64,000 nucleotides of DNA from Eledone cirrhosa. Its lineage: Eukaryota. The translations under genes were made by a program, and so were the position numbers. This document shows positions 1 to 64,000 of the stretch, one piece after another (position 1 is the stretch's first letter; each line of letters starts with the position of its first letter). The notes under the pieces are model-generated. The model was not told the origin of the DNA. It was given only the letters and a program-made list of their open reading frames with translations, and did not search any database. Location of the stretch: the NCBI GenBank assembly GCA_964016885.1, contig OZ024746.1, positions 74,586,001-74,650,000 of the forward strand, written 5' to 3'.

Positions 1-266
1 TTTTTGTCCTCTAATTTTTTTTTCTTTCTATCTTCTCGTCATTCTATTTTGCTTTCCTGCATTCATATCTTCCTGTGCCTGGTATCTTGCTGTATCCATA
101 TCTTCCTGTATCCATATCTTCGTCTATCCATATCTTCCTATATCCATAACTTCCTGCATTCACATCTATTCTCTCATTTCCTTCTAACTTGCTCTTCGTC
201 TTTGTTTCATTCAATTGTTTTCCCTTTATTCTGAACACACACCACACTCACGTCCTTTCATTTTCA

Positions 267-372
<106 letters not shown>

Positions 373-988
373 GAACACATATACGCATATATATATATAT
401 ATATGCGTATATGTGTTCATATGTCTCACTATCTCTCTCACTCACTATCCCTCTCTCTTTATATATATATGTATATACATATATATGTGTGTGTGTGTGT
501 GCGTGTGTGTGTATGTGTGTCTGTCTGTCTGTGTCTCTGTGTGTGCCTGTATATATATATATACATATGCATACATATATAAATGTATGTATAAATATAT
601 ATGTGTGTGAGTGTCCTTTTCTCACCATATCTTCCCATCTCACTTTTCTCTTTTACTCTCAAATTTTCTTCTCCCTTTTTTTCTTCCTAATTTCGAACAT
701 TTCGCCTTATTTCTCACTTGTCCTTCCATACATTCTATTCTCTTTTATAACTTTATGAACATCCACCCTTACACCTCACATCCAGTCTTTCCTACCTCTC
801 CGTCGCTTACATCCTCTCTCTCTCTCTTCCTCTGTCTGTCTCTCTCTCTCTTTCTTACTTTCTCTCTCCTCTCACTATCTCCTCCTGTGACTGTTTCAAT
901 TTATTTTTCTATCTCCACCAAGATAGTAAACAGTCAACCAGCCATGACCAGCCATAACAAATCTAACACACACACACACACACGCACG

Positions 989-1025
<37 letters not shown>

Positions 1026-1927
1026 ATATGCATATAGTGACACACACAAACACATATCCTCACACCACCCACGGACACTATACTGCCACCCTGCCAATCA
1101 ACTATTCCATCAATTGCACTACTTTGCAGTCTAGTGCTGAACTGTGTTATCGCTAAATCGATTGAATGACAATCAATTAGATACACATCAGGTCAACAAC
1201 AACGACCACAGCAACAAAAACTAATAATAACAACTCAAATAACTGCAACAGAAAACTGTTAAAAGATAACAACACAAACAAATCTAATAGAAATCCACAT
1301 ATAATCGACAACAATAACAAATACAACGACGTTGTTATTGTTTGTTTTTATTTTTGACCAAGTCAAGAACAACAAATGTCAAACATATCATACACAACAT
1401 GCACCTACGCACGTATGTACATATACGCAGGTACACGCATGCATCCACACGCACATATTCACACGTACATATGTGTGTTTGGCTGCTAGACCAACGTCTG
1501 TTCCGACAACGTGTGACTCAATTGGTTCTATCAACGGAACAGTCTGTTCATAAAATCAACGGGCAAAAGGCTGAGCTTGCCAAGAACTCATGCACCCCTA
1601 ACGTATTTCTAAGGTAGATTCAGCCTGAAAAACTGTATGACATGACTCATTCATTGAAATAAGTAATGGAGTACCGCCGATAATCGAACTCAGAACCTTG
1701 CAATCGTGAGTTGAACTCCTTCTGAGATCAACTTACCACCTTTCATCCTTCCGGAATCGATAATATAAAGTCATGATTTTCTCATCTTTGCCCTTACCGC
1801 CAAATATTCTGGTTGTGTCCTTCAATTAGAAATCAAGTTTTACCATATTCCATCTTGTTTTAGTTTATATTTTTTCTTCTTTAAATAATTCACTATACAT
1901 ACATATATGATGCCTACTTACAACACC

Positions 1928-1961
<34 letters not shown>

Positions 1962-1963
<2 letters not shown>

Positions 1964-2162
1964 CAAAGAGGGTGTGGTAAGATACCAGGTGGACCATAAC
2001 GCACTGAGTACTCAATACTTAGGATAGTAGAGTGGGTAATAGGAAAAGAGTCAGAACCACGACGGCTCAGCTCAGGCCATTTCGACAGCTAGATCCGAAC
2101 TAGTTCGGACCTAGCTGTCGAAGCTGCCGGAGTTTAGACGTTGTGGTCCTGACTCTTTTCCT
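1962..2162 (-). mobile_element. Hairpin element in (TA)n (family A), half-hammerhead
   Basis: Unique 77-bp left tail, then an imperfect hairpin 2039-2164 centred at about 2101. Minus strand has GAAAU-GGCC..GCC-GUC but no CUGANGA. Homologous to 45852-46036. Confidence 0.65.
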
Positions 2163-2165
2163 ATA

Positions 2166-2266
<101 letters not shown>

Positions 2267-2452
2267 CTACCAAAATGTACGGTAGTGTCCAATCCATATG
2301 AAGAACTCAATGTAATCCGAATATCATGAAAAGAGAAGATGTATTCAAAAGTTTTTTTTCGATGAAAAATACAGGAAAACAGAGTCAAGATAAATTAAAA
2401 AAATAATGAATAAAAACAAAGAAACAGTTCCTTATATTAAAAAATTCATCAG

Positions 2453-2576
2453 TTTACGATCGTTTCTAGGATATATATGTTAGTGTTGGTATGTATATCA
2501 TATAGATCTATGTAAAATTTTTACAAACTATCAGAGGGAATATACATACCTACACATATATATGCTGTCTTCAGAA
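2453..2576 (-). ncRNA. Hammerhead-like motif with long stem II and weak stem I
   Basis: Minus strand reads UU-CUGAAGA-cagc-AUAUAUAUGU-(about 73 nt)-ACAUAUAUAU-ccua-GAAAC-GAUC-GUA-AA. Palindromic loop GAUC. Confidence 0.55.
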
Positions 2577-2648
2577 AAAATCTCTCTCTCTCTATATATA
2601 TATATATATAAATAATTTATATATATATATATATATATATGATCATTA

Positions 2649-2921
2649 CAAATTAAATTTGTATCAAAAATCACATTGCAAAGTTCTAATGATTCAACAA
2701 CTCTATATTTTCCTTTTTGAACTCACAATTGTTGTCTTTCTGTTAGTGTTTTTCTTTGTTTCCTCTGGTTTATATTATTGCTGTTAATATTATCGTATAT
2801 GTGGCTGCACTTGTTGCTGCACTTGTTACTATTGCTTGTGGTTAGTCTCCTGCTGTCGTTAATGTTATTCTTGCTGACGTCACTGCTGTTTTAGTTGTCG
2901 CTATAACTATTGCTGCATCTG
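2649..2921 (+). repeat. Direct repeat, copy 1 (copy 2 at 6526-6894)
   Basis: First about 170 bp identical to 6526-6696. Copy 1 lacks about 100 bp present in copy 2, then the match resumes. Confidence 0.92.
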
Positions 2922-3035
2922 ATGAAGTCATGATCGTGATTGCGTGATAATTGCATTGCGTAATCATGAACGACACAGATTATGAATACCACTGTTCATC
3001 AGCTAGCCTGGACTCGACAATCTCTCTACATCCCT

Positions 3036-3297
3036 TAAGCTTAACAAGGAGATCCCTCTACAAGTGGATCAACCTCTCTTCTCTCGCTTTCAGAAAATTG
3101 GGATAATTATTTCCGATTACCATTGCTTAATTGCCTCTCCGGGAATGCAAGCCACCGGCACACAAGCGTCAGGCAGAAAACACCATCTCTTTTTAAGGCT
3201 TTTAAAATCTTGGGCCGCATTTCATCCTCCCTAGCAGCCTTGCCAAATTTGAACTCTTTAATTGCTTTTGTGACCCCCCTCTTCGAGAAATTAGTCG
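3036..3297 (-). pseudogene. RTE-type LINE ORF relic (pre-RT region)
   Basis: Minus strand reads VTKAIKEFKFGKAAREDEMRPKILKAL...(frameshift)...W*SEIIIPIF*KREKRG*STCRGISLLSL, matching the LINE K.GKA.G.D / IIPIFKKG / YRGISLLS motifs. Confidence 0.8.
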
Positions 3298-3392
3298 TTG
3301 TAATATATATATATATAGTGCGTGTGTGTGTGTATATATGTGTATAAGTGTGTGTATATGTGTATGTGTGTCTATATATTTATGTGTCTGTG

Positions 3393-3426
<34 letters not shown>

Positions 3427-4483
3427 ATTCAAGAATACTAACGAATTCCATTTACTGATTCTCAAATACAAAGCATGTGGCTACCTGATGTTATGGTAGG
3501 AATTGTTTCAACAAGATGATGCATATTAGTATCAAAACCTGGAATCACAAACGTTTTTTAGTTGCTTGATACCTTTTTACATATTGTATAATGTGTTGCT
3601 ATTGTTTTTTCTGTTATCTCTACCGTTACTACTATGTAACTTATGCGGCACATACTGGTTTCGTTTATGCTAATGATATAACAGCATATGATTTTCATCT
3701 TGTTTTGTCGGCTAAGATAAGATTAGATATCTCTCTTAAATTATCGCTATTGTTCTGAATAGGACTGCTGTTAGTATTGTTGTTTTCATAAGCCAGCCAG
3801 ACGACGAAAGGCAGATGTGAATTTTTCTCGCCCTCTACGTTTACAGAGATTGATGGTCAGTTTGAATATATATGTATGGGAAAAAAACTAATTAATGCGA
3901 GCATCCATTACAGAGGAAAAATTATAGAGCTGCATAGTCTGGGAAGTAAACCTCAGTAAAGTTGACGGGAGTAGAAAGCTAACTGCAGCTAGATAGCTTA
4001 GAGGGCCAGATAACACTGAAGTAGTAGTAAGAGAGACAAAGAAAGCAATCTGCCCGTCCCTGATCTAATAGATATTAATAATTCATTAAGGCCCAGGCCA
4101 GCGATGATAAAGCGGATGCATCAGCAAAGACATTCTGGCAATGAATATCCTGTATTATATATAAATAGTGTATCTAAGACTACATTTTTGTTAAAAAAAT
4201 CTTGTATGAATTGAAGGATATGTGATTACCATTTTCTAGTTGGTAAAGTGACCATGTGGACGCACACTCATAGATTTACCTATGTTATTGCTTTAATTGT
4301 TTCCCGTCGCTTTATGTTTCATTTCTTCTATTATAATCGCATTCACATCTATGGGATTATATAGAAATATTAAAGAGAACCCAGTACTAGACTGATACTT
4401 TATTCGTTCCTAGAAGGATGAAATTCAAAATAGATATACCACTATGCATTTTGCTCTATAGTGCTAATGATAAGTTCTTTTAC

Positions 4484-4700
4484 AAGTATCGGTCGCTCTC
4501 CGACAGGTTTACAGTCGTGCCCCTAGCAGTGGAGTCTTCTGGTGTCCTTGGCCCTAGGGGTACTTCCCTACTTACCACCATAGGCGCTGGGATGGCCAGC
4601 CGCAGGTGTGAGCCTCACGAGATGGAATGACTCTTCCAGCGCATTTCCCATACCATCCTCCGGGGAAACGACTTCTCCATTCTGTCCGCCGGGGCCGTGA
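4484..4700 (+). pseudogene. C-terminal fragment of a CRE-like (restriction-like endonuclease) non-LTR retrotransposon ORF
   Basis: GC-rich island translating KYRSLSDRFTVVPLAVESSGVLGPRGTSLLTTIG...E*LFQRISHTILRGNDFSILS. This matches the KY..L...F.P.A.E..G..G / QRIS....RGN...IL C-terminal pattern; one in-frame TGA. Confidence 0.75.
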
Positions 4701-4836
4701 GGCGGCCAGGACGTGGGACCCCATTTGCTCATAATGCAGAGAGATGGTGAGGGCGAGAGAGATGGAGGCGATGACAGAGGGCGTTCGGCTATTCCATTTT
4801 CGGACACATTTATCAATTCTATCACGCTGGTTATGA

Positions 4837-6508
4837 GCCGTGTGATATATGGTACATATTGCCGTGTGATCTATGGTACATATTGCCGTGTGATCTATGG
4901 TACATATTGCCGTGTGATATATGGTACATATTGCCGTGTCATATGTGGTACATATTGCCGTGTCATATGTGGTACATATTGCCGTGTGATCTATGGTACA
5001 TATTGCCGTGTGATCTATGGTACATATTGCCGTGTGATCTATGGTACATATTGCCGTGTCATATGTGGTACATATTGCCGTGTGATATATGGTACATATT
5101 GCCGTGTGATATATGGTACATATTGCCGTGTGATCTATGGTACATATTGCCGTGTGATCTATGGTACATATTGCCGTGTCATATATGGTACATATTGCCG
5201 TGTGATATATGGTACATATTGCCGTGTGATCTATGGTACATATTGCCGTGTGATCTATGGTACATATTGCCGTGTGATATATGGTACATATTGCCGTGTG
5301 ATATATGGTACATATTGCCGTGTGATCTATGGTACATATTGCCGTGTGATATATGGTACATATTGCCGTGTGATCTATGGTACATATTGCCGTGTGATCT
5401 ATGGTACATATTGCCGTGTCATATATGGTACATATTGCCGTGTGATATATGGTACATATTGCCGTGTCATATATGGTACATATTGCCGTGTCATATGTGG
5501 TACATATTGCCGTGTGATCTATGGTACATATTGCCGTGTGATCTATGGTACATATTGCCGTGTCATATATGGTACATATTGCCGTGTGATTTATGGTACA
5601 TATTGCCGTGTGATCTATGGTACATATTGCCGTGTGATATATGGTACATATTGCCGTGTGATCTATGGTACATATTGCCGTGTGATCTATGGTACATATT
5701 GCCGTGTCATATATGGTACATATTGCCGTGTGATATATGGTACATATTGCCGTGTCATATATGGTACATATTGCCGTGTCATATGTGGTACATATTGCCG
5801 TGTGATCTATGGTACATATTGCCGTGTGATCTATGGTACATATTGCCGTGTGATCTATGGTACATATTGCCGTGTGATCTATGGTACATATTGCCGTGTC
5901 ATATATGGTACATATTGCCGTGTGATATATGGTACATATTGCCGTGTCATATGTGGTACATATTGCCGTGTGATCTATGGTACATATTGCCGTGTCATAT
6001 ATGGTACATATTGCCGTGTGATATATGGTACATATTGCCGTGTCATATGTGGTACATATTGCCGTGTGATCTATGGTACATATTGCTGTGTGATCTATGG
6101 TACATATTGCCGTGTCATATATGGTACATATTGCCGTGTGATATATGGTACATATTGCCGTGTCATATGTGGTACATATTGCCGTGTGATCTATGGTACA
6201 TATTGCCGTGTGATCTATGGTACATATTGCCGTGTCATATATGGTACATATTGCCGTGTGATCTATGGTACATATTGCCGTGTGATCTATGGTACATATT
6301 GCCGTGTCATATATGGTACATATTGCCGTGTGATATATGGTACATATTGCTGTGTCATATGTGGTACATATTGCCGTGTCATATATGGTACATATTGCCG
6401 TGTGATCTATGGTACATATTGCTGTGTCATATATGGTACATATTGCCGTGTGATATATGGTACATATTGCTGTGTCATATATGGTACATATTGCTGTGTC
6501 ATATGTGG
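4837..6508. repeat. 24-bp minisatellite, about 70 copies
   Basis: Unit GCCGTGT(G/C)AT(C/A)T(A/G)TGGTACATATT in an uninterrupted array. Confidence 0.98.
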
Positions 6509-6525
6509 CAGCTACCGATTTTTAG

Positions 6526-6894
6526 CAAATTAAATTTGTATCAAAAATCACATTGCAAAGTTCTAATGATTCAACAACTCTATATTTTCCTTTTTGAACT
6601 CACAATTGTTGTCTTTCTGTTAGTGTTTTTCTTTGTTTCCTCTGGTTTATATTATTGCTGTTAATATTATCGTATATGTGGCTGCACTTGTTGCTGTAAT
6701 TAATGTTACTGTTGTTGTAGCTAGCTTTTTGTTGTTGTTGGCGTGATTGCTGTCGTTGATAGTTTACTGCTGTGGTTGATGGCTTTGCTCTTGGGGCTAG
6801 TCTATTGCTTGTGGTTAGTCTCCTGCTGTGGTTAATGTTATTCTTGCTGACGTCACTGCTGTTTTAGTTGTCGCTATAACTATTGCCGCATCTG
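6526..6894 (+). repeat. Direct repeat, copy 2
   Basis: See 2649-2921. Confidence 0.92.
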
Positions 6895-7731
6895 TCGTTA
6901 TTGTTTATGTTGTTACTGTTTTCTATTTTATTTCCCATTGATATCCTTATCGATGTTGTTGTTCTTCTTCTTGTTCTTGCTGTCGTCTAAACATTTGTTC
7001 TAGCTGTCATCATAATATTTGCTTCTGCTAATGTTGTTGTTGTTGTTGTTGTGCCCAGATGCTCTCTATCTTCTATCACCCGCCTGTGTTGTAATCTCTT
7101 CATATTTGTCGCACCTCTACAACTTCTGTTATACATAAAATATGTGATAAGAAGTGAGCAAAACCAAAACACAAACCCGGAAAAATAACTTAGGATATCA
7201 GTACCAACTACACCACAGCTACCAATGTCACCACCACCATAACTACTAGTATTAATTAGTGATAACACTGCCATAGTGTATATAGATACATATACAATAT
7301 GTTTATGTATAATAAACATACATTTAGTCTCGCTGTTAGTATCTAAAATTCTAATCATATCACAGCTACTTCGGTATCATGCTAAAAAGAGTGAATAAAT
7401 GTATTTCGAGCTTAATATTTCTCGTCAGTATGGAACCACAAATGCCTGTAATCTGAATCACGCTGTCTTAGTGCTATCACTAATTAATACTAATCATTCG
7501 CGATCGTACCATATGTAAATAAGCTTTCAACAAGAAAAGTTTCTTTACGAAATAAATAAGACTTTAAGATGTTTCATACTTCGCTGCTTGGTCCTAGGAA
7601 AGCAAGGAATATTCACGATGAATAGTAATTCTGAAAAACATGTATACACTTCTCCTGGCCGGATACCTAGGTATGTTCACAATAGAAATAACTCACAGCA
7701 TCACTATCTCATTTTATTGTACTTAAACTTA

Positions 7732-7910
7732 GGGCGGTGGATTGGTAATATCGGTAGGGCGTCGGACACCCTGCTTCGTGACAGAGTTACGCCTCATTTA
7801 CGTTCTGATTTCAAATCCCGCCCAGATTAGCTTTGCCTTTCATCCTTAAGGAGTCGATACGATAAAGTACTTGTAACACACTTGTGTCGTCCCCAAAATT
7901 AAGAAACCAT
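7732..7910 (+). mobile_element. tRNA-derived SINE, diverged
   Basis: GGCGGTGGATTGGTAATATCGG...TTTGCCTTTCATCC matches the family. Confidence 0.75.
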
Positions 7911-8518
7911 TATACGTAAACTTATTGGGTCTTTATATGTTTTTATTCGGAATCGAGCTGTATTAGTGCTATAGCTAATTAATGTAGCACTAATATAGTT
8001 ATGCCATCGTCGCACAAAAGGGGTAAAGAGTCGATTATCGCTTGATGGAAGTGACAGGAGAGCAGCTTGCTTCGTCGCACAGAAGCCTCTGTTGTTGAAT
8101 TAGCAAGGACAAAGCGAGATAGAAGATATATGAACAACAGGCTAGTGTCAGTTGTTGAAATCTACAACTCAATGGATAATGGTATTTATATTATCCCCCG
8201 GCCCTCGAAGGATGGAAGATAAATTTGACATCAGAATATTTGAACCCAGAACGCAGAGTATCGTAACCAAATACACATTGCCGTTGAAATATGTATCCAC
8301 ATGTTCGTTTATGGTTTCCATAGAAACTGCTTCGTCCGGCTACAGGTTGATGTCTAGAATCAAGTCATAAACATCTTATCAGTGCGCGGAAACTCCACCC
8401 CCATAAAGATTACTTATCTGTTTGTTGGATACTCCACCCATTTAACATTTCTAAACAGAGCAACAGTCCTACCTACGCACGTGCACTTTCAATGATAGAG
8501 ATGTTGAATACAGAATTG

Positions 8519-8640
<122 letters not shown>

Positions 8641-11099
8641 GTAGTACTAGTAGTTGGGTTTATATTAGAAGTTAGTTGTGAATGTGGTAGATATTTTGCG
8701 ATGGTAAGGCTGATATCGATAGTAATGCTGGTAGTGGTAGTGGGGTTACTGGTTGTATCGAGGGTGGTTGATCGTGGTAGTGTGGTTTGTGATGATGTTA
8801 TTCGCGTTGTTTTAGTTGGAAGTGTTTATCTCTAGTTCAACTTTGGTCGAGCGGACCTTTAATTGAACACATTCCATCCGTGAACAATTTGACCTCGGCG
8901 AGATTGAAATTATTATAACTAAATAGGGAAAAGAGCGGCCTTAACTTTTGCCTCATGCCAGCGAACACATTCGTTTCTTGTTTTTAGCATCAGGATGTTG
9001 CCCATTAAACCTCTGATTAAAGATATTCCAGTTGTCTATATCTGTATTTTTTAACGTATGTGCAGGAAACACAAAAACACATTATCCAATAAATCTTTAT
9101 GGAATGAGATTTGACTGGTATTTTAAGCAGAATGAAATGCCACATGGAGGCTGCATAAACATTCAGCAGATGGCAGCGGGAAGGAGATGGTGTTGCTAAG
9201 ACGGTAGTGAGTCTAAGTAAATTCATGGTGGTATTTTGTATCAAACAACTGAAAAAGTTTGGTGTTTTTCTGGTACCAGCTAGCTGGTTGTAGTGGTAGC
9301 AACACACTATTTTTTTTCAAAACTGAAATACAACCGAAGCCGAATTTATTTTCCATCGATTTGAGCTCGATATATTAAACATCAGTTGGCCCAATGCACC
9401 ATACCAATTTTCTCATATCTATCTCAGTCCCCGTTTCAAAGTGTATAATTAGATTGTGTGCCGGGACGAAGTACGATGGCCTGGAAAAATGAAATTAGAG
9501 AAACCGGATTTAGTAATAAATAGAGAGAGGTAATGTGGGAGAACGGAATAGATTGAATGTGAGACAATTGCGCTTTCACCAACTAACCGGAAATTGACGT
9601 TTGGTTTTGTTGATAGTGGAACTGAGTTCGAATCTTCTCACACGAAAATTAAACGAATGAATAAAGAACTTAAAATTAACAAGTTAAAGAAAATATGGTA
9701 ATTTAAAGTTAACTAGGCGAGCATAAATTAAAAGCAGGTAAGAAACAGGATTATCTTTACAAACAGAAAAGATGTGTTAAAAGATTTACAATTATTTTTA
9801 AGATCGTACCATTTTGATGTCGACAGCATTTCAGTAATAGAAGCCTATTTACAAAGAAACAGTCAATTGAAAAATGTGTGTCTTCAGTTTTGGTGAGATA
9901 AAGTCAGAGGATACCAGTAAACATATTAAGATTTATCGTCGAAGAAAAATAGTTGATCTGATAGCGTTGCGAAAGAGATTATTTTATTGATTCTCCAAAT
10001 CACTTTAAATGTTAGAGTTTTAATGAAAATTTTGTTAAAAATCTTAATTACTTTCCTCTTTGTTTTGTAACTGTCGTAAAGATGGGCGAGAAAGTGGTGA
10101 AGATGTCTGCGATTCCATGACTGAATGGATTACTGTTATTTCGTTTCGTTTCTGTGAATTCTTAGATGGAATCTTAAGTGAGTTGACATTGAATTCCACT
10201 CATTTGAAAGAGGTGAACGCATCAATGAACAGTGTCCTTATAAACTAGACAGTTAGTAATTACGGTCTTCACTAAGTATTTTGCTTCCACTGGACGATCT
10301 CTGTGCCTTATAATAAGCAAAATGTATAAAGTACACATTTCCATTTTAAATACTTTTTACACAATAACTTTTTAGGACTGCGAATATTAGAATAAGCTTC
10401 CTTTTATGACTTTTTTCCGAGCCACTCTATAATTTTCTTGATATTTAATGATAATTAATTGTACAAGAGTATTATATTTTTTATGTATTAAAGGATTAAA
10501 TAAGGTTATGCATTTATTGGATTTACATACTTCGCTTTATTAATGCGTTGAAGCAAATTAAATCAAATCTCCTTGTTATGTATACAGTATCCGCAATGAT
10601 CGTCCACATATTCCTATGACGTTAATTTTAGCACAAGGCTATAATTACAGACGGGAGAATTCTGTCATTCGGTAGACTAGGTAAAGATACTAATATTTAT
10701 TTCTAATTTGGTGGGGACGTAGAGTCGATTAAATCCACCCCAGTACTTCATTCTTTGGACACGGGAATGATGAAGTGTAAAGTTGAATTTAGCGTGATTT
10801 GAACTCACAATGTAAAAATACGTAAACAAATACCGACGCTCTAACGATTCTGCCAATCAATGATAATAATCAATTCAAGTTTGAATCCGATATGTGATTA
10901 ATGGATCTGGAAAAAATGGTAGCGAAATTTCTTTTAAATTATACACTAAAAAGAAGATACAGTAATGTAACGTTGTCTTAGGAAAGCTAATAAAACAATA
11001 TAAAATAATTATAATGACAGATGGTCACGGCCGGCGCGCATTTGATCAGTGGTTAGCCCTAGCAAGGATGACCTGAGTCTAAGTAACCATAAAACAAAT

Positions 11100-11268
11100 A
11101 ATTGTTTATACTTTGGCACAAGAGCAGCAATTATCCCAGTGCATTACTGGTATTTTATTTTATAGACCCAAAGTTAACCTTGGCGGGATTTGAACTCAGA
11201 CCATAAAGGGACGTAACTCTATGCTGCAAAGCATGGCGTCTGATTCTCTACTGATACTGCCAAACCAT
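11100..11268 (-). mobile_element. tRNA-derived SINE with internal deletion
   Basis: Same family; lacks the CGTAAGGATGAAAGGC segment. Confidence 0.8.
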
Positions 11269-12424
11269 AGCCCATAAGTATTTCTTTATTTGTCTACCTG
11301 GCTAACAAATACGGGGATATTAAAAATATAAATAACGTGAATAGTTAGGCTTAACGTTGACCATGTTAATATGGCAAGCCAAACAGATAAAAATTCTTGA
11401 ATGAAATACTTTCAATTGCTGAACAGTGTCGATTACATAGCGATGACTAAGGGAACAGTCTCGTACTTAAACCCAAACAATTAAAATGGAATTTGAAAAA
11501 CGCTGACAACAGGCTAAATGCCTTTTTGTACAACCGGGTCTTACCATCAAGCGGTGAAAATGCGGAATCAGCCTCCAATTTGCAATCCGGTCGTTTAAGA
11601 GTCCATGAAAGATCATTGAAATGTCATTTTTTTTTCTAATCGTCAGATAACATGTGAGTTGCGCGTGTAGAGTACAGTAAATTCTGAAAAAGAAATTATC
11701 AGGAATATTTCAATGCGGTTATTTCAGACAAGGTTTTCAATACATACTTTCCTCTTTCTTATATATCTTATAGTTTCATAGGTACTGCATCAACAAACTA
11801 AGGCACTGCATATTGATAGATTCATTAGAGCGTCAGGTAGAATAACTTACTGTATTTGCTGCGGGTCTATGCTGATAGTTCAAATCCTGCCAATGTAAAC
11901 TCTACAATTTGAGCCTTCGGGTTCGAGATATAAAGTACCTATGAAGTGCTAGAATCGATTCTTCACTATCTATTTCTCTGTAGATTCTACCTGTAATTAC
12001 ACTAATTAATTACATACATACATACTCTGATAAACGAACAGATAAACGCACATGAAATCCAACACATAAATATACAAATAAGTGCAATTACTCACATAGG
12101 AAGTGCAGTTAAATCCTAACACATACCTGCGCGTGACCATACATGCACACATACATACACACGCACACACACACACAAGCGCGCAAACACACACACACAC
12201 ACACATACAACATCCACACGGCAAACATATATTTATACAACATACATACTATAGCCAACGAAGGGAGCTCTATAAGGCGACTACATTTGCTAGATATAAC
12301 AACGAATTCTCTCTGAAAACACAATAGATTTTATATAAGAACATTACACATTGGATAATATATAAATTTGCTTTAAAAAAATGAAATGCTTTTATAAAAG
12401 ATCTGCTGGGCTAGAGAGCTAAAT

Positions 12425-12595
12425 AATTGTTTCTACTTTAGGCACAAGGCCAGCAATTATCCAGTGTATTACTGGTACTTTATTTTATCGTCCCCGTAAG
12501 GATGAAAGGCAAAGTCAAGCTCGGCGGGATTTGAACTCAGAATGGCAAGGGCCGTAACTCTATGCCTCAAAGCATGGTGTCCGACCCTTCACCGC
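12425..12595 (-). mobile_element. tRNA-derived SINE
   Basis: Same family. Confidence 0.85.
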
Positions 12596-13109
12596 ACTAA
12601 ATAATGATAGCATTATATTAACTCAACCAAAGCTGAGACAAATTCATACTGAGAAAAACACACATTAGCAGACGTACGCAAGCACTCGCAAGATCACACG
12701 CACACATACACAGCACAGACACATACACAGCCAACACAGGCACAACCATTACAGACACATACACATGCTGCATCACCACACACACACACACAACCACACA
12801 CATACACACACACAAACGCTCAGACACATGTACGTGTACAGACGCATTCAAATAACATTTTACGAAATTATCAATTCAGTTTGAAATACAATCCAAGATT
12901 AGATATTTATTTTCGGAAAGTAGAAACGTCCAGAAATTGTTAGAAATCATGAGGTCAGAGACAGCTAGATATTCAGGAAATATCTAACGATCTGTGTTTG
13001 TGTGTGTGTGTGAGAGAGAGAGAGAGTCCGGGGTTTAATCGGGGGTAACCACAGTAAGGTACTCAATACGTTGGTTGAGTATATACAAAATTTCATACAG
13101 AAATGGCTT

Positions 13110-13151
13110 GTACAGGACTAAAACTGTTTCATTCGAAGGAAATCATCAGTT

Positions 13152-13156
<5 letters not shown>
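13110..13156 (-). ncRNA. Hammerhead-like motif with imperfect stem I
   Basis: Minus strand reads GUAUAAA-CUGAUGA-u-UUC-CUUC-GAA-u-GAAAC-AGUUUUA-GUC-CUGUAC. A decayed relative lies at about 51825-51870. Confidence 0.6.
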
Positions 13157-13182
<26 letters not shown>

Positions 13183-13183
13183 T

Positions 13184-13317
<134 letters not shown>

Positions 13318-13376
13318 AGACGTATGTTACTAGATATAAATTCTTTATTATATATACATATATGTATATATATATG

Positions 13377-13528
<152 letters not shown>

Positions 13529-13546
13529 TATATATATATATTTATA

Positions 13547-13599
<53 letters not shown>

Positions 13600-13618
13600 T
13601 TATATATATATATTTATA

Positions 13619-13657
<39 letters not shown>

Positions 13658-13673
13658 TTATATATATATATAG

Positions 13674-13707
<34 letters not shown>

Positions 13708-13709
<2 letters not shown>

Positions 13710-13942
13710 ATGTAAATATAATGTATTTTGCAATACACTTTATGCTTAATTAAAAGCATTTTGAAGACCGTAAGCTATTGTTTTAAAGTAGTGACAAATT
13801 CACTCACTTCGATCTCACCAAACAGGAGGAGATAAGCCGACATGACATGTTTCGCTTTTGTTGAAGCTTATCAAGGCCAACTACCCCGCCCGTCTGCTGA
13901 GATCAATGATATTATATTCTTATAGAAAGCTACAATTCTAAT
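13708..13942. mobile_element. Family D insertion: inverted arm plus tail
   Basis: Diverged homologue of the 31.4-kb arm, with a hammerhead, ending ...CAATTCTAAT(TA)n. Confidence 0.7.
13835..13878 (-). ncRNA. Type-I hammerhead ribozyme, U3-A8 variant (same family as 31.5 kb)
   Basis: Minus strand reads GGCC-UUGAUAA-GCUU-CAACAA-AAGC-GAAAC-AUGUCAU-GUC-GGCU. Stems differ from the 31.5-kb copy by compensatory changes; flanks 13721-13834 align with 31404-31517. Confidence 0.85.
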
Positions 13943-13986
13943 ATATATATATATTTATATATTTATATATTTATATATATATATAG

Positions 13987-14061
<75 letters not shown>

Positions 14062-14253
14062 ATACATATTTTTATACTTGGGGAGGGTCATATTGTTGTA
14101 ATAATATTGCCAGAAATAATAATACAACACACTCACTGTCTGGTTGGTTTTCGCTACTGTATCTTTTATATCTCCACAGTTAAACCATTTGGTCCTCAAT
14201 GTTTATCATTGATTGACCAACGGTCAAAAATACACATATAAATACATATATAT

Positions 14254-14307
14254 ATAGTCTAACAAATTTCTTTCGTTGCACATCTGCAACATCATCAGTG
14301 ATACTAT
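14254..14307 (-). ncRNA. Hammerhead-like motif, inverted duplicate of 14370-14423
   Basis: Exact reverse complement of the plus-strand motif, within the 14075-14603 fold-back. Confidence 0.7.
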
Positions 14308-14369
14308 TATGTCCTTCCTGTTGTATTGTATGTCTACGCCATACAATACAATGCAACAGGAGGAACATA

Positions 14370-14423
14370 ATAGTATCACTGATGATGTTGCAGATGTGCA
14401 ACGAAAGAAATTTGTTAGACTAT
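14370..14423 (+). ncRNA. Hammerhead-like motif with degenerate stems I and III
   Basis: AUAGUAUCA-CUGAUGA-u-GUUGCA-GAUG-UGCAAC-GAAAG-AAAUUU-GUU-AGACUAU. Core and stem II are perfect. Confidence 0.7.
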
Positions 14424-14665
14424 ATATATATGTAATTATATGTGTATTTTTGACCGTTGGTCAATCAATGATAAACATTGAGGACCAAATGGTTTAACTG
14501 TGGAGATATAAAAGATACAGTAGCGAAAACCAACCAGACAGTGAGTGTGTTGTATTATTATTTCTGGCAATATTATTACAACAATATGACCCTCCCCAAG
14601 TATAACAATATCGGTTTCAACGCACGTTTTCAAATAAAGAATCTTTATAAACAAATTCAGAAACG

Positions 14666-14704
<39 letters not shown>

Positions 14705-14708
14705 ATTC

Positions 14709-14774
<66 letters not shown>

Positions 14775-15604
14775 ATATATATAAATGATATTGATATATA
14801 TATTCATATTACATATATATATATTCCAATATATATATATATATATATAACATTCATATATATATATTTATATATATATATATATATCTGAAGACTGCGA
14901 AAGCTGCAAATTCTGTGGAGAAAAAGACGCAATGAGGAACAGCTGACTAAATAATCAGATCAAACCAATAAATATAGAGAGATATAGTGACAGACAGATA
15001 TTGAAGGGGTGGGTGGTGGGTAGATATGTAAATAAATCTAGAGAAAGAAAGATCTATATCCTGTTTAACAACGTAGATGTTGTCCTATAGTAACCTCTAT
15101 ACGTCTGCCATCTTATCAAACCAGCCGCAAACCAATTCTGCTCAAATAATTTCTTAGAAATTGATAAAGACGAAGCATATAACCTGTTGCTGGTAATAGG
15201 CCAAAAATACTTGCAAGATAGTTTCAAAATAAAATCGTACACACAGACACACACATGCATACACGCATCAAACACACACGCATACAGGCATACGCACGCA
15301 CTCACATACAGATATACATAGATACATAGAAACCAGACGTAAAAAACATACCACGTAGTCGCATACACATACACGTTTTCCTCATCTTTCAACTCAATTT
15401 TCTCTTTCTCTTTTACTTTGTCCCTCACACTTTCTCTTCATCCCCCCTCTCTCACTCCCCTTTCTCTCTCTCACGTACGATACATTTCTGTGTATCGTAT
15501 GTAGTTATATAAATCTATATGCCTACATATATATATATATATATATATATAGTGAAAGAGTAAAGAATAACATGGTCGGCTGTACAAAAAGGGTTTATTT
15601 ACAT

Positions 15605-15712
15605 TATTAACAATTGTTTCATTAATCAGGTGAGTCTAAAGGCCGCTGATAGCTAGAAATTACGTCACTCGATCTTAATTCAGTGTGCTTCTCTGATCAA
15701 ATCATCGGAATA
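15605..15712 (-). ncRNA. Hammerhead ribozyme with long stem-II insert (U4C variant)
   Basis: Minus strand reads UAUU-CCGAUGA-u-UUGAUCAG-(about 63 nt)-CUGAUUAA-u-GAAAC-AAUU-GUU-AAUA. Palindromic loop; stem I extends (ACAU/AUGU) beyond a 5-nt bulge. Confidence 0.7.
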
Positions 15713-15781
15713 CTGAAATGTGTAACACAGGGCACTGGTATTTATAGATACATCGGATTACCTTAAACGATACCTCGTTAT

Positions 15782-15831
<50 letters not shown>

Positions 15832-15981
15832 TATATACAAACACATATATTAACGAAGAAAATATATCACCGAGGTTCAACAGTTAATGCTGGTACGGGC
15901 ATACATTGGTCAGTAATTAAACTCTTTTTAATATAATTGATTACCGGTGGCAGTGAGAAACAATAGACGGAAGAGAGTTAC

Positions 15982-16031
15982 ACGATCTTGATAAAGGGCA
16001 ATAACCCAGAAACAATATTATTGTTGACTGT
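15982..16031 (+). ncRNA. Type-I hammerhead ribozyme, U3-A8 variant
   Basis: ACGAUC-UUGAUAA-a-GGG-CAAUAA-CCC-a-GAAAC-AAUAUUAUU-GUU-GACUGU. Stem I has 5 of 6 positions paired, and stem III is extended. Confidence 0.7.
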
Positions 16032-16377
16032 TTCTCTCTGTCATCGCTAGAAAAAATGGATGTTGATGGTCATCTAAAACACATAGTGTAATGAGGCTGT
16101 TTGCTTACAAACGAATCAAACATTATTGTTATTCAACATAAAACTCATGAATGCATTTACATATAAATGTAAGACTATTATACCCCTACTCTACCTCTAC
16201 GCACTAACCACTCCTACCCCCAACCACACTACTTCCTTCTTCCGACCCTTTGCCTGTCTGGATAAACTTACTAATGTGTCCCACCACATTCCCCAGCTGA
16301 ACAGTTTTCTACTTTGATAAACTCAACCAAAGCACTAACAAGACCAGAGACCTATTTTTTCATACCCTACAGATATT

Positions 16378-16505
16378 ACCATACTCTCGTAAAAGGCTTG
16401 CTGAACACACAAGCCGAAACCGCTTTGCGCCACTGTGGGGATTTTACATATCTCCCCAGGTATCGAGTACTCACATGATTAGTTGTCTCCTCAGTCTCAA
16501 TGCCA
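16378..16505 (+). mobile_element. Repeat family F with a decayed hammerhead half
   Basis: Stem GGCUUG/CAAGCC followed by GAAAC at 16395-16420. Both halves recur at 57988-58087, one half inverted relative to the other. Confidence 0.5.
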
Positions 16506-16506
16506 C

Positions 16507-16561
<55 letters not shown>

Positions 16562-16609
16562 CCCCCCCCTCTCTCTCTCTCTCTCACTCTCTCTCTCTCT
16601 CTGTATATA

Positions 16610-17114
16610 TCTATATATCTAAAATAGAGAATGTATGTCTGTTTGTCTGTCTGACTCCCTAAAACTCGAGAACCACTCAACCGATTGTTTTCAGACTTTA
16701 CACATTTAATACTTATGGTCTTATGAGTATTTTGAGCAAAAGAGATTTCAAATTTTCAATGCTCTAGAGACCGCATTATGCGATTTAGTGATCTTTCTCT
16801 ATAATTCTTAGTCTTTCTTTTTAGATAGATACATAGATATAACTTTGCGCCCTTATAATATCTGTCTGTATATCTGGCATTACGACGAATTGGCAGTATC
16901 GGTAGAGGGTTGGACGCCATGCTTTCTAGCATAGTTACGTCCCTTTACAGTCTGAGTTCAAATCCCGCCGAGGTTAACTTTGCCTTTCATCCTTACGGGG
17001 TCGATAAAATAAAGTATCAGTAATGTACTGGGTAATTGCTGGCCTTGTGCCTAAAGTAGAAACAATTACGACATTATGACGCTATATGTGTGTGTGTGTG
17101 TATATGTATATATA

Positions 17115-17152
<38 letters not shown>

Positions 17153-17290
17153 GTGTACAGATATTTTTACATACACAATAACAAAATATAAACAAACGTA
17201 TTTATTTCACGAGGCTCGATAAGGATAAATATATATCAAATATATAAGAACCCTAGAGCAAATCCCGAGCAACGACGGGCCATTCTGCTA

Positions 17291-17291
<1 letters not shown>
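16610..17291 (+). mobile_element. Non-autonomous Helitron
   Basis: 5' A|TCTATATATCTAAAA followed by GTCT-like repeats and AACCGATT. 3' hairpin CCCGAGCAACGACGGG, then CTAG|T about 8 nt downstream. AT target, no TSD. Confidence 0.65.
16887..17064 (+). mobile_element. tRNA-derived SINE nested in the Helitron
   Basis: Same family. TSD ATTACGAC at 16879 and 17065. Confidence 0.88.
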
Positions 17292-17336
<45 letters not shown>

Positions 17337-20300
17337 AAGAGGGTGTATGCATGTATATGTATGTGTGCTTGGTAAAGAGATTTGTTAAAAATCGGACGAA
17401 AACAATGCGTTTCAAGACAACAGTTGAGCTCAACGTTAGGCAAAATACCATCGAGCAAAACCACACTAGGGAGTATATGTGGTGGTGACACCTGAAATTT
17501 ACGCCCACTAACCCATAGACGGGGTTATAACAATAGATATAAATACTACATTGAGGATGGAACGTAACTGTATAGTTAGGGAATTAACTTCCTGAAAGTA
17601 CGAGCCATCCAATAGAGCTTCTTTCATAGGTAGATTTATTATTTTGTTATTGTTATTAGCGTAAGTAAATGAAATTTTTACGGCCCTGAACAAAGTTTTC
17701 TACACGGTCTCTGCTTCTCAATTTTCTTTGGGTTTTTTTGCAACACTATTATATGTCAAAATATTTCGTAAAGGTGTATGCGTATATAGACCCATCGATG
17801 GAAAGAATACTCACTGAATAAACTGAAAAATGAGAATTTTTATTTTCATGTTTTTGTGGTGTTTTTATCTGAGAGCAATATGGAAGTTAATAACTTTAAA
17901 ATACAGTAACGAAAAATCCTACCGTGAGGAGGAATCATAGCATGTTCGAAGAGGAATTATAACATGTTCCGCATTCTTATAAGAAATTAATGTATCTAAA
18001 ACTACTAATATAGAGTTCATAAGCTGTAAAGATATTTGCATAATTATAGCACATATGAAACCATATTGTATCTTACAAATATTATCAACAACATTTTAGT
18101 CGAATTATTTCTGACCAATTTAATTATACATCCAATTTGATTTGCGTTAAAGGATAAGGTCGCACGTTTTTATTTTAGTGGAATGAGATTGTGATATGCA
18201 TATTTTTAATCTAGGGTTTTGTAATGTAAATGAAGTGAATCGGATTCAACCGGAAATTGGAACAAGATCGTGGATTCAATTTGCCGCCAGGTTAATTTTA
18301 ACATAAGGTGCGCACGATTACACTAATTTGTTTCACAAACCAACGAGTATGTCTCTATGCAGATATTCTACCTGTTAGAAATAGCAGCCACATCTCCATA
18401 AACTGACATTCTACTATCTTAAAAATGAAATGTGATGCAGAATAGTTAAATGCAGGGCATTCAAAGAAAAGATGGTCATAGCTTGAATATATTTGATGGT
18501 CGGTCTACTATATCAAGGCAAACTTTGAACTAGACAATAATTATTCCTTCTGCAGCGTTGCCATTTACCAAGGATATTCAATAACCTATAAAGAACAAAA
18601 ACAACACACTACGCATTATAAGTGATAGTACACAGAACACTAACAACGAAACAAAAATACTAAAAATGAAAGACAACATGACTAGTGAGGTGCACACTTT
18701 ATTGCCACAGTTCTTATCTCAAATAGGATAAACAGCTACATACCCAGATATCTATACAACATTTTGAAGTACTGCTCTAACATATTCAAAACACTAACTC
18801 AAACACTCAGTCCAGAAAAGCAAATTTAAATATATATAAACACATACACAGAAATAGCAGAAACATCGAAATACTTAAAATGCTCACTAACTTCAGAAGA
18901 GTGTTAGGATAGTCACCATCAACAATAATTACAGAGGAACAGTTATTGTCACATTTTCACCAAGTCCACCACACCACCCTCCACTTTCTTCACAATAGAA
19001 GGAGTGCAATATATTTAGGCTATTATACTGCACCTAATTCTCTTCATAACTACATGTCATTGGGTATTTAGTGTAGTCTTCGGTTGGAGGGAAATACGAT
19101 ATGACAGGAAAGAAGGATCTGTGTATCAAGCCTCGTCCTTTAGTCGACTGCCTGTGTGACATAGGATTGCTCAAACATGACTAACCTAGGGTATAACAAC
19201 AGCAACATGAACAACCTTAGCATTGGTGTTATTTGAGGAAAAAAATGTTTCTGATTTAATCTACCTTTAGTATGGTTATTGTTGCAGTTGTAAAATGATT
19301 TATAGAATCGTGATAAAGGAAATATTCAACTAACTATATCGACTTGTTAATTCGGATATTATTTGTGAACTTCTGCTTACGTTACATATCAATATATTCA
19401 TACTCCATGGCGATGGATTGAAAAATATGCAACAATGAGAGCCCAGCGACATTTATTGGCCGTGGTCGGTAAAATAAATACCAATCTATTTCTACCCTTA
19501 CAAATTGTGATAAATCAATATATTCAAGCTTCAGGTGATAGTTTTAATTCTCAAATATGGAACACATTATCTGCCGCCTCCTACACGAAATCAATCTTTC
19601 AGTCAGGCAGCAATTTTGCTGAGGCTTTCCCCTATTTACACTTCAGCATTTATCAAATGATATGATAATGTTCTGACAAAAATAAGGACCAGATCATTCA
19701 CACAAAATATCTACAGATTAAGTTTATTGAATTGTCTGTGAGCTATGAATTGCATATCGTATCTCAGCGTAAGATAAACATCAGTTGTATTGATTCCGTT
19801 CACTTACGATATTGATGTATCCTCTTTTAATATCTAACATATATGAGATAACCAAGGCTTTAGAGAAACAGGCACAGGTTTAGAATATTTACACTTTCCA
19901 AATATCAATATATTCCTTCTAAATTCGGAATAATTAGGTTTCTTATGTAGTTTTAACCCAAGAATGTTATCAATAAATAATTAAATATTCTAACACAAAA
20001 ATACTAAACATATATCAGTAATTTTCAGATTTTATTTCTGTTTAATGATGGAAAATCTCGTATTGATCTTTGAATATGAGTTTCTATTTTTGGAAACGTG
20101 TTTGTTTAAATACATGAACGTGAAAGAGGATGAAAACAATTAAAAATTCCGTGAGAATTAAATATTCGTTTATCATAATGGCACTTTTGTGTAATGTCCA
20201 CCGTACAATAGGCACTCTGACAGATTTCATTTGAATCTTTAAATCTATGCTAACAGCATTAGCTTGAATTTTTTCTTTAATCATTATTAATCCTTATCCA

Positions 20301-20998
20301 TTTTTTTTTTAATTTTTAATGTTAGGATTAGGTCAGAAAATGTCCCCCTGTTATTCTAACAAGAAATTAGCAGCATTTATTAAATCGGTTGAACGTTCAA
20401 TTTCCTTCATACACATAAAAAAAAATCGGATTTCGTAGCTGTTAATTATAAATTAGCTTTTTAATGTCCAAACTGTACTTTGCTTACACCGTAAAACACA
20501 TTCCTAATCATATGATTCATTATGGTGTGCGGGTAGGTATAATGATCAGTCGGAGCAACTGCTCCTAATAATAGAGGAAGAATCATAAATGGTACGTATA
20601 TTTTAATGATGAGACAACAGTCACTAAATCGTAAAAATGTACGCTCTTATGTTTTCTGTGTACAGAGGAAACAGTTGAAAGCTAGTTTACACTTCATTCC
20701 TTTCACAGCCAAAATTCTAATTAAATTAACTGTAATAAAATCTATACTGAATGTAACTTAAATCTTCTAAAGTAATCATTTTATTATTCAATTAATTATG
20801 TTGCTATTCAGATATGTACTAAATCTTAACTTCACCGATTATAAAAACCCACTGTTGACAAAATTGAAGTAGTAGTTATCTTCTTATCAAAGGTTATCTT
20901 TACATGAAGAAAAACAATATCTAAAATGTATAAAGTCAATATGGATGACTATATGTGTGTTTGCGCATGTATGTGTCTGTGAGGGTATATATATATAT

Positions 20999-21060
<62 letters not shown>

Positions 21061-21231
21061 GTATGTATGTGTTGTGTGTGTGTGTGTGTGTGTGTATGTG
21101 TGTGTGTGTGTATCAACTAGTTTACCACCATCAATTGGTTCTTGACACTTTTAGCGGAATCCATTATGTTGGAAGCATTCGAAACTTGTTTCCGCCTTTA
21201 GGAAACATTCCTCTCACGCTGAATAGACAAC

Positions 21232-21408
<177 letters not shown>

Positions 21409-22100
21409 TCATAGAGGTACGTATTTGAGATCGACAAAAATATTAGGCACAGGAGACGAACCACTATTTTATCACTTGCCAAAAGACTACGTTATTAATT
21501 ACACGACGACAGCGTTTTCGTTATTTCCTCTCAGTGTTTATCTGTTGCTTAATTACATACTGTTCAACATCCACAAGTTTCTCTCTTATTTCACAGATAA
21601 TAAGTTAGCCACTTAACGTTAGAAGGATAGATCATTCTACTAATGCTCAACTAATGAGATATTACACACGCGTTGTTTCTTTATTTGAGACGAGAAATAA
21701 CCACAAGAATGTGAACAAATTATAGATTAACGACTATGATACTTTTAGTATGAACGATACTAAACAATATTGAAACTTATCAGTTATAATAAAAAGAAAC
21801 ACAGATATATATATATGTATATATATATATACGTGTGTGTGTGTGTGTGCTTATGTGTGTTCGTGCATGTGTATTTATTCATGTATATGGATATATACTC
21901 ATTCATTTGTAACTGCTGATTCATATATCGCTATTGAATGTTTTCCCGCCATCTTGACATTCGTTCACACGTTTATTCGCCCGCTGACGGAACACATGAA
22001 CGCAGAAATGTACTATCTTGAGTGAAGTATCAACCTGGAACAATTAAATACATCTATTTCTACAACTACACACATTCAGACACATATATATATACATACG

Positions 22101-22269
<169 letters not shown>

Positions 22270-22779
22270 GTATATATACAAACAGAGAGAGATGGGGAGA
22301 GAATGTGTGTTTGGGTGTGTGTGTGAAATAGACTTCACTTGGTTTCGCCGATGAGTGTTCAATTTGTTCGATCAAAAAACAACAAACAGGTCTTGAAACT
22401 TGAAATTAAAATGCAAGTGGCTGAGTATTCCACAGACATGTGGGATATGAATGACCATTTGAGTGCTGTCTGATAGATTTCAATCAGATTCAGTAAACCC
22501 GATTTCTCGGCCTGTGTTACTGGTATCTAACACCAGCCCAATGTCCCACACATATGGATCGAACCTCGCATGATTGCAACGAATACATCATAAGCATTGA
22601 ATCATACTGCATCTACATGCATGCATCGCTTTCTCTCTCTCTCTCTCTATATATATATATGATGACCCCTTAGCCTTTGTCAAGGCAGAATTCTAGGAGA
22701 CGGAAAACTCTGATATAACACCTGCAACCCTGATGGTATCCAATGATATTTACCAAAAAGAACAAGTCAACATCATCTT

Positions 22780-23060
22780 GGTTAAGAGAGTGGGACTGGC
22801 TTTGTGCAGTGCCTTTGCTCACTATAAAAGCTTCACGACACAGGCATTGCTTTATATCTGGAGATCTCTCTGCACTTGTCGTCACATGGTGCCATGGGCG
22901 CAGCACTATGTGTCAATAATTGTCACAGGTGTAGTGTTTGTACCAGAGTTTTCAAGTCGCTGGCTGGACTAAAAAGTCACACTCGTTCAGCGCACCGGTA
23001 GGGCTTCTCCTACATGGATATAAAGTAGTGGCCGTACTCGAAAACGAGTTGGCAGCCACC
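22780..23060 (+). mobile_element. 3' end of an RTE-type LINE with terminal C2H2 finger and 3' UTR hairpin
   Basis: 22924-23001 encodes HRCSVCTRVFKSLAGLKSHTRSAHR*. It is followed by a short UTR with the hairpin GTGGC..CTCG-AAAA-CGAG..GCCAC and then (TA)n. Confidence 0.65.
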
Positions 23061-23122
<62 letters not shown>

Positions 23123-23362
23123 GCACACCGCACACATATATGATGGTTTTATATGATGATCATTTATATCATATATATAATGTAGATGAGAGAAATTCAT
23201 CGCATACAACCAACACCAACATCCTCAACGCCCATCTCATTAATTTCATGAGAAAGAAATTAACATTATCGAGTGTATATACAAGGTTGCGATAGCGTAC
23301 GTATATTAATGTGTGCCATTTGTTTGGTGCATATATAAGTATACACACACACACACACATAT

Positions 23363-23465
<103 letters not shown>

Positions 23466-23565
23466 AATATATACATATAATATATATAGAGAAAGAGACA
23501 GATAGAGAAATGACGAGTGATAGTGGCATGGAGAAGTATTTGTAAATGACCAGATTTCTGCGCCC

Positions 23566-23607
<42 letters not shown>

Positions 23608-23979
23608 ATAAGTATGCATACATACATACATACATACATACATATCTACATACATATACATACATATACGTGCGTATGTATGTGTTTGTCTTGTACACTT
23701 AGTTTCATAACTTTGCAATGGAGGCGCTACAGTGATAATTACCTCACACCTTTTCGCTGTGATTACAAACCGTCCATTATCACAAGTCAAATTCTCTAGT
23801 GTCTTCAATAGCTAAACTCAACGCTTTTCCATTACCATCAAAGATGAAAAGTTATCGTTAAAAATCGCCTTATCTCCAACAAAACTTTTCAATACTATAG
23901 GATATTTTTTTAATATTATTTTTTTTCATATTATTTTATACATATATTTATATATATTTATTCTTTTCTTTTTCTTCTC

Positions 23980-23989
23980 TTCAGCATCA

Positions 23990-24044
<55 letters not shown>

Positions 24045-24393
24045 CATTATCATTAATATCGTAATCGTTACAGTTACTATTATCATTTTTATTAATGATA
24101 ATAATAATGTAAATAATATTAATTAATTTATCATCTTCATTATAATTATCATCACCGTCAACCAACATCAACACCAGCAGAATGATGTTCACCATCAACG
24201 TTATTACCGTCACCGCCGTCATCACCATCACCATGAGGATCATAATCATTAAAATCATTATCATCATCATCATCATCATCATCACCAGGTAATCATTACG
24301 AAAATGGCTTTCGCCGCCAACCTCGTTATCGTCATCATTGTCATCGTCATGTTATAACTATTGTCATCGTACAGTGAAGTTCGCTAGCGTTGT

Positions 24394-24438
<45 letters not shown>

Positions 24439-24544
24439 AGTTATTGTTGTTGTCGTTGTTGTTATTGCTGTTATGCCTGATGTTGTTCTTATTGCTGCTC
24501 CTCTTGTATTTTGTTGTTCTAGTTCTTCTAGCACCAGCAGCAAC

Positions 24545-24602
<58 letters not shown>

Positions 24603-24990
24603 GCAGAAGCAGCAGCAGAGGCAGCAGCAACAGCAGTAGTATATTGGCTCACTCTTCTAATTGTTATTGTTGTTGTTATTGTTGTTGTTATTTGCATTGT
24701 TGTCGTAGGTGTGCTGAAATCTCAGCAAACGGCTTTCAATCGTCTCTTGTCTTATAATGATGCAAATGTTATTATCAACCCTCAGTTTACATCAACTTAA
24801 TAAAGGACAACAACAACAAGAATCCCACCAATAAACTACCCTGCTATCCAACCCTCACACCCATGAGTGTACACCAGGAAAAGACAAGAGAGAGAAGCCA
24901 AAAATTACAGATGAAAATACAAACATAAAATAAGGAAAACACAAAATAGATGATCTGTTTACATCTTTTTACTAACTTTATCTACATTCG

Positions 24991-25057
<67 letters not shown>

Positions 25058-25208
25058 CCATTACTATTATTGTTATTATCTTTAATATATTTTCTGTTTA
25101 CTATGAATATTAGTAGTATTATTCGTATCAACGTCATTACTTTTATTATCATCATCATTATTTTCATTATCATCATCATCATCATCATCATCATCGTTAT
25201 TATTATTA

Positions 25209-25243
<35 letters not shown>

Positions 25244-25318
25244 TTAATTTGTTACATGTTTGTTATAACGTTGTTGTTTGTTTTTTGGTGTTGTAATTTT
25301 TCTCTTTTATTCCTGTTA

Positions 25319-25349
<31 letters not shown>

Positions 25350-25358
25350 GTGGTTATC

Positions 25359-25394
<36 letters not shown>

Positions 25395-25743
25395 GCTTTT
25401 TATTTTTTGTATTTTTTTGTCAGTTACCATGTAAAAAGATGAAGGAAGCGAAATCTTATCAAATTCTAGTGTTGCATTAATTGAGATGAGAATAAGCCAT
25501 TAAGAGAACATGAAGGCATATTTAGAGGTCCGATAACAATACTTCTATTATCTTCTTTAATTGAATCTTTTTGTTTCGGTCCAAAGAAGGAAGCAACTAT
25601 AACAACAACAACAGTAACAACAAGAAAAAAAAATGACAAAAAAAAAAACAACCAAAAAATAAACAAACAAACAAACAATAACACCAAAATAAAAAAAATA
25701 AAAAAAATAACAGCTGCAATGTCAATAACCATAGTTACTACTG

Positions 25744-25786
<43 letters not shown>

Positions 25787-25820
25787 AGCATCAGCAGCAG
25801 CATGATTATCATCATCTTTA

Positions 25821-25855
<35 letters not shown>

Positions 25856-26005
25856 ATCATCGTCATCATCGTCATCATCACCATTATCATCACCATTATC
25901 ATCACCATCGTCATTATCGGTGACGTGTTTAGCTACCTCAGCAATGCCAGCAACAGTAACATCAGCATCACTAACGGAATGTGTAATCTGATGATAATAA
26001 TAATA

Positions 26006-26036
<31 letters not shown>

Positions 26037-26143
26037 CGATGATGATGATGATGATGATGATAATGACGATGATGATGATGATGATGACGATGACGATGAT
26101 GATGATGATGGTGATGACGATGATGATGATTGATGATAATGAC

Positions 26144-26189
<46 letters not shown>

Positions 26190-26200
26190 GTGGTGATGAC

Positions 26201-26231
<31 letters not shown>

Positions 26232-26630
26232 ATTATCATAATACTAATAATAATACTACTAATAATAATAATAATAATAACCGTGACGATGGCGGGGTTG
26301 ATAACGATAATGACAACAACAACAACAACAACAACAGCAACAACAACAACAACAACAATGATATTAATATACATCAGTGACGCCAATATTAAAGAATGGG
26401 AGAGAAATACAGGATAGGAAATTATAGGAAAATCAAAAACAATTGTTTAGCTAGATAATAGCACTAAGAGAGCTGATGTCGATGGTGATGATGATGGTGA
26501 TGGTGGTGGGGATGATAGTGATGATGGTGATGATTGGGGTCTGTTTGGAATAGGGTTGTGGTGACGATGCTTATGATGGTGATGGTGATGATGATGATGA
26601 TGATGAGGCTGATAATTATGATGATGGTGT

Positions 26631-26664
<34 letters not shown>

Positions 26665-26769
26665 AATGATGATTGGGGTCTGTTTGGAATAGGGTTGTGG
26701 TGACGATGCTTATGATGGTGATGGTGATGATGATGATGATGATGAGGCTGATAATTATGATGATGGTGT

Positions 26770-26800
<31 letters not shown>

Positions 26801-27245
26801 AATGATGATTGGGGTCTGTTTGGAATAGGGTTGTGGTGACGATGCTTATGATGATAAATGAGGATGATGATGATGATGATGGGGCTGATATTTATGGTGA
26901 TGATGATGATGATGATGATGATGATGTTGATTGGGATGTGTTGGAATAGGGTTGTCATGACGATGCTTATGATGATGATGATGGGGCTGATAATTATGAT
27001 GATGGTGATGATGATGGTGATGATGATGATGATAATGTTGATTGGGGTGTGTTGGAATAGGGTTGTCATGACGATCCTTATGATGATGATGATGATGATG
27101 ATGGGGATGATAATTATGATGATGGTGATGATGATGATGATGATGATGATGATAATGTTGATTGGGGTGTGTTGGAATAGGGTTGTCATGACGATGCTTA
27201 TGATGATGATCATGATGATGATGGGGATGATAATTATGATGATAG

Positions 27246-27285
<40 letters not shown>

Positions 27286-27379
27286 AATGTTGATGAAGGG
27301 GAAAGATGCGGGTAAGAAGGATGACTGTGGTCGGAAATGAGGAGATATAATAAGAATAACGATATTGACATTAGTAAAT

Positions 27380-27432
<53 letters not shown>

Positions 27433-27514
27433 TATTTTGTAGAAGAAAAAGGATAGGTAGTGTGGGGATGTTAGCATTTGCAAGTAATGCAGAGAAAATT
27501 ATAATGTTAATGAT

Positions 27515-27545
<31 letters not shown>

Positions 27546-27660
27546 ATGATTAAGATGATGTTGATGTTGCTGATTAAGATGGTGATGATGATGATGATGA
27601 TAATGGTGATGAAACCATGTTGATAATGACAGTGATGGTGATAATAATGAAGATGATATA
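23980..27660. repeat. Trinucleotide microsatellite field: (ATT), (CAT/GAT), (TAC/TAG), (CAA)
   Basis: Read directly from the sequence; includes the compound repeat at 26480-27295. Confidence 0.95.
26480..27295. repeat. Compound tandem repeat, 6 units of about 110-140 bp
   Basis: Core TTGGG..TGTT(T)GGAATAGGGTTGT..TGACGAT.CTTATG at 26534, 26673, 26809, 26931, 27042 and 27162, separated by variable (GAT)n. Confidence 0.9.
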
Positions 27661-27797
27661 TCGAAATCCCATCCCACCCTACACCGAACAAAAAATAAAT
27701 AAATATAAACCAAGATATAAATCTCGAAGTACCAGCACTTTACTCTCACTCGCATGTCTGCTCTTTTCTATATGTATAAGCATGGCTTTATATAATA

Positions 27798-27849
<52 letters not shown>

Positions 27850-27911
27850 CGTATAAGCATAGCATTATAAATATATATATATATATATGCGTATAAGCAT
27901 GGCATTATACA

Positions 27912-27947
<36 letters not shown>

Positions 27948-28186
27948 TGTATGTATGTATGTATGTATGTATGTATGTATGTATGTATACATGTGATGTG
28001 TATATACATACATGTCTATGCATGTGTGTGTATATACATACATGTCTATGCATATGTGTGTAAAGAACGTTCTCCCACTCATTCGTCTCCTTTCCCTTCC
28101 TTCTAATAATATACTTATTTCTTTCTTTTTAATATATTTTTCTTTACTCTCTGTCCTCTTTCCTCTAAGACTATCCATCTCCCCCG

Positions 28187-28262
<76 letters not shown>

Positions 28263-28349
28263 TTCTCTCCCGCAAAATCATCTAAGCTCATACATATGCA
28301 AACAAGCATACATACACTCACTTGCACAAACATCCACACACACACACTA

Positions 28350-29745
<1,396 letters not shown>

Positions 29746-30104
29746 TGTATGTTCATATCTTCACCAACTGTAATTGTGTAGGCATCAGACATTTTAATCG
29801 AACCCTCGCCTAAAATCGATTAATTTCACGAGGATAATCTGGTTATTAGATTATTTACTTTGTTAACAGTAAAGTTGGGAAATGGGTGGGCGGGGGCGTG
29901 TGGAAAAGTGGTGGAAAATCATGGAAAATCATCGTGAGTAGTAGTTACACGTATAAGAAAGAAAAGGTGTTGCAGTGTGTGAGGGGGGGGGGAGAAGAAC
30001 AATGCTGAGTGAACAAAAATGAAAGAGACAAGAAAGTAATATGATAGACATTGAAGAGAGAAAAATGGGACAGGTGAAATAAGTTGAGAGAGAGACAGTG
30101 AGAG

Positions 30105-30148
<44 letters not shown>

Positions 30149-30351
30149 AGGGAGGGAGATATATAGTTGGCATTAGAGAGAGAGATAGTTAGAGGAGGGG
30201 AGAGATAAATAAGAAGGAGAGAAATAGGAAATAATTAGGTGGGAGCAGAAATAGGAGACATAAATGAAGAGACGATTTGGAGAGTGAAAGGGGGGATGAC
30301 AATACGAAGATAGAAGACAGTTGGGAAAGATTGTTGAGGAAAAAAGATACA

Positions 30352-30545
30352 GGAGAGAGAGAAAGAGAGGGGGGGAATCAGAGCAAATTATATGGAAAAG
30401 AGATGTGAGATATAGGAGAGAGTTAAGGGGCTAGCTTGAGAGAGAGAGAAAGAGAGGGGGGATTCAGAGCAAATTATATGGAAAAGAGATGTGAGATATA
30501 GGAGAGAGTTAAGGGGCTAGCTTGAGAGAGAGAGAGAAAGAGAAG
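30352..30545. repeat. Tandem duplication of about 85 bp in a GA-rich tract
   Basis: TCAGAGCAAATTATATGGAAAAGAGATGTGAG...CTAGCTTG occurs twice. Confidence 0.9.
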
Positions 30546-30912
30546 TGAGATGTATTCTAGAATAAGGAGAAAGAGAGAAAGGCATATGAGAGAATTGGTG
30601 AGGCAAATAATGGATATAGAGGACTAAGATATGGCGGAGAGATGGAAGATACGAACGAGAGATCTAAGTTTGGTGATACATAGGAGAAAGACTAAAGACA
30701 TACGGGTGTGAAAGAAATTAGATTGATAAGTCATATATAGAAGAAAAGCTGGTGAGATAGGGGAGTGATATATATACGCAGAGGTTATATTGAATTTGTT
30801 GGGATTCAACAAGCTTAAACATTTTTTATAACTGATATAAAGCACTCAACAGGTTAGTGGAGTAAATATACAATATATTAACAAATGGAAACTATATTTA
30901 TAAAACCATATT

Positions 30913-30978
30913 TATTTTATTATACATATTTCAAGGGCCACCAAGGCAAATTATGGTGCACTTTCATCAGATAAAATA
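30913..30978 (-). ncRNA. Type-I hammerhead ribozyme, intact canonical core
   Basis: Minus strand reads UAUUUUAU-CUGAUGA-AAG.ug.CACCA-(10-nt loop)-UGGUG.gcc.CUU-GAAAU-AUGU-AUA-AUAAAAUA. This gives a perfect 8-bp stem I, core CUGAUGA/GAAA, a paired stem II, a minimal stem III and an AUA cleavage triplet. Confidence 0.85.
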
Positions 30979-31052
30979 CAATGCAAAATTAGTTTTATAA
31001 ATAAATATTGACATACCCTGAAAAAAGACAACCTTAACGGTTGGAGCTTCCT

Positions 31053-31143
<91 letters not shown>

Positions 31144-31517
31144 AAGATTTGAGATGGATAGATACGAGATAGTTAAGTGATATATAGTAGAAAATACAAG
31201 AGTGAGTGGGAGAGAGAAAGAGAGAGATGGAGCAGGAGAGAAATGAGCTAGATAAGATAGATATATAACAAAACCTGGTGAGAAGCTAAAGAAAGTGAGA
31301 GTGATTATATGTAACAAAATATACCTGATAATTACGATATATATATATATATAATTAGAATTGGTGCTCTGAAATAGCGATATATATATGAATATATATA
31401 CAGTGTATTTTGCAATACACTGTATGATTAATTAAAAGCATTTAGAAGACCTTACGCTATCGTTTTAGAGTAGTGACAGTCTCACTTACTTTAATTTTCA
31501 GCAAACAGGGGAGATAA

Positions 31518-31563
31518 AGCTGACAGAGCTCTGTTTCGCACTTTTTTGGTGCTTATCAAAGCT
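31518..31563 (-). ncRNA. Type-I hammerhead ribozyme, U3-A8 core variant
   Basis: Minus strand reads AGCU-UUGAUAA-GCAC-CAAAAAA-GUGC-GAAAC-AGAGCUCU-GUC-AGCU. Palindromic loop AGAGCUCU, GUC triplet. C3-G8 is replaced by the compensatory U3-A8. Confidence 0.85.
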
Positions 31564-31594
31564 AACTACTCCTCCTGAGACTGTCACTGTAGTT

Positions 31595-31639
31595 AGCTTT
31601 GGTAAGCACCAAAAAGTGCGAAACAGACCTCTGTCAGCT
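31595..31639 (+). ncRNA. Hammerhead copy on the opposite arm, A6G core mutation
   Basis: AGCU-UUGGUAA-GCAC-CAAAAA-GUGC-GAAAC-AGACCUCU-GUC-AGCU. Inverted duplicate of 31518-31563 with one core and one loop substitution. Confidence 0.75.
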
Positions 31640-31778
31640 TTATCTCCCCTGTTTGCTGAAAATTAAAGTAAGTGAGACTGTCACTACTCTAAAACGATAG
31701 CGTAAGGTCTTCTAAATGCTTTTAATTAAGCATACAGTGTATTGCAAAATACACTATATATACATTCATATATATATG

Positions 31779-31810
<32 letters not shown>

Positions 31811-31843
31811 CTGTATATATATATAAATATATATATATACACA

Positions 31844-31890
<47 letters not shown>

Positions 31891-32032
31891 AGATATAGAA
31901 TTTAGTTAGTGGGGTGTTATAGGATGCAGAAAGAGAGGGAGATGAAAGGAGATAGATAGTTGATATACAGTTGAAAGATGGAGAGGTGAGAGAGGGAGAG
32001 TATAAGAGAAACAGATGAAATATATACATATG

Positions 32033-32075
<43 letters not shown>

Positions 32076-33189
32076 AGAAAGACGGAAGAGATATAAGCAA
32101 AAGATTAGTTAGGGCGATATAAAGCAGAAAGAGACAAAAGAGAGACACAGATGAAATAGATATGTGATATATAGAGAAAAGGCCGGAGAGACAAGTGAGA
32201 GGTACGAGAGAGGAGTTAGGCAATATATAGGAGAAAGACTGGAGACATACAAGAGGAGATAAATGAGAAACAGGAGAGATGTTATATAGAAATGGATAAG
32301 ATAAGAGAGGGGGGCAGAGTCAGTAGGGTGAGTGAGAAGATATAGAGAAGATGGGGATTGGTGAAACACAACAGAGAGGTAGGTTATAGGCAAAAAGAGA
32401 AGAAAGAAGTAGTAGAGAGGTAGGATAAACTGGCCTGGTAAATGTGAGATATAATAGAGTCATAAGTATCAGAATGAAACAACAAAGAATCAGGTGAGAC
32501 AGGAGAGTCAAGGAAAAGATAGATGTCAGATGAGACAGGAGACAATCAGAGAGAAGACACAACAGGGACAGAAATACAAGATGCAGCTAAATGGGAGAGA
32601 GATATAAGGTATTGAGAGAGGCGTGGTAGAACAGAGCGAGAGAGACAGACAGACAGATAAAATATAGAATAGAGAGATAGATAGAGAGAGAGAGAAGTGA
32701 AGAGGGAGAGAGAGTGAGAGAAAAGTGGAGACATGACACAACAGAAGCTCAGTGAGGAGACTGACTGACCTGAGTGAGATACGACAGTGACATACAGAGA
32801 TAGGAAGAGAGACACATGATTGAGTAGGGTCAGACAGACAGACAGTTAGTTGATAGCCAGAAATATAATAGAGACAGAAAGAAGCAGGAGACAGACATGG
32901 AAGTTAGAATGGAATCATGCCACCAACACTAGTGGGGATATTGTATCCTTGACATAACTGAAGAATTTACTGAACCCTTTTCCAGCAGGGTTTCTACAGA
33001 CGGATACCCGTCTTATCACCAACAATCTTAGAGGGTGTACACGATTTTCCAAAGATAGATACCTATATTTTATAGACTATCATCACCACCTTAATTTTAA
33101 CAAGGCATTAAATGAAACAAAACATGTTATACACAGGTCTACTAATATAGAAAACAGCGAATAAAACAATGAACATTCTGTAAGATTTA

Positions 33190-33600
33190 GCAGTAACATT
33201 TCTAAAAACAAGTTTGTTAATTCAAATGTCTCTAGGGTCTTTACTGCTGGTCAGATCGTTGTGAAAATCTGAAATATTAACATAAAGAATATTACTTTTA
33301 ATGTGATGTAGTTATTATACTGCTATTCTATATCTTCGAGAATGTTTTGCTAATATGGTTTCATGGGGTTCAGGACGTTAAGAATTAAAAGTTATATTAT
33401 CTTGGTTTTATATGTTTTTGCAGTGGCTAGGAGTTTCTTGGATCCCACTTTCAGAAACACTGTTTTAAATAGTTATTAAAATGTAGTTGAAATTTGTTGA
33501 GGCTGGTTTGGAATATATTACTTATCTTGTGCTCTTTCGGTGGGTTATGGATGGGAATTAGTTTCAGATTGTTTTCAACATATGCAACCGCCTGAATCAG
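33190..33600 (-). pseudogene. Possible Penelope-type ORF relic (region between RT and GIY-YIG)
   Basis: Frameshifted fragments TKII*, NHISKTF, ITLKV and HNDL occur in the order expected for the IIWFNPP / TNIG..F / TLK.SYSCM / HN motifs; heavily decayed. Confidence 0.35.
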
Positions 33601-33861
33601 CCCCTCATTCTACAGCCAGGGTTGGATTTAGACCTGCAGAGAAATGAATAATAGAATGGAGAGAGAAGAAGGGAGAGGAGACAAGCATAAACAATATAAC
33701 ATGGGGACGTATAGCCATCGGAGAAAATAGATGAAAGATGACAGATACTCAGGTGACAGACAGAGGAAAGGACGGAGAGACAGAGACAAGAGACAGACTT
33801 AAGAAACATAGTATACAGAGACATAGAAGACAGACTCATAAATGATTGACCGGGGAAAAGT

Positions 33862-33959
<98 letters not shown>

Positions 33960-34565
33960 AAGCAGACCGAAAAATGCGAGACAAATGAGAGACAGACCAG
34001 AGATGACAGAGACAAAACAGAGAAAGAGGTGAAGGGGTGGAAAGGGTGATATGAAAGAGAAAACACAAGAAACAAACAAAAGGGTGATAAGGGTCAGCCG
34101 GGTGGTGATAGATTCTTCGCAAGTTTCTAAGATGAACGTTCAATCACCACAAAACTCGTGAATTAACATGTTAGTGTTAATAATTCCAAAGACATGTGAA
34201 TCTTTAACGATTCCCAGGCCGAACCACTGGCACACAGATTGATAACAAGACTGGGCCTCTGAATAACAGACTCAAGCAATCCGATGGTCTAGCAAGACTT
34301 TCTGTGTATCCCATTTCACTTACATTGTTGAGTCATTTCGGTGGTATGATAATGATACTTGCCCAAGATATTACGTAGTGAGATTGAACACATCGTCCGA
34401 AGATTGCACATCTAACTTCTTAACCAAACTTCCTAGCCATTGAGTCATATGTGCGTCCAGCGGTAGAGAAATAACAAAAGGTTGAAGGGCAAGAATGATA
34501 TCAGAGAAATTAGAGAGAATCATATGTATGACATGAGAGAAATAGTGGAGATAAAAGAGATTAGA

Positions 34566-34660
<95 letters not shown>

Positions 34661-35948
34661 TCACTGTATGAATGAGAAGTTAGATAAGTGAAGGTACAGA
34701 GAGAGAAGGTACAGAGAGAGAAGGTGTTATGAGGCTGTGGAAAATTGGAAAATAGCACAGAAGGGTCTGAAGATATAGAATATAGTCCTGAAATCATTAT
34801 AAGAAAATTAAGGGATTGCTGATGTGAGGAACCCTTCAGTGAAACATGTACTACAAACAAAAGTCTTTGCTGATATATATAGAATTGTCCCCTTACTCTA
34901 TATCTAGTTGTCTGTAATCCGATCAAGTTTCTTACCTATAGAATTTATCACCGATGAAGGATTAACATCCGATACGCCAAGACACGTCTTTTTCCATTTC
35001 ATACAAGCATGAATCTAATACATTCTACAAGTTTTCTCCGTCCTTTTTGCCCTGAGAAATATTAAGATAAATATGAATTAATTATGATATAAAGATAAAT
35101 ATATAAATAGATGTACTAAATATGTAAATAATATGAAAAATGCATGAAATAAAATTATATATAATATATATTGAAAAATGTATAATGAATATAAAGAGAG
35201 AACGGAAGTAAATAGGACAGGAAAATAATAATTGGGGAATTCAAAGGTTATTATTATGACATTAAATGTGTTTTATAAGAGATTTTATGAGATGACTTTC
35301 GTAAAAATGATTTTGTGAAAAGTTTTATTAGCTGGAAATCGATGTATATAGATGCAACTCTTCAGCTCCTATATAGTTCGAATTGAATTTCATTGATTTA
35401 AATCTATTGATCTTCTATTTGAAATACGATGATACTTTATTTTGTAGAGTGCAATTTTTTTTCAGGACGATACATTTCTCCGCAAGACATCTATTAAAAC
35501 AACTAACACTCAAGCAGCACGTTTATTGGCACAACAAAATCGAATTTCTCGGAGTGTTAAAGTCCAATGCCTTTAAACGTTTAATCACCTCATTTACACA
35601 GACGAAAAAACTATATATTTTTGCCTTTTTTCGCCTGTTTTCAAAGTCTGGCAGTTGCATGAGCGGGAGGGATCATTCTGGTGAGAAGCATTTGAGTTTG
35701 AAATGCATCGACGATTGTCCCCCTTACTTATGCCAGACACCGCTTGGTGGCGTTGGCTGCCAGTGTTATTCATTACTATGGCCTTCTAAATGTATATTTA
35801 TAAACATACCGTATTTCTTTAGAAATACGAAATTTAAATGCATATTTGTATAAGCTATGTTCGAAACTAAATTCTAATTATATATATATATTATATATAA
35901 ATGGAAGGTATAGAAAATATTGTAGCAAAAAGCCAACAGTATTCCATA

Positions 35949-35989
<41 letters not shown>

Positions 35990-35997
35990 ATAATAAT

Positions 35998-36163
35998 AAA
36001 TTTGAAGACTAAAATCCAAAGAGGGCTCGATAAGGATAAATATATATCAAATATATAAGAACCGTAGAGCAAATATATATATATATATATATATTTATTA
36101 AAATAACAGATTAAAGTTTAAGCAAAGAATCGCTGCTTTCACCCTTAACGGGATCTTCCGAAA

Positions 36164-36168
<5 letters not shown>
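35998..36168 (-). mobile_element. (TA)n-associated repeat family C
   Basis: GAAGACTAAAATCCAAAGAGGGCTCGATAAGG...TAGAGCAAAT recurs at 39872-39985 and 17212-17263, and partially at 44281-44343. The minus strand has a decayed core CGGAAGA-u-CCC-GUUAA-GGG-u-GAAAG. Confidence 0.6.
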
Positions 36169-36198
<30 letters not shown>

Positions 36199-36902
36199 TC
36201 CAAAATGTTTGTTCATGATCAATATTTCTATAAAATATTTTATATGTATATGTGAGGATCTTGTGGCCAATAAATATAGGAATAATTATTTTTCCTTTCA
36301 ATGAGTTAGATTACTTTTGCTTCGGTTAACTTAGCTGGCAAATTTAGTTCTACTTCAAAGGCCCAATGGTGGCAAATATTGTGTCAGAGTAAATCCTCCA
36401 GAGATCTATGTTAAAGCTACACCTACCTGTGGAATGGTCAGTCACAAGGTTAATTCCACTGACAGGCAATTCTGTTAATTGAATCATTAGGAGCAATCGT
36501 CTTCGGAAATGACGATGGCTCAAAATAAAGAACACACACACATATGATATGTGTGTACGTTTACATATATATGATTTGTACTTTTTATATATTAAAATAC
36601 ACATACCTTAGCCATAAGTTTAAAGACACCTCATAAATAATATAATCCACATCAAGAGCTAATGAAGAAGAACTAAATAATTAACAAAATAAAATTACCT
36701 TAAAAAAGCAAAAATAAAAAACAAAAAAATGTATATTAATCTGAAACCTTAAGTAAATGTTTTATCTTCTTGAGTGAGAAAGGATTTTTTTCTTCAGCTT
36801 ATCGTCTTCATGCAGTTACATAAAAAAAAATATATGTATGTGCGTGTGTGAGTGCACGCATTTGTGAGTTTATATACATAAATATATTTAAATATTTACT
36901 TT

Positions 36903-37016
<114 letters not shown>

Positions 37017-37204
37017 CGCGCGTATATATGCGTGTATATATATATATGAGCGTGCGTGTGTGTATATACAGAAGGACACTCAAATATATGTGTGTGTGTT
37101 TAAAATATATATAAAACAAACGTAAATTCCGTCTTTTGCCTACTGATATTTCCCGCACGTAGATTCTAGGATATTGCTATCAGGGCGCAAATATTTAACT
37201 AAGT

Positions 37205-37306
<102 letters not shown>

Positions 37307-37320
37307 AATCTTTTTTAATT

Positions 37321-37385
<65 letters not shown>

Positions 37386-37399
37386 AATTAAAAAAGATT

Positions 37400-37436
<37 letters not shown>

Positions 37437-37759
37437 TAGAGAGGGAGAGAGAGAGAGACAGAAGAAATACATCCCTCCTGTTCTCTCAGACGTACACATA
37501 AAGACACATACACACATACAGGGATACAGTGACGCGCAAAAATAATATTCAATCTGATAAATTGGATATTATATGATTTAGTGATAGCCTACAAAGGAAG
37601 CTGAAATCGAAGTGATGTTTATGGAAGAGATGCATAAAAATAAAGAAAGAAAATGGAGTAATATAAAGATTAACGAAATGATGGATAAAATATAATCGAA
37701 AATATATTGATGAAAAAATAACCCACACGATTTGTTTATATAGTACATACACACACATG

Positions 37760-37816
<57 letters not shown>

Positions 37817-38539
37817 TACATATAATAAATGTATATACACGTTCATGCAACTATTCATGTTTTATTTGTATATATAGACGTTACTATTTTATTCATGTTT
37901 TTAACTTTTTTCTATAATATTCACCGTATCACTTCGTATTTATCACAAAGAAGATATGTGAAGAGAAATACGCGCAAAACTGAGTAATTCACAGTGTAAT
38001 CTCAGAGATACATAAAGAATTTCCATTCCACTTCTGAGTTCCACGTATATTTGTAGATAAGTGTGTGTGAGAGGGAGAGACGGGCCGCTGTTGGTTCGGA
38101 TGTTGTGTGTTCCAGTTTGATTCGATGTATTTGTCTAACTGCTAGTGACATTAATGTGCAAGTGGCTCACCATTCTATAAATGATGTGAAATTCCTTAAA
38201 TCGTTCCAAGTCAAAACAGAGGTATATTCTTTGAAAGCAAACTTTAAAATATTTGTTATTGCTTCGAAATAAATATACTAGACTGTTGCCAAAGATGGAC
38301 TCAGTCCGGCTAGCCCTAGTGCAGGAGTCACTACTGATGTATAATAAAGAAAATGAAGTCAGTCTGTTTGAATCTTGCATCATTTTATTAATTACTATGT
38401 TACTGTTATACATATTTCAATGGAATATGATCCAGGCTGTTTGTGATGTTAGTCCTCATAAATAAATAAATAAATATTTATATATATAACGAATGTGCTC
38501 AAGCTCAGAAATGGTAAATATATATATATATAAATATAT

Positions 38540-39350
38540 ATGTAATAATTGATCACATGTAAAAGTCGGCCCCCTAATTTTGGCCAAAAAATCCGTAATT
38601 TTTCATAGACTCCGGGTAAAAGTCAACACTATTGTTTCACGGATAACAGGTCAAAATTTGTATCATCATGTACATATTATTTGTATCATCAAATAACACT
38701 ATTACAAACTCATCATGAATTTAAATTTTTTATGTTATTGCAAAAGATGTAAAACACTGAGCGACACTGAATTTATGCAAAAATAAAAATGCAAGTAAGA
38801 AATTGGTAACCAGCCATAAAAAAAGGAGACAATAATTTCGGTAGAGAGTGATGTTGTGTTTCTACTTATTTTATTAATGTTTTGTTTTAATGCCTTAAGT
38901 TGCACTATTAATTGTAAATAAAAACACATCACTAACATACCCTACTGTAATGAGTGTGAGCTTAACCAGAAATATGAAAATAATGTGAGTGGAGTCTTGT
39001 GATACGGCCAAGTGTATAGTATCACTGTAGGAAGTGGCATACCTGTAGATATACACCTATGGTAATATAGAGTAATTATGAGGTATAAATTAATTGCACT
39101 AAGAGCAAGTGTAAATATTTATAAGAGCTACGCGGCCTTGGATTCTAATATTTGCTAGGACATGTGTTTTGATGCAGAGAAACGGTAATATTACTGTAAT
39201 TTATTGTGTTTGTGTTTTTATTCGTTTAGAGTTCAGTTGGGCTTCTGCTACTAATACGGTACATTGAATTCTAGCTTCGATTTCATGTAGTATCCATATA
39301 TTTAACCTGAAAATATGTTTTAGAAACTTCTACTTTGTACGAGTATATAC

Positions 39351-39354
<4 letters not shown>
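38540..39354. mobile_element. Tc1/pogo-type DNA transposon relic
   Basis: Right end CGAGTATATACGG|TA. Left region has repeated GTAAAAGTCG/A subterminal motifs (38559, 38616). Left TIR is decayed. Confidence 0.5.
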
Positions 39355-39399
<45 letters not shown>

Positions 39400-39403
39400 A
39401 TAA

Positions 39404-39618
39404 TGGTTTCTTATATAGGCACAAGGCCAGCAATTTTGGGGAAGGGGCAAGTCGATTAAATCGACCCCAGTGCGTGACTGGTACTTTATTTTATCGACCC
39501 CGTAAGGATGAAAGGCAAAGTTAACCTCGGCAGGATTTGAACTCAGATCATAAAGGGGCGTAACTCTATGCTGCAAAGCATGGCCTCATACCCTCTACCG
39601 ATACTGCCAATCCGCTGC

Positions 39619-39620
<2 letters not shown>
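39404..39620 (-). mobile_element. tRNA-derived SINE, long subfamily
   Basis: Same family, with an extra segment of about 30 bp, TTGGGGAAGGGGCAAGTCGATTAAATCGA. Confidence 0.88.
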
Positions 39621-39668
<48 letters not shown>

Positions 39669-39672
<4 letters not shown>

Positions 39673-39852
39673 GTTTCTACTTTAGGCACAAGGCCAGCAA
39701 TTACCCAGTTCATTACTGGTACTTTATTTTATCGACCCCGTAAGGATGAAAGGCAAAGTCAACCTTGGCGGGATTTGAACTCAGATCGTAAAGGGATGTA
39801 ACTATGCTGGAAAGCATGGCGTCCGCCCCTCTACCGCTACTGCCAATCCACC
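39669..39852 (-). mobile_element. tRNA-derived SINE
   Basis: Near-identical reverse complement of 43921-44098. Confidence 0.9.
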
Positions 39853-39982
39853 TAATTATGATAATAAATGTGAAGACTAAAATCCAAAGAGGGCTCGATA
39901 AGGATAAATATATATCAAATATATAAGAACCCTAGAGCAAATATTTATTAAAATAACAGATTAAAGTTTAATGTTATTTTAA

Positions 39983-40024
<42 letters not shown>

Positions 40025-40091
40025 CAAGGTTTAGCAAATAAGAAAAAGTTTTAAAATAAATTTTAAAAAGGTCACTGTACCTGCTGTAATT

Positions 40092-40176
40092 ACCCTTACC
40101 GTACGGTTTCAAGTCTCGAAATAAATGGATAATCCATACGGAAATCCATTGAGAAGGAAGACTTTCGTCAGAGGGT
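40092..40176 (-). ncRNA. Type-I hammerhead ribozyme, intact core, palindromic stem-III loop
   Basis: Minus strand reads ACCCU-CUGACGA-AAGUCU-(42-nt insert)-AGACUU-GAAAC-CGUACG-GUA-AGGGU. All three stems pair; the loop CGUACG is self-complementary. Confidence 0.9.
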
Positions 40177-40402
40177 TCTTTTCGCTCGGAGAATATAAAA
40201 TTCCCGAGATAACATTTTGGTCGATTTAACTGATGCTATTTCTAGTGGCAATAGATTGACCTTTCCGCCTTTGCCTTCTACATTTACACACGGCACTAGA
40301 CAGAATTGCTTCTTCATCATACACTCTCATCTCGGGAACAATTTTGAATGGCGCCAGTTCGTGATTTGAACTCGGGAATTTTATATTCTCCGAGCGAAAA
40401 GA

Positions 40403-40487
40403 ACCCTCTGACAAAAGTCTTCCTTTTCAATGGATTTCCGTATGGATTATCCATTTATTTCGAGACTTGAAACCGTACGGTAAGGGT
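40403..40487 (+). ncRNA. Hammerhead ribozyme copy on the opposite arm, G8A core mutation
   Basis: ACCCU-CUGACAA-AAGUCU...AGACUU-GAAAC-CGUACG-GUA-AGGGU. Near-identical to the 40092-40176 copy, but the core reads CUGACAA (C3-A8 mismatch). Confidence 0.8.
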
Positions 40488-40665
40488 AATTACAGCAGGT
40501 ACAGTGAACATTTTAAAATTTATTTTAAAACTTTTTCTTATTTGCTAAACCTTGATTATATATGTTCTGGCTCGTTAATTTATTAACCTGCCATAGAACC
40601 ACATTGGCATACGGTTGGATAATACATGTGTCCCTATATGTATTTTGCATATAGGGATACATACC

Positions 40666-40716
<51 letters not shown>

Positions 40717-41125
40717 AATATATAAACATATATAAATGGTTGTTTATTATACATACATATTTCGTATATGCTTCAACATACAACCCTTGTTGCGTTTCAT
40801 GCTATGTCAGCGCAGTACTACTGCACATTGATTCGAGCCAGCCTCTGTATGTAAATGAGCATCATCAGACGATATTCATAAGCAAATACCTATAACCATA
40901 TTTTGTCTTAGCAGTGAAGTAGTAAACCTTTCTGATGACAGATACATATCCATGAACGGTTGCTAAGAAAAACAATGCCATGTTCACCTTTATTAAAAAA
41001 TCATAGCGGGTCTAAATGCATTTGTATTACGCAAACATTTATTATATGTATCAATATACAACCCTTCTTACGTTTCCCGCTAAGTTACAGTATTAATACT
41101 ATATATATATACATATAGTAATAAT

Positions 41126-41313
41126 AATTGTTTCTACTTTTGGCACAAGGCCAGCAATTACCCAATGCATTACTGGTACTTTATTTTTTCGACCCCGTAA
41201 GGATGAAAGGCAAAGTTGACCTCGGCGGGATTTGAACTCAGTTCGTAAAGGGACGTAACTATGCTGCAAAGCATGGCGTCTGACCCTCTACCGATACTGC
41301 CAATTCACCACCC
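41126..41313 (-). mobile_element. tRNA-derived SINE
   Basis: Same family, full length. Confidence 0.88.
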
Positions 41314-41360
41314 TATAGTATTCACCACATATAGTAATAATAATAATGTTATTTTAATAC

Positions 41361-41672
<312 letters not shown>

Positions 41673-41717
41673 TAGTAATAATAATGTTATTTTAATACAT
41701 AAATATATTTTAATACT

Positions 41718-41792
<75 letters not shown>

Positions 41793-42800
41793 GTATCTGT
41801 GTGTGTCTGAACACATTATATACATTAGTGCCAACACAAACATGTATATATTTATGTTTTTGTGTGTGTCTGTGTATGTATGTGTGTTTGAGTGTGCAAT
41901 ATAATCATAACTAATATAGTACAGCAGCGTAGTTTATTTACCTGACTGCTCGACATGCTAACAACAGTAGGAAGATCTCACTCTAACCATACCCTATCTT
42001 TTTAAAATAAAACGGAATTACGCATTAGATAATATAGCCCCAGATACATTATGGCTGAAAAAAAGCATGAGCACAGCTTTGATCATAGGTCTTCTGCTAC
42101 AGCAATCTGCCATAGGGCTTCAAAATAACAACTAGAACAACAAGGTCAGCATCAGAAGCAAGAACAATAGCAACGTAAAATACATCACCAGCAACAGCTG
42201 CAGCAGTAGAAGCAACAGCACGAGCATCGTCAGCAGCAGTCACCGGTGCAATTAAGAATGTTAAGTGCATTAATGTGGATTGTAGGTGAAGTAAAGTGGA
42301 AAGATAAGAGTCAAAGACTGTCTCTATCTGATTGCTAACATCACACCTGAGTGTTGTATCACTCTATAGTCAATGACTGCAACTAATAGATTGGCAGCTT
42401 TCAGGAACACGACTGAGTATTATTTCATTGTTCAGCTTCACGGTAGATTTACTAGAGGGGTAAAGAGGTTGACGGGGAGGGGGTCTAATAATTGGGGAGC
42501 AGTGTTGTATTCTTCCAAACTGCTAATTAGTCACCAGGTATAATTTAGATAACAAAAGTCGCTCTGGTTGACTGGACAGACAATTGATATCTGGTCCTTC
42601 GACAAGGGACCTAACACTTGTTTGGCTTTTTCCACCTGGGAAAGCTAAAGCTGGATATATCGATAGCATGTTAGTCTACGTACCTTATGTTTTAATGTTC
42701 GAGCCCAGTAGCATCATTGCCAGGTTTTACATATGCTGGGGATATCCATATAATGCGTTATTTGAAGGAATCTCAATTGTGCAAAACATGGATAAATTTC

Positions 42801-42900
42801 TAAGAGTTAACAAGTATCTTGCTTTATAACTAAGAGTTAACAAGTATCTTGCTTTATAACTAAGAGTTAACAAGTCTCTTGCTTTATAACTAAAGTTAAC
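42801..42900. repeat. 30-bp tandem repeat, 3.3 copies
   Basis: Unit TAAGAGTTAACAAGTATCTTGCTTTATAAC. Confidence 0.95.
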
Positions 42901-43228
42901 GGTAAGTAGTAAAAATATTTTGGATTGTTATGATTTTGAGTCAAGATCATACGAAATTATCCGCCACTGTACATTACGATTATTAGCATTTGATTCTTGC
43001 ATATATTCATTAAAAACACCAATACCCTCTTCTCTAATACATCTCACATATATTTCCCATACTTTGATACACTTTTTATTTGTCTCTAAATAATGTATAG
43101 AGTCATATCTGTATATAGTCCACGGATTTTGCAGTGTCGTTATGGTGTTGTATAAATTATATCTTGTCTGCGTTCTGTGTTCAAATCCCGCTGAGGTCCG
43201 CTTTGATGAATGAGACCAATATACATTG

Positions 43229-43265
<37 letters not shown>

Positions 43266-43309
43266 TTTAAAGATTTATCTGTCTCTAATATTTAACTTTA
43301 ATATATATG

Positions 43310-43341
<32 letters not shown>

Positions 43342-43920
43342 ATGGATATATATATATATGCGTGAGAATGGATATATATATAAATGCGTGTGTGTGTATG
43401 TGTGTGTGTGTTTATAAATAAGTGTGTGTGTATGTTGTGTGTGTGTGTGATAAAAAGCTGAAAATTCCTATACAATTTGATATATAACAAAATTAACTAT
43501 AAACATGGAAGCTAATAATATGTAAATGAGTAAGTCCATATACGCCGGCCGACTACGTCTTCCTTTCTGGTTATTTAGATGGTATACATCTCTTTACAAT
43601 GAGAACACAACCAGTTTCTACAATCGGTTAAAGACATTTTTCATTGTTTTTCTATTCAGTGAAATACGCATATTTAACATGTTTACATGTTCCTATACTC
43701 AATGTGTGGAGTTATATACCTATTTACCCAGTCTCATTTCCCACCAGTTTGGCTGCTTAATCCATAACTTTATATATATGTGTGTGTGGAGAGGAGACAC
43801 TGGTGTGTGTGCGTGCATGTGTGTACGCTTCGACATGCAAGCCGATCCTCTGCAGTGCTATATAGGTACAAATATAAGGCAATTTTCAGCACATAACTAG
43901 CAACACATCAATATTAATGG

Positions 43921-44098
43921 GGATTGGCAGTATCGGTAGAGGGTCGGACGCCATGCTTTCCAGCATAGTTACATCCCTTTACGATCTGAGTTCAAATCCC
44001 GCCGAGGTTGACTTTGCCTTTCATCCTTACGGGGTCGATAAAATAAAGTACCAGTAATGAACTGGGTAATTGCTGGCCTTGTGCCTAAAGTAGAAACA
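43921..44098 (+). mobile_element. tRNA-derived SINE, near full length, with TSD
   Basis: A-box-like TGGCAGTATCGG, B-box GAGTTCAAATCC and body GCCTTTCATCCTTACGGGGTCGATAAAATAAAGTACCAG. TSD AATATTAATGGGGA at 43910 and 44099. Confidence 0.9.
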
Positions 44099-45369
44099 AA
44101 TATTAATGGGGACAGATATTTGTGCGAGACTTGTACTAGTCACGAAATTTTGAAACCCTGTACTAACACCAATAAGTAAAAAAAGCGTGATGCGTAAAAA
44201 CGACTAACATTGTTTGTGTAATATAAAACTATCCTTCTTTCATGTGCTTATAAATATACATGTACATACACATACATGACGTAGAGCAAATATTTATTAT
44301 TGGCAAATATTAGTAAAAAATTTTGCTTAAACTTTTAATCTGTGGTTTGGCAGAGGGGAAAGTCGATTAAATCAACGTCAGTGCATTACTGTATATGTAT
44401 ATATCTATATATGTATGTATGTATGTTTTTGTCACACGTCTATACGTGGGGAGGGGTAGGAAGTGGATCAAATAATAATAAAACGGTGATGCTAAGAGAA
44501 GAGGAGGAGTGGTCTATTTAGAAAGAGAAAGGAGGATACTGAAGGTGCGTGAGAGAGGGTGAAGAGATGGTACTGGACATAGAGCAAGAGAATGGTATTG
44601 GGGACAACGAGAATGAGGGGAAGAGAAGGCTGGGGAATTACAGAGAGAGTTTATGAATGAATAATAGCAAGAAAGGTGATATATAACGAAATTAGAAAAC
44701 AAATAAACTATACAAGTAAACACTTAGAAACAAAATAAAAGAAAACTATTGCTGCATCCGTCTCGATATTGTGTTAATGCTGCTAGCTTCATTGATTTCA
44801 TTATAACAGAACAGAAGAGAATCCTATGTATCAGAGAGCCAGAAGTTCGATCGGTAATCCACACCATACATTATCGACGGATGAATTGGCATGTAAAACG
44901 ATATGACAGTAATATTGCATGCCAATGAGGGTGCTGTTGTTTTAAGTGGTGGTTGTGGTGGTGCTGTTGTGACTGCAGCTTCTGCTGTCCATAGAGGATG
45001 GTGGTGGTGGTGGTGGTGGTGGCTGTGGCGATCTTGGTGGTGGCGTTCGTGATGATGAAGGACGAAGTGAATGTATTGGTGGTGGTGGTGGTGTTTTGTC
45101 AGCGACGGTCTTACTCAATAATTAATAGCTCAACAAAAACAAAATTCTCTACGGATTATTGGCCAGGAGTATATCCGATGACATGTGAGTGTATATGTTT
45201 CTACGTGTGAAATATTATTACAGAATGTGTTTGTGTGTATATGTTTCTCTGTGTGAATGTGTTCGTATGTGGCAAATATGAAAAGAGGACAACTCACACC
45301 TTTTTTCTTCAATCAATTATAACAAAAATATTAAATATGGAGATGGAAAAAAGCAAAAAATGTAATACC

Positions 45370-45400
<31 letters not shown>

Positions 45401-45627
45401 GTCGTGGAAGTATGTGTGCTTCTCGATATGTGGTTGTATGTACGTATGCGTATGTATCTGCCTGAGCGTGTATATATGTATGTATCTACGAATATGTGCG
45501 CGTGTGTATGCTTCGGTGTATATTTTTATGTTTCAAACATAGAGATGGATAGAAATTACAATATAGAAACAGATAGGCAAAGCGAGAGAGAGAGAGAGAA
45601 GGTGAGAGAGAGAGAGAGAAAAAGAGA

Positions 45628-45674
<47 letters not shown>

Positions 45675-45750
45675 TGGTGGCGTTAAAATAAAAGCTTGTA
45701 TGTTAAAACAAAATAGTTTGGAAGTTTCACAGGCTAAAACAAATCGACAA

Positions 45751-45790
<40 letters not shown>

Positions 45791-45799
45791 TCGTCGATT

Positions 45800-45851
<52 letters not shown>

Positions 45852-45853
<2 letters not shown>

Positions 45854-46036
45854 CGAAGGAAATGTGGTAAGGAACCAGATGGACTATAACGCACCAAAGT
45901 ACTCAATAGTAGTAGAGTGGGTAATAGGAACGAGTAGGACCCCGACGGCTGAGCTCAAGCCGACGGCTAATTCTGGACTCCAGAATTAGCCGTCGAAACG
46001 GCTTGAGCTCAGCCGTCGGGATCCTACTCGTTCCTA
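45852..46036 (-). mobile_element. Hairpin element in (TA)n (family A), half-hammerhead
   Basis: Same tail as at 1962. Hairpin 45924-46037 centred at about 45978 contains GAAAC-GGCU-UGAGCUC-AGCC-GUC. Confidence 0.65.
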
Positions 46037-46066
46037 TATACATATATATATATATATATACATATA

Positions 46067-46376
46067 GTTATACTTTGGGAGGGTCATGTTGCCAATAAGA
46101 GACACACGCACCAGTTGCTTTCACTCCAATTTATTATAAATTAAATTATAAATTAAAAAATTTATAAATTTCCGGTCGGTTGGTTGGTTCCACTACCGGG
46201 CGGTTGTTCATATATTGTCAAAATTCTTTCGTCACACAATCTGTGACCTCTTCAGTGACTGAGGATTCTTTTCTTTGTTTTGTTTGTGCCTCTCCTTTGT
46301 TCTGTCCTACGCCATCTTATCGGTTTCAACACACGTTTTCAGATAAAGAATCTTGCTAAACAAATTCAGAAACGAT
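46067..46376. mobile_element. Family B insertion: inverted pLTR arm plus sense tail
   Basis: Starts GTTATACTTTGGGAGGGTCAT as in the 14-kb left arm, has a minus-strand hammerhead, and ends with the tail TATCGGTTTCAAC...CAGAAACG. Flanked by (TA)n. A 31-bp remnant lies at 28613-28646. Confidence 0.7.
46217..46259 (-). ncRNA. Hammerhead ribozyme motif (same family as 14.3 kb)
   Basis: Minus strand reads GUCA-CUGAAGA-g-GUCACA-GAUUG-UGUGAC-GAAAG-AAUUU-UGAC. Stems I and II are perfect; stem III is shortened. Confidence 0.7.
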
Positions 46377-46394
46377 ATATATACATACATATAC

Positions 46395-46517
<123 letters not shown>

Positions 46518-46618
46518 GGAATTGGAAATAGCACAGAAAATATGTTTAAGGATCTGTTTTTCTTTTTTTCTTTGATTCGTAAATGTGACATCATTGAAAA
46601 AATGAGAGGGACAATTCT

Positions 46619-46829
<211 letters not shown>

Positions 46830-47677
46830 ATGTGCGAATGGGAATTTTGGGCTTTTAAGCGTTGAGAATGTATGCATAAATATATAAGTATAAAGAAAGT
46901 ACTGAAGCGCAGAAATACTATAATGGTAGCTTATAAAATAGGGTGAACACCCTTAAAAGACGGGAAAAGAAGTTGCCATCGGCAGGTATGAGGAAGTGAC
47001 CCTATAACTCCCAGAGGCCATCACGGAGATGGTCTGCTGCAAAAATAACAGCGAATTGCGGGCCAATCAAATATATTCACTATTCTCTGTTTGTGTTTGC
47101 CGTAATTCCCTTTCTTGATTAACTAATTATGCAATCCACAACTGATGATGTCTCCAATGTTATACATAACCAAGCAATTGAAATCTATATATATATATAG
47201 TGTTTTTTGCAACAATAAAACTTTAAAGGGATATCTCCAGTACGGCCTCCTGTTGCTTTAATTGGGGTAGATACAGCCCCAATACTTGACAGGTACTTTT
47301 TTATCGACCTCGTATTGATGAAAGGCAAAATTGACCTCGGCGTGATTTGCATTTAGAGAGCAGAGAGCCGAAACGATTACCGCAAAGCTCTGAAACAAAC
47401 AAGACTACAGGTGTATGCTTCTTAATCGACGTGTATGCAACAATAAAAAATAAAATCAGACAAACTTAATACAGGGTATGTCATTGAAATCTACATTCTC
47501 TACACGCGTGCAATGGCAATACGGCTGCAAAATAGTGTATAGAGTGGTTTAACCAGTCACATTTGTAGTTTAACCATGTTAGAACTCAATTGATAGAGAG
47601 GTAAAGAGAGCTATCCATGATCCCGTGGCTCCCCCCCCCCCCTCTCTATCTATCTATCTATCTATCTACCTATCTCT

Positions 47678-47741
<64 letters not shown>

Positions 47742-47743
<2 letters not shown>

Positions 47744-47842
47744 GGTATCCCAAAAAATATATACACACTTTGATTATCTTTACAGGCAAAATTTATTAGA
47801 ATGCACAGCCTTCGTGTATACACCTTTTTGGAACACCCTTTA
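47742..47842. mobile_element. Tc1/mariner-type MITE of about 100 bp
   Basis: Imperfect TIRs GGTATCCCAAAAAATATATACAC / GTGTATACACCTTTTTGGAACACC flanked by TA. Confidence 0.55.
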
Positions 47843-49401
47843 TATATATTTAGAATTAAGAATTTGTTTGAAGATTGTGCTTGTTAGTGGTGAGTGTTTC
47901 TTAATGATCTCACTTTATCGAAATATATGTTTGCACTATGATATGTATGTATGTGTTGGGGGGGTAGTTCGCTAAATAAAACTTCAGAAGACCCCGTCAC
48001 TATAGGTTCAACAATGTGATTGTAGTACTAAATGTTACTAGTTTGGGGAGTTAGATTGATTGTAGCGTTATGTACAAAGTGTCCCCAAAGTTACCAGACC
48101 ATTTCAAATTATAATATACATAAAATGGTCTAGTTACTTTTTGTAGTATTGTGCTTTATCGGTGTGTGATTTGTGTTATGTGTGATAGCTGTGTTGTGTG
48201 TGTTAGTTGTGTAATATATGTTAGTTGTGTTGTGTGGGTTTGTTGTATTGTGGGTTTGTTGTATTGTATGTTTTATGTGTGTAATCTTATATGTATCTTA
48301 TATCGTATTATTGTGGCTCCGTTGTTTGTATTGTTCTGTGTCTCTACTGTTGCGTGCTTGTATGTGATTGAGGGATAGGATTGTATGTGTTAGGAGAGTT
48401 ACATAGAGAGAGTTACATAGAGAGAGTTACATAGGGAGAGTATGCCGTGTTCAAACAATTTTAAGCATGTTTTATGCTCTCTCTTGCACGTTGTTTTGCC
48501 TTGACTTTCCTTCTCTCCTATCAACATGTTATGTTCTAACTCTATTCTGGCTATTCTTCTGCCACTATGCATGTGTGCCTGCTACACTTTTGCTTTGTTT
48601 TCAATGAGGAAATGTCGTTTGTGTTGGATTGCAGTGTGTCATCGCTATCTGTTCCAAACCAACGCACATCTGTGTGACGTGCGATTTCATGAGCTCAGGC
48701 TAGATAGTTCTAGCGCCTTTCAAGGTCTAGGACTTCATGTGAAAAGTTGACGAATAAATCGGGAGAAAGTTAGACAGCTTTCTTCAATTGAATATGAAAT
48801 ATGATTCGTGAGCAGTTGATTACAGTGTGAGCTATGAATGCTATTTATTTACGTTTCAGTCGGCATTGTCAACTTAATAGCCTCATAAAATGCTCAAAGG
48901 TGAGAGTAATGAAACCGAGTTCGCGTTAAACGTTGCTATAAACAACGAGAAGAAACGTTTAAGAAAAGGAAGAGACAGTGAATGATTCCTGGCTATTATC
49001 TCATTCTTCTCTTTCTCCTCCTTCACCTGCTATCTTCCTTCTGACTGCTGCCTTTCTCTCTCACCCTCTCTCCTTCTCTATATAATTATAGCAAACGAAA
49101 ACTGTTTTTATTTCAGTATTTTTACTTGGTATTTGTTTCTTAAAGGTATTTTTTAAATTGTATGACTTATTTTTGTTGTTGCAATTTGACATGTTACATT
49201 TGAAGTGTTATATTTGTTGGAAAATATGTGCATGTGTGCATGTGTGCATATGAATGTATAAGAGTGAGAAGGAGATGCAGAGGAAAGTGTTTTGTGTGTG
49301 CGTGTGGAGGAGAAAACGGTTTACGAGAGTAAAGACGTGGCGTAAATAACAGTGAATGTGTATACGTGGCTGGGAAATAAGGTGAAAGGCAGAGGAGATA
49401 G

Positions 49402-49478
<77 letters not shown>

Positions 49479-51378
49479 TGTGTGTGTGTGTGCGCGTGTG
49501 TGTGTTTGTGTGTATATGTGTGTTTGTGTGCGTAATATGTGTATGCGTACATGAGCACGCGTCATTAAGAATACACGTATGGTTATGTGTTTCAATTATA
49601 ACTATCAGAGCTGTGGTGAAAGTTATGTTGTTGTTGTGGCATCTCTGTTGGTTCCAACGACGAGTGTTCCAGTCGTTTGATCAACAGTACAGCCTGCCTA
49701 TGAAATTAACGCACAAATAGCTCACCATTCCACAAACACATGCTCTTAACGTAACGTTATTTTCAGGGAGATTCAGTGTAAGAAAATGTGTGACAAAGTT
49801 GCCCCTTTGAATGGCAGGTACAAATCATTTTGCAAGCTGAGTAGGCTGGGGCAACGTCAAATAAAATGTTTTGGTCAAGGACATAAATTGTTGCCGAGAA
49901 TCGAACCTAAGATCTTACGATCGTCCGCTAAACACCCTAACCAATAAGTAACGCATATTGACGGTGAAAGATATAAACTATTGCAGAGCTCATTCCGAAT
50001 TTTGGATATGACTAAGTCTCATTACATACACTAACTAATATTGAGTCATTAGAGCGTCGAATGAATTTTTTTTTAGCTTCTTGCGTTCTCATTTCAAATC
50101 CTACCGAAGTCATCTTCAAAATTCATTCTTCCTGGCTCGACTAATAACGAAGCAAATCTAGAGCAGTGAATTGGCGGAAACGTTAGTACGTGAAGCGGGG
50201 TGTCATGCGGTATAATTATAGTTGTGGGAGTGTATATATATATATGTGTGTGTGTCTGTGTTTTGAGTTTTGTGTTCAAATCCTGCTGTAATTCTCTAGG
50301 GTGGTTTACATGATCTCTGCTCCGATTTAACACCACTACCCGATATTTGCATATTTTCAGAAGAGTCTGCTATTTCGCAGACTAGGTCCTCGGTTCGAGA
50401 ATATCTTCCTCATTCCAGCTCAGCAATCTTGAGGGACCGTAGGTTAAAAAGAACATTACTCTGCCCTTCTTACTGATTAAACGATACGAAAAAATAAATT
50501 TCACCCACTGAATAAGGTGTTGCACCATACATTTAGACTTGATGTCTCTAAAAAAATTAAGTATCTAAACACTGTCTCTTTTCTGTCTGAGCCTTGTGCA
50601 AAAGGTATGAATTCCCAACCCTCACCTATGTTGCTCCTTTTTATGCCCGAGACATTCTGAATTAAAATATTATTACGCATAATGAACATTTTTCTTATTT
50701 GATACCAGACCTTTCTAATATGTTTCTATAGTTACTATATGATCGTATGTCTCCTTATGGGCAATTATATTTTGTGGTAGCTAATAACCTTGACTTTAGA
50801 AGTACGTCGCATCTTTTGGGTTTTCAGCAAAATATACTTTTTTCTGTACGCCTGTAAATAAGCCGCGTGCTGTTCATATATCGACTATTTTCTCTTAATT
50901 TTCTAAACGCTACGCTATTCAATATTTACAATTCTATTGTATATATCTACAATGATTTCTACTGCCTCTATATGTAATTTAAACTCTTTGCACAATTCCA
51001 CTTCTTTTTTATCAGCTTATCTTTTGAGTTTTACAATCTACACTAATCTTGAATCTCAAGCATCCTCATTTTGCTAGAACCAAAAACATAGCTATACCTT
51101 TCCACCAATCCTTATCCACTTTAACCCGAATGATAACAGTAACCAATTATTGACACAATTGAATCCATTTATTTTACAAACTAGCTCTGAATTCATATCC
51201 TTACAATTTGCAAAATACCTTAATCTCTAAACAGTAGCTTGAGGCAAATCTACGCCCTACATTAGAGTTTGGCTCATTTATCTAGGTCGGCAGATCTAGT
51301 TCATATATGTGTGTGTGAATGTGTGTGGGTGTGTGTGGGTGTGTGCGTGGGTGTGCGTGTGTGTGGATGTGTGTGCAA

Positions 51379-51454
<76 letters not shown>

Positions 51455-51458
51455 GCGC

Positions 51459-51506
<48 letters not shown>

Positions 51507-51595
51507 GCGTGTAAAAAGTAAACTTAAATAACACAGCAAACGACAGAGTACAATTAGGAAATATGTTAGTTTAACGCTTGGTATAGACGGAAAAG

Positions 51596-51631
51596 TCTGA
51601 ACGTTTCGAACACAAGTCCTTTATCAGAAAA
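51596..51631 (-). ncRNA. Degenerate minimal hammerhead-like motif
   Basis: Minus strand reads CUGAUAA-a-GGAC-UUGU-GUUC-GAAAC-GUU. C3-A8 mismatch and poor stem I. Confidence 0.35.
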
Positions 51632-52375
51632 TAAAATGAGGAATTACAGATAAAGTAGAAAGATAGAAAGTAAGAAGAGGAAGGAACGGAATACGTGTGT
51701 ATTCAGTCATGCATTTTATATAATTATGGGTGAATTGCCAATGGGTATCCGGAAGGAACAACAGTTAAAATAGGTACTGAATACATTAATAGAATACATT
51801 CATCTTAATTTATATAGAAATTACTGTTACAGGACTAGAACTGTTGCATTCGTGTGAAATTAAATTCGTGGTCACACTTCTGTGTTGAGTATAACAGTTG
51901 AAGTCATGAAGTGTAAAAGTTTCTTGTTTTAAACCGAATATATATATATAACAACGGTCATGGATAGCTTAGGTAGCTCGTTCATGGGTTTACCCACTTG
52001 TGGTTTCTTATTGATGATGCATTAAATTTTAATGGCTTCCTTTAACGTTATTAGTGTTAGTTTATACTTGCGTCTAATGAAATTAATGTTCTCTTTAAAG
52101 AGGTTTTTCATAATAGGTTCATCTATTATATACCTAATACACATTTAATTCATAATATACAATTTATGTGCGGTTTGTGTACTTTCAATGTGTATTTGTA
52201 CCTGTACTATTCTATGGGTTGGTTTATTTATACGAATCTTCATTGTTAGCGACTATTTGTTTGTTTTTGTGTATATTATTTTTTGGTGCTTCGTTTTAAA
52301 GGAGAATCGAATTGTTCCATTAAGTAAGGATTTTACAACTGAGAGTGTGTATCTGTGTGGACAGCCGCTGTCTGA

Positions 52376-52467
<92 letters not shown>

Positions 52468-53062
52468 ATATATATATATACATATATATTTCTTTGTGTC
52501 TCCTTTATTGTAAATTACATATGGTATATATTCTTTTTTTATCTGAATGTTTGTATCTAGTAACAGTCATTTTATTCCTATATTTATTTATACTATTTTC
52601 GATGTTGAATTTTTAGTAGAGCATTTTTTTTCTTAGTCTTCCTTTTATTTCTCCACGATATCCCCCCTGTCCATTACGGCAACCATATCGAACACTTACA
52701 TAATTCAGATTATATCTTCATGTCTAGGCACCACGTTATTTTCTAACATACATGTGTGTTTGTAACAGTGCAATCCTATATGTGCGTGTGTATGAACGTA
52801 TGTATAAGAGTGAGAGGAAGTTTGTGTGTATATTCTTGTCACCTGATTGTTAGACAAGTCTAACAATCAGGTGTTTAAGTTCTGTCCCTTTACATTCTAG
52901 AAAATAGTAGATGTAAGGACGGGGACTGATAAAATAAGAAGCAGACTGAAAAAAGACATGAGGTGTATATGATCGACTAAACCCTTGAAGATGGTTGCCC
53001 ATCATGACCTAGGTTCAATGACTGAAACCAATGAAAGAATAAGAGAATACGAATACATATAT

Positions 53063-53106
<44 letters not shown>

Positions 53107-53243
53107 CTATATACATATATTACTATATTTATATATATATATGATATATATATATCATATATATATATATAAATTTCGTAATATATGTATATAGTAATAT
53201 ATATATATACTATATACTATACTCTCTATGTATATATATATAT

Positions 53244-53353
53244 TTGTTTCTACTTTGGGCACAAGGCCAGCAAATTACCCAGTTCATTACTGGTACTTTA
53301 TTTTATCGACCCCGTAAGGATGAAAGGCAAAGTCAACCTCGGCGGGATTTGAA
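53244..53353 (-). mobile_element. 5'-truncated SINE
   Basis: Same family, flanked by a duplicated TA-rich target. Confidence 0.85.
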
Positions 53354-53440
53354 TGAGTAATATATGTAATATATGTATATAGTAATATATATATATATAT
53401 ATACTATATACTATACACTATATGTATATATATATATTAT

Positions 53441-53523
<83 letters not shown>

Positions 53524-53657
53524 GGGGGGGAGAAAGGGGGAGAGAGAGGGGGATATATATATACTTACGTATAACTATGAACGATTGTATTTGTGGGTGT
53601 ATGAGTGTGTCTATGTTTTCTAATATATCCTCCTAATATAATACATATATACATACA

Positions 53658-53693
<36 letters not shown>

Positions 53694-53705
53694 TATATAT
53701 ATATA

Positions 53706-53780
<75 letters not shown>

Positions 53781-54124
53781 CAATTTGCCATATTTGTGCG
53801 CATTGTGAACGGAATCGAATTAGCAGAAAAAGCTCTAGAGATTCTCAGAACGATAGTACACCTGTCAGAGTATTTCCAACTCTTTCATATCTAAATGTTT
53901 GTTTATGTCAGGTAGAGTCTTTCTCATTTCATCTTTTAGTTCCAGACACATCAGCACATGACAATTCTCAACGACGATTACGAAGCGATTAGCTTTAGCT
54001 GCTATATGTTTTATAAATAATTGTTGTGAGTCGTCTTGTTGTGTCCGAATGGTTGAACTAGAATGACTTGATTGGAGAGTAGTAAGAGTGTCTTGCATGA
54101 TCTGTAACGGCTTTATCATCATCG

Positions 54125-54158
<34 letters not shown>

Positions 54159-54469
54159 TATTATTATTAGTTATGACCTTTTACGTTCTGAATTCAATCT
54201 CGCGGAGGTTAGTTTTGCCTTTCATCCTTACAGGATCGATAAAATAATGCACTAGTAATGCGCTGGGGTCGATTTAATCGACTTTCCCTTCCCCCAAATT
54301 ACTGGACTTGTGCCTTATTATTGCTATTATTTTTGTTGTTGTTGTTGTTGTTGTTGTTGTTATCCTTATGTGAAACTTATTCTGCATTCTGCTTTTTACC
54401 CATATCTTGCCGAGTGACAACCTGATACCTGAGGTAAATTTGGTAATACACACATTTAACAATTAATTA

Positions 54470-56290
54470 AGAGACACTGGTCTTGTGCAGCCATGATGAA
54501 GCCCTAGCTCTTTACGTTGAACCAAGAACTCCACAGCCACTGATGCGTGACATTTTAATGACATGTGTTTTGCTACGGAGGACCTACTGCCATTGTAGGT
54601 TTTGTAGATAGAAGCCACGTTATAGGAAAATGAACGCCTCGATCCCAATGCGCAATACTTGAGACATGATTAGCAAACTACTTAAGCGGATTTTGACGAG
54701 GCAATCTTCAACAACAAATAGTGGTAAGCTCTGCAAAGGGTGATTAGAGTAGAATCATAATGTTTAGTGAAAGAACGACAGAGAAAACTAGATTAGAAGC
54801 TAGTAAGAAACTTAAAAGTAGCCTTTGGGAAAGGAATCACAAGCGACCAACATGCGACCACATTCTTTAACCTAATGCACAAAGGCTACGTTGTCAGAGC
54901 TAATGTGCGTTCTAAGACAGAAGGGAGTTAGAGCCATCAAATGGCCAACTAAGTCACAATTCGGTCTTCAGAAAACTAAGGTGTGTTCGTGCTTTTCGAT
55001 TCCAAACAGACTTTTAGCCACAATTTGCCTAAATGTTCGGGTCAATTGACGGAGCGGACTGCAGGGTGGAGTTCCGTGCCAACCTTGCACAGAGGCGCTG
55101 CTGAGAAAAGACCCATTAATACGTCCAAACGTACAGTTCAAGATTTTAACCTAGGTGTTTGCAACAAAATTGATGATTGTCGTCCGTTGACTCATTATAG
55201 ATGCACAGATATGCCCCATCCGGGACAGATTCATCCAGGAAAACTGCTACCCAATGCCATACATCATAGAATGCGTGTGTAAAAAGTCTTGCAATGGTGA
55301 GGGCCTGATTAATTCAGATCAATTGAAAACTTTCGATAGCGTCGACCATGTGTACTTGGCAACTCTCTTCACGACTGTTGTTTTAGTTTACTTCTTCATT
55401 GCAATGTACAGCGACATCTGCTCTGCTGTCAGATTAAATGGCCACTTATCAGAATCTTTTGATATCATTCGTTCGGTCTGTTGCTACCTGATCATTTTGC
55501 CTTGGCTCACTTTACATTTGACTGAACTAGAGAATCTGCCGTTTTGATTTTGTAGAAGGAGCGCGTTCTTCTGTCCAGTCGGTCCATTTGCTACCAATAC
55601 CCGCTTCGTGGAAGACTGGGAATGCAGTCCTTGGCATGGCTATGCTACCGGGGAGCCTAGCCAGTTCGAAATGAATTCTACAGGCATGGAATTGCCGTCA
55701 GCCGGGCTTGTCAGAGATGCGAGAAGGGCGATAAAACCATCCTGCACGCTTTGTCCAGTATGTCAGTATTGCTAATTCGTGGGTGAAGCCTGAAGGCATG
55801 TATAGTATCTGGCTATCAGCTGAGTTAATGATGAAGAACGTCCCGCCACCTTCCTTTAACCGTGAAGGACAGACAATTTTTATCAGTTAGGTGACTATGG
55901 CGAAAGAGGTCTTATGATAGTCACATTTGAAAAGATTGAAGAGAACCACTTTCCTCTTCGGTGAAGCCCTGATTAACTTTTACAGCTTTTATTTGTGAAG
56001 GGAATCAAGGTGGAGAAAGATATGTTACCTTCCTGCCAGTTTGTTGAATGGCGGATGAGAGTGATCAGCGTGACCCTAGTGAATGGGTCTGTTCTGAGTG
56101 TGCGCCTGTAGATTGGGGCTGGACCGTGCATTTTTGTGGGCTTTCTCCAAGCCACCGGGAATTTATATTGTTTTTTTTTCGTTTTTTGGGGGGGTTTCTT
56201 CGTTTTTTTTTTCGCACTAAAAACCACGCCGCAGTCCTGTGCCGCTCTTAATGTTGTCCTAATGTAGGCCCTGTGAGAGTAATAAAGAAA
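54470..56290 (+). mobile_element. Decayed L1/Tx1-like LINE
   Basis: RT motifs IDDCRPLT (about 55170) and LINSDQLKTFDSVDHVYL...MYSDICSAVRLNGHLSESFDIIRSV (55305-55480). Higher GC than the flanks; AATAAA at 56281. Boundaries approximate. Confidence 0.75.
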
Positions 56291-56298
56291 CTTTTGCT

Positions 56299-56639
56299 AG
56301 ATTGGCAGTATCCGTAGAGGGAAGGACACCATACTTTGCTGCATAGAGTTACGACCCTTTACGTTCTGAGTTCAAACCCACCGAGGTTAACTTTGCCTTT
56401 CCTTCTTACGGGGTCCATAAAATAAAGCACCAGTAATACAATGGGATCCATTTAATCGATGTTACCCTTCCCCCAAATTGCTGGCCTTGGTAAGAAACCA
56501 TTATTATTATCATTATTATTATCCGAGTTCAAATCCCGCCGAGGTTAACTTTGTCTTTCATCCATACGGGGGTCGATAAAATAAAGTACCAGTAATGCAC
56601 TGGGCAATTGCCGGCCTTGTGCCAAAAGTAGAAACAATT
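56299..56639 (+). mobile_element. Two tandem SINE copies (long subfamily plus 5'-truncated short copy)
   Basis: Copies at 56299-56501 and 56524-56639, each with an (ATT)n tail. Confidence 0.82.
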
Positions 56640-56659
56640 ATTATTATTATTATTATTAT

Positions 56660-56716
<57 letters not shown>

Positions 56717-56735
56717 CAGCAGTAGTAGTAGTAAC

Positions 56736-56811
<76 letters not shown>

Positions 56812-56813
56812 AC

Positions 56814-56868
<55 letters not shown>

Positions 56869-57159
56869 CCATTATCAGCGTCCTCCTCACCATTATCATA
56901 ATTATGTCTTGTCCTTTTTGTTTTTGTTATTTTTCTGATGTTCATTTCTGGTAATTTATTTCTTTGTTTCGGCTATTTTCATATTTTTTTTATTTCGTAA
57001 ATTTAATTTTCAAATTAGATTTCTTAAACAAATTCTCCAATTCTTATCTTATCAGCAAGAGGGAGTATTTGAGTGTGTGTATGCGTGTGTGTTCATGTGT
57101 GTATTGTTATATGTGTAAATGTGTATGTATATGCGTAAATTCGAAATTGTGTTTTACTC

Positions 57160-57202
<43 letters not shown>

Positions 57203-57268
57203 AGTGTGTATATATTTAATATATAATATATATATATATATGTATATATATATGTATATATGTACATA

Positions 57269-57335
<67 letters not shown>

Positions 57336-57342
57336 GTACATA

Positions 57343-57551
<209 letters not shown>

Positions 57552-57558
57552 GTATATA

Positions 57559-57643
<85 letters not shown>

Positions 57644-58107
57644 GTATATATATATATAATATATAAGATGTGTACGCATATATTCATATATGTGTACGAC
57701 TATGTATAGGTGTTAGTCTGAATATATTTTCATGGTGATTAGTTAAATATATACACATACATACTCATGCATACATATATATGTATATGTGTGTGTGTGT
57801 GTGTGCGTGTGTGCGTGTGTGTTTGGGCGTGTGTGTGCTTGTGTGTGCTTGTGTGTGGAAATTGCGAGAAAGAAAATAAACGACAGACATATCCTAGATC
57901 GTGAAAGAAGATTTTAGTGAAATCTTCAGTTTAAGTACCTGCACGCCCACCCCATATATATATATATGTAGAGAGAGAGAGAGGGAGGTACTGAGCCCGA
58001 AGAGACCACTAATCATGTGATTACTCAATATATGGGGAGGTTAACACACAAGCAGAAACCGATTGGCGCCGCGGTTGGGATTTTATCTATCTATCTATCT
58101 ATATATT

Positions 58108-58144
<37 letters not shown>

Positions 58145-58519
58145 ATAGTTAGAGAGAAAGAATGAGAGAAGAAAGAATGAGTGAGAGGGAGATATATGCC
58201 ATTTGCTCTCTAATGCTACCGCACTTCTACGAGCGGGACACCGTTAGTACTCCTCAGGCGATCTGGAGTGAATGTCTGAATATACATTAGTGTATTATGG
58301 ACAGTCAGTAAAAGCGTTCTTACCCCCAAACCAACTCACACACAACACCATATACATACATAGTAACCGTCACATCAACAATGCAGGCAAGAACCTGAGG
58401 TCTGTCATAGCTGTGAAGATGTATGTAACCACTTTAAGGATTCCTATATTAAACGCATTGTTCAAACAATAAATGTGCGTATCAAAGAGCACACCCATAC
58501 AAGGTATTTCTCTGTTAAT

Positions 58520-58707
58520 AATTGTTTCTACTTTTGGCACAAGGCCAGCAAATACCCAGTGCATTACTGGTACTTTATTTTATCGACCCCGTAAGGATGA
58601 AAGGCACAGTTGACCTCGGCTGGATTTGATCTCAGAATGGCAAGGGCCGTAACTCTATGCGTCAAAGCATGGCGTCTGACCACCTACTGATAATGCCAAT
58701 CCACCGC
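58520..58707 (-). mobile_element. tRNA-derived SINE
   Basis: Same family; interrupts the left arm of the fold-back element. Confidence 0.88.
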
Positions 58708-59205
58708 TCTTTGCCAATGACTGCAGAAATTCCACGCAGGAGGTATGAAATTGACATAGAGTTGAATTGTTGCTTACTTTACTACACTCTAATTTTCACT
58801 CACATATTTCTATTTTGCATTGTAATTGCTTTTACAAAACTATTGCACACATGTACTCAAACACAAATATATATATATATATTTAAATGAACAAACAATG
58901 TTGTGATCGAGATGAAGCGAAGCTGTATTTGAATACATATAAAATATAGAAAACTCATCGCTAAAACAGCCATTAAAACAGCTAAATGCTGTCAAAGGCA
59001 GCGATGGGCCACAATGCCTCAGAGGAGAGAGACTAGTGACCAGTAGTCAACAAAGAGACAATCCACAAGGTGGGTGACAGGCAGATGAAATATAGAAAAG
59101 ATTGAAATATGAGGAGGACAAGAAGAGGTGTGTTCCTGCGTGAAATTTCTGCAGGCATTTTTAACAGAGGAAGACCTCGTATGGGTGTGTTATTTGATAC
59201 GCACA

Positions 59206-59392
59206 AGGCGGTGGATTGGCAGTATCGGTAGAGGGTCGGATGCCATGCTTTGAAGCATAGAGTTACCTCCCTGTATGATCTAAGTTCAAATCCCGCCGAG
59301 GTTAACTTTGCCTTTCATCCTTCCGGGGTCGATAAAATAAAGTACCAGTAATGCACTGGGTATTTGCTGGCCTTGTGCCAAAAGTAGAAACA
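59206..59392 (+). mobile_element. tRNA-derived SINE, full length, 17-bp TSD
   Basis: Same family. TSD GTTATTTGATACGCACA at 59189-59205 and 59393-59409. Confidence 0.92.
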
Positions 59393-59849
59393 GTTATTTG
59401 ATACGCACATTTATTGTTTGAACAATGCGTTTAATATAGGAATCCTTAAAGTAGTTACATGCATCTTCACAGCTATGACAGACCTCAGGTTCTTGCCTGC
59501 ATTGTTGATGTGACGGTTACTATGCATGTATATGTTGTTGTGTGTGAGTTGGTTTGGGGGTAAGAACGCTTTTACTGAGTGTCCAGAATGCACTAATGTA
59601 TATTCAGACATAGAAGTGACTGGAAGAAGGAAATAAAGAAAGGTGATGTACAAGACAAGTTTACACACATCTTCAACCTCAACAGCTCTCAAACTAGCAA
59701 AATGTTTTCTCACCATTTAATTGAGTACACCATTTTAAAATACTGGCTCGTGCAACAGAAAATAAAACTTTCTGTTGGTATGATGTGTGTGTGTGTGTGT
59801 GATAAAACAAACAGCATAGATAGGACGAAGAAAACAAAGAAAAGAAAAT

Positions 59850-59972
59850 AATTGTTTCTACTTTAGGCACAAGGCCAGCAATTACCCAGTGCATTACTGG
59901 TACTTTATTTTATCGACCCCGTAAGGATGAAAGGCAAAGTCAACCTCGGCGGGATTTGAACTCAGATCATAA
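59850..59972 (-). mobile_element. 5'-truncated SINE
   Basis: Same family; ends just past the B box. Confidence 0.85.
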
Positions 59973-60348
59973 AGAAAAGAAAATAATAGTAGTCCACTAC
60001 AGTAGTAATATGACTACTGTTGTGGACTACTACGAACACGCTCCTGACTCCATCAGCATATCAAAAGCAAAAACACTACAACTTTGCAACTGTCTGCAGA
60101 GAACACGTCAAAGGGTTATTATGCAGTCACTTCGAAATACGTATAACAGAGAATGTACATTTAAAACCGCCTTCTTCTTTATAATATTGAGACTCCGGTT
60201 GATATTTTATACATAATAATTTTAGGAACGCAACGTAGAGTGCTTTACATCTCTTTACGACCGAAGCCGGTGGATTTTTGATCAATCAACTTTCTTCACA
60301 CACACACACACATATATATATATGTGTGTGTGTGTGGTTAGGTCATCA

Positions 60349-60394
60349 TTGTCTGATGGCCCTGTGATAAACAGGCGAAAATCGAGAGTAAGAA
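60349..60394 (+). ncRNA. Degenerate hammerhead-like motif
   Basis: UUGU-CUGAUGG-c-CCUGU-GAUAA-ACAGG-c-GAAA-AUCGAGA-GUA-AGAA. A9G change and an imperfect stem III. Confidence 0.4.
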
Positions 60395-61566
60395 GCCTCA
60401 CAATTTAGCCTTAATAAATCGAATATGTATATATATATGTGTGGGTGGGTGTGTGTACATATATACATATATATATATATGTGTGTATGTATACATACAT
60501 ACACACATATATATATATATTATATTATTGTAATTTGTATATTTGTATCGATATATTTTTATGTATCCAGCCATGCATATATTTTTATATCTTTTCATTC
60601 TTCTTCTTCTTCTTCTTCTTCTTCTTCTTCTTCTTCTTCTTCTTCTTCTTCTTCTTCGAGCAAAATCTCACGTGTATGAATTTCGCAAAATGTTATCACC
60701 AAATGAAATACCGTAGTTTTTCTAATATGCCGTTTTTTTTTTTTTTAAGCGAAAAACATTCTTCATTGACATAGTTGAAATCGCATGAACATAACACACA
60801 AACGGTGAAAATGGAAAGAAAATGAATATATATGATTGAATACAATTGGATGAAATGGAAGAAATATTGCCTTAATCTTCTTTCAGAAATAATCCCAGGT
60901 TATTTTAGTCTCTGAGTTGTGTAAGTAGAATTATTTAAAATAAAATTGATAAAAATTATTAACAATATCATTAGGATTCAAAAATAATTCGTTGCACTCC
61001 TAGGGATGCGTCTAATTTTATCGCTTGCCATTTTCTCCAGCGTTGAAATCTGAAATCTGAAACAATTCCACGAGCTACAAGATATATCTAGGGAATAGTT
61101 TGTATGTTTCCAGACTTGTGTCGTATACAATAATGTGCGATCTACCAAGTATTCTGCAACTTATTTTCAGTCGCCTTTAAACGGGGATGGTGTAGGGAAT
61201 GAAAAATTACGCGATGGTGGTGTATTGATGCACAATGCGTTTCAGTGTAGTATGAAATGCATATACTAGTTAATATGTATCTATGTATGCTAATAGAAGG
61301 CGTACTGTAGCGCATAATAGGTAATGTGCGTATGTCAGTATACATCTAAGCGTACAAAATCATTGTCATATTGAAGTATGATAATCAGCTTAAATATGTG
61401 TGTGTGTATCTCTGGTGTGTGTGTGGTTACTTCTGCGTGCAATTATTGATACAGTGTTATAGATAACGCGTAAAGTGGCATACGTACATATAGACGACTG
61501 CCTACATATATGAGTGTGCATATATGCGCACGCTACATATATAATCATGTGGATATAGAGAGTGCT

Positions 61567-61618
<52 letters not shown>

Positions 61619-63096
61619 CTGTTTATGTCGTTGTAATCACTAACGAAAGAGACCTCAATATGCAATCATCGAGACAAATATACTATACTATATGAAATAT
61701 GACAAACTGACGCATACCTTCCTAGGTGCTCCGAGTTTTCCGAAGTTAATGTTACTTCATTCATCATCGGTGGTGACTTTCCGATCGCTGACGAACAAAG
61801 TAAAATCAACTAACATCGAGATGCGAGATATCGTTTACAGTAGATAAAATATAGAGGACTTGCATTTTTGAATGTGGAATAATATTTTCATTTTTTAGTT
61901 AGACTTTTGTGGCTATTTATATTGCAGTATTTGGATAATAAATCATTTATTTTTAATTTATGCCTAAGGACAGAACATTTTAGGGGAAAGGGAAAGGCAA
62001 TAAAATAGTCCCTAGCATGTGATTGGTATTTTATTTTATCTACCTCTGAAGGATGAAAGGTAAAGTTAACCTCGGTGTGATTTGAATTACGCTCTGATGA
62101 TTCTTCTGCTCTACAGATGTTTCAAAATAAGGGTTTCTATTTTAGGCAGAACAGAAATTTTGGCAAATGGGATACTCGATTATATCGACTTCAGAATTAT
62201 GAAAGACAAAGTTGACATCAGGGGGATTTGAACCGAGAAAGTATAAATTTGTAACTCAATACCGCAAAGCATTTTATCCGACGCTCTAACGATTCAGCCA
62301 ATCAACCACCCAACAGATATTTAAAAATATATAACAAAAACTATAGGGATCCTATTGTTCACTTCCTTACCACGTGGTTCTAGTTACGATCCCTCTGCAA
62401 AGAATTTTAGACAAGTTTCTACTTTTGCGGCCTGGGTTTGACCAGTAGCTATTGAGTAAATTCTATACAACGTATCTTACTTTTTCTTAGCTATCTCCCT
62501 TACAATATGATAATAGTTAGGTACGACATTGTAACGAGTATCTTGTGTTTCTTTAATGGTTGTGTTAGTCCAATTCACACCTATTATCTTATCGATACAA
62601 ATATACACATCATAGATATAATTCTTCAGATATACTCTCTGGGGTCCAGACGTTTATATGAGGTGAAGATCTCTTTGTACTGAACGAATTTTCAAGTGTA
62701 AATAACCAGCTGCACTTTTATGCAAATCTACACACTTTTTTGTTCCGACTCAATACAAATCCCACAGGAGTCAAGAGTACTTTCTATTCCTCGACATGAA
62801 GGCATAAACCGATTTATTAGCGGTCTATTCAATATTTATTCCTGTACTTAAAAGATTTTAACCTAGACTAAGCAAAACGTATAGTTATGGCGCTCGTACT
62901 CACCGACCTAATCCACATTATCATCGTCATCATCGTTATTACCATCATCATTATCATCATCATCATTACCATCATCATCATTATCAACATCATAATCATC
63001 CTTACCATCTACCTCGCCGTGCCACCGTCACCAGTCGCTCCACCGTCACTGTCGCTCCACTGTCAACATCGCGCCGCCGTCACCATCGCGCCGCCG

Positions 63097-63145
<49 letters not shown>

Positions 63146-63636
63146 ATATGAGTTTCTTTTTCGTCGTCTTTTTCTGCATTCTTCTTTTGTATTATTATCA
63201 TATAGCCCCAATATTCATCCTATTAAAGTTAAGTATTTGTAAACCCATTTCTTGTGGAAGGGATCTTTCATTAGTCAAACTAGCAGAAAAACCACTGTTC
63301 GGGTGGTTTTCTGCTAGCATGTGTAGTGTGTATATTGATATTATACGCAAGTATATATACATGTAGATATGATACGTCAAATAAAATCGTAATTTACAAT
63401 ATATAATACATAGAAATTGAACGAAGACTGCGTTACCCTTATGTAATCAGTAACGTAATCCATGATACATTAAAAAAGACGATATTATATATAAACTGCA
63501 TTAGGAGAAAATTAGTGACAGAAAATTAGCGATGGCCAACCGGAAGTGTTGACATTTCAGAAATTTTAAAGAAGTGAATCTTTAAATAAACAAAATATAT
63601 TTAATGAACAGCCACGAAATTTAGTAGATAAATTAC

Positions 63637-63784
63637 ATGCTTTCCAGCATAGTTACGTCCCTTTACGATCTGAGTTCAAATCCCGCCGAGGTTGACTTTG
63701 CCTTTCATCCTTACGGGGTCGATAAAATAACGTACCAGTAATGCACTGGTTATTTGCTGGCCTTGTGCCTAAAGTAGAAACAAT
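63637..63784 (+). mobile_element. 5'-truncated SINE
   Basis: Same family. Further decayed copies lie at about 8180-8270, 10690-10860, 11820-11960, 47250-47390, 50040-50290, 54170-54320 and 61960-62320. Confidence 0.85.
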
Positions 63785-64000
63785 TATTTATTCAAAGTAA
63801 TCCAACTTATTTTACAAACGGGATAAAAAAAATAAAAAAATCGTAGGCAATCCGCAGACCTTCCTTTATTATAGTTTAGATGGCCTACCTGCTACCAACA
63901 CCTGCACAAATTGTTTGGTAAACCGTGACTGATGAAACAATCGTTTACGTCACCACCATGTAAATAAGAAAACATACACTGCCATGCGCCTCTGTAGCAA

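Follow-up and report, generated by a model that had tools for sequence, protein, structure and literature searches.

How does a mobile element come to lie in a genome as two mirror-image arms, only one of which carries a tail? The question is raised by an element at about 14 kb in the window, that is, the whole stretch of 64,000 nucleotides from Eledone cirrhosa analysed here, which belongs to a 3.0-Gb animal genome rich in (TA)n. An earlier note, made from the letters of the window, had described two mirror arms with a tail of 64 bp on one side, had seen the same layout in several other families, and had proposed that a single integration mechanism is shared by them all.

Architecture of the 14-kb element and its relatives

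The 14-kb element consists of two head-to-head copies of a Neptune-type Penelope-like end repeat, set in (TA)n. The inverted arm (14,066-14,342, minus strand) is 92% identical to the natural copy L020 and has its outer end at +26, where (TA)n follows. The second, sense arm (14,340-14,611, plus strand) overlaps it by 3 nt at the centre, and the two arms differ by 5 substitutions in 266 aligned nt. Beyond the sense arm lies the one-sided tail (14,612-14,671, plus strand), which runs from +27 to about +86 and comes from a sister family, R46. The first 28 codons of a Penelope-like open reading frame (ORF; 14,586-14,671, plus strand) span the arm into the tail and are 70% identical to the N-terminus of the 1,210-aa ORF of copy L168; these first codons are all that the 64-kb window holds of the elements' ORF, with no long coding frame for them inside it. 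The (TA)n target occupies 13,941-14,065 on the left and begins at 14,672 on the right, and the symmetry ends at the element boundary, with (TA)n on either side. The two mirror arms are thus as first described, and the tail is indeed one-sided, although its length is about 56-60 nt rather than 64 bp. The two-armed architecture is confirmed as real, and is mostly a known structure.

A descriptor scan places a type I hammerhead motif with a minimal helix III at 14,379-14,420 (plus strand), the predicted cut after about 14,412 being assigned by hand, and a mirror motif with its core at 14,298 (minus strand). An Rfam scan gave no match for the hammerheads at 14,379, 14,298 and 46,255; it returned one HH9 match at 13,816-13,893 (E=6e-4, under the gathering score), in a family D-like copy, and otherwise microsatellite-driven miRNA noise. 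Because this sub-threshold match was the only one from Rfam, the hammerheads rest on the descriptor and hand assignment; unconstrained folds of the hammerhead regions do not take the active fold. Families C and F carry hammerhead-like motifs read by eye. Variants of the hammerhead core, also read by eye (31,490-31,575, 16,392-16,460 and 36,100-36,165; L158), comprise U3-A8, which families D and F share with the long form of A, an A at position 4 in C, and long stem II inserts in E and A.

Copies of the family of the 14-kb arms, termed N1, run upstream into a coding region for reverse transcriptase (RT) and a GIY-YIG endonuclease, which bears out the Penelope identity that the earlier note had given to these insertions. 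A protein search of the genome yielded 36,598 candidates; 131 were scored, and 100 of the 131 were taken as the sample. These 100 protein-picked loci belong to a younger sister subfamily of the 14-kb arms. Among the copies, L168 holds the intact 1,210-aa ORF in a 4,133-bp partial-tandem unit. The ORF begins inside the end repeat, with the tail as its next codons, and comprises an RT, a CX4CxxC linker just upstream of the GIY-YIG core and the C-terminal GIY-YIG itself, in addition to a CCHH motif with two Cys between GIY and YIG (by eye from the translation). It aligns to P0061, which has RVT_1 and GIY-YIG, with E=4e-22. In Pfam, GIY-YIG lies above the cut-off in the L017 fragment, the RT fragment of the L168 ORF falls below it, and the whole L168 ORF by itself has no Pfam or PDB match. 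The nearest named relative of the parent protein is a hypothetical protein of Octopus vulgaris (68% identity). In L168, L141, L118 and L158 the partial tandem, or pLTR, includes the ORF start, which an upstream truncated copy abuts. L168 also has an in-frame Asn-rich insert in its N-terminal part (residues about 250-410).

By the motifs given in PMC8557442, among them a C-terminal endonuclease with a CX2-5CxxC linker for Neptune, the N1 parent is classed as Neptune-type. The Naiad clade, with its N-terminal endonuclease and lack of a canonical hammerhead, was rejected, given the C-terminal position of the endonuclease here and the hammerhead motif. The autonomous family R46 is a sister of N1, with a protein 43-69% identical depending on the region. 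A MITE or DNA transposon, of fixed length and with symmetric TIRs, was ruled out by the variable centres and lengths and the one-ended tail. Elsewhere, eight near-identical N1 matches lie about 60-95 kb apart at G000:C12:17008612-17468571, suggesting a large segmental tandem repeat. Another Penelope-like family is represented by an 804-aa open frame with a DKT motif (Hydra-like) and no Pfam match at L162:1-2412 (plus strand).

The R46 relative at 46.07 kb has, as the earlier note said, an inverted arm joined directly to the same tail. Its tail-less arm (46,062-46,318, minus strand), with the inner end at a likely RNA-start motif and a hammerhead core at 46,255, adjoins a tail-only arm (46,318-46,376, plus strand, about +25 to +83) that is 93% identical to the 14-kb tail; L201, L202 and L208 have the same layout. 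In addition, a 36-nt tail-less R46 end fragment sits at 28,613-28,648 within a 1.4-kb (TA)n-type array.

The short non-coding units of families D and E, arranged in head-to-tail tandem copies, each with a predicted hammerhead and none with a match to Penelope-like element (PLE) proteins, mark both families as retrozyme-like. The D unit measures 319 bp and carries a U3-A8 hammerhead variant assigned by hand. One D pair (31,353-31,777, minus strand) comprises a tailed arm at 31,353-31,577 and a tail-less arm at 31,589-31,777, and a D-like copy of about 80% identity (13,698-13,942, minus strand) has a long tail-less arm (13,698-13,927) followed by a 15-nt remnant of the tail end. The E unit is about 480 bp long (477-483 bp), with its hammerhead found by descriptor scan. 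In the E pair (40,016-40,680, plus strand), the tail-less arm (40,016-40,208, minus strand) meets a longer arm (40,205-40,563) with a tail of about 105 nt, and what had been taken as a 162-bp spacer is a portion of this longer sense arm.

Family A appears as a pair of short arms with an 80-nt tail at the left (45,847-46,040, minus strand) and as a diverged pair (1,957-2,166, minus strand). It has a 280-bp tandem form, and its L158 arm runs into the C-terminus of an endonuclease; this 134-aa fragment, which does not take in the place where CCHH cysteines would lie and has no Pfam match, shows CxxC and CxH around the conserved E and N beside a (TA)n target, features by which the parent appears Hydra-like. 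A full-length-query bias had suggested that A is a palindromic element of fixed length, which a tail-only query ruled out. Family C has a tailed arm at 39,858-39,971 plus a tail-less arm of about 20 nt (39,858-39,992, minus strand). Family F has an inverted tail-only arm (57,985-58,042, read by eye) joined to a tail-less arm at 58,043-58,101 (57,985-58,101, plus strand). Hence the paired layout attributed to D, E, A, C and F holds for D, E, A, C at 39.9 kb and F at 58 kb; it does not extend to F at 16.4 kb, a single tailed arm without an inverted partner (16,202-16,514, plus strand), and the decayed C copy at 44.3 kb gave no match in the arm scan. Different families are nested side by side in one TA tract at 13,698-14,887, 39,858-40,680 and 45,755-46,479; each insertion in a shared tract renews the target for the next one.

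Outer ends of the paired arms

An adjacent inverted arm was found in 49 of the 100 protein-picked loci. Four of these pairs were dropped, as the inverted piece ended inside the ORF. In all 45 scorable pairs, the outer end of one arm lies at about +26 and that of its partner at +69/+71 or +84 (p=3e-14 vs 0.5), the class of a few ends with indels being taken by reading the alignments directly. The 51 loci without an inverted arm by the first filter comprise 37 tail-less ends, 9 tailed ends, one end running on into the ORF and four loci without a 3' end; three of the 37 tail-less singles hid a 20-nt inverted tail piece, and two of the three look like duplicates. Across six families, 127 of 128 pairs were one-tailed (N1 58, R46 7, D 7 of 8, E 2, A 49, C 4), in a set that overlaps the 45 and whose queries biased the class of one arm, not that of its partner. 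A relaxed count of N1 and R46 gave 73 one-tail pairs, two two-tail pairs and one no-tail pair. The two-tailed exceptions are L032 and L231, in addition to L010 by eye, and two of the three odd pairs in the relaxed count are 2.6 and 5 kb across and may each combine insertions that were made separately. In family F, about 8 of 20 loci are two-armed with one tail each (by eye). Tail length is 43-60 nt in N1/R46 and reaches about 105 nt in E.

The outer end of the inverted arm is fixed at the tail boundary, a point that the earlier note had asked to be checked. The variable 5' truncation that it described is also borne out. The arrangement is not due to chance: loci with no relation to one another share the exact base at which the inverted arm ends, and the first look at the genome gave 952-4,501 candidates per family (six families, full-length queries).

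Two readings would make the pairing secondary. A long-read fold-back or assembly artefact might be expected in (TA)n-rich sequence, which is hard to assemble. Against this, the 14-kb arms differ at 5/266 sites, a kind of difference that the earlier note rightly held against an artefact; moreover, the ends fall at fixed element sites across many contigs, the tail is asymmetric, and SINEs in the same loci are rarely paired head-to-head. An artefact is thus a very unlikely source of these structures. Later local rearrangement of single-arm insertions, by replication template switching in TA repeats, has a counterpart in the window, where a SINE palindrome (41,468-41,668) resembles a rearranged duplicate of its neighbour, so that such rearrangements do occur here. 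Such events are nevertheless a very improbable origin of the PLE pairs: only 3 head-to-head pairs were found among 164 SINE ends, compared to 45/100 for N1, the mirror symmetry breaks off at a site inside the element, leaving out the flank in every case, and short tail-bearing arms hold sequence that is absent from the long arm.

The SINE region itself (41,113-41,740) comprises a tRNA-like SINE and then the near-duplicate folded into the palindrome, with duplicated flank, and looks like a local rearrangement. Two full-length head-to-head SINE pairs are also present, in L086 and L107. Other repeats in the window include a 436-bp inverted duplication (58,272-58,707 and 59,208-59,611; 86% identity), 500 bp apart and including a SINE and flank, a 24-bp unit repeated about 70 times (4,837-6,508), and a segment at 2,649-2,921 that recurs at 6,526-6,894.

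Centres, junctions and a proposed twin-priming model

The distribution of the tail between long and short arms bears on a third reading. Self-priming fold-back, proposed in PMC3846280, would yield one hairpin cDNA, possibly on an antisense template, and staggered cuts by the endonuclease would leave the tail on one side, as in the endonuclease-mediated tail resolution put forward in PMC8557442. This explains near-identical arms, one tail per pair and short central overlaps. However, with a fixed stagger the tail should consistently fall on one kind of arm, be it the longer one that bears the loop or its partner, and the tail was found on the longer arm in 19 pairs and on the shorter in 26 (n=45). 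A single tail-primed fold-back, which predicts 45 to 0, cannot produce this distribution, and fold-back from the tail-less cDNA also fails because that cDNA cannot supply the tail. Moreover, tail-only arms of 20-60 nt beside kilobase tail-less arms cannot be copies of them, and the tail ends match the RT start sites described in vitro in PMC11167929. We therefore consider fold-back unlikely. In the earlier wording, an inverted tail-less arm faces a sense arm with a tail; the pairing of one tailed with one tail-less arm stands, but the tailed arm can be the longer or the shorter one.

While the outer ends are fixed, the centres vary, favouring the likely RNA start and mostly ignoring the ribozyme cut site. 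The position of the centres relative to ribozyme cleavage was a check named in the earlier note; when run, it showed that none of 31 incidental R46 arms ends at a distance of 5 nt or less from the predicted cut. Inner ends of old N1 copies outside the first sample were left out of the centre count, because young copies with early-broken alignments were mixed in. Short N1 arms ended at the predicted cut in 2 of 19 tail-less and 0 of 26 tailed cases; tail-less N1 arms of this kind possibly form a minor class, represented by L070 and L109, in which the partner arm runs through the cut. The centre of the 14-kb element itself lies about 70 nt upstream of its predicted cut. By contrast, of the 20 R46 arms extending as far as -214, 12 come to an end no more than 50 nt further on, in the region of a motif at -229 (nominal p=1.5e-7, for a window picked after seeing the data), and both long arms in our 64-kb window, at 14 kb and 46 kb, end at this motif. 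The -229 motif, which we take to resemble a YY1 site, probably lies near the transcript start. Further upstream, several unrelated insertions among L070-L169 share 5' truncation points within 1-2 nt (for example -2121, -1655, -1767/-1766, -2146 to -2148 and -1951/-1952), suggesting stall hot spots of the RT.

Arms of at most 85 nt make up 7/28 of the tailed arms and 0/19 of the tail-less ones (p=0.03), which gives modest support to stalling of the outer cDNA where the inner one begins. Many other tailed arms extend kilobases past +26, and in L131 both arms are kilobases long (about 3.5 and 3.9 kb); if both cDNAs are copied from one RNA, such long tailed arms call for strand displacement. Among 45 junctions, 34 were resolved and 11 unresolved. 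Inserts of 1-28 nt, some visibly repeated from nearby sequence, are carried by 14 of the 34, and the remaining 20 have overlaps of 0-4 nt (mean 1.45 vs 0.62 by chance), at least 2 nt long in 10 of the 20 compared to 14% by chance. At 8 of the 11 modal start sites, the last 3 nt or more are alternating AT, compared to a background of 3-13%, which suggests short pairing between primer and template. Target-site duplications were not demonstrable in (TA)n (1/49 vs 0.36 per shuffle). The (ATT)3 at the outer start site is expanded to as many as about 16 units in some copies (L251 and L252, family E tailed ends; 40,670-40,680 in the window), either by RT stuttering at initiation, as in telomerase, or by later slippage.

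We consider it probable that the two-armed insertions arise by twin priming from two internal RT start sites, mostly on one RNA, followed by end-joining of the cDNAs. The element endonuclease would cut both strands of the (TA)n target, and the two free DNA ends would serve as primers for reverse transcription, each from a different fixed site on the RNA, one at the inner site and the other at the outer, the tail corresponding to the RNA between them. At each start, 2-10 nt of the (TA)n end would probably pair with an AT run in the RNA and so help priming. Stalling of the outer cDNA near the inner start would be frequent and give tail-only arms; the cDNAs would otherwise stop at random or run off the likely 5' end of the transcript, and their two 3' ends would be joined by microhomology-type repair. 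As 51 of the 100 loci had no inverted arm by the first filter, the second primer would often leave no trace. The small hammerhead tandem units of D and E would be mobilised in trans in the same way. The model takes the ends, the pairing rule, the arm kinship and the junction features as observed, all on finished insertions, and from these we infer that the enzymes cut both strands, that each strand has a start site assigned to it, that the primers pair with the RNA, that cDNAs stall and are end-joined, and that D and E are mobilised in trans.

Twin priming might instead draw on two separate RNAs, with the subunits of a dimer committed to different start sites. Two templates would allow both arms to reach kilobases without displacement, as in L131, and would suit L070 and L109, in which one arm stops at the predicted ribozyme cut and the other passes it; in addition, the 14-kb chimera described below suggests that two RNAs can feed one insertion. 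The arms of a pair, however, usually match each other better than other copies: of 26 pairs with at least 150 nt of overlap, 14 had the partner as the best match among 93-94 copies and 24 had it as one of the six best, and the 14-kb arms differ by 1.9% from each other and by 4.5% from the nearest of 38 sampled arms. Such kinship would follow from a common source and from later conversion alike, and two RNAs may come from one source locus. Furthermore, there is an excess of tailed arms that stop near the inner start (p=0.03), and chimeric tails are rare (1/94). Twin priming on two separate RNAs is, in our judgement, distinctly improbable.

The 14-kb copy combines N1-type arms with an R46-type tail, as does no other of the 94 tailed N1 ends (1/94); the tail belongs to R46 and not to the arms' own family. 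Its exact N1/R46 junction occurs once in the genome. The 19 one-mismatch matches have N1-type letters at that place, and the 9 examined have N1 tails; the 8 closest matches of the tail elsewhere all have R46 repeats upstream. Genome searches with the junction and the tail did not find a recombinant N1/R46 subfamily, and the 46-kb neighbour was ruled out as tail donor, as 0 of 4 private changes are shared. The switch from N1 to R46 lies between the start codon and +28, in a stretch common to both families and at the site of the inner start. A template switch during insertion is the likeliest origin: under the twin-priming model, synthesis of the outer cDNA would have begun on an RNA of the sister family and changed template within the 26 nt of ORF start that both families share. 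The chimera may instead stem from conversion or from a tail-only insertion of R46 at a later time.

A wider proposal holds that at least two PLE clades and their retrozymes integrate by obligate, programmed twin priming, in which the complex assigns a different fixed start to each strand via (TA)n pairing and +26 is the hand-over point, at which RNAs from different families can be linked, as in the 14-kb chimera; under this proposal, tail and inverted repeat would be two sides of a single process. We give it roughly even credence. The earlier idea of one integration mechanism for all families is upheld as regards the shared footprint, but D and E are small non-coding units and the parent of A appears Hydra-like, so that several enzymes are probably involved rather than one. 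Likewise, the copies do record intermediates, as had been thought, but are themselves finished insertions.

Comparison with known systems

The elements are new members of known groups, and their architecture is already published: an inverted 5' copy with a one-sided tail is described in passages of PMC3846280, PMC8557442, PMC8969392 and PMC2377424, and hammerheads in pLTRs in PMC4209133. The statement in the earlier note that Penelope insertions often have an inverted 5' pLTR lacking the short 3' tail agrees with PMC8557442 and PMC3846280. The origin of the inverted repeats and the one-sided tail is called unresolved in sections of PMC8557442 and PMC11167929, and twin priming for Penelope was not found in the literature searched, though it may have been stated before in older reviews or supplements.

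With the EN+ Neptune-type elements described in PMC8557442 and PMC3846280, the present ones share partial tandem pLTRs, 5' truncation, an adjacent inverted truncated copy, a one-end tail that forms the ORF start, a pLTR hammerhead, a C-terminal GIY-YIG with CX2-5CxxC and an Asn-rich insert. The N-rich inserts of the Adineta Penelope elements, as given in PMC3846280, lie at other positions than that of L168. The tails of N1/R46, at 43-60 nt, and of E, at as much as about 105 nt, exceed the 30-40 nt stated in these sources. What differs is the near-strict rule of one tail per pair, with the tail on either arm, which is counted here, and the mixture of two families in the 14-kb copy. The Hydra-clade PLEs, which in the relevant part of PMC8557442 include Hydra-1_Obim, are marked by an endonuclease that lacks CCHH and has CxxC and CxH around the conserved E and N, and by DKT, RWK and CxCX5C motifs. 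Family A may find its likeness among them through CxxC and CxH around E and N in the L158 arm and the (TA)n target, on a fragment of 134 aa.

The Poseidon protein of the green anole studied in vitro (PMC11167929) cuts and extends both strands, uses two internal start sites that bound the tail, and is predicted to form a dimer. An AT-rich target is common to both systems, and ribozyme cleavage is not needed in the anole one. By contrast, the portions of PMC11167929 consulted describe start sites that do not differ between the strands and lack homology with the DNA that is cut, and do not explain the inverted arm; here, 8/11 starts end in at least 3 nt matching (TA)n. The pairing rule can be put to a direct test in the existing in vitro PLE system, where it predicts different starts for the two strands of a single target.

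A link between retrozymes and Penelope has been drawn in PMC7229834 and bioRxiv 10.64898/2026.07.22.740005, and the D (319 bp) and E (about 480 bp) units share with the non-LTR retrozymes of these sources the head-to-tail arrangement and the type I hammerhead. Unlike them, D and E carry the Penelope footprint, comprising fixed two-site ends, an inverted arm and a TA target, which is not reported in the passages on retrozymes. The same footprint on hammerhead tandems lends structural support to the suspicion that Penelope enzymes mobilise retrozymes. In genome annotation, such hairpins, which number in the thousands, should not be classed as MITEs.

The proposed mechanism is likened to the twin priming of L1. 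In L1, one primer begins at the poly(A) tail and the next at an internal site whose position varies, so that the arms barely overlap; here, in contrast, both starts occupy fixed positions separated by 40-100 nt, which yields a one-tailed palindrome. Shared with L1, as described in parts of bioRxiv 10.1101/2024.12.14.628481 and PMC2837659, are the priming of cDNA by both target strands and the head-to-head joining of the products with microhomology.
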